A stretch of DNA of 64,000 nucleotides. It comes from Phallusia mammillata. Its lineage: Eukaryota. A model generated the notes under the pieces. That model was not told where the DNA came from. It was given only the letters and a program-made list of their open reading frames with translations, and did not search any database. Made by a program: the position numbers and the translations under genes. Position 1 is the stretch's first letter, and each line of letters opens with the position of its first letter. Below are positions 1 to 64,000 of this stretch, one piece after another. The DNA is taken from NCBI GenBank assembly GCA_965637545.1, contig OZ281497.1, positions 3,472,001 to 3,536,000 of the forward strand, in the 5' to 3' direction.

Positions 1-38
1 TGAAGGCGACCTGTATATGGCGTCGAAACGTTGGTAGG
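1..38 (+). mobile_element. Second copy of the 45.6-kb hammerhead-like family, cut by the window edge
   Basis: TGAAGGCGACCTGTATATGGCGTCGAAACGTTGGTA versus TGAAGGCGACCTGTATAGGACGTCGAAACGTCGGTA on the minus strand at about 45640-45676. Confidence 0.55.
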
Positions 39-1245
39 CTATATAATACAATTGCCAGAAGGGCTCTTTCAATTTGATAAAGCAGCAATTTCAATTCAGC
101 GTTTAAAATAGCTTGTTCCATTCGACTTTAAAAAATGCTGACATTTTTGTTTCAAAACGGATTTCTGTTTTGTTGATCTATGTAGACTTTAAACGGGTAA
201 ATTCTGCCCAAACAAATCTTTTTGTGTCATTCCCAACAGCTGTTGTCTAACAAAACATGTCATTTTATCGTTTCAGCGTATAAGCCGTAAGTTACAATAA
301 GACCTAACCCATGTGAGTAGTTGTTGAAATACACGGGCTGTCATCGAGCACTTAACAGACTGGAATTTGGGATTGAAGCCAAGTGCAACCCCAACGGTAA
401 GTTGTCATTGCTTGTGACTTAAAATAGTTTTCTTTGATCAAATACGGACACTACACACGCAGTTTAAACACCACTTAGTGGTTGTGGATATAGCTTTGGC
501 TTAGTGGTTCGACAATAGTCTAAATCCAGATCAACGTAAAGTCTGGTAAACCTAAACAAATCTCTCTAATTGATGTGTTATAAAGATAATCATTTGCTAC
601 CAACAATAGACTAGTCTCTATAAAACGTGATAGGGGCATATAATTAACTAATTACCTTTTAGTCGGCCTGTTACACAAGCATTGAGCCCATACAATAAAA
701 AAGTTTAGGTTTTGGTGAAATTTTTTAAAGCCCTGGTCGAAACCGAAAAATCGTCGAAAAGACGCATTCAGTCAAATGTTACACAGAAAACCACATATAG
801 CCTACTGCTGTACGCCAATGTCGCAAAGGGTGTGGATATTTCAAAAAGGCATTAGCTTTCAAATATCACTGCACACTTGCTTTTATACTTCTACGAAGAA
901 ACACTAGAAAAGATATAACTTACTTGTGCTAAACTACATTTCTGTGGCCTGAAGTCTGGGTTTGTGATACTGTGTTGAGCATTAAAACTTAAAGCAATGG
1001 AACGTACTTTCGAATTCCAATGAAAACAAAACTTTGCAAAAATGGTGGTTGGCACAAGTGCCTTGTACTCGAAAGGTTGCGGGTTCCAAGCCCGACTCGG
1101 TCTACTGCCCTTTTCCAAACAAGACACAGAAAAATGCTTTAGATCAGGGTCAACACCATTGGAACGTGCCGATTTACTGGTTATGCCAAAATTACAATAG
1201 CTTCGTGTGCAAACATTTTTGTGCGAAATAGCGGTTTGTCTAAGC

Positions 1246-1515
1246 CAGTGGTTCTCAAACTCATACTGATTGCGTACCACATGGCGACTTTTTTATCGTA
1301 GACCAAGAGTTCTTCTTGACTACACTAGCTACTCTATGAAACCAACATGTTAGCAATTCCTAAAAAACGTCCTAGACATTGGTTCTGCAAAAACTGGGCT
1401 GATCAGTTGGGTCAGTTGAGCAGCAATTCTTGATGTGGATTGAATTAACTGTAGCAGAAAGCTAGTAGCGTGCCACCAGAAAAGCCCTGACGTACCACAG
1501 TTTGAGAAACCACTG
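1246..1515. mobile_element. hAT (Buster/Charlie-type) MITE
   Basis: TIR CAGTGGTTCTCAAACT ... AGTTTGAGAAACCACTG; 8-bp TSD GTCTAAGC at 1238-1245 and 1516-1523. Confidence 0.9.
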
Positions 1516-1780
1516 GTCTAAGCTGATATTTATAGTAATCAAACAGTAGAGAAATTGGTATAAGTTATTTACGACGGGTTTTAAGAACTATTACATCGAA
1601 AAAAGCAAAACAAGCATTCTACTGGTTTGGATGACATGAAAAGATACTTGAATACGAATTCAGAATTGCTTTGCTTTTATCCAATTATATCACAATTATG
1701 ATTCCCAAGTTTATATATTCAACAGCTTTCACGTTAGTCAAAATATTGTTTCAATGTCTTGAGCCTTTTACCGAGCGCCT

Positions 1781-1891
1781 TTTTTTTCACGGGGTTCGAA
1801 CCCAGGACTCTCCCGGGGACGAATCCCGATCAGGTTTTTTATGTCTGTATATGGGTCAGGCACGCCGGACCATTCGGCCAAGTTCCTGCCC
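1781..1891 (-). mobile_element. tRNA(Leu/Ser-like)-derived SINE, family A
   Basis: Minus strand: A-box TGGCCGAATGG, B-box GGTTCGAACCC, A-tail; 14-bp direct repeat TTTACCGAGCGCCT at 1767-1780 and 1892-1905. Confidence 0.75.
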
Positions 1892-3057
1892 TTTACCGAG
1901 CGCCTGGATAGGCAACTTTGAAAACCTTTAGTCTGCACATCCCAGTGACAAAGTTTTAAAAAAATGTGCGTCCACGTGGTGTCACTAAAGCGCAATACAA
2001 AAAATAAAGCTACGTCGGTGCTTACATCACCAATCTTTGTTTTGAGAAACGTTAGTTAGGTTACATAAGTTTCAGAAGCTAGGAAGGTCTTTCAATAGTT
2101 TTGAGGAAGGTCAGTGAATTAACTTTGCGAGGACGGTTTACGAGATAATATTGTTTAAAATAAATTAGTCAAACATAGAAGCTAAAAATACGTCGGAAAG
2201 CGACGTTTTTTCATATGAAAGCTATAGGCAAAATATTTTTATGCACGGTTACTTAGAGAGACTGTGTTTGGTGATCAAAAAACTTTATTTGCCTCGTTTT
2301 TTTTTACAATTTTTGTCATCTTGTGTTTCGTACGTTATCCATTTAGTCACATGTGTCATATATATTAGTATTTTTCAACCACTGTGTCGCGACAAATCTT
2401 TTTTCCTAAAAGACGATTTCATCTGGTTTTAGGGCTTAATGATTTTGTGATTTTAGTTGTCAACAAACAGCAGTCCATGCCATAACAATAAAGATGCAAA
2501 TTGATATCTGCGAATAGTTTTGGCATTTCACCTGCAAAATGTACCGCAAACAAAAACAGTACTTATTGTGTGTTAACTTAATAGAAAAACCTCTGCTCCA
2601 TATATCTTAAAGAAAAACACAACGCAGATTTTACACCCGCTTTCCGTGTAACAGATTACTTTACTGAGTCAACTCCATGCCTTCAGCAATGCTTTGTTTA
2701 GTAAAGCAGAAAATGACCCAAAAAAGGGAAAAAATGCGTTTTGCCGTCGGAGGTCTTGCAAAGACGTGACGACCACAGTTTGTTGATAAGCGTGCCACGC
2801 TTGAATGCTTCGTCTCGGGGCAAGAAGATAATCTTTCGGGCGACTGCAAAGCCAAGAAAATGCGACTGTACTTGATTCAGAGCCAGCCAGTTGGTGGGCA
2901 CTGGGTAAAATTTGCAGCAGAATAACGGTTTTGTTTTAAAAAATATGTATGGCTCAGTTTAGCTAACTGATAGACTGAGATAAAGGTGCTCAGAACAGCA
3001 CGAAAGTTCTTGGTACTTTGTGCCTTTTGTTTAGGATAAATGTGATGTTAATTAGAG

Positions 3058-3280
3058 CAGGGGTCGGCAACCTTTTTTGCACTGTGGACCGTTTTTGAAA
3101 CTAGAATTTTATCGCGGACCGGTCTTCAAAAAACTACATATATTTAGCAATAAAAACGCCTAAATTAGTTTGTCATTCCCGGGATACATGGGCAAAATGT
3201 TTAATAGGATTTAACCTGAAAACCTATACGGCCCGGTAACGAACTCCTCGCGGACCGGTACCGGCGGTTGCCGACCACTG
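3058..3280. mobile_element. hAT (Buster/Charlie-type) MITE
   Basis: TIR CAGGGGTCGGCAACC ... GGTTGCCGACCACTG; TSD AATTAGAG at 3050-3057 and 3281-3288. Confidence 0.9.
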
Positions 3281-6200
3281 AATTAGAGGTCACAAATCAG
3301 CGATGTAAGTGTTTAGCCGGTCATTAGGATTTTGCGGTTGTTTATTAAACCAAGTTTATTGTGTTTCAAACATTGTTTTTAACCGTTTTAACTTTAGGTG
3401 TTTGTTAATGACCAGTAGGCCCTATTTCCCAAAGATAACGATACGAATAAATTGGGGTAACTGAAAAACAATGTATGAAATCTTGTCGGACTTTTTTGCT
3501 ACTTTCGTAAACTATTGCACATCGATTGATTGAATTCAATAAAAGCTACTAGCTTTTCCTCCAACTGCATACAGTAGTAATTCATCAAACTGTGCGTCGC
3601 TATCAATTTCCAAACGTACCGCAAAATTTCGTTGTTTTGCAAAGTCATCTTGTCTTTTTGGCCAGGCGACAAATGTGTACGTGCATACTGTAAGATAAGC
3701 ACTGCATTCTCACCTAATTTGTTTGCCAAAAACTATTAGATTGTTGATACAAAATAGCCTCAATCAATCATGTTTGTTTAATTCCGCGTCAAAAATAGAA
3801 GTAACAGTGTACATGAACGTAGGTGTGATAAAGCGTTGGAACTAAATGGTTTAGCTGGTGTAACAAATGGCTAATTAACGTAACTGACCCCTTTTTGTTT
3901 GTGTAGAATTAATACATCCGTTTAGAAATTTTTTTGTTCACGGCCTGCACAGTGTACTACAGAAATAATTTAGTTTATCTGTAGGCCTATGCCGTAAGCA
4001 TTTACAGTTTGGGAACCACTTTTAGGTACGTTTGACCGAAAAAAAAAACACATTTAAAAAATCTATTACCGACCCACGTCGGTTTTGTACACGCTATGAC
4101 GAATATCCTATAACGTAAATAACTTCCATAGCGTTATTATACAGACAGCTGGTTGGCATGTCACTTTTCTTGTGACTAGTGTCATGTCCTGGCCATTTCG
4201 CACAGGCTTGTGCCATTTCAAAGTTACTTGATTGTCCGGATGCAACGATTTCTTAACACGTTTTTTGGTCATACTTGGAAAATGTGAATGTATTTGCTCA
4301 CTTTAAGCTATTTATGAAATGCCATTGTCCTAGTAAGGCCTCAAGACGGTTTTAATTAAGAAAAATGGCGAGTTTGGAAGCCGTATGTGCATTTTAGCTT
4401 GAACTGCATTAAAAGCGAAATTTGTTGGTTGTTTTATTTGCTTATTTTGATCGAGATTGGAGCCAAACTAATCAGCTTTAGGAAAGCGCAATGCATTTTC
4501 TTGTATGCTTAACCGACCAGTTCGAACCACGCAGTAAACAAGCAAAGCCCTGAGTTTAAAATAGATCCAAATCAATCTGCTGTGCTGGTATTGTTTTGAT
4601 CACTGCCGCGAGTCAGGCGTGAACTTTAACCTGTGGAAGCTTCGGGGTCAGGGTTCAGGTGTTGAGGCTCCCTTAACGCATTTTCTCAACATGAAATGCA
4701 TTGTCCCTCAGGGATTAATGCAACTATCTCCAGAGGTTTTATCTTGAACGGTTTTTGATTAGTACAGAGTACACTGAAGTGAGTTACATAACCTAGTTCA
4801 GAGAGTGTTGCCGTTTTAGTCAAAAATATCGCGAAAATCGAACAGCCAGCGGCGTTAATCGTTGTGTCATGGGCTATCACCATTTGTTTATGTTGATCCG
4901 ATTGGTGCTACACATATGCTGTACAATGCAAGGCTTTGTTGTTTTATCAACGTGACGAACACGGCTCAGAACTTTCCCCTAACCAGTGCAGCTATAAAAA
5001 CTCGTGATGTCAAAGCCAAAAGACCCGAAACCGACTTAGGGTGTTGATGACAAATGACAGTGGTAATTTTCCTGTGGGTTGTCATGTCAAGAGAAGTGGT
5101 ACCGGGGTGCGACGTGTAGTCAGCAGTTCAACTGAAACATGTCTAAAGATTCGTTGTAAATTGGTACAACAGCTAACGGTGTGTTACATACACCCCTATG
5201 AAATCGTTGTTTAAGGTCGCCGTTTAAAATTGAAAGACTAGAATGGAAGTAGCGTAAAATGGCACTAAACGCATATGTATTTTTTTATACAACGCAAAAT
5301 TGAGGTACAAAAGTAAAGAGTTTGCTTTTGGCTATAATTGCGTGTATAGTCCCTTGTTAGATGATGTTATCTAGTATTGTTGAACTGTTTTTGTGGTAAA
5401 ATGGTATACAGTTGTGTGGTGACATTTTCGAAAAATAAGGTGACAGGACATGTCGAAACAATTATATTACATTTATCACTGAACAAAGTGGTTCTCAACC
5501 TGTGGGTAATTGCACCCAAAGGGATAATTGATATTTTTAGAAGTATAAATACATTTTTTGAGTTTTGTGATGTAATAGTAGATATTTCAGTTTTTTAACA
5601 AAAATAGCATCTGGTTGTTCTCAAGGTTAACGATAATAAAACCGTAAGAAAATCTCATAATTAGGAGGATTTCAATAACAAAACTAGTTCAGTTATGCAT
5701 AATTACTTAGCAGGTCTGATCTACGAGTTTCAATTGCAGACCCATGTCATATGACTTCCTCTTGAGAAAAACATTGCTAAGCGTTTATGTATAGACTAGT
5801 TGCAATGCGTATCGGAAGACGTGGTCGTATAGGAGGCCTCCATATCCGCTGTTAATCGCCTTTGGCGGCTTGCTACATCCACAAATGCTGTTATTTGTTG
5901 GATCATGTTGCAGTGGTTCGATAACCCACAAGGTTACACGGCTAAAAAGCTGGTTAAATCACGCCGTCGCTTAACTGGTGGATTTTTCTAGAGTTTATCA
6001 ATCTTTCTGTTGTCAATTCGTACCACAACCGTAGTTTTTGCAGCAGTTTCGCCATTCTTTGTGACTAGTACAGTATTGTTCGTTAAAAATTACGCGTAGA
6101 AACACATTAGAGTATATATATTTATATTTAGGAAGTGCAATTACGTCATAGGATAATGACATCATATTTCCGATGTGACTGGTGCCTTTGACTTCCTAAT

Positions 6201-9064
6201 AACGCATCACTTATCGGTGGTGCAAAGCCGTATGCATTCGGCATTAACTAGTAGCAAAAACAATGTTAAAGTTAGGGAATGCATTTTAATTAGTTTTTGT
6301 TTTTTCGTTGGTGTAAACTGTAAACGGTTTCGAAAATTTTGTTCTGAAAAAACTAACAAACAAACACTATACTAAATTACTTGTTGACAGCACAAGCATA
6401 AAGCAGCCTTATAAGCACAGACACCTTAATTCAAGGCTATCTTAGGCAGGTAAAGGTCAATGGGCAGATAAGAAGTTTTTAGAAGGTCAAACAATGAAAG
6501 CATTTTGTGTACGTGTTCTGCTGAGAGTATGGTCGGAGATTTTGCGTTTTCTTACATTCTGAAATTTATATCCACAGTTATTTTGTAAATTTCTGGCAAT
6601 TTAAAACGTAAACATGGAGAAAACAAGGTGAGTTAATTTATTTCAATTTTTTTTACAAAGCCGCAAATCCTAAGTAAGTTTGCAGCCACATTGTCCGCAT
6701 TCTACCTTATAGATGACCATAACCCACAAAAATGTAACCCAAATCCTTAACAATGTTTTTATATATGCTCAGCAAGACGCAGTCATTTCCTCAAAGCGTT
6801 AGACTGTAGGTAGACACCAAATTTTGTTTTTCTCGAAGTTTCCACAGAAAGTTTTAGAAACAACAAAAATGCTTTCAAAGCCCTTAGCATTCAGCCGTGA
6901 AGATCCACACTCTACAGGCGCAAATCCACATAACTTTAGGCCCTGTTGGTAACATACAGACGCAATGAGTCTTAAAACCATGGCGCCGACGGCCCGAAGC
7001 ACAAAACAAAACAGCTTTTACAAGTTGGGGATGTCCATTAAGTTGTTGCTACTTTTTACCCATAAACGGTCAAAGGAATTGGTTGTTGACACAAAAGTGT
7101 AAAACTTTAAAAGTATACAGGAACCTCGGTATTGATTTTTGCAAAAAGGCCAACTGTATTTTTTGACCACAGATTCCGAATCCAATCACTTTATGCTTGG
7201 GATTTCGGTTAGTACAAATTTGTTGCTAAGACAACCTCATAACAATATTATCAACAATGTCATAAAACTATTTTTGCATAAAACTAACACATTCTAAGGT
7301 CAACAGCCGAGTTTAATATGTGCATTTTGCGGAATAGAAACTTGTAATGGTAACATAAGTAAATTGGCGCGTTTAACTCATGTTTACATCGAGTTGTAAC
7401 TTGCAAAGCCTGAATTTGTAAGATTTCGCCTTGTGTGTATAATGTCATATATATGTGAACAAAGAAGTAAAAACTATAAATTAAGTTGATTGGTATGATT
7501 TGGTATGAAGTCTTCAATTGCCTGGCGTACTCTGATTTATATGTGAGTATGCATTGATCGCCGGTCTGCAAAAACCCTTCAGGGCTGGTCCCAATTATGA
7601 TTGTATGTTTATCTTAGTTAACTTGTGTAACTAATTCACACAAGGGTGCGGCCTTCGCAGATATTTTTCACGCAACACGCAACAACAATACAACACTTTA
7701 TATAACGTACAGCAGGCAATACTTTTAACGCAATTGGTGCGGAAATGCTTTAATCTTCTACAACACATTTACATTTGTTATTTTTTCAAGCGTGTTGGCT
7801 CAGCAATCCTCTACTTTAGAAGCAGCGAACTATAACTTTGTTGATTTCAGCTTCACCCAGCTTGTACAAAATGTCTTAACATGGTATGCAAGGCAGAAAC
7901 GTAATTTATTGTGCAAAGAATTCTCAGTAATACGGGAGTCAGAATTAAACTGATGCGTGAACAAACACCTACGCACCTCAAAACACAAATACTGACGCAT
8001 AAACATTCCAGGTGTAATTGAGAAACTCTTCAATACCTCTTCCATTCAATTTTCTATTGTTTTGTGATATCACATTAAATCTGTTGATCGTAGGTTAAAA
8101 ACTTTGGTCTTCAATCCAAAGATTTTGTCCCCACAAACTGGCGACCCATCACAAACAGCGAAAATTTTATAATCCAACAGGGCACTTTGATTAGGAGATC
8201 GGCAAAATTTATTTGCGCTGCGAGTCGGTTTAAACATTGCAGTTTTTAGTGAACTTTCAATATCATAACTAATGTTAGGTCTATGCAAATTTATTGCAAT
8301 AGGGCCACCCTGACGCTGATTGGTGAGAGGTATAGAGTGTTTTACTGAAATCACGTACAAAACCACAACATGTAGAGTGAGTTATAATCGCTTGCATTGT
8401 GTTTCTTATGTTCAGCTGCAGAATGCAAAGTTTCTGTACGACCCGCTGTAAACCCCAGTGACCGGCAACGGCCCGAGGACAGTAAACGGTTCTCATGCAA
8501 TAAATGATAGAAGAGATAGATAAGACAAAACAAGTAAATTACTGAGTGTAGCCCAAGCCCCGTGGCTATTGTTTCACCAAGGGGACGCGCAACAATTGAT
8601 ACCACCCCTTGCCCTTACCGTTTCTCCTAACCAGTAAATGCAAAATATGCAGTCCAACATGTAACAATGCATGGCTCATGCTGAAAACGACAATGATTTC
8701 AAAATGTTATCATGCTACCCTCGTTTTGCAAAAGTTCATATTCAAAGCAGTCCCATAAAAGGAAGAAAATTAGAAGACAATTGTCCAGTTATCAAATCAC
8801 ACGCCTATGTAACTGTTAGATATGCAACAGTGGTCGAAAAAAAAATTACCAGTTGGATTTTTGTGCGATATATTAAGAGTTATGCTGTTTACCACGGAAG
8901 ACTATGAACTGATTGCAGGTGTATGTTATTTACAAATTTGTTTTTACCGACTCTAAAGATTAGCCGTCACATAACGGGCTGTAGTTTGGCGTGTTACACT
9001 CAACAATCAAACGAAAATTTAAAACTAATTATAATAATTTAGTTTTTTACTACTTGAAGTATTA

Positions 9065-9214
9065 ATGATGAAAATAACGGCCCAAATAGATATAAAAAGC
9101 GACATGCTTTAACATGTCGCTTTTTAAGTGTATTTTGATGTCGCTTTTTACGTCTATTTGGGTCGTAGTTTTCATCATCAAACTTATGGACAGATACTTA
9201 TATAGTGTTCCAAA
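9065..9214. repeat. Palindromic dispersed repeat (copy 1)
   Basis: TGATGAAAATAACGGCCCAAATAGATATAAAAAGCGACA ... TGTCGCTTTTTACGTCTATTTGGGTCGTAGTTTTCATCA, followed by GTGTTCCAAA starting 28 nt after the right arm. Confidence 0.75.
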
Positions 9215-10292
9215 GTAACATCAGTTTTGCGCTTAGCAAATATATGCACCGTGCATATATAAGTATATGGCAAACATGCCCCTTCATAAATGATAGCGCA
9301 TTGTGAATAGGCCACTGCGAGAAAATTCCAATAGAGGTTTAAACTACAACACGAGACCTGCAGTTAGCGTGTCAAGTTACTGCAACGCCTCAGTAAACTT
9401 GCTAACAGCACGTTGTGACGACAAACGACGAAAACCGCAAAATCGTGAGAAAATGCCTCACCAGATCAATGCAGACAACCCTTGCGGTCGCATCACAGGT
9501 TATTATTTCACTAAAGGCCTCAGTGTGTACACTAAGACTAAAAACATCAAGCAGTTACACTCACTTTTGGCCTGTAATAATCATAGACTGTTCAGATGTA
9601 TGATGTCACCAGCTTGCGCGAGTGGCGTAATACGCGCTGATATAATGCCATTCATTTATTTTCGGAGTCATAACCCAATCAACACATCCAGATGTTCGAC
9701 TGTGTTATGACTTTAAAATGTGTTGCAAAAAGCTTAGGTCCTAAACAGTCGTTCAAAATTTTGCTAAAAACTGTATTTATCATAAAACAAACATAAACGA
9801 AAACATTAACTACGTTTACTAATAGTGCGACAAACAGACTTTCTTGTAGCTCCTATCACATAAAATTCTGTCATACAGAGTATAGCTACACTCTGGTCCA
9901 CCTTTTTGCTCTCTCTAACATTTCAAGTTGCGCAGCTATTTTCGGTATGGTGGCAATAGTTAAAGTGCATTTGTGTCGTAATGTTTTTTGAGTGAAATGA
10001 ATTAAACTCAACACAAGTAATGCAAAAAAATGAAAAGGAGCTCGTTTGAACACCTACCTACAATGTAACATAAAGCCCTACATCAGTTTTAGTTGTTAAA
10101 AACAAATCCCGAAATATACTAAGAACTTCGACAGTGGTTCTGTAATTCACAAAGTTGTGACGTCACACCAGGCAATTGAATGACGTCATCAAACGCAAAA
10201 CAAGACAGTAAAAACTGAAATTATTAAGTTTAGAAACTAACCCTCCAATTCTTTTTTTTTTCACAGCAGAAGATTCGCATCCGACTGTTGTG

Positions 10293-13200
10293 ATGTCGAC
10301 TCGTCATCACGCTCACTTCTCCTCCGATGAGGACGTGCTGAGTGAACCAGTCTCATTTCGACATCTCCTTGCCCCAAGTCACATCATATCAGCCAGGATG
10401 CATCAACCTCATCCTTCACCTAAACCAGAGTAAGCTGATTATTAGAGATTTGAGCGTTAAAAATTAATTTGATAAGAAATATTTGTATTCGTAAGTTGTT
10501 TTCACGTAGGTTTTTCATTTTGATTGTTTTTTTAATGCTGGTTTTGCGGGATAATTATGTTGTATGAAATTCCTTTCAAGTATTTTCGGTCAAAAATGCG
10601 ATTGTTTGCAAGAATTGCAAAAATGCAAACAAATCATGCTAAAAGAAACCAAATCGAGATTTAGTAAACGAGAGACCGTTTCTTGTGGCTTCGGAAAATA
10701 TTTGGTTTCGAAATGTCAAATTTTTGTCCAACGGCCAAATGTTACCTTTTAAATTGTTTTTGGTCTAAACTGGAAAACCTTAGCCTTTAATAATTTGCAG
10801 AAAAATAATCCAATGCACAAAATGGGTTTAATGTGTTTTTAGCTGTGTAGAATCTGCTGTAAAATTGTCAAAAAGAGTAACTTGCTCAAAATAAGTAACT
10901 TAAAAAGATTACTTAAAAAGGGTAACAAAAACGTTAAGGCTTGTTTGTAAACGATGGTATTGCGACATATAGACAGTTATATACTTCAAATTACGGATTG
11001 GCAATAATTCCAAGCGACAATCAACTTTTAAAACTCGAAAACCTGACCATTATTTGTGTCTTCGCCAGACACGCCTCGACCTTGGACCGGAGACAAAATG
11101 GCAAAGCTCAAAAACAGGATTCCGGTCAGTACGGCACTCTTCCTCGCCACTCCAAGTCGACATACGCAAAACTACGGACCGTGGCAACATTTACAAACAT
11201 GTATTTCACGCATAAAGAAGCCGCAGACGAAGAACTGAACTTCCTAAGGTAAGGAGCAGGCATGAAAAGCCAGACAACCCCAATTTCCTGAATAAACGAA
11301 GTATAAATTAGGCCAAAAAGTTGAAGTTATGGCGCAAATGATGCCGAGTGTGAAGTCCCGAATTAAGTCCATTTTATTAAAACCACATCCCAAAATAACC
11401 ATATCTGGTCCCACCTTATTCAACCATACAACATCTAACCACATCCTACCATTTAATATCTGGTCTTAACCTTCTGACCATATCTGGTCCTACCTCCAAC
11501 CCGAACCAGACCCAAAATATCTGGTCCTACCTACAACTCTAACAGTATGTGGGGTAAATGGACGAGCCGGTATCAGAACCCACAACCCCGTGAACTTAAG
11601 GCGGCTGTATACTAACAACTCGGCCATCTTGGAAGATCGTTTCCTAATATGCCAAGTAGCAATATAAGTTGAAAAGCAGTACAATTTTATCAAAACTTTT
11701 GTTGTGGGTTGATCTTTGTACTAAAATAGTCGTACGTCTTAAAAACTGATAAAAATATGTGATTAGGGCTGTGGAAAACGGGGATATAGAAGAGGCGCGT
11801 GAGATCCTAGAAGATTACAACACTGATGTCGACTCCAGCGACACGTCGGCCGACGAACGCGTCGACATCGATGAAAAACCGAAAAAAGTCGAAATCTGTG
11901 CCAACGGAAAGAAACCAGCAAAGCCAGCCTTAAAGAAACCAAAGGAAACAAAACTCAACGGAGACACTAAGGAACCCGAAACCGTGATCGAAATGGACGT
12001 TGTCGAATCGCGAGACAGTCCTTCGGAGACAAAACCATCGGTAGCTACACGCTGGGCCTTAGCAAAGCGCCAAAAACGAGCCTCAAAGGCCCACCTGCCT
12101 GTTATAACCACCACTCGCCCGACCACTAGGCACAGCACCTCAAAGGGGAGAAAAGGTGGTAAATCACCCGGTCCTGACACAAGAAAGTTTAACAAGAACT
12201 GCCGGGACGAATGGGGACGTTCGGCACTTTTCATTGCTATGCTGAACAGGGATAGGGATATGATGACCATGCTCCTATCTTATAAGGTAAGCTCATGTAC
12301 ATGGAGTCACAACAGAAGCTTCTCGGACAATACTTATGGTTCTCAAGGCGCTAATGATTTATCTAATGATTAATTATCTGCTTTTTTGCATTTTTTTACT
12401 AGTCACCATTTATTTTTGCCTGTATAACCTAATAAATGCAACCCATGTCAATTTTCTTGAAAATTTAAAGAAAAATAAGGTGCAATTCAATTGTAACATT
12501 CTTTTAAGTTAGAAATCACATGTCGCAAAATCTATAAAATTTAAAATCAATTTTTAAAAAACAAGTCTCCGCATCAATTCAAATAGAACACAATGCAGCT
12601 ATATCCCACTACTAATTTGCATCGATTTGCAAATTACAAAACCAAACTAAATGCAAATAATTTCTAATTTGGTTGGGTTTTTATGAAATCAAAAACAATT
12701 TCAACAGATAAAGGACAATATTGGTGACATTTGTGTTGTAGGTGGAAATCGACGAATGCCTGTATCACGCCATTGACTTCGGCTTCTACGACATCGTTGA
12801 ACTGTTTATGGAACACGATACAAACCGGCAGCAAGTTATAACTGGGGAAGATTCATTTTACCCAGCAGGTAAACTGACATTTCCACGTAAAACCTTCTCA
12901 ATTAAAACAAATTTTCAGTGTATGATTTGAATAATTGAAAACGAAGCTTTAACTGACGATCACTGTTATTTAAAAAAAACGTTGATTGAAACAAAATTAG
13001 TCAGGTCTATTTTGTTTTAGCCAAGGGTTTATTGATCACAGATTTTTAATGCTCTTAGTTTGGAGTTACGTTTAATCTGGTTCAAGGCTGCATATATGTT
13101 TCCGTATGTTATTTTACGTAAGTCTTACAATCATGCAATCATAGAACCAAGTTATGCGAGAGCTATTTTTTTGTTTAAGATAAAAAAGAAAATCAGTTCA

Positions 13201-16200
13201 AAACCAATTCAGTGTATGCTGTTAAAAAACGGCCATTGCATAACTTAATGACAATTGGGCGAGACATTAAATTGACTTTGAATTATTTGTTGTACAAGTC
13301 ATGGCCATCATAACGCAGTTGTAAACTTATCCCATTATGTCATAGGAAACATGCAGATAAGATAGGCTGACTGTACTGTTTCTATTTCAACTTAGATATA
13401 TTGAATGCATAATCATTTGCATATAGAGGGGCATTAATAGTACAACCCGAAATAACAATAGCAGTCACAATTCTTTCACATTCGCGTCACAATTAATAAT
13501 AGGATGTTCTAAATTTTACTTTTTATGTAGAAAAACGGATATGGCTCGACATAAAAAAGTTTTGCTTGATGTTAAATGCACGTTGTCTACCTAACTACCA
13601 AAATAAAAACTCCGCCAGGCCAGACATTTGCACGAAGTCAAAATAGACCCATTGTTTTGTAGGAAATGCTATTAAAAGTCGCATATGTAGGCCAAGGATA
13701 ATACTCTTTGAAAAAGTTTCATTAATCCTTTATCCCTTCCATGACCTTTAAAGTGTTATTAACGGCACTGTACATTGTTCACGAAGCAGTAAAATAAATC
13801 TTAATATCCAGTAAACTAAAACATACGTTTAGTCAGTGATGACGTCAAGTCACGTTTAATAAAGTAAAGTGACCTCATATCCTAAATTTAATTTTGTTCC
13901 AAATGTTACGCAAAACCAGGATTTTTCGAGACTGCTGTAAACGTTAACAAGTACATGATTTAAAGTCTCTTAATTTGTAGGTTTAAACTTGAAATATTGT
14001 TCCTTTAAAGGGAAAACCACTATTGTGCAGTAAAAACGTAGATTGATTAAAACGTAGGCAAAACGATTTGAAGCAAATTATTTTGCTGTAATTTCGCCTA
14101 AAAGCGCACGAAACGTTGTTGTTTTACACCAGGGGGTGCACAACTTGTGGGCATGCACTTCAATACTAAAAAGTGTTTTTTGTCCAGCAGTAGGGTCCCA
14201 GATACATCATAATATCAATGTCAGTTTTAGTCCAAATCTGGGGTTTCAAGTTCAAAAAAGCGGGTATTCGCCGGTTGTGATTAAAGTACATTAGTATTTT
14301 AGGTATATCACTCGTATGCTAGTTGTACCAGAGTTGTATATATGTCTAAAATTGGGCACCGAAACCGAAATTACAAACCCAAATAACGGTCGAAACCCTA
14401 ATCGTTTTTAAAAAGCCCGCTTAGGCCCGAAAGTTTGATTTACAGGTCTACACATGAAAGCCAACGGAAAGACAAATACAAACACAATTGACAATGGCCT
14501 TAAATAAGTCGTTTTAGTGCTGTTGGGCATTGGGTTAAGTCCAGGAAATAGCTACTTAATATAACAAAAAATAAGGACATATATTGTGATGTCAGGCCCG
14601 AATGGACCGACTTACAACGCTTGAGTTGTGCATCTGACTAAAATTCGACCCCATAGTTTTAACATCCATTTTCTACATCTAGGATTGACACCAATTCAAC
14701 TCGCTGCACACAAGAATGATTACGTCATGTTGAAGATCCTACATTCACACGGATTCAAGTAAGCGCAAGATTTTTAACGCCCTTGTGAAAACATACACTA
14801 CAGAACAGACGAATTTTTGCGCTATTTTTTCCCTATTTGGACAATACCAATGTAAAAGCATAGAGCAAATAAATGAAAAGCTGCAGACCGTGCACACTGT
14901 TTCGACCTATAAGGTCTCATTAATACCGCCGGTCTGTTGGAATGCCGTTGGATGGCTAGACTATGCCAATACAAGTACTGTCACCAGTTGTACTGATAAG
15001 ACCTTATAGGTCGAAACAGTGTGCACTGTCTGCAGCTGGATAATATCACCTTTGTTACAACCGACAAGGTATAGATACAAAATCGTAATTATTTTTAGCA
15101 ACATTTTTTCGTTATAGGTACACAAGACACGGACTTAAATAGTAGCTTTAGTACAAAACAAATTGCCAGCAAAGTTAAATAAAACGTATTCGTTTTATTG
15201 AACAGACGTTTTCGACTTTATATTTCACTGATGATGACAAAAGTTTTTTTGTCCAAACGTCTGTTCAATAAAATGAATACGTTTTATTCAACTTCGCTGG
15301 CAATGTTTTTGTGTATTTTGTGACATTTATATTGATTTGTCTTTGCATATGTAAGTAGACACTTAATTCGCCAAAATCCTCCATCTTTTACCTTCTTCAA
15401 CATTTTCGACCCTAGTTGTTTCGCAAAAGTCAAGAGCGCTTCCTCGCCTAAACAATGAGCGGAATTTTTTGCCCACAACAATTTTTTTTTTTAAGAATCG
15501 TACGCTTGACCAACCATGCAGAGCAAACCAAACAATCCTGGGACAAAATACCCCGAAACAAAACTCTTTCTAAATAGACCAAAACCAAAAAAGTTTCGAA
15601 CAATTTTCGTATTATAAACACATAACTTACTTTAGCAATTTGCAGATTTTTATATTGCTTTTTGCAGTAACCTAGTCTGTTGTGTAGGTCTAACGTTTGT
15701 AATCACAACATACCTGTCATTCTGTATTGAGCTGCAATACTACTGCCAGTTAGGGTTATTTCATGGCGTCTTTTGCACCCAATCTTATACAACTAAAAGC
15801 GAAAACGTACAAAAATTATAACCTTTGCGAGTTTTACAAAATTTCTGTTTGAAAATGTAAAGTAAATGCAAACCGACGAGGCTTACCACTGACATTCTTG
15901 TCCCCACAATAATAGCACAATGCCATTTTAGTTCAGCAGCATGCAGTAATGCCCTTTTAAATAAGATTAAAACACAACCCAAAAATTGGCTTAATTTAAG
16001 CTGTATACTGCAATCATTGTGTGACTGTCAAAAAATGTTTACGTAATTCTAACGTTATTTGACCCAAAACTGTGACATTGCAGTGTTTTGTAGTTCCTGA
16101 CAAAATGCCTCCTAGTTTGTTAGATGCAAATAGTCATGAATTGTTATTTCAGAATATCAAGCCAAAATACGTTGAAACGGCTATTTTCGCGTCGAAGCGA

Positions 16201-19200
16201 CCGTAACATTGATAACAACAACCAAGTTAAACCCTTTACCACTGTACTGGAAAAAAGCTGGGACGCTTCGAACAACAAGATTTTGTACTACCGAGCACGG
16301 GCAAGTCCTGCGTATATGATCATGATGTTTACGGAAGGAGACGACGGTATGTATATGAAAAAGGGTTAAAGTTACAACCCGATTGCTGTTGCATTTTCAA
16401 ATAATTGTGAAACGATATGGTGGTGTGCGCGGATAGCGGGTTTGAAAACACACTTTAATCGGTTGCATATCGCTCGTAAAATGTACAAAAACACAAAAAA
16501 TACGGTTTTAGGAAATACTAGCGCTTGATTGATAACGAAACTTGCAAGAAGTCACATCGTAATGCAGATTTTTTAAACGTCTGCAAATAAACTAGTACTT
16601 TGTTTAGCATTACACCAGTTGAACGACAAATTTGTTAAACGTCTGCAAATATTTAAACACAAGCTTTCAGAAAGTTTTTTTTATCTACTATAGTAGATAT
16701 TTTATCTATGAACTTTCCACAGTGTTTGTTATTTGAGTAACTGTTGTGGTTACAACTGGCGTGTTTTTGCTTAAAAAACTCTTATTCAATTCATGAAAAA
16801 ATAATTTGTACAGACTGTCGTGACTTTCTGGAAAACATTTTCGGGCTTTACCGCAAGTTAAAGAAGAAAGCAAACACTGAACCAACCGCACGATCTTTAT
16901 ACGTTCCCCTCGCTGAACAGGTAAATTACACTACCTGCCCTGTAATTTACGACCATGTTTTCAGCTTTTATAAACTCCGGCGACACGCATGATTATCCAA
17001 CGCTTTTACCCAAATAATTGCTTGAAGAGACCCTAAACAGCGGCATTCTCTGTATAGGTCAATAAAACATCACACAAAAATAGGTTAAAGTGTAAAAACA
17101 TGAAAAGTTGTGTTCAAATTTAACAATTTATTTTTCTGTTGGTTTTGTTATACTTAAACCCAGGGCCTACTTGGCATTTGTTCCCTGGGCAATGATTCAA
17201 AATTTTTGCTTTATAGTCGAGTATTGCCACATTGATTATTGGGTGCAAACCTAACGTAACAAAACTACTTTTCAAGCCCTTAAAAACAAAACAAAACTTG
17301 TCAAACTGTGTTTTAATCTTCAAATATATACAACTGTCACTTAATCTGCCAGAACTATTACTATTATCTAAACTTTTGCCTACAATTACTTGATACAGTT
17401 ATGGTTAAAATTTTAAACCATGTTTTTGGAGTAAAGAGCAGTTTGCTTTTGTCGGTTTGCACGCAATCAAGCACAGTTACTTTGTTAATGCATTCCAACC
17501 GGTTCAAGACTAGCTTATTTTCTGTAAAACATCCCCAGTAACATTGTCAGTGTTTCCTGAACTCAAATTCAGTCCCACGCGTTTCGTGTTGGTCACCTGA
17601 CCGCACTGAAAATCACGTGACACAAACTTTTTGGACGTGACAAGTTACATGTCCTCTATATCTTAAAAGCCTAAAAACATGGGTCACCAAAACCCAATGA
17701 CTCGTATTTTTGTCTCGGGTACAACTGTTTAGGAACAAGGGGTGTCAAATGGGTCAAAGGTTTTCTCAATACCTGACACAACATCTAAAAAACTAGTTTG
17801 AGCCAAAACTTGATTTCGGGCTAAACAAGAATGACAAAGCAAAACTGAACGACGTATTTTTCTGCACAGCAGTTTAGAACATAATGATGAAAATAATGGC
17901 CCAAATAGACGTAAACATGCATAAGCATTTCCTTTGTCGCTTTTTACGTCTATTTGGACCGTTATTTTCATCAAGAAACCGATGAACAAATTCGTACATG
18001 GTGTTCCAAAATTTAAACTTTACTTTTCAATCTTACTCATTCGGTGCCAAAATGCTTATTTATTGCTGGTTTTGGTTAATTTTACATGTTTTTGTCTCTA
18101 GGTCGAGGATTTTGCCTGTGATCTTTTAAGCGAAGTGAGATCACCCTCTGATTTAGCAGACCTCCTACGTTTTGATCCACCCGGTCAACCACGGAAGGTA
18201 AGTCACCCTAAAATCCCTTTACAAACAGAAAAAATCCTTTAACACTCATTTTCTGCTCTTATCAACCGTATTAGCATGTCATGAGATTTAATGTCAAATT
18301 GACCAGCACTCCTAATAAAATGTTAGATGTGGTTGCTTGCATACGGTTGCGTGTGTTGTGCTCTATATAGCCCGAACTCACTAGAAATTGTGGCCTAAAC
18401 AATCTTAAACACTTTGTCACAAGTGCAGCCTTCTTAACTTGTAAGTCATGTTTCGTTTAACCATTGCACAGTTACAAAACCAGCTAAGGTAAAATAACGA
18501 TTTAAAGAATGGAATAGGGCTTGGCCAAAAATAATGGTGATTAACTAACTGTGCAAATTTAAGTAACAATTTTGATAAAGTTACATGGTTGGTTGCACAA
18601 AGCTTGTCACTTAACTCGTTTTATAAATATACACAACCAATCTTGCGCACACGGGTTAATACAAAAGCGTTATTAAATACGTTATAGGTTAAGATCAGAA
18701 ATAATTAAAAGTCACGTTAATTAAATTTTGGCGGCTAGGATAAATTTATCAATTCTATTCTTGATTTGTCTTGCAGATAAAATTTGACATGCTTCGAACC
18801 GGCATATTAAATCTTTACCGGGTGGTACATGGTAATAATGTGGTTGGTCATGTCGTGCATAAACGCATAAAGCGCAACTCTGTGTACGCTACAATCTGTC
18901 ACGTCAATCAACTGGCTACTTAAAGTATTCCCTAGCTGACAGGACAGATTGCTTTATAACACAGGCTGTGTAAAATTTAAAATCTTTCGGTTCAACGCAA
19001 TAAAAACTGGGTCGTCTACTCGTCTGAAACGATTTTTTTTAGTAGGCCTATTTAAATCAGAAAATTTAATTAAAATGGGGTCTGTTGGAAAAAGCGATTG
19101 TTTAAAAATATGACATCTTTCCGTCGTTTTTGCATGTGGCGTTTTTTAATTGCTATTACAAAAATGGTCCCATGTCCCAAGGCTTCATTTGGCTGTAGCT

Positions 19201-22200
19201 TATGTATGGGGTACACAATATTGGAAAGACTTATTTAACTTTAAAAACGATGTAATAGCTTCCTCCTGCGCAAACTATACAAAAACCAAGTCATTCGTTC
19301 GGTTTACGACTACACTCCGCCATCTAGTGACAAAGTCATCAATTTAGTCACTAAAAACTAAATTTTAGTGTATTTCCATAGCACCGACCCAAACAAATTC
19401 ACCAAAGCATAAAGTTTGTCATTGATCGGTGGACAAATATTAAAAATACGATTTTGACTTCTATCAGCTTTCCATACAGTCGAATTCAGACCCAAAAGTT
19501 TTCTACTTTATGTTATTCTGGTCGTAGAAACGCATCAGCAAAACCATGTCCTCGGAAAACTATAAAATACTTTGAGCATTACGTACTTTTACAGACGCTG
19601 CAGAAGAACTACCTGGCCCCTATGCAACGCGGATTCGAGGTGCGGATGAAACGCTTTGTTGCACATGATAACTGTCAACTGGCATTGTCCTGTATTCGAC
19701 AAGGAACCCTGTTTGAAAGCGAGCACGGCTGGAGGACCCTTTTTGCTCGGGCTTTTCTTAGTATTATATTCCCCTTCCTCTGTCTTGCATTTATCGTCGC
19801 ACCAGACTCAAAGTAAGTTGATTATTTGGCTATTGTACCTAACCAATTTTTTGATCACCGATACTCTGGCTTACAAACGTGGTTAGAAATAGCTGTAGGA
19901 AACATTTATGTGCTGTTTGCCGTAAATCCTACAGTTTTGTATGGGAATCCATGTAAATCCTACAGTTTTGCAACGTCACATAAGATTTTTATCTAATGAA
20001 TACTTGTTCGCAAAGCTGCAAACCCAAACAAAATGGGCACACTCATAACCACTTAATATTACTCTTTGTCGCCATCTATCAGATGTTTTATAATTCAGAG
20101 GACAGAACAACAAGTGTTTTATGTTCTTCAGAGTCGGCAGTCTTTTACGTAACCCGATGGTGAACTTAGGATGTCACATGGCTTCGGAAATCATGTTCGT
20201 TATGTTGATCGATCTTCGACTAATAATTATGACGTATTCAAAGTGTGATTGTCTGGGAATGCAACCGTCAGCCATCGAGTGGTTACTCTTTGTGTGGATC
20301 ATAGCTCGGTTCGTGGATGAGGTGAGTGTAACTGTAAATAAATGTAGTCGACATTCCGAAAATGGCTCTTCAATAGATTGTAACAGGCGCAATTTTTGCT
20401 AGTGCTGTACAAGCAGATAGAAACATAACGCGGTGGCGGTACTGGCAACGCGTTCAGCCTTTATGCACCGAGTGTGCGCCATTCACTGTTTTGCGCTCCA
20501 TAACGTTTGGACTTTGCGCAGCTATTTCCGGCTTGCTGATTGCTTTGGTGGAATTATGTCGCTATGTTTTCTTTCACCAAGCGAAATAACCTAAACTAAA
20601 TTCTTTATGTTAAAGAATGTTGGTAGAGCACCAGCCTCCAGCCATAGATAAGCTCTTGTGATGTGTTTGAGTTTTTTTCTAACCCAGCAAGTCTTTTGTC
20701 TTTTTTTGGTCCACGCCACTAAGATGTTGTCTGGTACTTCACGCCCCTCTCTGAAACAGGCAAAAAGCTGTTTTCTTTTAGTGGAAAATCTACCCAAAGT
20801 TTTGAACACACATATGCACCAATGGGACTACCAGAAGTCTCCCCAGCCTAGTTGTAAACAGATGAACTAAAGACATTGCCTGTATGTGATTATTTAAAAT
20901 GTGTGTTACGTCACGGGGTATTGCGTCATAATATTCGGTTTTTCTTTACAACTCGTTTGTTGTTTGCTCAAAAACAATGCACTCCACTTGCAAAATACAG
21001 ATTAAATTTGTTTATTTAACTTTGAACTCACGCCCCCTTTGGATTTTTCTGACGCCTCCCTAGGGGGCGTGCCCCCCTGGTCAATAACCACTGTTCTTCA
21101 CGTGACTAGCTTGACGCACCTGTAGTAGACCTGATAAATCCTGTGATTAACATGGTAAGGTATCACTTTTCATGTATTCCATATTTTTCAGTTAAAGAAG
21201 TTTCGCGAAGTTCCTTTTGCTCAAAACTTCACGAACCAGTGGCGGTTGAACGACGTGGGCACAACGTGTTTGTTCGCTTTAGTGATTATATTGAAGATTG
21301 TCGATGTCGTGCTTCACAATCCATTGCACCAATGCCCCCCAACAACCCTTATTAGAGAGGTAAGTGTGCCACGATAGTAAACAGAGCGACTCGTTTCTGC
21401 TCCAGAGGTTATTGGTTTAAATCCGTCCTTGCCACGGTGTACACAAAGAAAAAAGCTTTCACGGCCTCGCTTTAACATAGCAACGGTGTTGTAGTTTTGG
21501 ACCATAGTCACCACTTTCCAAATCGAAAAAATCCAACACAAGATATTCTAACGTAACCAGAAGACGCAATACGACCACATGCAAAGTTGTTCGAAGAAAA
21601 AAATGGCATGTTTGGTAATCAATTTAACTTTAAGTCTTAATCTGGCGTTTTTTCACTGGAATTATGTACTTTTACGATACAGTAGAAATACCTAAATCAA
21701 CAATACCTAACTATGCTTTTCTGCTGATATAGTGCAACAGAGACCAATGGTTCATAAATGAAACGGTTCTGATCTCGCTTTCTGAGGCTTGTTTGGCGTT
21801 TGTCACCATTTTAATCCATATCAGAGCATTGGAGCTGCTTTACATTGACCGCACATTCGGTAAGGCTGGGTAAAACAGTTCGTTAAACACCACAGAAAAG
21901 TGTTTCGTCTGTGTTTATACCACATTGTCAGTTAAATGTATTCAACGCTAAAGTTCACTTTTCCTGTTTGACGAATTTCACTTGTTCAAGTACAATCTTC
22001 AGTTTGTGTTTACCTAAATAGACTTTAATTAGACTGAAGTTGACACTCTTTAGTTTGACAAGTATCCATTTTGACAGTCCTCGGTTTGACAAATATCTAT
22101 TTTGACAATCTTCAGTTTGACAGATATCCACGCTTACAGTCCTGAGTTTGACAAATATGTTATCCATTTTGACAGTATTCAGTTTGACAGATATCCATTT

Positions 22201-24914
22201 TAACGAATACCCATTTTTACAGTCAAACCACAAGTTTAATTATAACTGTTTGCATTTAGGTCCACTGCAACTATCCCTTGACAAGATGATCGTGGACACA
22301 ATCCGGTTTCTCTTCCTTTTCGTCATTACTTTCTTTGCTTGTGCTCTTGCCATGACTCAGCTATATTGGGCCTACGGTGAAGTAAGTCATCATTTTTCGT
22401 TTCTAATGTACAAAATTCCCAATCAGCAAGCAAAGAGATTGTAAATTAGTATATTGGGACATAAATCAAAGAGAACACCGATGAAAAGTTTTGTGTGTAG
22501 CTACTAATCAGACATCTTTGTGAATGTGGCCATGGTTTTTTGAGATTGTTACTTTAAAACAAACTGAAAACGAAAAAATCTTACAGGTTTAAAGGATATC
22601 AAAAGTACGAGAATAACTCCCAAATGGTTTGACATGCTATTAAAAATCACCTCGCGTGCCAAACTCGGTATAGTGTTCCGTTCCTCTGTGATAACACTGT
22701 AGGTTTTCCGGCCACACAAAAACACATACCTTTCACAAATCACAGTACGCCAGGCCCATTAAAGCCGTTATACTGAATCAGCCGGTCACCAAGCATTCAC
22801 CCCATATGGCAAGGCGTAGACTAGAAAAATCTAGCCTGCAGTGGGATTCGAACCCACGACAGGAGGTTGTCGTACGTGGAAAGCACTAAAGGTTTTCCAG
22901 CCACACAAAAACACATTCCTTTCAAAAACTGATAACTTTTTTAGGCCAGGATCGAGCGGATACGATTGGAACGGAATCTAACCTCATTAGGGCAAAAGGT
23001 TTGTGAAGACGGTGATGGCTTTAACGACAGTAGTCCGTGTTCTCCTGTATATTCAAGTGTGGGGAATTCGTTACTGCAACAGTACTGGACGTTGTATGGA
23101 TACGGATGGAGACTTGAACCGCCTGTTGCAGTGAAAATACCGGAACAAGCATCCAAGGTAAAGACCGTTCATGTTGAAGTTTCTTGTTTAGGCTTACCTG
23201 ATACAATAATTTTGTTGACACTAATAAATCAAACTGGAGTTACCCACAAAACAGTACCTCAAGGTCTTTGCGACATTAAATTGTAAAAAATGCGTTTTAG
23301 TAAATCAATTTTCGACCAAATTGGGAAAATATGCAGCTTCCTTTATTTTTTTTGCTTTGGGTGTCATAAAGTTGCCTTGATCTTGACACACTTGCTGTTG
23401 GACACGAACCTAAAACATACGAACCAAAGGCTCATCTATACTACAGTTTTCATGTGACTGCATTTCATCAGTTAAGAAGATTTCCTAAACAATGCCTTTA
23501 TGTGTTCACAGTTGCCCATTACAGAATGGGTCGGTCTCTGTATCTCAATGTTCTTTCACTTATGGGCGGTGGTGATCATGCTCAACATGCTCATCGCTAT
23601 GATGTCCCATTCATTTGACCGGGTTCGAGACAATGCCGAGGTTGAATGGAAATATCACCGATCAGGAATGTGGATGAAGTTTATCAGAAAAGGGATTTAT
23701 CCACGACCACCGCCAATGAATCTCATCCCTTCACCCAGAGATGTCAGAAACTTCCTCGATTTCATAAAGGTACCAACTTTCTCAAATTTTCTTTTTTTGT
23801 GTTTAGTTCCATTTCAATCATAGTACGCGCGGTCTATTGACAGCCTGTGTAGATCAGTTGGTAGAGCGCACGTGCGGGAACGGCTGTCTTGGGTTCGAAT
23901 CTCACCATATCCTGTGCCTTGCCATACGGAATGCTTGGTATCCGTTAGAGTGCATCAACGCTTCGGGGTTTATACCAAAAATAAATTTATGTGCATTTTA
24001 AATATTGCCAACTATTTCTGCACTGAGGCGACGCTTTTGTAACTGTTATAAAAAGACCAAGTCTCTTTGAGGCAAGGGTTCCCAATTAAAATTGGAATTT
24101 TGAACTTACAAAGGAACATTCTTCCCTAAAAAAATCATTCATTGAATGAAATGCAGACTTATTGTAAATAATGTTGAATTTGTCAATACTTAAAACTTGT
24201 AAGTTTCGTTTCTACATTTCGACTTGTTTTTACAGAAAGGTATTCCAAAGTGCTGCCTGCGTGGCTCTGACCATCCAAAACGAAGCAACGCACAAAGACC
24301 GGGTAGCACCGATCACGAAACGGAGAATCACAAATACAGACAATCTATTGCAAGAATCACAAACAGGTAAAAAGACACATCCGCAAAAGGTTTTGTCTAC
24401 AGAATTTAGAATTATACTGGAGGCAAAACGTACTTTGGGTACTAATTGCAAGCATTCGCTATTACAAAAAACATTTTATTAGTCTTTCGCTCCTCGAAAC
24501 GGTTATCACAATTCATTCTACCCCTAGAATACAATTACTAAAAAGGTTAGTTAAACTGAGCACTTTGACACAGTCAGAAGCGTGGACATGGAAAGCTTTC
24601 TTAGGAATGAGGATTAATTGAAACCATAACCTTACGTTTCATTATATGCTTATAGATTCTTTATTCTGGCACTGTTTCGCATCTCTTCTACATTGGTGCT
24701 TCGTACCCAAGCGTTATATAGAATGTGGAAAAGGTGTTTTTGACTATCAGGACTAACTAAACATTGCCTACATTTAAACAGATACCTGCGTCGGTATTTG
24801 CTACCGGATTTTAAGCACGATGATGCTGAAACTACAATCAACAATCGGTCTACCAGCCAGCAGTCTTACAGAGGCCGACACAGCTTCAGTAACGAAGACT
24901 GCAGCAGCAACTGA
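10293..24914 (+). CDS. TRPC: TRPC-family (canonical TRP / TRP-gamma-like) cation channel, divergent; 17 coding exons, about 998 aa
   Basis: Hand-spliced GT-AG exons with consistent phases: 10293-10429, 11069-11248, 11767-12286, 12742-12868, 14683-14758, 16153-16346, 16814-16920, 18102-18197, 19595-19812, 20132-20321, 21192-21359, 21733-21859, 22260-22381, 22945-23157, 23512-23769, 24236-24366, 24782-24914 (2997 nt, TGA 24912-24914). TRPC hallmarks in the correct order: ankyrin repeats (ELNFLRAVENGD, NCRDEWGRSALFIAM, GLTPIQLAAHKNDY), YYRARASPAY, KRFVAHDNCQ, S1-S6, GPLQLSLDKMI (S4-S5 linker), LNMLIAMMSHSF (S6), EWKYHR (TRP box), PPPMNLIPSP. The start codon is uncertain because the first exon follows an acceptor at 10266. 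Confidence 0.9.
11340..11628. repeat. Element with short inverted ends and internal ATATCTGGTC repeats (TRPC intron 2)
   Basis: GATGCCGAGTG (11340-11350) versus CAACTCGGCCATC (11616-11628); ATATCTGGTC at 11401, 11456, 11480 and 11517. Confidence 0.5.
14329..14623. mobile_element. hAT-like MITE with GGCCCG/ACCCGA subterminal motifs (TRPC intron 4)
   Basis: Ends CAGAGTTGTA ... TACAACGCTTG; flanks AGTTGTAC / AGTTGTGC (7/8). Related motif-rich segments lie at about 35950-36110, 45214-45380 and 48300-48370. Confidence 0.55.
14879..14931 (-). ncRNA. Decayed inverted copy of the same hammerhead motif
   Basis: The minus strand reads TTAATGA-GACCTTATAGGTC-GAAAC-AGTGTGCACG-GTC-TGCAGCT. Arm 14879-14917 matches the reverse complement of 14999-15037 at 38/39 nt. 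Confidence 0.7.
14984..15039 (+). ncRNA. Type I hammerhead ribozyme motif with a G8A core variant, in TRPC intron 5
   Basis: Stem I CCAGTTGTA/TGCAGCTGG (9 bp, 2 GU); core CTGATAA (14993-14999); stem II GACC-TTATA-GGTC; GAAA; stem III CAGT-GTGC-ACTG; GTC triplet with the cut site after 15030. Confidence 0.8.
15162..15304 (+). mobile_element. Foldback element containing a degenerate minimal hammerhead (Penelope-like remnant)
   Basis: 50-nt inverted arms 15162-15211 and 15255-15304 (47/50). Inside: CTGATGA (15228-15234), T, stem II GACAAAA-GTTT-TTTTGTC, CAAA (G12C) and the palindromic ACGT-C. The left arm reads GTCGAAAACGTCTG on the minus strand. Confidence 0.6.
17885..18010. repeat. Palindromic dispersed repeat (copy 2, TRPC intron 7)
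   Basis: Same arms as 9065-9178 and the same GTGTTCCAAA at the same 28-nt spacing. Confidence 0.75.
21020..21095 (-). mobile_element. Single end of a hAT MITE (TRPC intron 10)
   Basis: The minus strand reads CAGTGGTTATTGACCAGGGGGGCACGCCCCCTAGGGAGGCGTC; I did not find the partner end. Confidence 0.4.
22052..22213. repeat. Minisatellite with an approximately 31-bp unit, about 5 copies (TRPC intron 12)
   Basis: Unit approximately AGTTTGACARRTATCCATTTTGACAGTCCTC, with degenerate units upstream to about 21965. Confidence 0.8.
22741..22886 (-). mobile_element. tRNA-derived SINE, family B, 5'-truncated (TRPC intron 13)
   Basis: Minus-strand B-box GGTTCGAATCC (22844-22854) and body GCCTTGCCATATGGGGTGAATGCTTGGT (22788-22815); flanked by an approximately 45-bp direct repeat. 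A B-box-only fragment also occurs at about 47916-47936. Confidence 0.65.
23843..23945 (+). mobile_element. tRNA-derived SINE, family B (TRPC intron 15)
   Basis: A-box TAGATCAGTTGG 23850-23861; B-box GGTTCGAATCT 23892-23902; body GCCTTGCCATACGGAATGCTTGGT shared with the 22.8-kb copy. Confidence 0.7.
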
Positions 24915-25419
24915 TACAAAGTAAAACGCTTCGTGATTGGTGGATATTACACTTACTGGTGCATTATGGGACAACTCAACAACCAAACAGAAAGGTAGAC
25001 TTCGACCACACAAGCCAGGATTGGCAAGCAAAACAGAAAAGCACCCACAAAAATTCGAATAAGCCAGCAAATTCTTACAATACCACCTACATTCTGTTGT
25101 AAAGAAAACACGTATAGTTGGACAATATTTCCCCAAAATAATTGCGCATTACGTGCTGTCCACACAGTATTCATTCTTACAGTGCTCGTTTACTTTTGGG
25201 CAACACTGTGCCCGACATCTATTTCTTCTTAAATTTGTATTTATATTCTGCACAACCTTACACTTCCATGTATATATTGAGTCATTACCTACGCAAACAT
25301 CTCGCAAAAATCCAGTATTCTTGCCCAAAGCTTAGCGTTTTTTCCCGCTTACGCCAAGAATGGTCATCGAAAAGCGCCAACACAACTAGACTGCTATTTT
25401 CATCAGTTTAAGTTTTTCA

Positions 25420-26220
25420 CATCCACCCCTTAGTCGCATGTTACAATCCGAAAATTTATCATCTTTCTACACGACAAAAAATGAACCATTTCCTAGTATT
25501 TATTCAATTCTTCATCAGTTTGGCCTTTTCCCTGTCATTGCACTAGGACAGCCTCATATTTGCATGTAGAATATGTTTTGCCATTCTTACTCTTGTGAAG
25601 TTTTCCATCCCTTGGCAAGTTACATTTATCCAACTTATTAAATCGTTTCTGTAGTCTTGCCTTACTAACAAACTCTTCCTTCAAAACATTGCCACTGTCA
25701 TCCAGCCCGCTGTAACCTTTTGCGCAGTATGATGTTATGAGACATGAATGTATGATAAAATTCAAGCTGTACGTTCAAAGCAAACTCTGATCCTCCAGAC
25801 AAGTTCAAATACTCACAGACTCTCTTAAACAGATTTTGGCACCTAACACCTAATTCAATAAATTCAGGCAAACTTTATAAAGTTATACTACTTAACAACC
25901 GAAATTAACTCTTGGTTTCGCATACAAAACTACAATGCCTACTGCAAAACGTACGGACAAAATTGAGTTTACTTCAAGTTCAATGTGTACGCGTAGAGGG
26001 CCTTTATTGCAAGAATCAGACCATTATTTCGTGTCAATTCTATATCGGAGCTTCCCTTTGCAAACAGTCAGCCATAAGCTTGCTTTGCTGTAATCGTGTG
26101 CATTAAGTGCCTTGCCAAGGCTAGTGCTTTTTCATTTACACTTATTCTACTGTCAGCGCTTTCTGTAGTGATATACGAGTCTTCCCTTACGAACGTCGCT
26201 TCATGCCAAGTCTAGGCACA
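25420..26220 (-). pseudogene. Probable decayed L1/Tx1-type LINE ORF2 (linker-RT) fragment
   Basis: Minus-strand frames, broken by frameshifts and stops, give SGGSE..LEFYHTF (25746-25763; compare SPGxDGxxxEFYKxF), then LPRDGKLHKSKN (25601-25618; compare LPKxGKxxxxKNWRPI). The order fits LINE RT. By-eye alignment only. Confidence 0.45.
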
Positions 26221-27229
26221 TTGCATAATTGTCTTTCAAAAGTGACTATTCATTTTACGTGCACACATGTTTACAGACCTTATTGCCTTGCTTATTAGTT
26301 AACGAATGTTATAAACCACCGGATCTACGAACCTTTTTGAAATTTTGCTTTCTGTATTGTGTCATCGAATGGGTTCCATTTCGTATGTCAGACCTTTTTG
26401 CCGTGGCCTTTTTTCATCTCACTGACTCTTTTGCTCCACCAGGCGGCTACAATTGTCATGCACTTGAACGCGAGAGGATGTTTGTTATTCTTGTTTGCGT
26501 TTCCACTGTTCGCTTTTGAAAAAAAAACAAGTGTTGAAAACTAAGAGACTGTGATTGTTATTGAGAAAAAAATCTGCAGAAATGTAAGGCTGTTTTAGAT
26601 GAGACCAAAAATGTTCTATTTTTCAAATAGTAAATGAATTTTTTGCTCATACTGTTTATACCAAAGTGCATTGGCAAAACATTGTTTGGCACAAAAGACA
26701 AGAACAACTAGATGCGATATACTTAGTTTTGCATCTTTGAGAAACCAAATTTGCGTTCCACACCAAGTGTATCTGTTCTGGTTTAACACAGTTCAAAAAA
26801 TGGGTTAATTTTGATGGCAAAAAGTATTCGGTTGCAGTGTTTGTGTGTAATCATACAGATAAGGGACGGCGACATTTAAGTTAGCACCGAAACTACAGTT
26901 TAGCAAAATACTATCATCCCGAAAAAACGTTAACAAAGCAAACATCAACCTTCATAAAAGAGTTCGGGAAAAACTGGGGGCACACGAAACAATCTTATAT
27001 CCTAAGAAGTTGTTAAAATATGTATGTGTCATGGAAATACATCAAACTCCGGTTGATTGGCCAAACATCTAAACTAGCCGTTCTTAACTTGGTTCAGGCC
27101 ATTGACCACCACTACAACTTAAAGAATATCGTGGACCAGTCCATTGTTAGAGAAGCCTAAAGAAAATCGTAGTCAACAAGCACGTTGATCTGAGCACACT
27201 TAAATACCAATAACTTGGATAACAGTTTT

Positions 27230-27590
27230 CCGTACTGAATCATTAAATGCAACTCTTTTCAGTTTATCACCAAATATTATTTGGACAATCCATGAAGTTA
27301 TCATGGACCACCAGTTGCGAACCACCAAACTATACCGATAAGTTACTTTCTTAGTTCATGATAACATATACATCTATAAAAGGCATATTTAAAGAGTTAA
27401 GAACCGCTTGGAACTACTTTAAGCAGGCCACGCCCATATATTGCAATATAGTCGACGATTACGGCATGCTTGCGAACAGTCAAAATGCTCCCCAGGGAAT
27501 TGGGGCCTTCATTGATGCAAAACGCTGCCTTATATATCTACTACTGCATACACGGAGTGCGGTGAGAGAGGTCATGATAAATGTAATAGA
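27230..27590 (+). pseudogene. Probable decayed Ty3/Gypsy pol (RNase H) fragments
   Basis: YHQILFGQ (27265-27288) plus frameshifted MDHQ resembles FHQYLFG..TDH. AWNYFKQATPI...NAPQGIGAF (27406-27510) resembles AFxxLKxxLxxAPVL...DASPYGIGAVL. By-eye alignment only. Confidence 0.35.
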
Positions 27591-28176
27591 CTGATACATA
27601 ATTCTAAAGCACCAACGTCTCGTAAAACACACAAACACTATACCATGACTTCGACTTTGATTTTTTAAATTATAGGCCAGATCTATTAGCAGTATGCACA
27701 GGCAAGCAAACTATTTTACTACTGATTTTTATAGATTAAAATACGCGTCAAGTGTTTCGCCATGTGAGTATTTTCAAAGCACAAAATATAATGCAACTAA
27801 AACTTACAAAATATATTGCAGCTAAAACTGTTTATAAAACAGTAAAAAAAAATATTCACTGAGTTCTACAATGACTTTAACCTGGATTATCTGATTTTAT
27901 CCTGGAAATGAACATTTCCCAACTTGTGATATTTTAACGAAGGTGGAAATCGTTGCAAGAATGGTAATAGAACAGAATCAATGTACCGGGTTTATGATAA
28001 TTTTTGACGCCGCAACTACCGTCAAATTTATATTCAACGAGTTTTAGATATATTAACTCTTGAAAATCCTACAATTTAAGACCGAAACTCATGACGCACT
28101 GGTTCAAAAACAACTAAATGGGAAGTGGTTTTTACCCCTCGGAGCAACATCTGTTCCGCTTATGCTCAGTCTCGCA

Positions 28177-28405
28177 CCCTATTAGGAGCCAACGTCGACT
28201 TATACAGAGGCAGAGACGTGATTACGATGACATGGTATTATCAGCTGCACATAGAGGAGCCCGATAGCACAGGCATGACAGAGGCTGTACTCACGAAGAG
28301 CCGCTTGCCATATTAGGAGCCGGCGTTTGCAGCTGATGCATTAGGCCCCTTGGGACGAAAAGCAAGCGTCGTATATAAGTATGCGAAGTATGGAATTGCT
28401 TCAGT
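28177..28405 (+). promoter_or_regulatory. Actin muscle promoter: CArG boxes, E-boxes, TATA, Inr
   Basis: Perfect CArG CCATATTAGG 28308-28317; near-CArG CCCTATTAGG 28177-28186; CAGCTG E-boxes 28242-28247 and 28330-28335; TATATAA 28372-28378; TCAGT 28401-28405. Confidence 0.75.
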
Positions 28406-28450
28406 CAGCACTGAAGACTAAAGACCAAGTTGATCTCCTTGAATCTTGTG
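28403..28450 (+). other. Non-coding first exon of the actin gene (intron 28451-30014)
   Basis: Inr-like TCAGT at 28401-28405, about 30 nt after TATATAA (28372-28378). Strong donor TGTG|GTGAGT at 28450/28451. Acceptor TTGACTTTCAG| at 30014, 28 nt before the ATG. Confidence 0.7.
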
Positions 28451-29976
28451 GTGAGTCTTAGAATGTTTTAGTTTGTTTTGGTTTATGATTTCTAAAAAGA
28501 TACAACACTTGCTAGGGCAAATCATATAGGTTGTATGTAAAGCATATTTTACAAGTCTTCTTTTATGAAGTCTGCTTGGGAGACCTGCTTGATTTAGGAT
28601 AATGCATTCAATAGGACTGGTGTACTACAATGCTTCTGTTATATTAACTGGGCAATAACTTACTCATATAACTTTATGTAAACAAGCAGCAACTTGTGGG
28701 GAATCTTTAATATACAACAGGTATACTACTTGTGACCTTGTATGTGTACTTATGGTGCCCTTGAATTTCAACACAAACAAACCCACCCAAGGGCCTCTAT
28801 GTAATAAATACGTTTTAAATACAAGCTTCGCGTCTTTTTTAATCAGGCTAATTTTCTTGTCCGTGTGTAGTGTTCAGAAGTTTAATTTTTTGAATAGAAT
28901 TGACTGATATTTATGACACTTGTGGATCTAGTGCATTGGTATTGGCTAGATCTCTTCTTGATAGCTTTACATTATTTAATGTATTAGGGCGGTGCAGTTG
29001 CAAATAAGTGGTAGAACGAATCTTTTGCCTGGTTTCTACACACTTGTGTTAAACCAATCATAGTGATGTTAGTTTCGATTTGTGTATAGGCCTACGTTTT
29101 TTTATGGCGCATGAGGTTATATGGTGTGGTTCAATCGCACTATACTTAACGATTTATTGATTCTTACCCTACTTTCTTAAAAAATGCAAACCTAATCTAC
29201 AGACCTGTAATTGTGTCGGTGTATATAGGGGTACCACACCTTAAAGCCACAGCGCCTCCTACTACCCGGCATTCAGCAGTATGTCCATATAAGCTGTCGC
29301 CGGTGTATGTATGACGTGGCGACTCTTATCGGGTGACAGGACCGTGAGATTATTCCCTGATGGGAAACAGGCGGTGTAGCTGGAGCGGGGATCATTCGAG
29401 GGCCTGACGGTCTCTAGGGTCTAAACACGCGCCAAAGTAATTTAAAAGCAGTTGGCGAATTGTGATTGCTTGTTAGACCGGCTTGATAAGCGATGACGTC
29501 AAAGCTCGGTTAGCGCAAGTCGGCAGCAATCGATATCAAACGCCGCGCGCATTTTAATTTACCACAACAATCAATCAAGGTTCAAAATAAAGTGACCGCC
29601 TTCGATTACATTTAAAACTAAGGCATATGTATATAGTTAAAAACAAAAGCTACAAACGATTTTCCAAATAATCAGAAAGTACTATGCACATTTGAACCTA
29701 AATTTTCAAACAAGCCTTCACAACAAACGAAAAACTCAACGATATTTAGCGACGGATGTTTAATGAAGTGAAGATCGAAACAGAATTAAATTGACGTGTG
29801 TTTTCAACTTTACGCAATAACAACCCAACAGACATTAGACAGCAAATATTTTGTAATTTATCGAATTTATAGCCGTAATTTTGACAAGCAATGACCTTAA
29901 CACAGAGACACGATTCATGTGTATCGAAACAAATGAAACTCTCTGCTTTTTCACATGGATTTAAGTGAAGTTATGA

Positions 29977-32176
<2,200 letters not shown>

Positions 32177-32740
32177 GTCCTCTCTCGGACTTCTTATATC
32201 TTCATGTGCGCTACTTCGCTTATGTTCTCTTGTTAAAATGTTCCTTTATGACCAGGTTAACAACGGTTTGAGTAAGGGCGTATCTACTATCTGTCTGTCT
32301 CTGGTATTTTGTTTCGTTAAGTTTACAGATTTATGAAAATGACGTTGATGTGTTATGGCGATTGGTAAAATACAAGAACATGTTCAAACTGTTTATTTGT
32401 GTCTGTCGTTTACACAGAAAGTCGTGAAGTTAAAGATATCTCCTCATTTACGTTTAAAGAAGAAAGAATAGAAATATATTGAGATATTTGCAGTGTAGTT
32501 TACTCAACTTTTGAAATATCCGCTCATAGGGTGAGATTAGTGCCATATACTATATTGTCTTTCTTATCCAATTACAACCTATTCCTTCCCTTGTGTTCAG
32601 CACCCGCATTCAGATTAAAGAATTGCCACACATAACGTAGGGTTCTTTAAAACCCTGCCGTTTCGCTACGTGGCTATACAAAACCGCTAGATGGTACAAG
32701 AGAACATACGAAAACAACCAATACCGTTAACTAAGTGAAG

Positions 32741-32837
32741 CTTGGCCAAATGGTGTGAGACGCTTGACCTATGTACAGACAAAAAATACTAATCGAAATT
32801 TGTCCCCGGGAGCGTTTTGGGTTCGACTCCTGTAAAA
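32741..32837 (+). mobile_element. tRNA-derived SINE, family A (second copy)
   Basis: CTTGGCCAAATGG...TGACCTATGTACAGACA...GTCCCCGGG...GGGTTCGACTCC-TGTAAAA aligns with the 1781-1891 copy; TSD AAGTGAAG at 32733-32740 and 32838-32845. Confidence 0.75.
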
Positions 32838-35800
32838 AAGTGAAGAACAGAACACGTTCAAATTGTAATACAGTTGTAATGTGATGTTGTGTCACATTTG
32901 TGCCTGTAACTTATGCACACAATTCACGGTTTAAAAAATCCTAACCAGAAACAAACATGCCAGTTTATTAGTGTCAAACATAACTTTTCAACAGCAACTT
33001 GTGTCATTCTCAAATGAATGAATGTAAAAACCAAGGAGTGAGTATAAACCAGTATACTGACTTGTTTGATTCTGGTTTCGTAATTTATATTTTGGTTAAA
33101 TGTTGTATAGGTTGGGGAAGCTTACTTTAATTGGTAAGACTAAGTAATTCATTTCACCATATTCCATCAAAACTCGAGATGACTTAAACTAATTTCCGTT
33201 AACAAATCACCACGAACAGGTTTCATGCCGTTTACCATCGTTGGTCCTGGCGGCGCCCCATGTCAAATTTGGTTTAATACCTGTGAAATCACAGGATTCC
33301 ACAAAAGTCACGCTTCAATTAAAGCCATGTTTACCACACACGTGGACGCCACATGTTACAGTCCATCCAAGCCTAAAAAATCTGCTTCACCTCCAAGCGT
33401 GTTTGTATGCAGGTGGGCAATGGTTTGGTTGTATTTGTTTATGACAGAAATAGCGGGTCTCCTTGTAAAATATCTTGTCACATTATATGTGTTGTCTAAA
33501 CATTACTTAATCCGCTTCAAATGTTTCGGTAAATAAATCATCCCGCTGAAGGACTGAGATTGAATAGGTTCGGGAGGTAAAGATTTAGCGGTTGTGTTGT
33601 AAACTATACGTACCGTGGTTACAAGACCTTAAATAACGTCTCGCGTGGCAAAAACTAGTGTAATAATAATACTAACAATAGAACGCCAAAGGTGCAATAA
33701 TAATAATAGAACCAACCTTAAGATACCCACATTGCTCCAACAGGTTTAGTTTAGATAAATATTTAAAGTAAAAGATTTCCTTATCTACCAGCTAAAGTGT
33801 TTGAGGTATAAACAACTCCAAGTGCCTTTAAATCAAGTCATTGGCTTTGAAAATCCAAGTTAAAGCCCTTGAAAGTTGAAACTATGAATTAAGTTCCAAA
33901 ACAAACAGCAGTATTTTCGAAACGCTTTCGTTGAAAATCGTTTTGCCCTGACTAAACAGATTCAGAACATAGAATGTTTGTCAGGCATTGAAGTCATTAC
34001 ATCTGGGAAATATTTCTGGATCAGATTATACACATTGCAATAACACTGAGGTATTGACCAGATATTTTGCAGTAGACCAGGTCAATGTTTACGTTACGGA
34101 CAAGGCAATTACATCAAAAGCATTCAAATTCGAAGCACCGCTATTTGCTAGCTATAAATCTCACATGACATAATCAATACCATTTTGATCGGTGATCGTT
34201 TGAAAAAACACGTCAACAATGCAGTTCAATTACCGTCAGTTAACACGAAAAACGACAAAAGGTCAGATTTACATCCTATTGTACACATGCCAGAAATGGA
34301 AAAGACGAATTCCTAGGCTATTCCAAATCCTTGTTTGCTGTTTGCAGTACCTTGGAGCGCTACTATGGACATAATTTCGGTCAGCAATTACGTAAATTCG
34401 CTTCTGGTAACTAGGAGATCTCGAGACGCGGTGTGATAACAATATTTGCATTGTGACGTCATAGAACGGGTTCGTGCACTTGGTGTCGACGGCGGTGCAG
34501 AGCCAGACAAAAGAACTGGGACAAAATTACGTGTGCCGAAAGAGAAACGAACAGAGGCAACGACCTTCTTGCTTTGACAACTTGATGCCCTGAATTATGA
34601 TACCGCATTCCTCTCATTGAGATGTAGGAAAACGTTTATCCAGCAAATTCCCCTGGTGAAGGGTAGTTTTTTATTCAGCCGTGCACTGTTTACCTGGTAT
34701 TGATTGTCAAGCCGGATGTTGGAAAAAATAGCTTAGTAGCGGCCAGATTTGTGAGTGTTTGTCGACACGAAAAAAACTATGACGACACATTTAAGTTAAA
34801 ATGGATTGCTTTCGTTTATAGAACCTTAGTAAAAAATATATACCTCCATTACTCATTACGTTAACAAGTCCAGTGTTTTTCAATTTTGTTACTTTTTTAA
34901 TTTGTTTGTTTAAAAATGTACGACCAACTTAAGAAAGTCCGCGGATTGGGGGTTTGAGAAACAAATAAGCCACAATGCAGAGAAACCACCAACACTAAGT
35001 TTTCGTTGCCAGCTTCTGTTACACTTTCTGCGAAGAACAAATGCACGCAATAGGCGAAGTGCCTTCGTAGGAGCGGGAATTTTTACAAGGCACATTTTCC
35101 CATCACGTGACAACATTAGGCGCAACTCGGTGAGAAGAAAATCGCAACTAATTAAACAGGCGGGCAGAAGCTAAATTAGTTCAAATAAAATTTCAGAAGC
35201 TAAGTTACCCGATTGAACCACACTGACGCAAGTAGTCATTAGGAAAAGCTAGAACAACGAGGCCTCTCCACAAAAACATTGTTGTTGTTTTGGGCGAATT
35301 TATGCGTTATTATTTTCATTTATATAGTTTTACCGAATTCGTAAACATTTTTCCCTATAAGCAGACGATTGATATTAGCTTAAAATACTATTGCAAGGTA
35401 GATAAGACGCCGAAAAAGTGTACAGGTTTGTTATCTAACACTGTTTAAATTTAAACGATCGTAGCTCAAGAAATTTTCGCAGAAAAAACAATTCGCATTC
35501 TATCCTCTTTGCACACCGCTGGATTTGTTTTGCAATGGTATAAAATATTTTTTAACCAGATCACTATTCAATAGAGTTAGCAAACTTGGAAGTGGCGGTC
35601 AGAAAAACAACAACAACAGTATGATAAAGTTCTTTTAGGTGCTCATTAATAATTTATTGTAATTAGCTAGTTAACTTTTAATTTTTGCTATTGAGTTCCA
35701 GTTGCTGTTTACGAAAAGCAAACATTACAAGTTGGACGATGAACCCTGTCTTATCAAACACTGATTCAAGTTACAGTGAGCCTCGTGATAACCGACATAA

Positions 35801-38800
35801 CAGACTGATATCGATATGAGTTTTTAAAACCGAGCTTACGGTCAGCATTTTTCATGTTAACGATTTGCATTTTGGTCCTAAAAATGTTGACAATATTGTT
35901 ACCGATTCGGGTACTGCCGGCGTATAACACACACAAAAAACGATTTTGGACAGAAGCATTTTCGGGCCTGGTTCAGGCATACGTTTACATAAAAAGGCCT
36001 GATTTAGGCCTTATTCACACTTAGCATACTTTACACCAACTTTCGGACTTAATTTGGGTAAATTTTTGTGAAAAATGGGAGTTTTGTCGAGTTCAGGCCT
36101 TTACTTTCGTCCGATTAGTGATAGAGGAGTAATTATCTGTTTGCAATTCAACAGCAGTTATTAAAACAATTCCACCAGGAGCACATTTCTAGCTCCTGAC
36201 GTTTTACGCCATGTTTCTATAAATGGTTCACCGACTACTGTTACGCAATGTTTTCAGTAATCAATTGACCAAACAAGCTCCTGTATTTCTTCCAGTAGTA
36301 CTAGGGAAACTTGATGTAAGCATGCGTAAATCAACAAACTCTGTACTTAGAAATGAATCGTGTTTACAACACCCACTTGAGAATTAAATTAATTTAAAAG
36401 AGTTACAATAAAATTACGAAGAGGCACTACCCCAAGTACTGGTGCCCTCCATCACAAAATGTACACAATTATTAGTTATTGATGCCAGGTATGGGTTAAG
36501 GGGCAAATAAAACACCGTGGCCAATTCGGGGCGTTATCATTACCTTTAACAGCTAACTTAAATCGTTATTACTACTTTACATATATTTGGGCGCAGAAAA
36601 ACACGTCAACAAAACTATGAAAGGAAAACCGTTATTATTCGCCACTTCGAAAAGTTAGAAGCCCGAATCAACAAACCGACCTATTCCGAAAAACCTTGAA
36701 AAGGTTCATCACTTAACTACTTGAAAATGGCAAAACGTTTTGTGAGTTGGCGTCATAACAGATGCAAGATATTACCGCAGATACCAGTAAAACGCTGTAC
36801 AACTTCATCTCAATAAGTGCGAGGGCACTTAAGTCCTTGAAAAGCATAAATTCGCCGTATTATCTGTTAAGTGACTTGCCCGAATCGGCGTGAAAAGTTA
36901 ACAGCCCTCAAAGTCATTGTCATTACCAAACGCGCAAAAAAGAGAATAGCTTTTGTGATTTCGCTTTTCACGTTTAGCGAGAACAGCCACTATAACAACA
37001 CTTACTTCATGGCTACAATGAGTCGAACAACGCCAAACTACACAAGTTCAAGAGTGATTGATAAGACATTCCTACTAAAAGCGATTTGGCAAAACTCAAC
37101 GCATTAAATTTACTCTTCTGGATTGTATACAAAGTGCATGAAGAGGTTTTTGTATACCTTACAATGGCAACCCTGTCACGCTTTGACGTAGATAAATTTT
37201 GATTTAGGACACGGACAGAAACTGACAACAAATCAGATTTAAACAACGCAACTAAAACGGGAAAATTGCAATAATAATGGAAAACCAATTACGCAAAATC
37301 AACAGGTGTGGCTGGGTTAGGTCTGACAATAGTCGATGAAGGGACACGAATAATGTATTTGTTATGACAGCAAGATGGCCTTATATATGCCACACTCTAG
37401 CAGGTAAAATTGCAATTTTCATGCATTAGCTTTAGTCATCATCTAAATTGCATTAAACAAATAAAGGAACTGCATGGGTAACAGTTTTATTGTGTATATC
37501 CTATAAACTTAATCAAGCGATTATTATCTTAACAATTTTCACCGTCTGTCAAAAAGTAAACTAAAAAGAAACAAACTAAAATCAACTTCAAAATCATACC
37601 AATCATGAAATGTTTTATTCAACAAAAATAACCTCGGTATCGAGAACGCGCTGTTTCCTTGTCGGCTTTAGTGGAGTATTACTAATGGAGATGAGTATAA
37701 AGATAACAATAATCCCTGTACGATGGCTATTAAGATTTCCTAGCAGGCCGCAGAGCTGATTTTGCGCCAAGTGTATTGGACTACAAAAAGGAAATTGACA
37801 CAAGGTAATGGGCTAAATTTTAACGGGTGATTTCTATCGGTGTTTGAGCAAATTGATCTGCGGTGCATGAAACACACAGTAAGTGATTTTTGGGGTCGTA
37901 CATTCTCTTTTGTAGCGACACGACATCTCGGCTCCGAATCTCCTGCAAAGTACACACCACTGTGTATTCATGGCGTCCTTAATGTCACGGGTAAGAATAG
38001 GTTTGCACGAACATAGCGAAGCCATTTGCGACATTCAACAAAATAGCCTTCGAAGGTCATTCAAAGTTGTCACTCAGAAATCAATACATTCAAAGCTCTA
38101 AAATCTTTTGACATTTATAAAGATTTTTCTTTTATAAATAGGCTTCCTATGCTACTTAACATGTTTCATATTGTGACAGTGTTGTATTATCTAATTGAGG
38201 AGCCATACACCCAATATGTTTTCATAGCTTGTTGTCTATCAACCGTCCCTTACATTGCAATGTAAACAAATAAACACTCCTTGCATTCATGTCACCTTAA
38301 GATACTGCGTAAAGTTGACTTAGCCAGTTTTCCGAGGCCACTAACTTTGTTTATTTGCAACCGAGAATAAATGTTGTGAAATGAGCGTTCCCGGTAGAAA
38401 AATACTAGGAAAATGCAGTGAGGCATTGTACGGTTCTCCACGGTATATGAAATGTAATTATCACATAAGTAATATTTCTCCGTGGCAACTTCCCGCGACA
38501 AGAGGTGATTGTCCGTTGGACATCTGTCAAAACAATTTCCTTACGTGCGTTGTGATAAGATCGCGTTTATTGGAGAATTAACTTGTAACAGATAACATTG
38601 TCAAAGCTTTTCACATTTCGACAGGCAATGAAAATCTCGAGAATCTTTCCAAAACACACCTGCTTAGCTTGGATGGCCGATATATGTATATTGAAGTTGG
38701 GATGTTTTTACAACGATATCAAAATATTATTGGAATTTGTGCACAAAAATAAAGCGTTGTTCGACAAGCAATCCATTGCCATGTTGCTTTCATTGACTTT

Positions 38801-41800
38801 GTAGCAACACAATCAGTCAACATTGCCTTATTTGTACGAAGTCACAATGGGATCATAACAAAAAAGAAAACATTAGCGAGAGATGGGCCGCGCTCAAATA
38901 ACGGATTTTGTAATTTGGTGTTTATTGGCAAAGTGTCCCGGCTTACGAAATATTATGGTTGAAAGTGAGATTACAAAGAAAATTGCCGAATACCGCTCGC
39001 CATCGAGGCGTCGGTTGGCAAAAATTAGACTGATTTCCAAATCCGATAGCAAACCATCAGCACGAAACGTTTACCCACTTTTTCTCTGTAGCAGAAAGCG
39101 CACAAACGTAGCTTTGTAGCAGCCATTGCCATAATTAACATAGCCACAACGAAAAACATTTAAAACGCCGCCCGTCTGGTAACACACCACCACAAAACAC
39201 TCGTTTGACACTACAGAATTACGACCGAAACATTTGACAATAGGCCAAACATAGATGGAATCGCCTGACGAGAAACTTCCAGAAACACGATTTAAAAATA
39301 AAGACAAATCAAAGTTTGGCTCAAGCAGTGGAAAGGTTGCGTTAAATTCGATTCGAACTCTCTCCGTCACTCAATCTGTCTCGGATAAATTATTAAACGC
39401 ACGAATGACGTGTATTTGTAGCAGTCATCTTGCGGTATTAGGGGTTTTCCTTTATATATAAAATCTGTATTAGTACAGTATCGCAGAAGACTTGCGTCGG
39501 AACGCAGACCAAAATTGTATTAACGGTCGTAACAATAGTGCAGGACTAATATAATTGTGTTTCAATCTAAATACACTTTACTCATATTAGTATCGGCATA
39601 AAACAGCAGGTACTTGACAGGGTAATTCCCAAGACATAGGAATTTTAAATAAGGGCAACTTTGTGGATACACCTATTTAATAATTTACATTAAAAGTGAT
39701 AAAATCGTCTTCCAAGCATGTTTTTCACATGTAATGGAAGCATTGTAGCTAAAGCAGTAATGCATAAAACCTCGTTAAAAGTAAAAGCACGTTAGGTACA
39801 AAACCTCGGTTAATCCGGACCTGTTTGGGCCAAAGAAATTATCCGGATTACGCAAATATGCGGATTAACCGATGTCTATTAGTTCAATCCTTACCACATC
39901 ACAAACCATTTGCATCTCGAGTTTTGTACCAAAGAGAAGCTGGTCAACTATCGCAATTGCGCTAAAACTAAAAAAGATAGGATGGGCGAATATCCAGGTT
40001 AACCTTATTTGTATAATAAGTCAAGTTTGATAAAGTTTTACGTCAGATGTTTGAAAACTGCGTGATGTTTTGTTGCGCTATCCGGCTGCTATATTAAGTC
40101 ACATTTCAGACCCTTCATTGTTCGTTGCAAATACCAACGAGGTCGGATAATACGCATTTAGTAATAAGGTTTAAAATTAATTTCTATTTCTTAGGAACGA
40201 CGCGACAGGGTGACCTGAACGTTACGGTACATTAAGTGGCGCCAATACGCGTTGCAACCTACTTGAATTCAATGAAATTTCAATTCGTGGTAACCAACGC
40301 CCGATGCATATGACAAAACAATGTCTGTTACTCATACGCCATAGCGCATCCATGTGGTATCAAGGTTAAACTTTAATTAATCCATGCCTGGTCGGGTTTC
40401 ATAAAGTTGAGCCGTTTTTTTTGCAGCATTGTATTGCAAAAAAAGACCGCAGGCAGACTGAGGTTGAAACATTGAACCCCAAGGGTTCATTGTGGGCCAT
40501 TTTAAAATAACAATTTTAGGAATATTTTGACACTGAATACAAAGGTACGTATAATTTTTCATGTGTCCTGGCATTCACACAAGTTCTCTAAATACACTGA
40601 GGGCCACTGTTTGCAACTTTAGATGTACATGTTGTGGCCACCCACAGATTTGCTTGTGTGCTAAAAACATATGGGAGCCATGGGCAAATGCACAGTTTAA
40701 AGTGACTACTGCTTCGTAGATGTCAAAAACATGCAAATTTGTGAAAATATGCCATAGTTAACCAAAAAAGGTTGGGTAAAACAAACAAAGTAAAATTACG
40801 TAAATACCAAGAATTTGAAATTGGACAAACCATCTCCTGTACACAATTATTAAAAAATGATGTTATAGTGATAATTTAAAGAATCCAAGGTTTTCGCGAC
40901 TTGACGGCATCATCTACGGTGGATTACAAACATACAGGGTTAAACGTGCAGTATTGTGGTGTAGAAAATACGTTAAGTGTGCTTTGGTTGTTACAAGTTT
41001 GGCACTTTACTAAGACAACACCGCACAGATTATAGACCACAGTTGGTTGCCACTATCAACACGCGCTCAAGTGTGGTTGTTACGTTGCCAAATCTTCAAC
41101 CACAACGATGCGATACAAAGTTAAATGACTGTTTTCAACGAAATTATGGTTTCTTAAACAAAAAAGAATTCGTGATTTTTTTTTGCGAACAACAGGATAA
41201 AATTAACTGATTTGCCGTGCCTAATTTACTCCACGAACGCAAAAAAGTCAACAATGTTATCTCTAATCCAATAAAGGTACAAACACCTTTGTAGCAAGTC
41301 ACACACAAAATCACACATCACAGGTGTTAGTAGAACGTTAGAACCCGAATCAAACAAAAGGCAATTTAAAAAAATCGTGGCAGTGATGACGTTAACACCT
41401 CAAACGACCCTTTACGAAACCAACAAATGACGACCAATGTTAAAAACCGAATTGAACCCGGTTGAAAAACAGCAGTTACATGTCAATCAAACCAAAGTTG
41501 TGTACAATGCAAGCGTCAAGCACACTCAAAGTTACCAAACTGAAAAGAGAACAGAAACTATGGCACTCGCTGTGGTATCGCTGTCGCCAGGTTAAAAAAC
41601 AACAGTTAAACCGCGAGCAAGCCACCGCAAAAACCTTTGTGAGAAACCGCCAAATGAACGTGATATCTGGGCCACTGAGAGGGATTAACTAATGCTTAAA
41701 GGCTTTGATCCATGTTCCGATCATAGTACATCCGGGTTTGTGACGAAACAATTGAACAGATTATGACGTGAGCGGCATTTTATCGAGTGCTGTGGTGGTG

Positions 41801-42401
41801 TTCGGTGTAAGTGGCTCGGGTGCTTTAAAGTGGATATTGAGTTTTTGTGGGTTGTGTTATTGTCATGCTGTGCTTGCAGAGTAGCAAAAAGAATAGAAGT
41901 TGTAACTATACTGTACACCATATTTTTTTGTTTTTGTTCACCCGTTAAAAAAATATTATTGGAAATACTGGTTAACGGTTTTTGTGGTAAAACCCAAAAT
42001 TAACTTTTACAACGTTACCCAACAATTGAAAAGACGGGGTAAGTATTGAATTTAAACTTTTATATTATCAATATTTTGAGAAACACTGGTTAAAGATGTA
42101 ACCCTAAAAAGTGCCCTTTATAGCGCATACTTTATCACAGAATAAGGAAAGGTAAAATATTTCAAAAAAGCTTAAAATACCTGCTGATGTAGGGCGGATT
42201 AAATCAATTTTACGGCTTGCCGGATCTTGATGTTTTCGCTTTAAAGCAGGCTTCTATAACGTAGATTTTCGTAAACTGCTGCAATCCTATTATTTCCGCT
42301 TGACATAAGTACGTGTGAGCTTGACGAAGTAACGGTTTCAAACACGGTTTTGTTGACAAGAGGCTTACGGTTTAAGGTTGAAAGTTTTGCAAGGATTAGA
42401 C

Positions 42402-42743
42402 CAGGGGTGCACAACCTGCGGCCGTGAACATGTTTATTAAAATATATGCACTGGCGGCCGTGACGTAAAAACAACTCTTTTGCTAAATATTTTGACTTTC
42501 AAACTGCACTAAATAGATTTTGTAAGACTGAAAAAGACATTACCAGCCTAGAAACCCCGTGCATCACACTTTATATACGCCTATTGTATGCAAACAATGC
42601 AAATAAACAGTCACCTCTTGCGTCACAATATAGATTATGACGTCATAAACAGCTCAGACTGGAAACAAGCAGGTAATTGGCGGCCGTTGGTGAAATAAAG
42701 ATCTGCGATGCGGCCGTCTTTCTAAAAAGGTTGTGCACCCCTG
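42402..42743. mobile_element. hAT (Buster/Charlie-type) MITE
   Basis: Perfect 15-bp TIR CAGGGGTGCACAACC; TSD GATTAGAC at 42394-42401 and 42744-42751. A similar left end occurs alone near 14129. Confidence 0.9.
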
Positions 42744-45617
42744 GATTAGACAAACCTTTTCCCGTGACGTTGATGAGTTTGAAAGACATTTAGGTTTAGC
42801 ATCCAACTTTAGCGTTCGATAATTCTGTTGTGTTTTGTATTATTGTTTATTTTCAGGGTAAAAGCTGCGTTAATCACGTGTGTTAACCTACCATCGTCGG
42901 ATTACGATGCAAACAACCTTGGGAATTTCAGAGCAGTTGCCTTGGACTGTAAAGCCCTTGGATAAAAAAACATTCAGTTTTACGCTCTGAAGAATGTATA
43001 TTTCCAGAATTAAATAAGAAATTTTAAGAACCTAAAACTAACTGCATGTGTTTAAAAACCAAATGTTGTTGCATTGATAGAGCATGAAAAAGAAATAGTA
43101 ATTTTTAGCCACATTGTGGGTATTTTTGTCCAAACTATACAAACAAACAGCCTGGTGTTGATATTTAAAGACACGCAGAATTCATAGTGTGAATAAGTTT
43201 CAAAGTTTTTAAGGATATTGTGCAAACCACTATCGGCGCAAATCGGTTATTGATTCACACAATGTACATAACCACATGTTGTCCACTATCAAAACAAGCG
43301 ACATGCACGCTTTGTGGCAAATTTACCTTCAGAAAACGTACAAAAGTAGACGCCCACTTCACGCCGTTTTTTGCTGAATGTCATAAAGTTCAGGGAAAAG
43401 AGATCTAGCTATGCGGTGAGTGCAACCAACCGTTAAATCCGACTTAACCCCGCTTAGCACCTCAGCCATCAATAGAAACCCGATAACGACAGGAATCTAC
43501 TACCAATGGACATGCAAAAAACAATAAACAAGTTGGTAAAATTGACAAAAAGGTATATCTTGTTATAAATGACATAAAAGCCGCAAACCAGATCGATAGG
43601 GGTTTAGGTATGCAAATTGGGGTGTACAGTGCTTGTAATGTGTCCACTTTGTCCACATCAATTGAGTCAATTATAAAAACTTTGTAATCGGAACTCGTTA
43701 AAATTTAATGCTGCCGAACTAAAGAAGCTTCCACCTGTCATGTATCATGTTTTTAAAGACATAAACCCACAAAAGCCGCACAAAATGTTGTAAGACTTTT
43801 CTTCTTTTTTCGAGTATTTGGATTTTACTTCAAAAATCCAATCCTTGGCGCCGGCAAACAAGCTTTTCAACCAGTGATTTTTTAACCATTTTCCCGTAAA
43901 CATTCGATCTTATTTGCATAAAAGTTTTAATAACCGTTAGTTAGACTGCGCTTAATCTCTACGCCTGTAACAAGAAAAAAAAAGTATTGCAATGTATGAA
44001 GATAGGAAAACGAGCTGTGTATTTTGTACAGAAAACCCACAAAAAATGTATAAAACACTATCAGTTATTTGACTGCTTTGTCCCCCACACGCAAATATGC
44101 TCTAATTTAATTTCTAATCATTTTGCCGCAATGACTTCGAAATCGACTCAATATTTCTCTGCTTTAATCGATTTTGTATTAGGCGGAGTGCCTGTCCTAA
44201 AGTGACAGTTCCTCTGTGCAAAATGACGTTGACGACACGTACGTCGCGCAAAGTAAAGTATGGCTGCACTAAAAGTCGAAAATAGAAAGCGAAATTAAAT
44301 GCAGTCCTGAAGCTTGTTTGCAACACGGCTTCGATGTGACATTTGTTTTTATAAACACTCATGGGTATCGTGGTAGGGCAGTCTATGTTCTTTAAAATCA
44401 ATTTCACAGTCACAACAGAAAGCATTGTTTTGTATGTTAAGATATACGAAATGTGGTTAATACCGTGGTAATCAAGCTTTTCAGCGGAGTTTGGCATGTG
44501 TTTAGCCAGCATGTGTCCCGAAATGATGAAGGTTTTACAGTTAAATGCGATATCAAGCCTGACAGGCGTTAATGAACAGAGCCAAACTGGTGATTAAAAA
44601 TGCATGAGGATCATCGCCAGGTCAATTACACAGTTATTTCACAGCAATAGGAATGCAGGGAAATGGAGGGACAGGGAATAACCATTGATCAAGGTAAAGT
44701 ACCGGAAAGGCTGCAATGCCAACATTTTAGAGTTCTTTTTCATGGCGCTCAAAGCAATAATTTTTGAAAAATTTCTAGATGCCACAAATGTTTCGACCAC
44801 CCCCGTATTCATTGTTTTTAGTATATTTACAACCATCACGGTTTTTCTGTGACAAAATACCATCGTGCAGCATATGTTTGCGATTGGTTTGCAAAGTTGA
44901 AACATGGTCGCAATTTTTGTTACTATATTTAGCGGTTATGGCTTCACGAACGCAAATTACCCATTACAAGGGTCTTGAAACTTCGCACCATGGGCCGGCA
45001 ACCGTTTGAACGCAGTGCACCGGTTTACAAACTTTGTCAAAACGTTGATGACTTTTCTTACCAACATTTTTGTGTAGTTTTGCAGCAAAAGATCGTTACA
45101 ATTTGTGGAAGAATATTTTGCACGCACAAGTGTTGTTGCGGTTGCACTGTAGGTAACGATCCATAGGAAACGAAGTGGTGGGTAAATTTGGCTTAAATAA
45201 GGTTGGTATCAGCCAGGGTTGTCAGTCGGGCCAGGCTTTAGTTTCAGACTTGAGTTGAAATAGATGAACTTAATACTGCTGGGCCACATTTGTGTCGTTA
45301 TTTCACATTGGTAAATCTAATTTCCGGATTAATTCAGGACTTCGGCTCGGGTCCCAATTTCAGACCCGCATACAACTTTGATTTTAATACAGTCTTAAAT
45401 CACAACACTAACAATGCCCACAAGTATTCCATCTTAACAAACTAACAACCAACAAGTAGTAGTTAATCAAAGAGTCTTTGAATGGGAACCATGCGCAAAT
45501 ATATAATCGCCTCGCGTGCGAAAATTTGACCCCTGCTCCACATTACATTTTAAATGCCGTTTTGGGTTTTTTATAAACGTTGTAATACAAAGAAAAAAAA
45601 ACATCTCAAGTTTAAAT

Positions 45618-45738
45618 AGCTCTTCTGGCAAGTATTTTTATACCGACGTTTCGACGTCCTATACAGGTCGCCTTCATCACGGTAAATAACACTGAATGCG
45701 CGTAGCATAGTCGGAATAAAATACTTGCCAGAAGAGCT
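45618..45738 (-). mobile_element. Foldback element containing a minimal hammerhead-like motif (Penelope-like remnant)
   Basis: Inverted arms 45618-45647 and 45710-45738 (about 28/30). The minus strand reads TACC-GTGATGA-A-GGCGACCTGTATAGGACGTC-GAAACGTC-GGTA (C3G core variant). Confidence 0.6.
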
Positions 45739-45832
45739 CTATAAACTTGATATTATGCCTGGCAGCAATAGCTTATACATAAAAATTGTGGTTCGAACGC
45801 CGTGGTGAGACGCAATGACGTAGATTCTATAT

Positions 45833-46252
45833 CAGTGGTTCCCAAACTTTTTCATATTTTTTTCAAAACGGTCCCTTCGCCATTATTTCGAGTCTCGCGG
45901 TCCTTAAGTCTAAATGTGTATTTCACACAAACGAAAGTTGATTGCAGGATTTTAGCTAGTTATGCAAAATTGCGCATAACAATCATCCAAAGACAGCATG
46001 TGACATCACAAACAGGACAAAAACATTACGATTGTGCGCGAACAATTGCATTTTTTGATAGTTGTCATTCCATAAAGGCAATTGTTTAGCAATGGAGACA
46101 GTCGATTCTCAATTCTACTTTGATTTAAACTTATTTAGTGGCACAAACTGACGCCAAATAAGATTATAGAATTACTTCAACCGCTTCGCGGTCCCCCCAA
46201 AATTGCCTCAAGGACCCCTAAAGGACCGCGGACCCCAGTTTGGGAACCGCTG
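45833..46252. mobile_element. hAT (Buster/Charlie-type) MITE
   Basis: TIR CAGTGGTTCCCAAACT ... AGTTTGGGAACCGCTG; TSD TTCTATAT at 45825-45832 and 46253-46260. Confidence 0.9.
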
Positions 46253-47542
46253 TTCTATATTGATTGTAACTTGAGAACGATTTTTTGATTCGATGAAAAA
46301 CGAATTGCAACAACCTCATAAACCACATTGATACAACTTGACAAAATAACTCTTGTAAAATGGATAAATCATTACGCTAACAAATGTCGAAAGGATTTCA
46401 GATAACGTTGCATTAAATGAAAAATTTAACTTTTAAGACCGAAAATTGATTCATACAGTGCATCAAACGTACATTGTATCGCATTATCTATATGTAACCT
46501 TTCCTTTTGACAACTTACTCTTTCGCAAGATATTTTACAGCCAATCAGGTATCCTATAACATATATTTCGATCTTACAGTAAAACGGATGCATGCGAATT
46601 AACTGTCAAAGATCATTTTGCTGCAACATTGAAAATAGCAACTAAAAATTACTGTGTGAGCGCAGGTTTAAACAATACGACACTTTTTTTAATGTTGGGT
46701 AATAGGAACGCGCCACTTACACAGACATATCATGTATATACAGGCTTGCAAAGCGGTTATCGGTTATTGACAATCATTTTTTTTTTAGTTTTTTCTTTTT
46801 ACACTTTAAAACAGAACAAAAAAAACTTAGGCTGTACGATAAGGTGTTGAATTCTAAATGAACACAATGCTGTCTTTGGTATTAAACAAAGGCATTTCCA
46901 GCGTTTTAACAACATTATGGCGCAACACAATGTACTTAGTGTTACGCAACAAAACACTCTGAGAAACAACTAATGCTTTGGAAAGAATTTTCGGTAGCGA
47001 CCCTAATTCGAAGAATTCTCGCACGAGAAAAACAGTTTTCTGTGCGTTACAAATACCTGGGAACATGCGTCAACCCCCTGTAGAGCATTGAAACAACAGA
47101 AGCCGTTGTTTAGAGATAAGGGTACATAGGTTTGTAAAATTGCGGCAATTTTCCACTTGGCCTTACGAACACTCTTGAACTGAAATACACATTTGTCATT
47201 TACCAAACTGACATCAAGAGACACTTTATAAAGGGAAATACGTCACAGTTGTACGGGGTCAGATACGGTTGTTTGAATTGTAACCTTTTAAGTTCCACTA
47301 AATGACACTGCACAACGTCATGTTCACGACCAGAGCCATCAACTGGACAGGTTTGCTAACTGAGGCTGCTGAAACACCAACAAACATGTTTTCTAGGAAG
47401 GGTATATATACAATGCTATATTCAAGCAAGCTTAATCAGAATGAGATATAGTTTCAGTCTATGCGTTTAGGGCAAGTCAGACTAAAAACGTGGAAGGTTA
47501 TAGCTCGTCAGACGTTTCACTTTATTTTTCAACTCTCTATAG

Positions 47543-47757
47543 CAGTAGTTCTCAAACTGTGCGTCGCGACGCCCTGGTGCGTCGTTTCAATTTTCCAAGG
47601 GCGTCGCAGAATAGTTCCGTTTCGATGCTTTTTGTTGTTGTATCAATAAACACAACTTCAATATTAAGTTTCCTCATTAACTTTTATTTGCTGGTGCGTC
47701 GCAAGTTCGGAAAACTTTTCGAGGGGCGTCGCAATAAAAAAAGTTTGAGAACCACTG
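47543..47757. mobile_element. hAT (Buster/Charlie-type) MITE
   Basis: TIR CAGTAGTTCTCAAACT ... AGTTTGAGAACCACTG; TSD CTCTATAG at 47535-47542 and 47758-47765. Confidence 0.9.
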
Positions 47758-48937
47758 CTCTATAGCAATTAATATCTGATTGTAATTTATTTTGACCTTC
47801 ACATAGCTATTTATTGGTAACCCAAAATAGGTCAGTATGTATAGTGGCAAAGAGAGGCTTTTGACAAGCCAAATAGTCACCCTGTATTTTAGGAGAAAGC
47901 CAAAAGAATCTATTCAGAGGTGGGATTCGAACCAGCGTTGCATTTTTTTCGCGTTTTAAATCATTTCGAAAAGTTTTTAGCCTATATTAACCCAGTATTA
48001 GGTTTACATGTTATTAAATGCAGTTGATTTGTAGTTGAAGGCGTCAGAAGTTAACAGTAGCATCTCTCTGACCTTTTTACAGTCTTTTACTGGTTGAGTT
48101 GTTTGTTGGCATATAGCGGTTAATTTTAATTTAGGGTACAAAGTTTAAAACAGATTTTTTTAATGTCAGTCAACAAGCCAAGTTCAACCATTTGTTACAA
48201 TGTCAATTTCCGCTCACTCTGTTTATAAAACGGATTACGCTATGATAACACAAAAGGTTTATGATGACTTGTTCGCTGTGTTTGTTGTTGTTTCGGTAAC
48301 GTTGTAAAAGAATTTAGGGCCTAAACCCGAAAGTGCGAGCCTAAAATCCGGCCCGAACCCGAAATTTCGTTAAAAAGAAGGTTTAATTATAGATTTCACT
48401 ATATCGTTCAATACGAAGAAACAAATTTAAAGTTTTCCTGTAAGAACACTGGAATTGTTTTGTTAAGGCAATAAATTTTGTTCAAAAATGAGATAAAAAA
48501 CATGCCCAATGCATTTTTCTTACAAGTTTTGCCGTGATACAGTACAGTAGTAAAAGCGATAGCATCAAGTCGTATAACCGTCTTCTGTAATTACAATGTT
48601 TTTGATCATACGAAACTCCTTGAAGTCGCCAAGAGTCACGGCGGGGACATGGGAATCTCATGGCGCCACGAACAGACGTAACAAATACACAAACGCTGAC
48701 GACGTTATTACTACTGGGGCAGAGAGTTATAATGCAGAGGATCGACGATATTGCACCGCGTATTATTAGATCACAACACTCGAAGGTCCCGAGCTTAGGT
48801 TGTCCATTAAATGTTTTACAAGTGGCCTCGAATTTAAGCTAAACGTGGTTTTGTTAATCGCCATACAGTGCCGAATTTAGTTGCAAGTAATCCACGTTTG
48901 AGATTAGGCAAACAAATTAGCTGCCAAAAAAATAAGG

Positions 48938-49167
48938 CGGTGATTCCCATCAGGGGAGACATCCCTCTCAAGGGAGGAATTTTAAAACTTTAGGGAGGGA
49001 ATTTTCTGTAATTTTTACTTGTGGTTTGTAAATAAACACGGGAAATATAACCTGTGCGGTTGATAAAAGCCCCCGGCGTAGCATTGACTCTGTAGTCTAT
49101 TGGGGAGAAACAAAAAAGTTTTTATTAGTTAAGGGAGAAATTCGTCGATCAAGGTTGGGAACCATTG
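48938..49167. mobile_element. Older, degenerate hAT/Buster MITE
   Basis: Left end CGGTGATTCCCATC, right end GGTTGGGAACCATTG; flanks AAATAAGG / GAATAATG (6/8 match, central TA). Confidence 0.5.
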
Positions 49168-50912
49168 GAATAATGGGATATAAATGTTTTAAGTTTTTAT
49201 GTCAACAGTGTTTGAAATTAGGTAAAATTCAAATAACTAAGTAACCAATTTATCTTGTTAAGTAATAAAAACCTGAGGTAAAAACATGATGTCGAAAAAT
49301 CCTTATCGCATTGAGCCATCATAATAAAACCACCCAAAACCGTGATCGCGATAAAAAAATACAAAAACAAATCCATTACGAGAAAAGTTTTGGTCCAGAT
49401 TTCCCAAAATCCGACAATAACAACTTTTCAACTCCGACAAAAAATTGCGACACCAGCCAACCAATAACAAACCCGTTATCAGAATTCGTTTTGTCAGGCT
49501 ACCTGTAACCTAAAAAACCACCAAATTTTCGCACAAAAAGGCGACATAATCGCTTATGAATCGTTTTCGTGCGCTTGGTGAAACATACCAAAAGTCAACA
49601 AGATTTTGCACGTCGAGAGCGCGATCAAATATTCCCCATTATTCGATCCCATTGTTCGTCGTCAGTGCATTGTTAGGTCGATGTGCTGGTCCAGCAAAGT
49701 TAAATGCGATGAAGAGTCCTCGAAACGCCAAAAGTTCCTGTACTCTCAGAAACAGCGGCGAAGGGCTGGTGCAGGATGTTAGAACTTGATCTGAGCGTTT
49801 GAGAATCGCAAATGACAGTACAAAAAATGGGTTTTCGATGGAGAAACTTTAAGCATACAGTTACAGTGGCGAATTGCATTCGTTAAGTTTGTTGTGCAGT
49901 GGTGAGCAAGTTGTAGAAATTGGCCGACTATTTCGAAATATGTTTAAATTGACAAATATTGAAAATAAAATGCAAAGCAAAATTCGCGTCGATTGGCAAG
50001 TTTATGGTTGCGATTTCGAAGGCCAGTTGCAAGTAGCAACAATAAAAAATAGCAGTTTAATTGAGAAATTTTACACATAATCAAAACGAAATCCAGCAAT
50101 ATCTAATGCCGTTTTTTTTCTATGCAAGCATTGTTATAATGCGAATGTAGCCCCGAATTATATGCCATGACGTAATTGAGGTATTTGCGTTTGAAATACG
50201 AATAAGCTTTCAAAACAAAATAATAACCTTGGTATGAATAAGAGAACCGAGATACCGCAAGCTAAAGCAAATAATCTAAGTTGCACAAAGAGCAAAGGCC
50301 AAGAAAACCACAGGGACTTTGTATTTGTATAACGCGTTCGGGGCTCTATTTAAACTAAAAGGTGCGTTCTGCGTCTGCAAATTGCGAGTTTGATTACACT
50401 TGCTGGAAATGGATTAAGGTCAGTGGAACGACGTTTTTCCACGTTTGTTTTATTGTATTTGTCTCACAGTTGATAAAAGTAATAGGATGTTAGTTGTTTT
50501 GGGGTCAAAAATCAATGTAGTGTTAGCTTTAGTTTAGGTTGTTTAAAGATAGTGAGTGAAATTTTACTGTCCAATACAATGTTCTCTATGTATTGGCATA
50601 CAAGTCACAGGTTAAGCGTAAGAGTTTTAAACAAGGCCACATAATAGAAATTACGAGAAGGCTTTTCATGTAGCAAAGAAAATTGTAGTGCTAGTTCATG
50701 TTAAGGGCTTCCACATACACATATAGTACAAATCCCACAAGTGAGAGGTTCGTGTGCGGTTGTTATTACATTGAACCGCCTAAGTGGGCTCTTCAGTGTT
50801 GGTGTTTTTGCCTCTTAACGTACACGAATGTAGGTTTTTCGGTTGAATATCACATTCGGTTTAACAGCTTGAACAAGTACAATCAAAGTCAGGCAGCGAT
50901 TTTCGTGTGGCC

Positions 50913-51121
50913 CAGTGGTTCCCAAACTTTATCGTCGAATTCCCCACTTAACAATGCAAAACATTTTCATTCCTCCCTAATAGACTACACTAAACCATAC
51001 ATAGATCATTTAAAATTAGGTCTTTTATCAACTAGACATGTTACATTCCCAGGACTAAAGTGCCCATTTACAAACCACATGTACAAATTAAAGAAAATTC
51101 CTTTCCGGTTTGGAACTACTG
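50913..51121. mobile_element. Degenerate hAT MITE
   Basis: CAGTGGTTCCCAAACT ... GGTTTGGAACTACTG; no matching TSD. Confidence 0.5.
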
Positions 51122-54100
51122 GGGTAGCAGATTGGTGCATTAATAGCTGGTTTACTCACACTACTGTTAGACCACCAACATTATCTGGTATTAATGATTG
51201 TCGCAATCTAATTCTATGACCCCGGCTAGCGTATCCCTAATCAATGTTGTAATCATCTTCTAGTGATACAAACCGCGTTTTTAATGTCGCACGGGAGTTG
51301 GCAATGCGAATTAAATTGCCGTTACTACGAAACACATACAAGATTGGGTGATTATGTTACAGTCTTTTCAGACTTGGGTCCTATCTCTGGCCTGTATGCG
51401 TGTTTTGTTGGGCTTAAATAACCTCCAAAGGGCATGTGATATTTGTTTAGACGTTCCGGTGACTTAAATTGAGTTTAAATGAAATAGATCTTGGTCCGGA
51501 TGGTCTGACGGCCGCGCATAACGTTGCCAGTTAATTAAAGTCAGTCAGTGTCAATTATTAAAAGTGAAAAGCAGCAACCAGTGAAAGTAAGAGATTGAAT
51601 CAACGCAGTTTTCAGTAGAATCTAGTTTAAAAAGGTTGTTTGTTATTAACGTTTAATAATCATTTTCTTTGGTTATGGTACGAATTAGGACAACAGATAC
51701 TAAAAATAGATTAGGACTCATTGCTTTTCTTGTTTTGAATATAAAAAAAAAACTGTGTTGAATGTTTAGACAGAAGTAAAACAACGTTCTTTGTGAGTGA
51801 CACAATAAAAAGCAAACAGTCGACAAATGTGAAACATCCCCTAATTGATCTCATAATGACTGATCTAATACACATTAAATGAGATGCCTCATCTCATTTC
51901 AGAGTAAAACTATCCAGGTGTTTGTTTGAAATTACGCGGAAAAGGTCATTAGTATTTTTTAAACTCATTACTAAATAGCCAAAATCTTCACCAGTGATGT
52001 AGAGTCCCAAAATTTTGCCTCAAACGCAGAGTCGTCTGTTTGTTTTGCGGAAACGGAAACAGACAAATTACGTAAACGACGCTAGTGAGCAATTCATTAA
52101 CGTAACCGATAGTGGCACTGGAGTTTCTCCCGTGTTCAAGACCGTGGAACAACATCCCATTGGGTGATCATTATGTTCCATTGTTTTGCGTGGGGTAAAT
52201 ACCAAGGTTGAACTTGTAGTGTTGCGCATAAACTTTAAACTGTTCTACGTCTATTGGAAATACTATTGATTTGTGCACCAACGTCGTAAGTGGTTTAACC
52301 CTGAACTGAGCAGGCCATAATGACTCTCGTTTAGCGTGTTTGTTACTTGTTTTTACCTGTGTTGAAAGTGTTGTGACTGGTGTATGCAAGTTTTGAAAAA
52401 TAAGATATATATAGGTGCGCGGTTAAGTGGTTTGCTTTTTTAGAAGTGCGTATATTGAAATTTGTCGTTACCACAAGATAATATGTTGTGCAGAACACAG
52501 TCTTTGGCCTAACACTGCAGTAGTCCAGTCTTAATATGCAGAACAGCAAAAATTAAAAAAAAACAGCAGTAAAAACAAACTATGTTCGTATAGTAGCCAC
52601 CTTTTATCTACCTATATTTTGTTGGATAAAAATCAAGAAGTTAACTTTAAGCCCACAAATTTGTAAACTTGAGGTTTTCTGTGACATTTCTTAACTTATG
52701 CTGCCCTTTCGATTTGCCAGTGCGGCCCAAACTGCTGTTGTTCTGGTAACAAAATCCAGCATAGCTAATAAAAGTCGACGCAGGCAGCAAATTGTCGAGA
52801 TTGACAGGCCCAGTCAACTCATATTCGCAGAAAGGTAAGCGAAATTGACAGGGTTGAATGCTGACTTTGCATAACAGGAAGACTTTTGTCCTAATCTTTT
52901 AACCCCGGGTCAAACTAACACAAATTCGCTCAATAAACTTGCAAAATCGATATTCAATTTGGTACTTTTGTGTACAACTAAATACCAAATTAGGAATAAC
53001 ATAGAGCTTTTCTTGGTAATTTTTTTTAGTTGTCCCCAAAAGTTGTTTAAACTACAAAAGGAGTGTAATTTATTGAAACTAGAGCCTTTAAAAAATTAAA
53101 TAAGAAGACTTTTAAACCCATGTGAAGAAGTTGTAACAAAAAAGCCTAATCAAGTACAGCTATGAACCCACAAACAGGCGCGTTTCACGCACATGACAAT
53201 TTCGTATTCTCTTCAAACAAAAACACAAACAAATGTAGGAATCAAAGCCACAAAAACAAAAAAACTTTCCGTTATCAAACAATTCTAATCTGGGTCTTAA
53301 CGTTCTGCGGTTCACATTTAACAAGTCTAAGCGAAATCCTATTGGTTTCGATCTACATTTTCAAGCAGATAACTGCTTGCAACCCAAAACATTCACATGT
53401 ACAACCTATTGTAGAAGTCACGAAGCTCGTACCCGTTTTTTAATGAATATATCAGTATCAAAAGTAGCGTTTTTAGAAGTCTTTTGATTGTAGTAGAAAA
53501 TATGAAGTAAGCAAATGAGTTGTATTGCCAACATTTCCAGGGTATTAAAAAATCAATTTTACCTAACAGATATTATTTTAAAAGGTTCCAGGCAATTTTA
53601 GGCTGCGTCCTATTTCGCGTTCACTTGCTTCCCCTTTAGAAGAACAAAATAACGTGAGTTCCACGTAAAACCACCAATGAAAAGGGGTGAACGCATTATT
53701 TATTTGAAGGCGCGTTTTGTTTACTAAAAACAACCCTTCGAAAATCTGTTTTATTCTGTTTGTTCCTAACCCGTAACCAAGGGTCCTCAAAGCAAAAAAT
53801 CGGCGTCTTTTATCTAAGGGAGCTTTGAATTAAGCCAGATCCAAAAGGGTCAGATCTGACAGCCTTAGTTTGGGTTGCAGAAAAATCAAAACAGACCACA
53901 AATGTCATTTGCAAGGCTTATTAGCAACGAAGTCCGCGGGTCACAAAACCGTAGGCAAAATGCGACATTTAGTAGATTCAGGCTCCAGACCAAGAAAGCG
54001 GTTACATCAAGCCGCGAGATATTTGCTCACATTTATATGTGCTGCAAGAAACCGCAAATGCGGGTAGTTTAAAAAATAGGGTGTGTTTCTTTGTTACAAA

Positions 54101-57100
54101 TTGTCTTAAACCGCCAAGATACATCAAGCACCAGATTCTGCACAATAGGATGTGGGTATACTGGCGAACGGTGGCACTGGTTGCACACAACCCCGTTAAA
54201 ATAAGGACAAAAAAATTCACATTTTCTTTTGAAAACATAAGCTTTTTTGATCTTGCAATATTGCTATGTCAATTCTATTCTATCGGCAATTTCAGTTGAC
54301 ATTCTGATTTAATACAAAGTCATTAAAAGTATAAAAGCCCATTTCGCTCTTAAACATTTAAACCATTGGTTTTTAACATTTTTGGAGTACTTAAAGTCAG
54401 TAAGTTCGATTTTCCCTCTAGTTATATTTATGATGATGTTTTGTGCCTCACATTATGAATGAAGTCTTTATTCGATTAAAAATAGTTAACCTTGTGACTA
54501 AATAATCGGATTTATGACTTTATATATTAAACTAAAACACGACACCAATTTAGATACTTACACAATTTTCCCTCTGTATGTACATAATTTCCCGTTTGTG
54601 GTAAATTTCGTTAAGAAACAGGTTAAGAATCACTGATTTAAACCCTATATGACAACATGAAATTAAATAACAACAACAAATGTCAGCGATAGTTACGTTG
54701 ACTACGTTTCGTCAAACCACGCTAAGCGAAAACAAAACTGGCTATAGAATGTGTTTTAAAACAATTTAAAATTTAAACCAAAACATCATTCTAGATTGCA
54801 ACATACACGTGTAAAGTCGTTAGCGCGTTTTTAGTTAATGACGTCACCAAATCAAATCCTACGTCACAAAACCTCTTCACATACGCCTATAGGGCGGGAA
54901 ACATGGGAACGTATACATGTATATGCTCCAACGTAAGGTCCCGTGGCTAACAAAAGGTTTGAACTGAAATCCAATACAATACGACGCAATATGATATCTG
55001 TATGCTGTGAACAACATGAAATGTACACTTTGTCTACTGTAGAAAGCTGTTTGCCATTCCGACTTCTTGGAGATTGTAAACAAGAAAACGCACAAACGCA
55101 GCAAAGCTTTTTTGCACAGTGGTGTGTAATGTAGCGTATAGTTAGAGCTTGAGAATATCGCTTTTAACAGTAAGTACTAACCAAAACATGCGCAGAACAG
55201 TAAGCATAAGATCCACAATGCAGTTTAAACCAGGTTGCTCGATCATAGATTTTAAAAAAGTTTTTTTTTAGGGGGAGGATGTTTTGTTAGCTGTCAGATT
55301 CATGTTTTTGGGCCAGCCATGAACAAAAACAACCGTGTCTTATTGATTTATTAAAGTTTAAAGCGGATTAAAAAAGCAGCAGAAAATTTCGACCTATTTA
55401 AACCAATTATTCTATTTAAACTCGTACGAATGTATTAGGCGAGATTAGGGTTTTAAGCAACAACACAAAAATACATTGGCCAAATCAGTTTTTAGTAGTT
55501 TGTTTTTAGAAAAGTTTTAGTTCGTAATGTGTTCAACCTTTTTATAACATTCATTGTAGTGTGACATTGCCTTCTTCATGACGAAATGTCGATGCTTTTA
55601 CAGGTTCAAAAATATGTAGAGAGACATGAAGGGGAAAAAGGCTACGCTCTTCACTAAAGTCAATATTAGCTTCAGGTCTCTTAAATCGCCCGTTGTAATT
55701 AGATTTACTGTTAGTTGGTGAGGTTGGCTTGGCAACTGTGTTACATTGGATTATAAGTTGTTTTGCGTGAAAGACAGTGATAAGTCGTGCCACTAAAACA
55801 GATGACAACTTCGCGTTTAGTCAATCCAATGTCTGGGCGGTTGTTTGTGTAGCCGATGGGTGCGTGCTAAAAACTGGGCCGGCTTTTGACATTAGGTTGG
55901 CGGCGGATAAATGAAAGTTTTCTCAATGTCGGAGTCCCTCTATTGTTGCTGCTCTATTTGCTGTTTGGCCTAGCACGACCGTAAAAATGTTGTGTATTCA
56001 GTAAAATACGTCGTTTAATGTTTGTGGACAGTTTGTTGTGGTAAGTTTTTAAAGTACAAATCCTAGTTGTTAAAGTTCGGGACTTCTGATCTTTTTGACA
56101 TAAGGTCTATATTCAGCATGTCGTTTCGAATCTACAACAGTGCGGCATTCGGAACGATGATAATAATGTTTAAAAAGCGCACCATGGCTGGATATCGAGT
56201 GCCTTGCACGCGTTGTTATTTATCGATGACAAATATACGTACTATACTATGCTCAAAGGGGACTTTTTCACAATACTATCTAATACTAATTTTACTTTTT
56301 ACAATACTATTTTTACTAAAGTAGTAGGCTATATAGATTTTGTTTGCTCTTTTATAATAAAATAAAATTGCGAATGAAACAAATTTCTTTTTATTTAACT
56401 TTGATATGCGAAACAATAAAAAAATCTGCTATACAGAAAAGCAATGAAAACATTAAACAAATTGATTTTTTGAGTCGCTATTGCAAAACAACAAGTAATT
56501 TCGTAAAGTTCCAAATAAGGGAAGTGCTTTGTTTAAAAAATTGATCAATTTATTCATACTCTGAAAGAGTAATTTATCAGTAAATTTTTCCACTAAAATA
56601 CTTTATCAGTGATATTGATTGATCACCTGTCCGCTTAATTACCGCAATACTACCTGCAAACAATACTTCAAAACCAATAATCTTGACTGATGTTTTTGGA
56701 CGTAAATGGAAAAAGGTGACATGAATTGATAGGTTTTACTTTGTGGGTGTAATATTTCGACGAACCGCGGCTTGCGTGAATGCCTTTAGCCATGCTAGCT
56801 TATCAGTTATTTTCTAAGCATTTCTGTTATGTGGGATCAAAACATTCTGTACGATTTGATTCAACGGAACAACTGTTAGAGTGGCGTAGATGCAATCACT
56901 ACCACTAACATTTCACCATTAACCGAAGCAGTTTAAAGAAAGTTAAAAAGATGATATTTTTGTTTCGTCTAAAGTTGCAAAGTCTCCACGTATTTATTAT
57001 TTTACATAAAAAAGCGGTAAAAAATGTTTTTACATGATATTTCCGTCGACGACAAAATTTTAAAAAGCGACATGGTTCTTACAAGATGTGAATAAATATT

Positions 57101-58363
57101 TAATGACAAACAATTATATTTAGTTCCGTTAGGATAAAGTAATCCTTTCAAACCTCGCACCGAAGATACAATTTCAAAATTTAAAATACCGAAAACCGTG
57201 TATCAAATTTTCAACGCCTAAATGTTCCTAACTTACAGCTTATACTATAAACCAAATAGTTCTAAACGCCAAGCTGTACAACCTGCGCAGTTTGCATTAA
57301 CACCAATGCGTAGTTTAAAGTAGTTATGTTAAACCCCAATGCACAGATGTAACAAGCTATTGCAAAGGGGTATATCAGATTCCTAATTCCAATTTGACCG
57401 CACAGGCTGGTGTTACGTCAGAGCAAACCGGTCAATTGGCACCTTGATTCTGAATAGAGCCGTAAATACCAGCGCAATGGTTGATACCAAAACACCATGA
57501 AAACCATAATACCCTGGCGCTATGTTGAAAGACGGCGGTTCGCAAAAACCTTACCCTGCTGAGTGTTGTAAATACGATTGAAAGGCAACTTTAAATACAT
57601 AAGTTATCGACAAACAAGCGACTGTGCATATCGCTTGAGTTACAGAAAATGAGCTACGAAAGGTAGAAAACCTTGCTGGTTTTGGGATTCTGTATTTAGT
57701 AATACGTTTAGGCGCCAGTGGTTGGCTTTTTAAAAAAAAACACACACACACACAAACTAACTGTCAAAATCCGACGTTTATGTGTTTTGCATGGGCTTGC
57801 TTATGCATCATCTCAAGGTTTCACCATAACACACTTTCTCTTTATGAAATACTAAGACCCAAATATAGTCAACTAAAAATGTACATGAAGTCGCCAGTTA
57901 CATGCTAATAGCAGTCAACCAATTTATTACTGGGTTTTTCAAATTACTCGTGGCGTATTTACAAAACAATTGTCAATGAGCCGAATAACACACACGTGAC
58001 ATTCTGAATGCATGTAAATGGCAAATGCATTTGTACGATAGTTAACCGCCGAAGTTCCGTAGCGCTCGAGGTGGCTGTAACGTACCTCGATTGTTGACTT
58101 TCATTTGCCAGCAATGGTCACGCCTTGCATACAAGCGCTGCGGTTCATAGACAATGTGTGGGTTTGATGTTACGGGTATGGCCTGCTTGAGGTACGAGAA
58201 CGCAAAGGTGTCGGTAATAGGAGTGAACGTGGAAATCGCAACTGCTAATGTATTATTAGGTGTGATTTTTGGCACGACCAACGCATGTGTCCGCGTAAAC
58301 AGTAGGTTCGCTGTATTTCAGGCATGGATAAACATATAAAAGTAACACAGTTAACGTTTGAAG

Positions 58364-58499
58364 CAGTGGTTTCAAAATATTTTGTAGTTACATACTGCTT
58401 ATAATATTGACTCTCGTTTAACATGTTTGCACTTACTGACACTCAGTACCATCTCAAGGAACCCTTGGGGCTCCGCGAACCCCAAGCAGGGAACTACTG
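58364..58499. mobile_element. Degenerate hAT MITE
   Basis: CAGTGGTTTC ... GGGAACTACTG; flanks TTTGAAG / TTTAAAG nearly duplicated. Confidence 0.5.
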
Positions 58500-59604
58500 T
58501 TTAAAGTGCAAGTTTATAGGACACAGGATTTTTAACGTGTCAAATTTCCCCGTTAGGGTGAACACGACATGCTTCGTTAACCAAACGTTTCAACAGAACC
58601 CCTTGTCATTTTACTCTCACCTCAAGGAGTATAAACAACCCCATGCTTCTGCTAAGCGAACGTGATATAATCAGTATCTAAGGAAATATACGCGTTGTAT
58701 AGTTCAGAAGACATCAGAGTAGGCTTAGTTGACCGAAAGGTACATTTGATTTGGAGAAACAACAAAGTTAAATGCAATATGCAGTGTACTGTTTGCACCA
58801 ATTTTGCAAGCACGACCTTTCAGGTAGTGTGAATTTGCATCAAGTATGCCAGAGTTGATCCACAACAAAGCTCATTTCTACTTAACTCGTGCGGGGAGTA
58901 ATCCTGGAACTATGAACCTAATTAGAATTCCCACAAGGTTAAGGCGACGACGAGCTAACAGCCGAGTCTGCAGACTATGACGCATACCAAAGGGTATGGG
59001 AATTTTATCTGTTTATCGGTTGGTTAGCAAGGTGTTTTGATCTTTGCCTGCAAGCTGGTGAGTTAGTAGCATTGGAGGCTCAGCTCTAAGCAACTTTATA
59101 TTTCAAAGAATAATGGCAACAGCTGGTGAAAGAATGCAGATGGTGGAATTTGTGAAGAGCACCGGTAAAAACAACTTGCTGGTTTGGATTAAGGAATGTT
59201 AAGCTTTTTGGTATTAGCATAATTTGGGGGTCACAGTTCAGCCTACGAAATGAGAAAGTCGATCCTATACCAACTTGACAACACAAGTGCATTAACAAGC
59301 TTAGCAACAGATTGTTACAAAGTTAAAGAATTGTAAACTTTAACAGCGATTTGCTAAAAAACTTGCAAAAAGGTTACGTACGATTGGGTGTTGTGAATTA
59401 CAATCGATTTAGGAAGCGCATTTCACCCGGTGGAGGTGTTATGAAAACGTCTCAGACAAGTTGTTTGTTTTGGTATCATTGGAGGGCAAAAGAACAGTTC
59501 CATATATGCGCATAGTAAAAGATTTTGTTTATTTCATGTACTTGGCAACTTTGCCTGATAAGTTTGGAGTTGTAATGTCGTTCAAGTTCACGCGCAAAAA
59601 CATA

Positions 59605-59675
59605 GGCGAGACCGGATTTGAACCACCAACAGCGAGACCACAACGCGGTCTTGCTGTATAATCTTGACATGCGCC
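59605..59675 (-). other. tRNA-like / SINE-head-like sequence, not a canonical tRNA
   Basis: 71 nt, GGCG...CGCC ends, B-box-like GGTTCAAATCC and a long internal hairpin with a 7-nt loop; no D-arm and a broken acceptor stem. Confidence 0.3.
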
Positions 59676-61894
59676 TCTGTATCGTTCCAAAAACATCGCC
59701 TTTTTTGGACGTGTTGGTTGTGTGCGGTAATACACAACACTTGAATAATAATCACACGGGTTCCTAGCCACAACCGAAATTGCCTACAACCAACAGCCCT
59801 TGCAAACCTCACAGCTCGTAGCTCCCCCGGCGGTCAATTCCGGTTTGTTTAACCCAGGGATTAAAAGCTTAAGCCGCCGCGATGGCGACAATGTTGTATA
59901 ACTGTCGCGAGTTGATGTATGTGCCTTGATCTCCGAAACGCAGAGCATGGATATAAGCTAGGCAACGCAATTTGAAGTCAAAGAGAGCACGGCTTCAATG
60001 TAGTATAGATTCGTGTATAGCGCAAAGGGAAGTGAGATGTATTGTAAGCTAGAAAACAACTAACAAAATAGTTTTCAGCTAGAATAAGTTTAAAAACATA
60101 CCCAGCTGTAAAGAATCATAAGCGGTGTGGCACTGTGTTGATTGATTGTGTTGCATAACATTGATCCCTAATTCGTGCTACGTTTAACAAACATGGTATT
60201 CTAACATGTAAAGCAGGAATGCGTGAAGGTTTAACAGAAGCAACGACATTATTGAGGCAGACAGACTGAAAACAATACCTTCTACGAATTCAATGTCACT
60301 GTTGTTGTCGAACATACAACCCTTAAGTCAACAGTAGTCACAGTCGGATAGGCAAATAAACAATATGATTGTTCGCCCAAATGTCAGGCACAACAAAAAA
60401 TATTACCATAGAATTTCGAATTGTACACTGTACATACATTTTCTCAGTTAACAGAGTAACTATAAATGTCTTGTCGGTAATTCATACTGAAAGTGTCATC
60501 AAATAAGTATATGCAGTTAAAGGTTTGCGATCAAGGGTATTTTAAAGACCTTTATAAGTGTGTTAAGCAGAGTTTGGTTATTTTTTTATTGACAGACGAA
60601 ACAATGACTTGCCGTTGCCCATTTGATAGGCGACGTAGCCTCAAAACCGATCGTTAGACCACCGCGTCACACTGGTAATTTCTTAATTGAACAGCCAAAG
60701 GAAAGGCACACGGCGAATGAGGCTCGCCAAAGCAGAAGGCCAGAGCTTTCTATCACAACACGGCATTAGAGTAACAATAGACGTCAATGAAAACAACCCC
60801 TTGAAAGCTGTTCGGTGTAGTGGCGTAAGCTTTGCCAGGTTGAACAAGAAGCTCAGGCTAAAAAAGGTTGCAGCGTTCTGCACCTGGAATAATAACTTTG
60901 TCACGATAAGCCGTGGAACAAATGTAAAGCACGTGTAGTCAAAAACAGTGCTACGTCAACGATACGTCACAATGAGAATGTGAGGACACACGTTGTCGAA
61001 AAAATATGTTTTAAACTAAAAAGGTTGAAAACATGTTTTTGAGACTTAGTTTTTGTGTTGAAAACTTGAGAGCTATGTTTAGAAGTCATAGTTTTAGCTT
61101 TTCTGCATTCCTACATTTGGAATCATCTGATCTCTAGTATATTGCCTGTTCGGCTATCGAGTAAAACAGTAGTACAATGTACAAGTGAGACACGAGTGAT
61201 GGTATCGATTGATAAAGTCGGCAGCTACTAATGTGGCGTTCAGAAACCACAGTTAGCACAACAGCCATCAGATACAAGTGGGTGTGCTTTGTTGCTACAA
61301 ACGCCACATATTTGTAACTATCAATAGAGTTACCAAATTTTAATTTGGTGTTGATCAGAAGCCAATGTCATACTTCAAATGCCAAGAGGTCGAAAATTTA
61401 AAGGGTTTTCAGACTAGGATACTTTTGTAATTTTTTGTGTTGAGTTAGTTGTGTGAAATATTCGGTCTCCCAACGTTATTAAACTCAATCGACAACGCAG
61501 ATTTAGTGATAACCATCGGTAATGGAGATTTTGCATGTGGACTCTACCAGGAATTGATTATTCTTAAATTTACGTGTGAATAATCAAACATTTTCTATTT
61601 CTACAGTGGTTTAGATACACACACACAAACCTATGTTGGTTTGTCGGCGCCTTTGCAGCGCATTGATAAAAAAATGCCCGTGTAACTTAACACGAATCCA
61701 ATACACCACTTGCTGCTGATTCAACAGCCGTCGTAGCCTTATCTCCGCAGCGGTAGGCAGAGCACTTGTCGATCTCTTAACAGACCCTTGCCTGTCACCG
61801 TACTGTCACTACCTCAAGGAGCCAGACTGCTTCAAGAACCGCTTATCCTCAACTTGACTCTATTGCTACTTAAGCTAGTATAAGATTGTAAGAA

Positions 61895-63806
61895 ATGGAA
61901 GCTGTATTTTGCATTGTACTTGGGATTGCTGCCACGGCGTATGCAGAAGGAACAACTTCATTTGGAAGCATTGCAAATGAAACTGCAAAGGCTGCTGTAG
62001 ACATCTGTGGTGACGCTATTGAAGAAAGTGCGCAGCCGGTTACCGATGATGGTGCGATGGTTGTAATGAACATTGTACTCTCCTTGATTATCGGCATCGT
62101 ATCGTTCGTGACCATTGTTGGTAACCTAATGGTCTTCGCATCTGTGATGATATTCCGTAAGCTACAGACCATACCGAACATGTTTATCCTTAGTCTCGCA
62201 GTAGCGGACTTAATCATGGGTGGATTTGTGCTTCCGATCGGTGCTCACGATGTAATAGGACATCGCTGGCTTCTTGGTCACTTTTTCTGTGACATTTGGA
62301 CTTCCGTAGACGTCCTCAGCGTTACAGCAAGCATTGGAACCCTCTGCATTATTTCTCTTGACCGTTACGTGGCTATCACAATGCCCTTCCAGTATTCATT
62401 GAGAATGACTCGGCCGAGGGCACGATGTATCATAGGAGCAGTTTGGATCATTTCGGCAGCGACAGCGTTTATTCCAATACATCTCGGGTGGTGGAAGTCG
62501 GAAAAGCCTTGCGATGTAAAGTGTTACGAGGATCCTGAATGCTGTGAGTTCCGAACCAATCCTACGTACGGAGTCGTGTCGTCTTGTATATCCTTCTACA
62601 TTCCGCTAATTGTAATGGTCATCGCATACAGCATCGTATTTAAAAGTAAGTGGGATTCGTTTTGCAGGATTAGATTGGTAGAAAACCTTGCTATTCTGAA
62701 CTTCGTAAAGGGTTAAAGCGAATGTACTGCAAGAATTTAGCACATAATAGGGTATTGTGGTTTTCACACCACAATAACTTCGTTAGGTTAAGTGTGTAAC
62801 GTGAAAAAGGTTGTAGCTGTTGAAAATTTAAAACACATTTTTTGTTTTTTCCACTAAAATATAAAGGTTTTATTTTATTGATTGTGATTAGTTCAAAGCA
62901 TTTTATGAAGTTATCTTCCCACAGACGGATAGTAATTTTCGCTTGTTTTTGGTACAGTCGCAATACAGAAACGTTCAAAGATCCGAAATAGAGAGGGGGT
63001 TTACCGTCGAGCTTCGATGCCCGGAACACGAAGCATGCTGTGGGGAAGGGGAGAATACAGAGCTATCTTCACTATGGGGATCATCATGGGCACTTTCGTC
63101 ATATGCTGGTTGCCATTTTTCATTATCAACGTTTTGTCGGTAAGGGTTTCTTTGTGCAAAGAAGTTACAGTGAAAATTTAGGCACCAGTCTGTCAGTTAT
63201 ATACCATTGCCGACAGAGCAAAACAAAAAGTTTTTGAAATATGCCTGACAAAAACAATGTATTCAGTCAGGCAGTCGGTGATTACTTTGGGTTATTAAAG
63301 TAAGTTTTTCCAAAGTGTACCTCGTTTTGATTGGCGCATTTTGTCAATAATAGTTTTTAGGTATTAAATAAAGTGAAGTGTTTGTTCATATTTAACAAAA
63401 AAAACATTCGCTACGTGGCTGTAATGTTTTTTAACAAAGATACATAACTTTGCATAAACTAAAAAAAATGCTGAAATATAAGTTGACATGGTGTCAATAC
63501 AATACCTACAACTCCTAGCATTTGCACCACAAAGAAAGTGTTTCAAGATAGACCCTGGTAACTTATAGCCACAATTTCAACACCATTCTGATCTTCATCA
63601 GTGGCAAACTACAAACACAGTCGATAATCCAAAATCGATCGCTTTTTTGCAGGTGTTTTGCGACGACTGTGTGCCCAAAGACGTATTTTTGGGATTTAAC
63701 TGGCTTGGCTACGTAAACAGCTTCTTCAATCCCATTATCTACAGCCACAGTAAAGAGTTTCGACGGGCTTTTAAGCGAATTCTGCACTGTGGACTTTGCA
63801 GAGACG
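61895..63806 (+). CDS. ADRB: Beta-adrenergic receptor-like class A GPCR (3' end runs off the window)
   Basis: Exons 61895-62645, 62958-63139, 63653-63806 (donor GACG|GTAAGG; the frame also stays open to 64000). TM3 [27 protein letters not shown]2 [15 protein letters not shown]5 [15 protein letters not shown]6 [19 protein letters not shown] and TM7 [16 protein letters not shown] match vertebrate beta-AR motifs. Upstream acceptor TTTCTACAG| at 61606. Confidence 0.9.
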
Positions 63807-64000
63807 GTAAGGGCGCCTGGCTTTTTTTGTTCATTAAGTTTCGCGGCTTATTTGAACGGAGCCCGAACGGACGATTGTTAGTTGAAAAGCTGGACTCGCA
63901 TTCATCAGAATATCTCACCAAATGGCGCCACACCAGAATTCTTAGAAATGCAGATTTTCGTAGAAAACTTTATCAGTGGCCAAAGTCGACATGGTGTTTC

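What the first reader, a model, noticed from the sequence alone, without database searches (positions are those of the whole stretch)
14879..15039. Near-canonical type I hammerhead ribozyme in the sense strand of TRPC intron 5, paired with an inverted decayed twin
Seen: 9-bp stem I, CUGAUAA, stem II GACC/GGUC, GAAA, 5-bp stem III and a GUC cleavage triplet (cut after 15030), about 225 nt downstream of exon 5 and in pre-mRNA orientation. The only core deviation is G8A. An inverted copy (38/39-nt arm) lies just upstream with different lesions (UUAAUGA), so the two copies together reconstruct CUGAUGA. Established: C3-G8 pairing is needed for activity, and such minimal hammerheads mark Penelope-like elements and retrozymes. 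Inference: an intronic ribozyme that could sever the channel pre-mRNA is doubly muted, by G8A and by a 39-bp hairpin with its twin. An A14998G (or C14993T) allele, or alternative folding, could make it a cis-acting switch on channel expression.
Basis: partly seen in the sequence, partly recalled or inferred. Interest (0 to 1): 0.8.

Follow-up and report, generated by a model that had tools for sequence, protein, structure and literature searches.

The report
Dead hammerhead pair from a retrozyme insertion
The hammerhead-ribozyme look-alike and its inverted twin are real, but they are one old, decayed insertion of a jumping element present about a thousand times in this genome, and nothing indicates that it controls the ion-channel gene it sits in.

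Summary
Window 14984-15037 (+) has every part of a type I hammerhead except G8 (A14998). An inverted, more damaged copy lies at 14879-14932 (-).

It is not a locus-specific device. The 187-bp block 14851-15037 is flanked by an 11-bp target duplication and belongs to a large repeat family. The 38-nt catalytic core with helices II and III occurs 326 times with no change, and 1,062 times with up to 3 changes. The G8A-only form occurs 4 times.

Longer copies show a non-coding unit of about 280 nt bounded by direct hammerheads, in tandem at 280-282 nt. That is the layout of an animal non-LTR retrozyme.

The window copy has the insertion signature published for Penelope-like elements: two 5'-truncated copies head to head, a tail of about 30 nt on one end only, and a target duplication. 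Of 26 neighbouring pairs of intact cores among the first 100 listed, 19 have this same orientation.

The core lesions fit neutral decay of roughly 6-11%. The whole block folds into a hairpin of -91 kcal/mol, and a probable RNA contig shows the host TRPC exon spliced normally. The proposed switch on channel expression has no support.

Other windows of this genome gave the scan similar findings earlier. A second Penelope-type hammerhead relic lies just downstream.

The parts
14681..14758 (+). Host exon, an ankyrin-repeat part of a TRPC-like channel gene. The element lies in the intron downstream of it.
   Evidence: A 3725-nt contig of run X9 (RNA by guess) covers exactly 14681-14758 and runs on into other exon sequence. 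The exon scores as an ankyrin repeat. A downstream exon, 23476-23820, matches TRPC4/5 at E 6e-19.
14839..14849 (.). Left copy of the target-site duplication (GGACAATACCA).
   Evidence: Matches 15038-15048 (GGATAATATCA) at 9 of 11 positions, differing by two C/T transitions. Other family copies have 10-13-bp duplications.
14851..14878 (-). The 'tail': unit positions about 8-35 (...GCUUUUACA terminus), present at this end only.
   Evidence: Alignment to the 280-nt unit. The same terminus appears in many copies. A one-sided 30-40-bp tail is a published PLE signature (PMC8557442, PMC11167929).
14879..14932 (-). Inverted, 5'-truncated copy carrying the decayed hammerhead twin. Lesions: C3U and G5A in the core, one helix III mismatch, and three stem I changes.
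   Evidence: last row of alignment A1. It no longer folds as a hammerhead (-12.2 kcal/mol, z 0.09).
14933..14983 (+). Head-to-head junction plus the remnant of the unit body upstream of the ribozyme (about unit positions 176-226).
   Evidence: Local alignment to the unit. It is nearest to the subfamily seen in L030.
14984..15037 (+). Sense-strand type I hammerhead relic. Its core is intact except G8A (A14998). The would-be cleavage site is after C15030. The element ends at ...GUCUGCAGCU.
   Evidence: The 38-nt core differs from the family form by one base. The G8A-only form occurs 4 times genome-wide, against 326 for the intact form.
15038..15048 (.). Right copy of the target-site duplication (GGATAATATCA). 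Its first two G extend stem I by chance.
   Evidence: The family consensus continues with UA at these positions and does not pair there.
15115..15310 (+). A separate, second Penelope-type head-to-head insertion. It carries a minimal hammerhead (about 15226-15262) inactivated by G12C.
   Evidence: Inverted-repeat arms 15156-15211 and 15255-15310, 91% complementary. Intact relatives read GUCGAAACGUC. The family has 316 first-look candidates, and one copy lies beside a GIY-YIG ORF.

Best explanation
Window 14851-15037 is a single old retrotransposition scar of a non-coding, hammerhead-bearing retroelement of the animal non-LTR retrozyme type. The family unit is about 280 nt.

**Inferred mechanism.** A Penelope-like reverse transcriptase/GIY-YIG endonuclease, supplied in trans, made the insertion. 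It cut both target strands and primed on both, which left three marks:
- two 5'-truncated copies of the ribozyme-bearing end lying head to head;
- a tail of about 28 nt on one side only;
- an 11-bp target duplication.

At insertion both arms carried the active-looking core CUGAUGA...GAAA...GUC. Both have since decayed neutrally, the sense arm by G8A and the antisense arm by C3U and G5A.

**Expected behaviour today.** In the pre-mRNA the two arms should pair into a hairpin stem of about 50 bp and leave with the intron. The relic has no demonstrated effect on the TRPC gene.

**Shown:** homology, copy numbers, termini, target duplications, tandem units, folding energies, and splicing of the flanking exon.

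**Inferred:** mobilisation by PLE enzymes, self-cleavage of intact copies, and neutrality of this copy.
For: **A large family with intact cores.**
- A DNA search with the element gave 1349 first-look candidates.
- The 38-nt core is exact at 326 places and within 3 mismatches at 1,062 places. The reversed-pattern control gave 0.
- The G8A-only form occurs 4 times.

**Retrozyme layout.**
- Copies in L044 and L040 show hammerhead, about 280-nt unit, hammerhead.
- Direct neighbours are spaced 269-282 nt, including a run of three at C3:1385518, 1385800 and 1386082.
- No ORF of 150 aa or more lies in or beside the copies examined. The unit has stops in all six frames.

**Retrotransposition marks.**
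- Target duplications are 10-13 bp and differ in length and sequence.
- Start points are permuted or truncated.
- There are two preferred termini about 30 nt apart...GUCUGCA(GCUU) and ...GCUUUUACA.
- This matches the two internal RT start sites and the one-sided tail reported for PLEs (PMC11167929; PMC8557442).

**Head-to-head as the norm.** Among the first 100 places I count 19 -/+ pairs, 1 +/- pair and 6 direct pairs.

**PLE enzymes are present.** GIY-YIG matches lie in open frames of up to 973 aa, with 434 first-look candidates.

**Decay level.**
- The arms are 87% complementary.
- The sense arm has 3 of 54 changes from consensus, all transitions. The twin has 6 of 55.
- The target duplication is 9 of 11 identical.

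**Folding and splicing.**
- The whole block folds as a hairpin of -91 kcal/mol, z -11.3.
- A 3725-nt probable RNA contig joins exon 14681-14758 to its neighbouring exons.
- DNA contigs from three other studies run from unique sequence into the left arm with 0-1 differences, so the insertion is not private to the assembly.
Against: - No autonomous PLE sharing this family's end was found. Only 10 GIY-YIG loci with 1.5-kb flanks could be checked, and their ends carry a different, minimal hammerhead.
- Self-cleavage and circular RNA of the family were not tested.
- Rfam's hammerhead models score even intact copies below threshold (22.8 against 34 bits; 26.8 against 48.5 bits).
- There is no covariation within the family (90.3% of cells paired, against 90.2% in shuffles), because the copies are too alike.
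- The 38-nt core of the sense arm is better kept (1 of 38 changes) than the rest of the element. That could be chance or weak constraint.
- The allele at 14998 in other individuals could not be read, because the contigs collapse in the repeat.
Confidence: 0.85

Rival explanations
1. One reading: the intronic sense-strand hammerhead is a latent cis-acting switch. A back-mutation at 14998, a C14993T change giving a U3-A8 pair, or escape from the hairpin would let it cut the TRPC pre-mRNA and lower channel expression.
For: - The sense arm folds as a perfect three-way junction when alone.
- It is one base away from a core that is kept exact at 326 places.
- U3-A8 cores exist in nature (PMC4209133).
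- The core is better preserved than its surroundings.
Against: - It is one of about 1,000 copies.
- The twin arises from the insertion mechanism, not from selection (PMC8557442).
- The antisense arm, which has no bearing on the pre-mRNA, is more damaged, as neutral decay predicts.
- The upstream arm is transcribed first and gives a hairpin of -91 kcal/mol, against -18.8 for the ribozyme fold.
- The exon is spliced normally in the one probable RNA contig.
- No conservation or polymorphism data exist.
Confidence: 0.03
2. The block is a miniature inverted-repeat DNA transposon (MITE) whose terminal inverted repeats happen to encode hammerheads. A transposase moves it by cut and paste.
For: - Palindromic shape with 55-nt arms.
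- Short size of about 190 bp, high copy number and flanking duplications.
Against: - Duplications vary in length (10-13 bp).
- The two ends are not equivalent: there is a tail on one side only.
- Inner breakpoints differ from copy to copy.
- Many copies are single, or are direct tandems of a 280-nt unit, rather than palindromes.
- All of these marks are described for PLE-type retrotransposition.
Confidence: 0.04
3. The long intronic hairpin formed by the two arms is processed into small RNAs (endo-siRNA or miRNA-like). These act on the many family transcripts, or on the host gene, so the palindrome is the functional unit and not the ribozyme.
For: - A very stable hairpin (-91 kcal/mol, z -11.3).
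- Family palindromes score sub-threshold against several miRNA precursor models, for example mir-1294 at 58 bits against a gathering score of 90.
- Family sequences are present in probable RNA contigs.
Against: - All the miRNA hits are below gathering score, as any long hairpin would give.
- No small-RNA data were available.
- This copy's arms have already drifted to 87% complementarity.
- This reading is compatible with the main explanation and does not replace it.
Confidence: 0.05

Closest known systems
Animal non-LTR retrozymes (Cervera & de la Pena 2020, PMC7229834; Li et al. 2026 preprint, 10.64898/2026.07.22.740005)
   Same: - A type I hammerhead in a non-coding unit of a few hundred nt.
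- Direct tandem copies.
- Dispersed monomers.
- Target duplications longer than 4 bp.
- Co-occurrence with PLEs.
- Frequent intronic copies.
   Different: - Helix III here has 5 bp with a 4-nt loop, so it is stable as a monomer. Most metazoan type I hammerheads have 1-2 bp and are thought to need dimers (PMC4209133).
- Circular RNA was not shown here.
- The window copy itself is not a tandem. It is a head-to-head pair of fragments.
Penelope-like element insertion structures: pLTR, inverted 5'-truncated copy, one-sided 30-40-bp tail (Craig et al. 2021, PMC8557442; Frangieh et al. 2024, PMC11167929)
   Same: - Head-to-head 5'-truncated copies.
- A tail of about 28-33 nt on one end only.
- Two preferred termini, which match two RT start sites.
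- Variable target duplication.
- A hammerhead in the repeated end.
   Different: - This family has no RT/GIY-YIG ORF, so it would be mobilised in trans.
- The autonomous PLEs sampled in this genome carry a different, minimal hammerhead (GAAACGUC).
- No shared end was found.
Minimal PLE hammerheads found as pairs on opposite strands (Cervera & de la Pena 2014, PMC4209133)
   Same: That paper reports dual hammerheads about 100-700 bp apart on opposite strands. It also reports massive genomic spread as truncated copies, and natural U3-A8 core variants.
   Different: Those motifs lack a real helix III. The window's first element has a full helix III. The second element, at 15115-15310, is of the minimal kind.
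Conserved intronic hammerheads of amniotes (HH9 and HH10; de la Pena & Garcia-Robles 2010, cited from my own knowledge)
   Same: A sense-strand hammerhead inside an intron of a protein-coding gene.
   Different: Those are single-copy, have an intact core and are conserved across species at orthologous sites. This one is a mutated copy of a repeat of about 1,000 members, with no conservation evidence.

Membership tests
Hammerhead ribozyme, type I | Complete conserved core: C3 U4 G5 A6 N7 G8 A9, G12 A13 A14, A15.1-U16.1, and C17 (any base but G) before the cut. | tested here: not met
   The window sense copy has A at position 8 (14998). The twin has U3 and A5. The family consensus and 326 genomic copies do meet this feature.
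Hammerhead ribozyme, type I | Three helices around the core, with helices II and III closed by loops and helix I open. | tested here: met
   The minimum-energy fold of 14984-15039 is exactly this junction. Across 39 family copies, 90.3% of cells are paired in register, against 15-37% when the partners are slid.
Hammerhead ribozyme, type I | Score at or above Rfam's gathering threshold (RF00163 Hammerhead_1). | tested here: not met
   The window gives no RF00163 hit up to E 10. Intact family copies reach 22.8 bits against a threshold of 34.
Hammerhead ribozyme, type I | Compensatory base changes that support the helices. | tested here: inconclusive
   The covariation score is 0.063, against 0.057 in shuffles (106 of 500 shuffles as high). 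The copies are 94% alike, so there is no power.
Hammerhead ribozyme, type I | Site-specific self-cleavage giving 5'-OH and 2',3'-cyclic phosphate ends. | not testable with these tools
   Only contigs were available, and they cannot show RNA ends.
Animal non-LTR retrozyme | Direct tandem repeats of a short non-coding unit (about 170-400 nt), each with a type I hammerhead. | tested here: met
   Met for the family. The unit is 280 nt between cut sites in L044. Spacings of 280-282 nt occur, including three in a row. There are stops in all frames. The window copy itself holds only two inverted fragments.
Animal non-LTR retrozyme | Accumulation of unit-length circular RNA. | not testable with these tools
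   Probable RNA contigs contain family sequence. Circularity and RNA ends cannot be read from contigs.
Penelope-type (PLE) insertion | An inverted 5'-truncated copy adjacent to a second copy, with a 30-40-bp tail at one end only and a target duplication. | tested here: met
   The window shows a tail at 14851-14878, arms at 14879-14932 (-) and 14984-15037 (+), and an 11-bp duplication. The same layout recurs in L002-L019.
Penelope-type (PLE) insertion | An RT plus GIY-YIG ORF within the element, or a sequence link to an autonomous PLE. | tested here: not met
   The family has no ORF. PLE ORFs exist in the genome. The 10 sampled loci share no sequence with this family, apart from one independent insertion in L048. 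The sampling was small.

The most novel reading that the evidence does not exclude
This copy, or sense-strand intronic copies of the family in general, is not neutral. A one-base revertant at 14998, or an allele weakening the hairpin, would restore self-cleavage inside the TRPC pre-mRNA and create heritable variation in channel dosage. Selection against such cutting would then be the reason why both sense-strand hammerheads in this intron carry a single disabling core change (G8A here, G12C at about 15250).
Probability: 0.03. Interest if true: 0.6.

Novelty: new member of a known kind. Interest (0 to 1): 0.2.

Why it matters
For this locus it matters little. It is a dead transposon scar in an intron, and the proposed regulatory switch has no support.

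The family behind it is of modest interest.
- It is a retrozyme-type element with hundreds of intact, monomer-stable hammerheads.
- Its insertions carry the head-to-head, one-sided-tail signature of Penelope-like elements. That is direct structural support for the recent proposal that animal retrozymes are mobilised by PLE machinery.
- I found no paper in the searched library linking hammerheads or PLEs to ascidians or Ciona.

Earlier notes of this scan call the genome a sea squirt and report the same kinds of structure in other windows. This is therefore a repeat sighting, not a first one.

Tried and rejected
1. **Rfam on the whole window at gathering score:** nothing. In E-value mode the only hit was a chance-level RAGATH-1-hammerhead. 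Even intact relatives stay below threshold. Rfam therefore cannot decide membership here.

2. **Covariation within the family:** no signal, because the copies are 94% alike.

3. **Search for a coding master element.**
   - Loci around the longer copies have no ORF of 150 aa or more.
   - Two repeats 5.7 kb apart on C7 turned out to be a segmental duplication, not a full-length element.
   - Ten GIY-YIG loci share nothing with this family except an independent insertion with its own duplication in L048.
I did not try to get round it.

4. **Pfam TRP_2 search of the genome:** it hit only another chromosome. The host gene was instead identified exon by exon.

5. **Reads.** Only contigs were on offer. 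They break inside the repeat, so three things could not be assessed: the allele at 14998, RNA ends at 15030/15031, and locus-specific intron expression. Family-derived pieces in the probable RNA run show only that some copies are transcribed.

6. **MITE reading:** rejected on the asymmetric ends, the variable duplications and the tandem units.

7. **G8A as a subfamily marker.**
   - The G8A-only core is rare, with 4 copies.
   - A related subfamily (L030, L032) carries G8A together with G12A.
   - The window's internal segment is closest to that subfamily.
   - Inheritance of G8A from a source copy is therefore not excluded.
Full report
**1. The observation**

On the + strand:

| Feature | Coordinates |
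|---|---|
| Stem I, 5' strand CCAGUUGUA | 14984-14992 |
| CUGAUAA (A14998 at core position 8) | 14993-14999 |
| GACC, loop UUAUA, GGUC | 15000-15012 |
| GAAA | 15013-15016 |
| Helix III, 5 bp with loop GUGC | 15016-15029 |
| GUC | 15028-15030 |
| Stem I, 3' strand UGCAGCUGG | 15031-15039 |

- Folded alone, this strand adopts exactly the hammerhead junction as its minimum-energy structure (-18.8 kcal/mol, z -2.66).
- The repeat finder gives inverted arms 14879-14933 and 14983-15037, 55 nt, 87% complementary, 49 nt apart.
- The twin reads UUAAUGA on the minus strand, carries a helix III mismatch, and no longer folds as a hammerhead (z 0.09).
- Rfam finds nothing in the window at gathering score. 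In E-value mode there is only a 14.3-bit RAGATH-1-hammerhead match at E 8.6, and no Hammerhead_1 match.

**2. It is a copy of a large repeat family**

- A search of the window's own genome (240 Mb) with 14860-15060 gave 1349 first-look candidates. Among those scored, dozens align over the whole palindrome at 74-82% identity.
- Many copies carry CUGAUGA in both arms.
- The 38-nt string from CUGAUGA to GUC, which holds the core and helices II and III, has these genome-wide counts:

| Form | Copies | Control |
|---|---|---|
| Exact | 326 (162 + 164) | 0 |
| Up to 3 mismatches | 1,062 | 0 |
| Same string with G8A only | 4 (window included) | 0 |

It is simply the family consensus (alignment A1).
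- Intact copies still score below Rfam thresholds: Hammerhead_1 22.8 bits against 34, and Hammerhead_3 26.8 against 48.5.
- The copies are too alike (94% mean column identity) to show covariation: 90.3% of cells are paired against 90.2% in shuffles. The register is specific, however, because slid partners give only 15-37%.

**3. What the family is**

- Longer copies (L036, L039, L037, L040, L044) show that the palindrome is not the basic unit.
- In L044 and L040 two direct hammerheads bound a unit of about 280 nt. Starting from the cut site, it runs UGCAGCUUAUCAUUU...GCUUUUACA, then a body of about 190 nt, then CCAGCUGCA-CUGAUGAG...GUC.
- Exact cores occur as direct neighbours at 269-282 nt, including three in a row on C3.
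- The unit has stops in all six frames.
- No ORF of 150 aa or more lies in or beside the copies examined.
- This is the layout of animal non-LTR retrozymes: short non-coding tandem units with a type I hammerhead and target duplications longer than 4 bp (PMC7229834). A 2026 preprint argues that these derive from Penelope-like elements.
- One difference stands out. Helix III here is a stable 5-bp stem, whereas most metazoan type I hammerheads have 1-2 bp and are thought to act as dimers (PMC4209133).

**4. How the copies were inserted**

- Copies are flanked by duplications of 10-13 bp that differ in length and sequence. Examples are ATAATGTTTATG in L017, AGCTTAGGTCTA in L016 and AAACATGAAATGT in L048.
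- Their inner ends are truncated at different points.
- Their outer ends fall at two preferred termini about 30 nt apart...GUCUGCA(GCUU), which is 4-8 nt past the ribozyme cut site, and ...GCUUUUACA.
- Most short copies are head-to-head pairs in which only one side carries the extra stretch of about 30 nt.
- Among the first 100 exact-core places, I count 19 -/+ pairs within 500 nt, one +/- pair and six direct pairs.
- This is the published signature of Penelope-like elements:
  - 'an inverted 5'-truncated copy ... immediately adjacent', plus 'a 30- to 40-bp extension (tail)' often at one end only (PMC8557442);
  - in vitro cleavage and extension of both target strands, with reverse transcription starting at two adjacent internal sites whose interval is the tail (PMC11167929);
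  - dual hammerheads 100-700 bp apart on opposite strands (PMC4209133).
- The genome encodes many PLE proteins. GIY-YIG matches lie in open frames of up to 973 aa, with 434 first-look candidates.
- The PLE ends I could inspect carry a different, minimal hammerhead (GAAACGUC) and share no sequence with this family. Mobilisation in trans by a PLE is therefore inferred, not shown.

**5. The window copy in this frame**

Alignment to the unit divides the block as follows:

| Window span | What it is |
|---|---|
| 14839-14849 | Left target duplication, GGACAATACCA |
| 14851-14878 | Tail, minus-strand sense |
| 14879-14932 | Minus-strand hammerhead copy, truncated just upstream of stem I |
| About 14933-14983 | Junction, plus about unit positions 176-226 on the plus strand |
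| 14984-15037 | Plus-strand hammerhead, ending at GUCUGCAGCU |
| 15038-15048 | Right target duplication, GGATAATATCA |

- The two duplication copies match at 9 of 11 positions and differ by two transitions.
- The two G at 15038-15039 belong to the duplication and lengthen stem I to 9 bp by chance. The consensus continues with UA there and has a 7-bp stem I.
- Two further stem I pairs are G-U, caused by C-to-T changes.
- Against the consensus, the sense arm has 3 of 54 changes, all transitions and including G8A. The twin has 6 of 55.
- At about 8% divergence, the chance that at least one of about 13 essential core bases is hit is roughly two in three (my arithmetic). One lesion in the sense core and two in the antisense core need no special explanation.
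- The internal segment is closest to a subfamily (L030, L032) that carries G8A together with G12A. G8A may therefore even have been inherited from the source copy.

**6. The host gene and the 'switch' idea**

- The gene on the + strand is TRPC-like. Exon 23476-23820 (S6 and TRP box) matches TRPC4/5 structures at E 6e-19. Exons at 11753-12370 and 14625-14759 score as ankyrin repeats.
- I searched exon by exon and did not join a spliced model. I did not check the intron number.
- A 3725-nt contig of run X9 (RNA by guess) covers exactly 14681-14758 and continues on both sides into other exon sequence. The intron with the relic is therefore removed.
- DNA contigs from three other studies run from unique sequence into the left arm with 0-1 differences, so the insertion is shared.
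- The contigs break in the repeat. The allele at 14998 and any RNA ends at 15030/15031 could not be read.
- The full block folds into a hairpin of -91 kcal/mol (z -11.3) that buries the ribozyme. The upstream arm is transcribed first.
- The hairpin is a consequence of how such elements insert. It is not a second safety catch.
- Nothing points to regulation of the channel.

**7. Verdict**

- The ribozyme ancestry and the Penelope/retrozyme link are right.
- The regulatory reading is unsupported.
- The locus is an ordinary decayed copy. The family is a new member of a known kind.
- Earlier notes of this scan on other windows of the same genome describe the same head-to-head scars and tandem retrozyme-like units. 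I re-derived both here from the sequence.
- Those notes call the organism a sea squirt. I did not verify that.

Noticed in passing
window 15115-15310: A second Penelope-type head-to-head insertion lies about 80 nt downstream of the first, in the same intron. Its arms are 15156-15211 and 15255-15310, 91% complementary, with extra repeated sequence at the left end only. Its + strand holds a minimal hammerhead (about 15226-15262) that reads GUCCAAACGUC, where intact relatives read GUCGAAACGUC (G12C). The family has 316 first-look candidates, and one copy lies about 200 nt from a GIY-YIG ORF, that is, at the end of an autonomous PLE.
   Followed up: partly
family copies in L002-L044; genome places: One preferred DNA terminus of the retrozyme family lies only 4-8 nt past the hammerhead cut site (GUC|UGCA...GCUU). 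The other lies about 30 nt further on (GCUUUUACA). This looks like the two internal RT start sites reported for a lizard PLE, seen here in a non-coding element.
   Followed up: partly
L048 (G000:C1:4270906-4274013), minus strand about 1100-1160: A PLE ORF (GIY-YIG C-terminus) is followed by its own minimal hammerhead with CUGAAGA...GGACGAAACGUC. A separate retrozyme-family insertion with its own 13-bp duplication lies about 0.8 kb further downstream. The arrangement recurs at C1:4446260/4447549, probably through segmental duplication.
   Followed up: partly
L030 and L032 (G000:C8:18488010 and 18539547): A subfamily whose two arms both read CUGAUAAG...GGUCAAAAC (G8A plus G12A). This suggests that copies with a dead ribozyme were still retrotransposed, in line with the report that hammerhead mutants do not block PLE insertion in vitro (PMC11167929).
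   Followed up: no
G000:C5:24.9-27.3 Mb (L021-L025 and further hits): At least a dozen near-identical copies of one decayed family member, with identical flanks, spread over about 2.4 Mb of contig C5. This looks like a large array of segmental duplications.
   Followed up: no
window 29977-32173 (+) and 61892-64000 (+): An actin gene in several exons lies downstream of the TRPC-like gene. A rhodopsin-type GPCR-like ORF lies near the window's end.
   Followed up: no
window 14993-15037, run X9: Short contigs of a probable RNA run match the hammerhead core at high word depth (up to about 360). One is a 3118-nt contig that begins with the core. Some family copies are therefore likely transcribed, but the pieces are not specific to this locus.
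   Followed up: no
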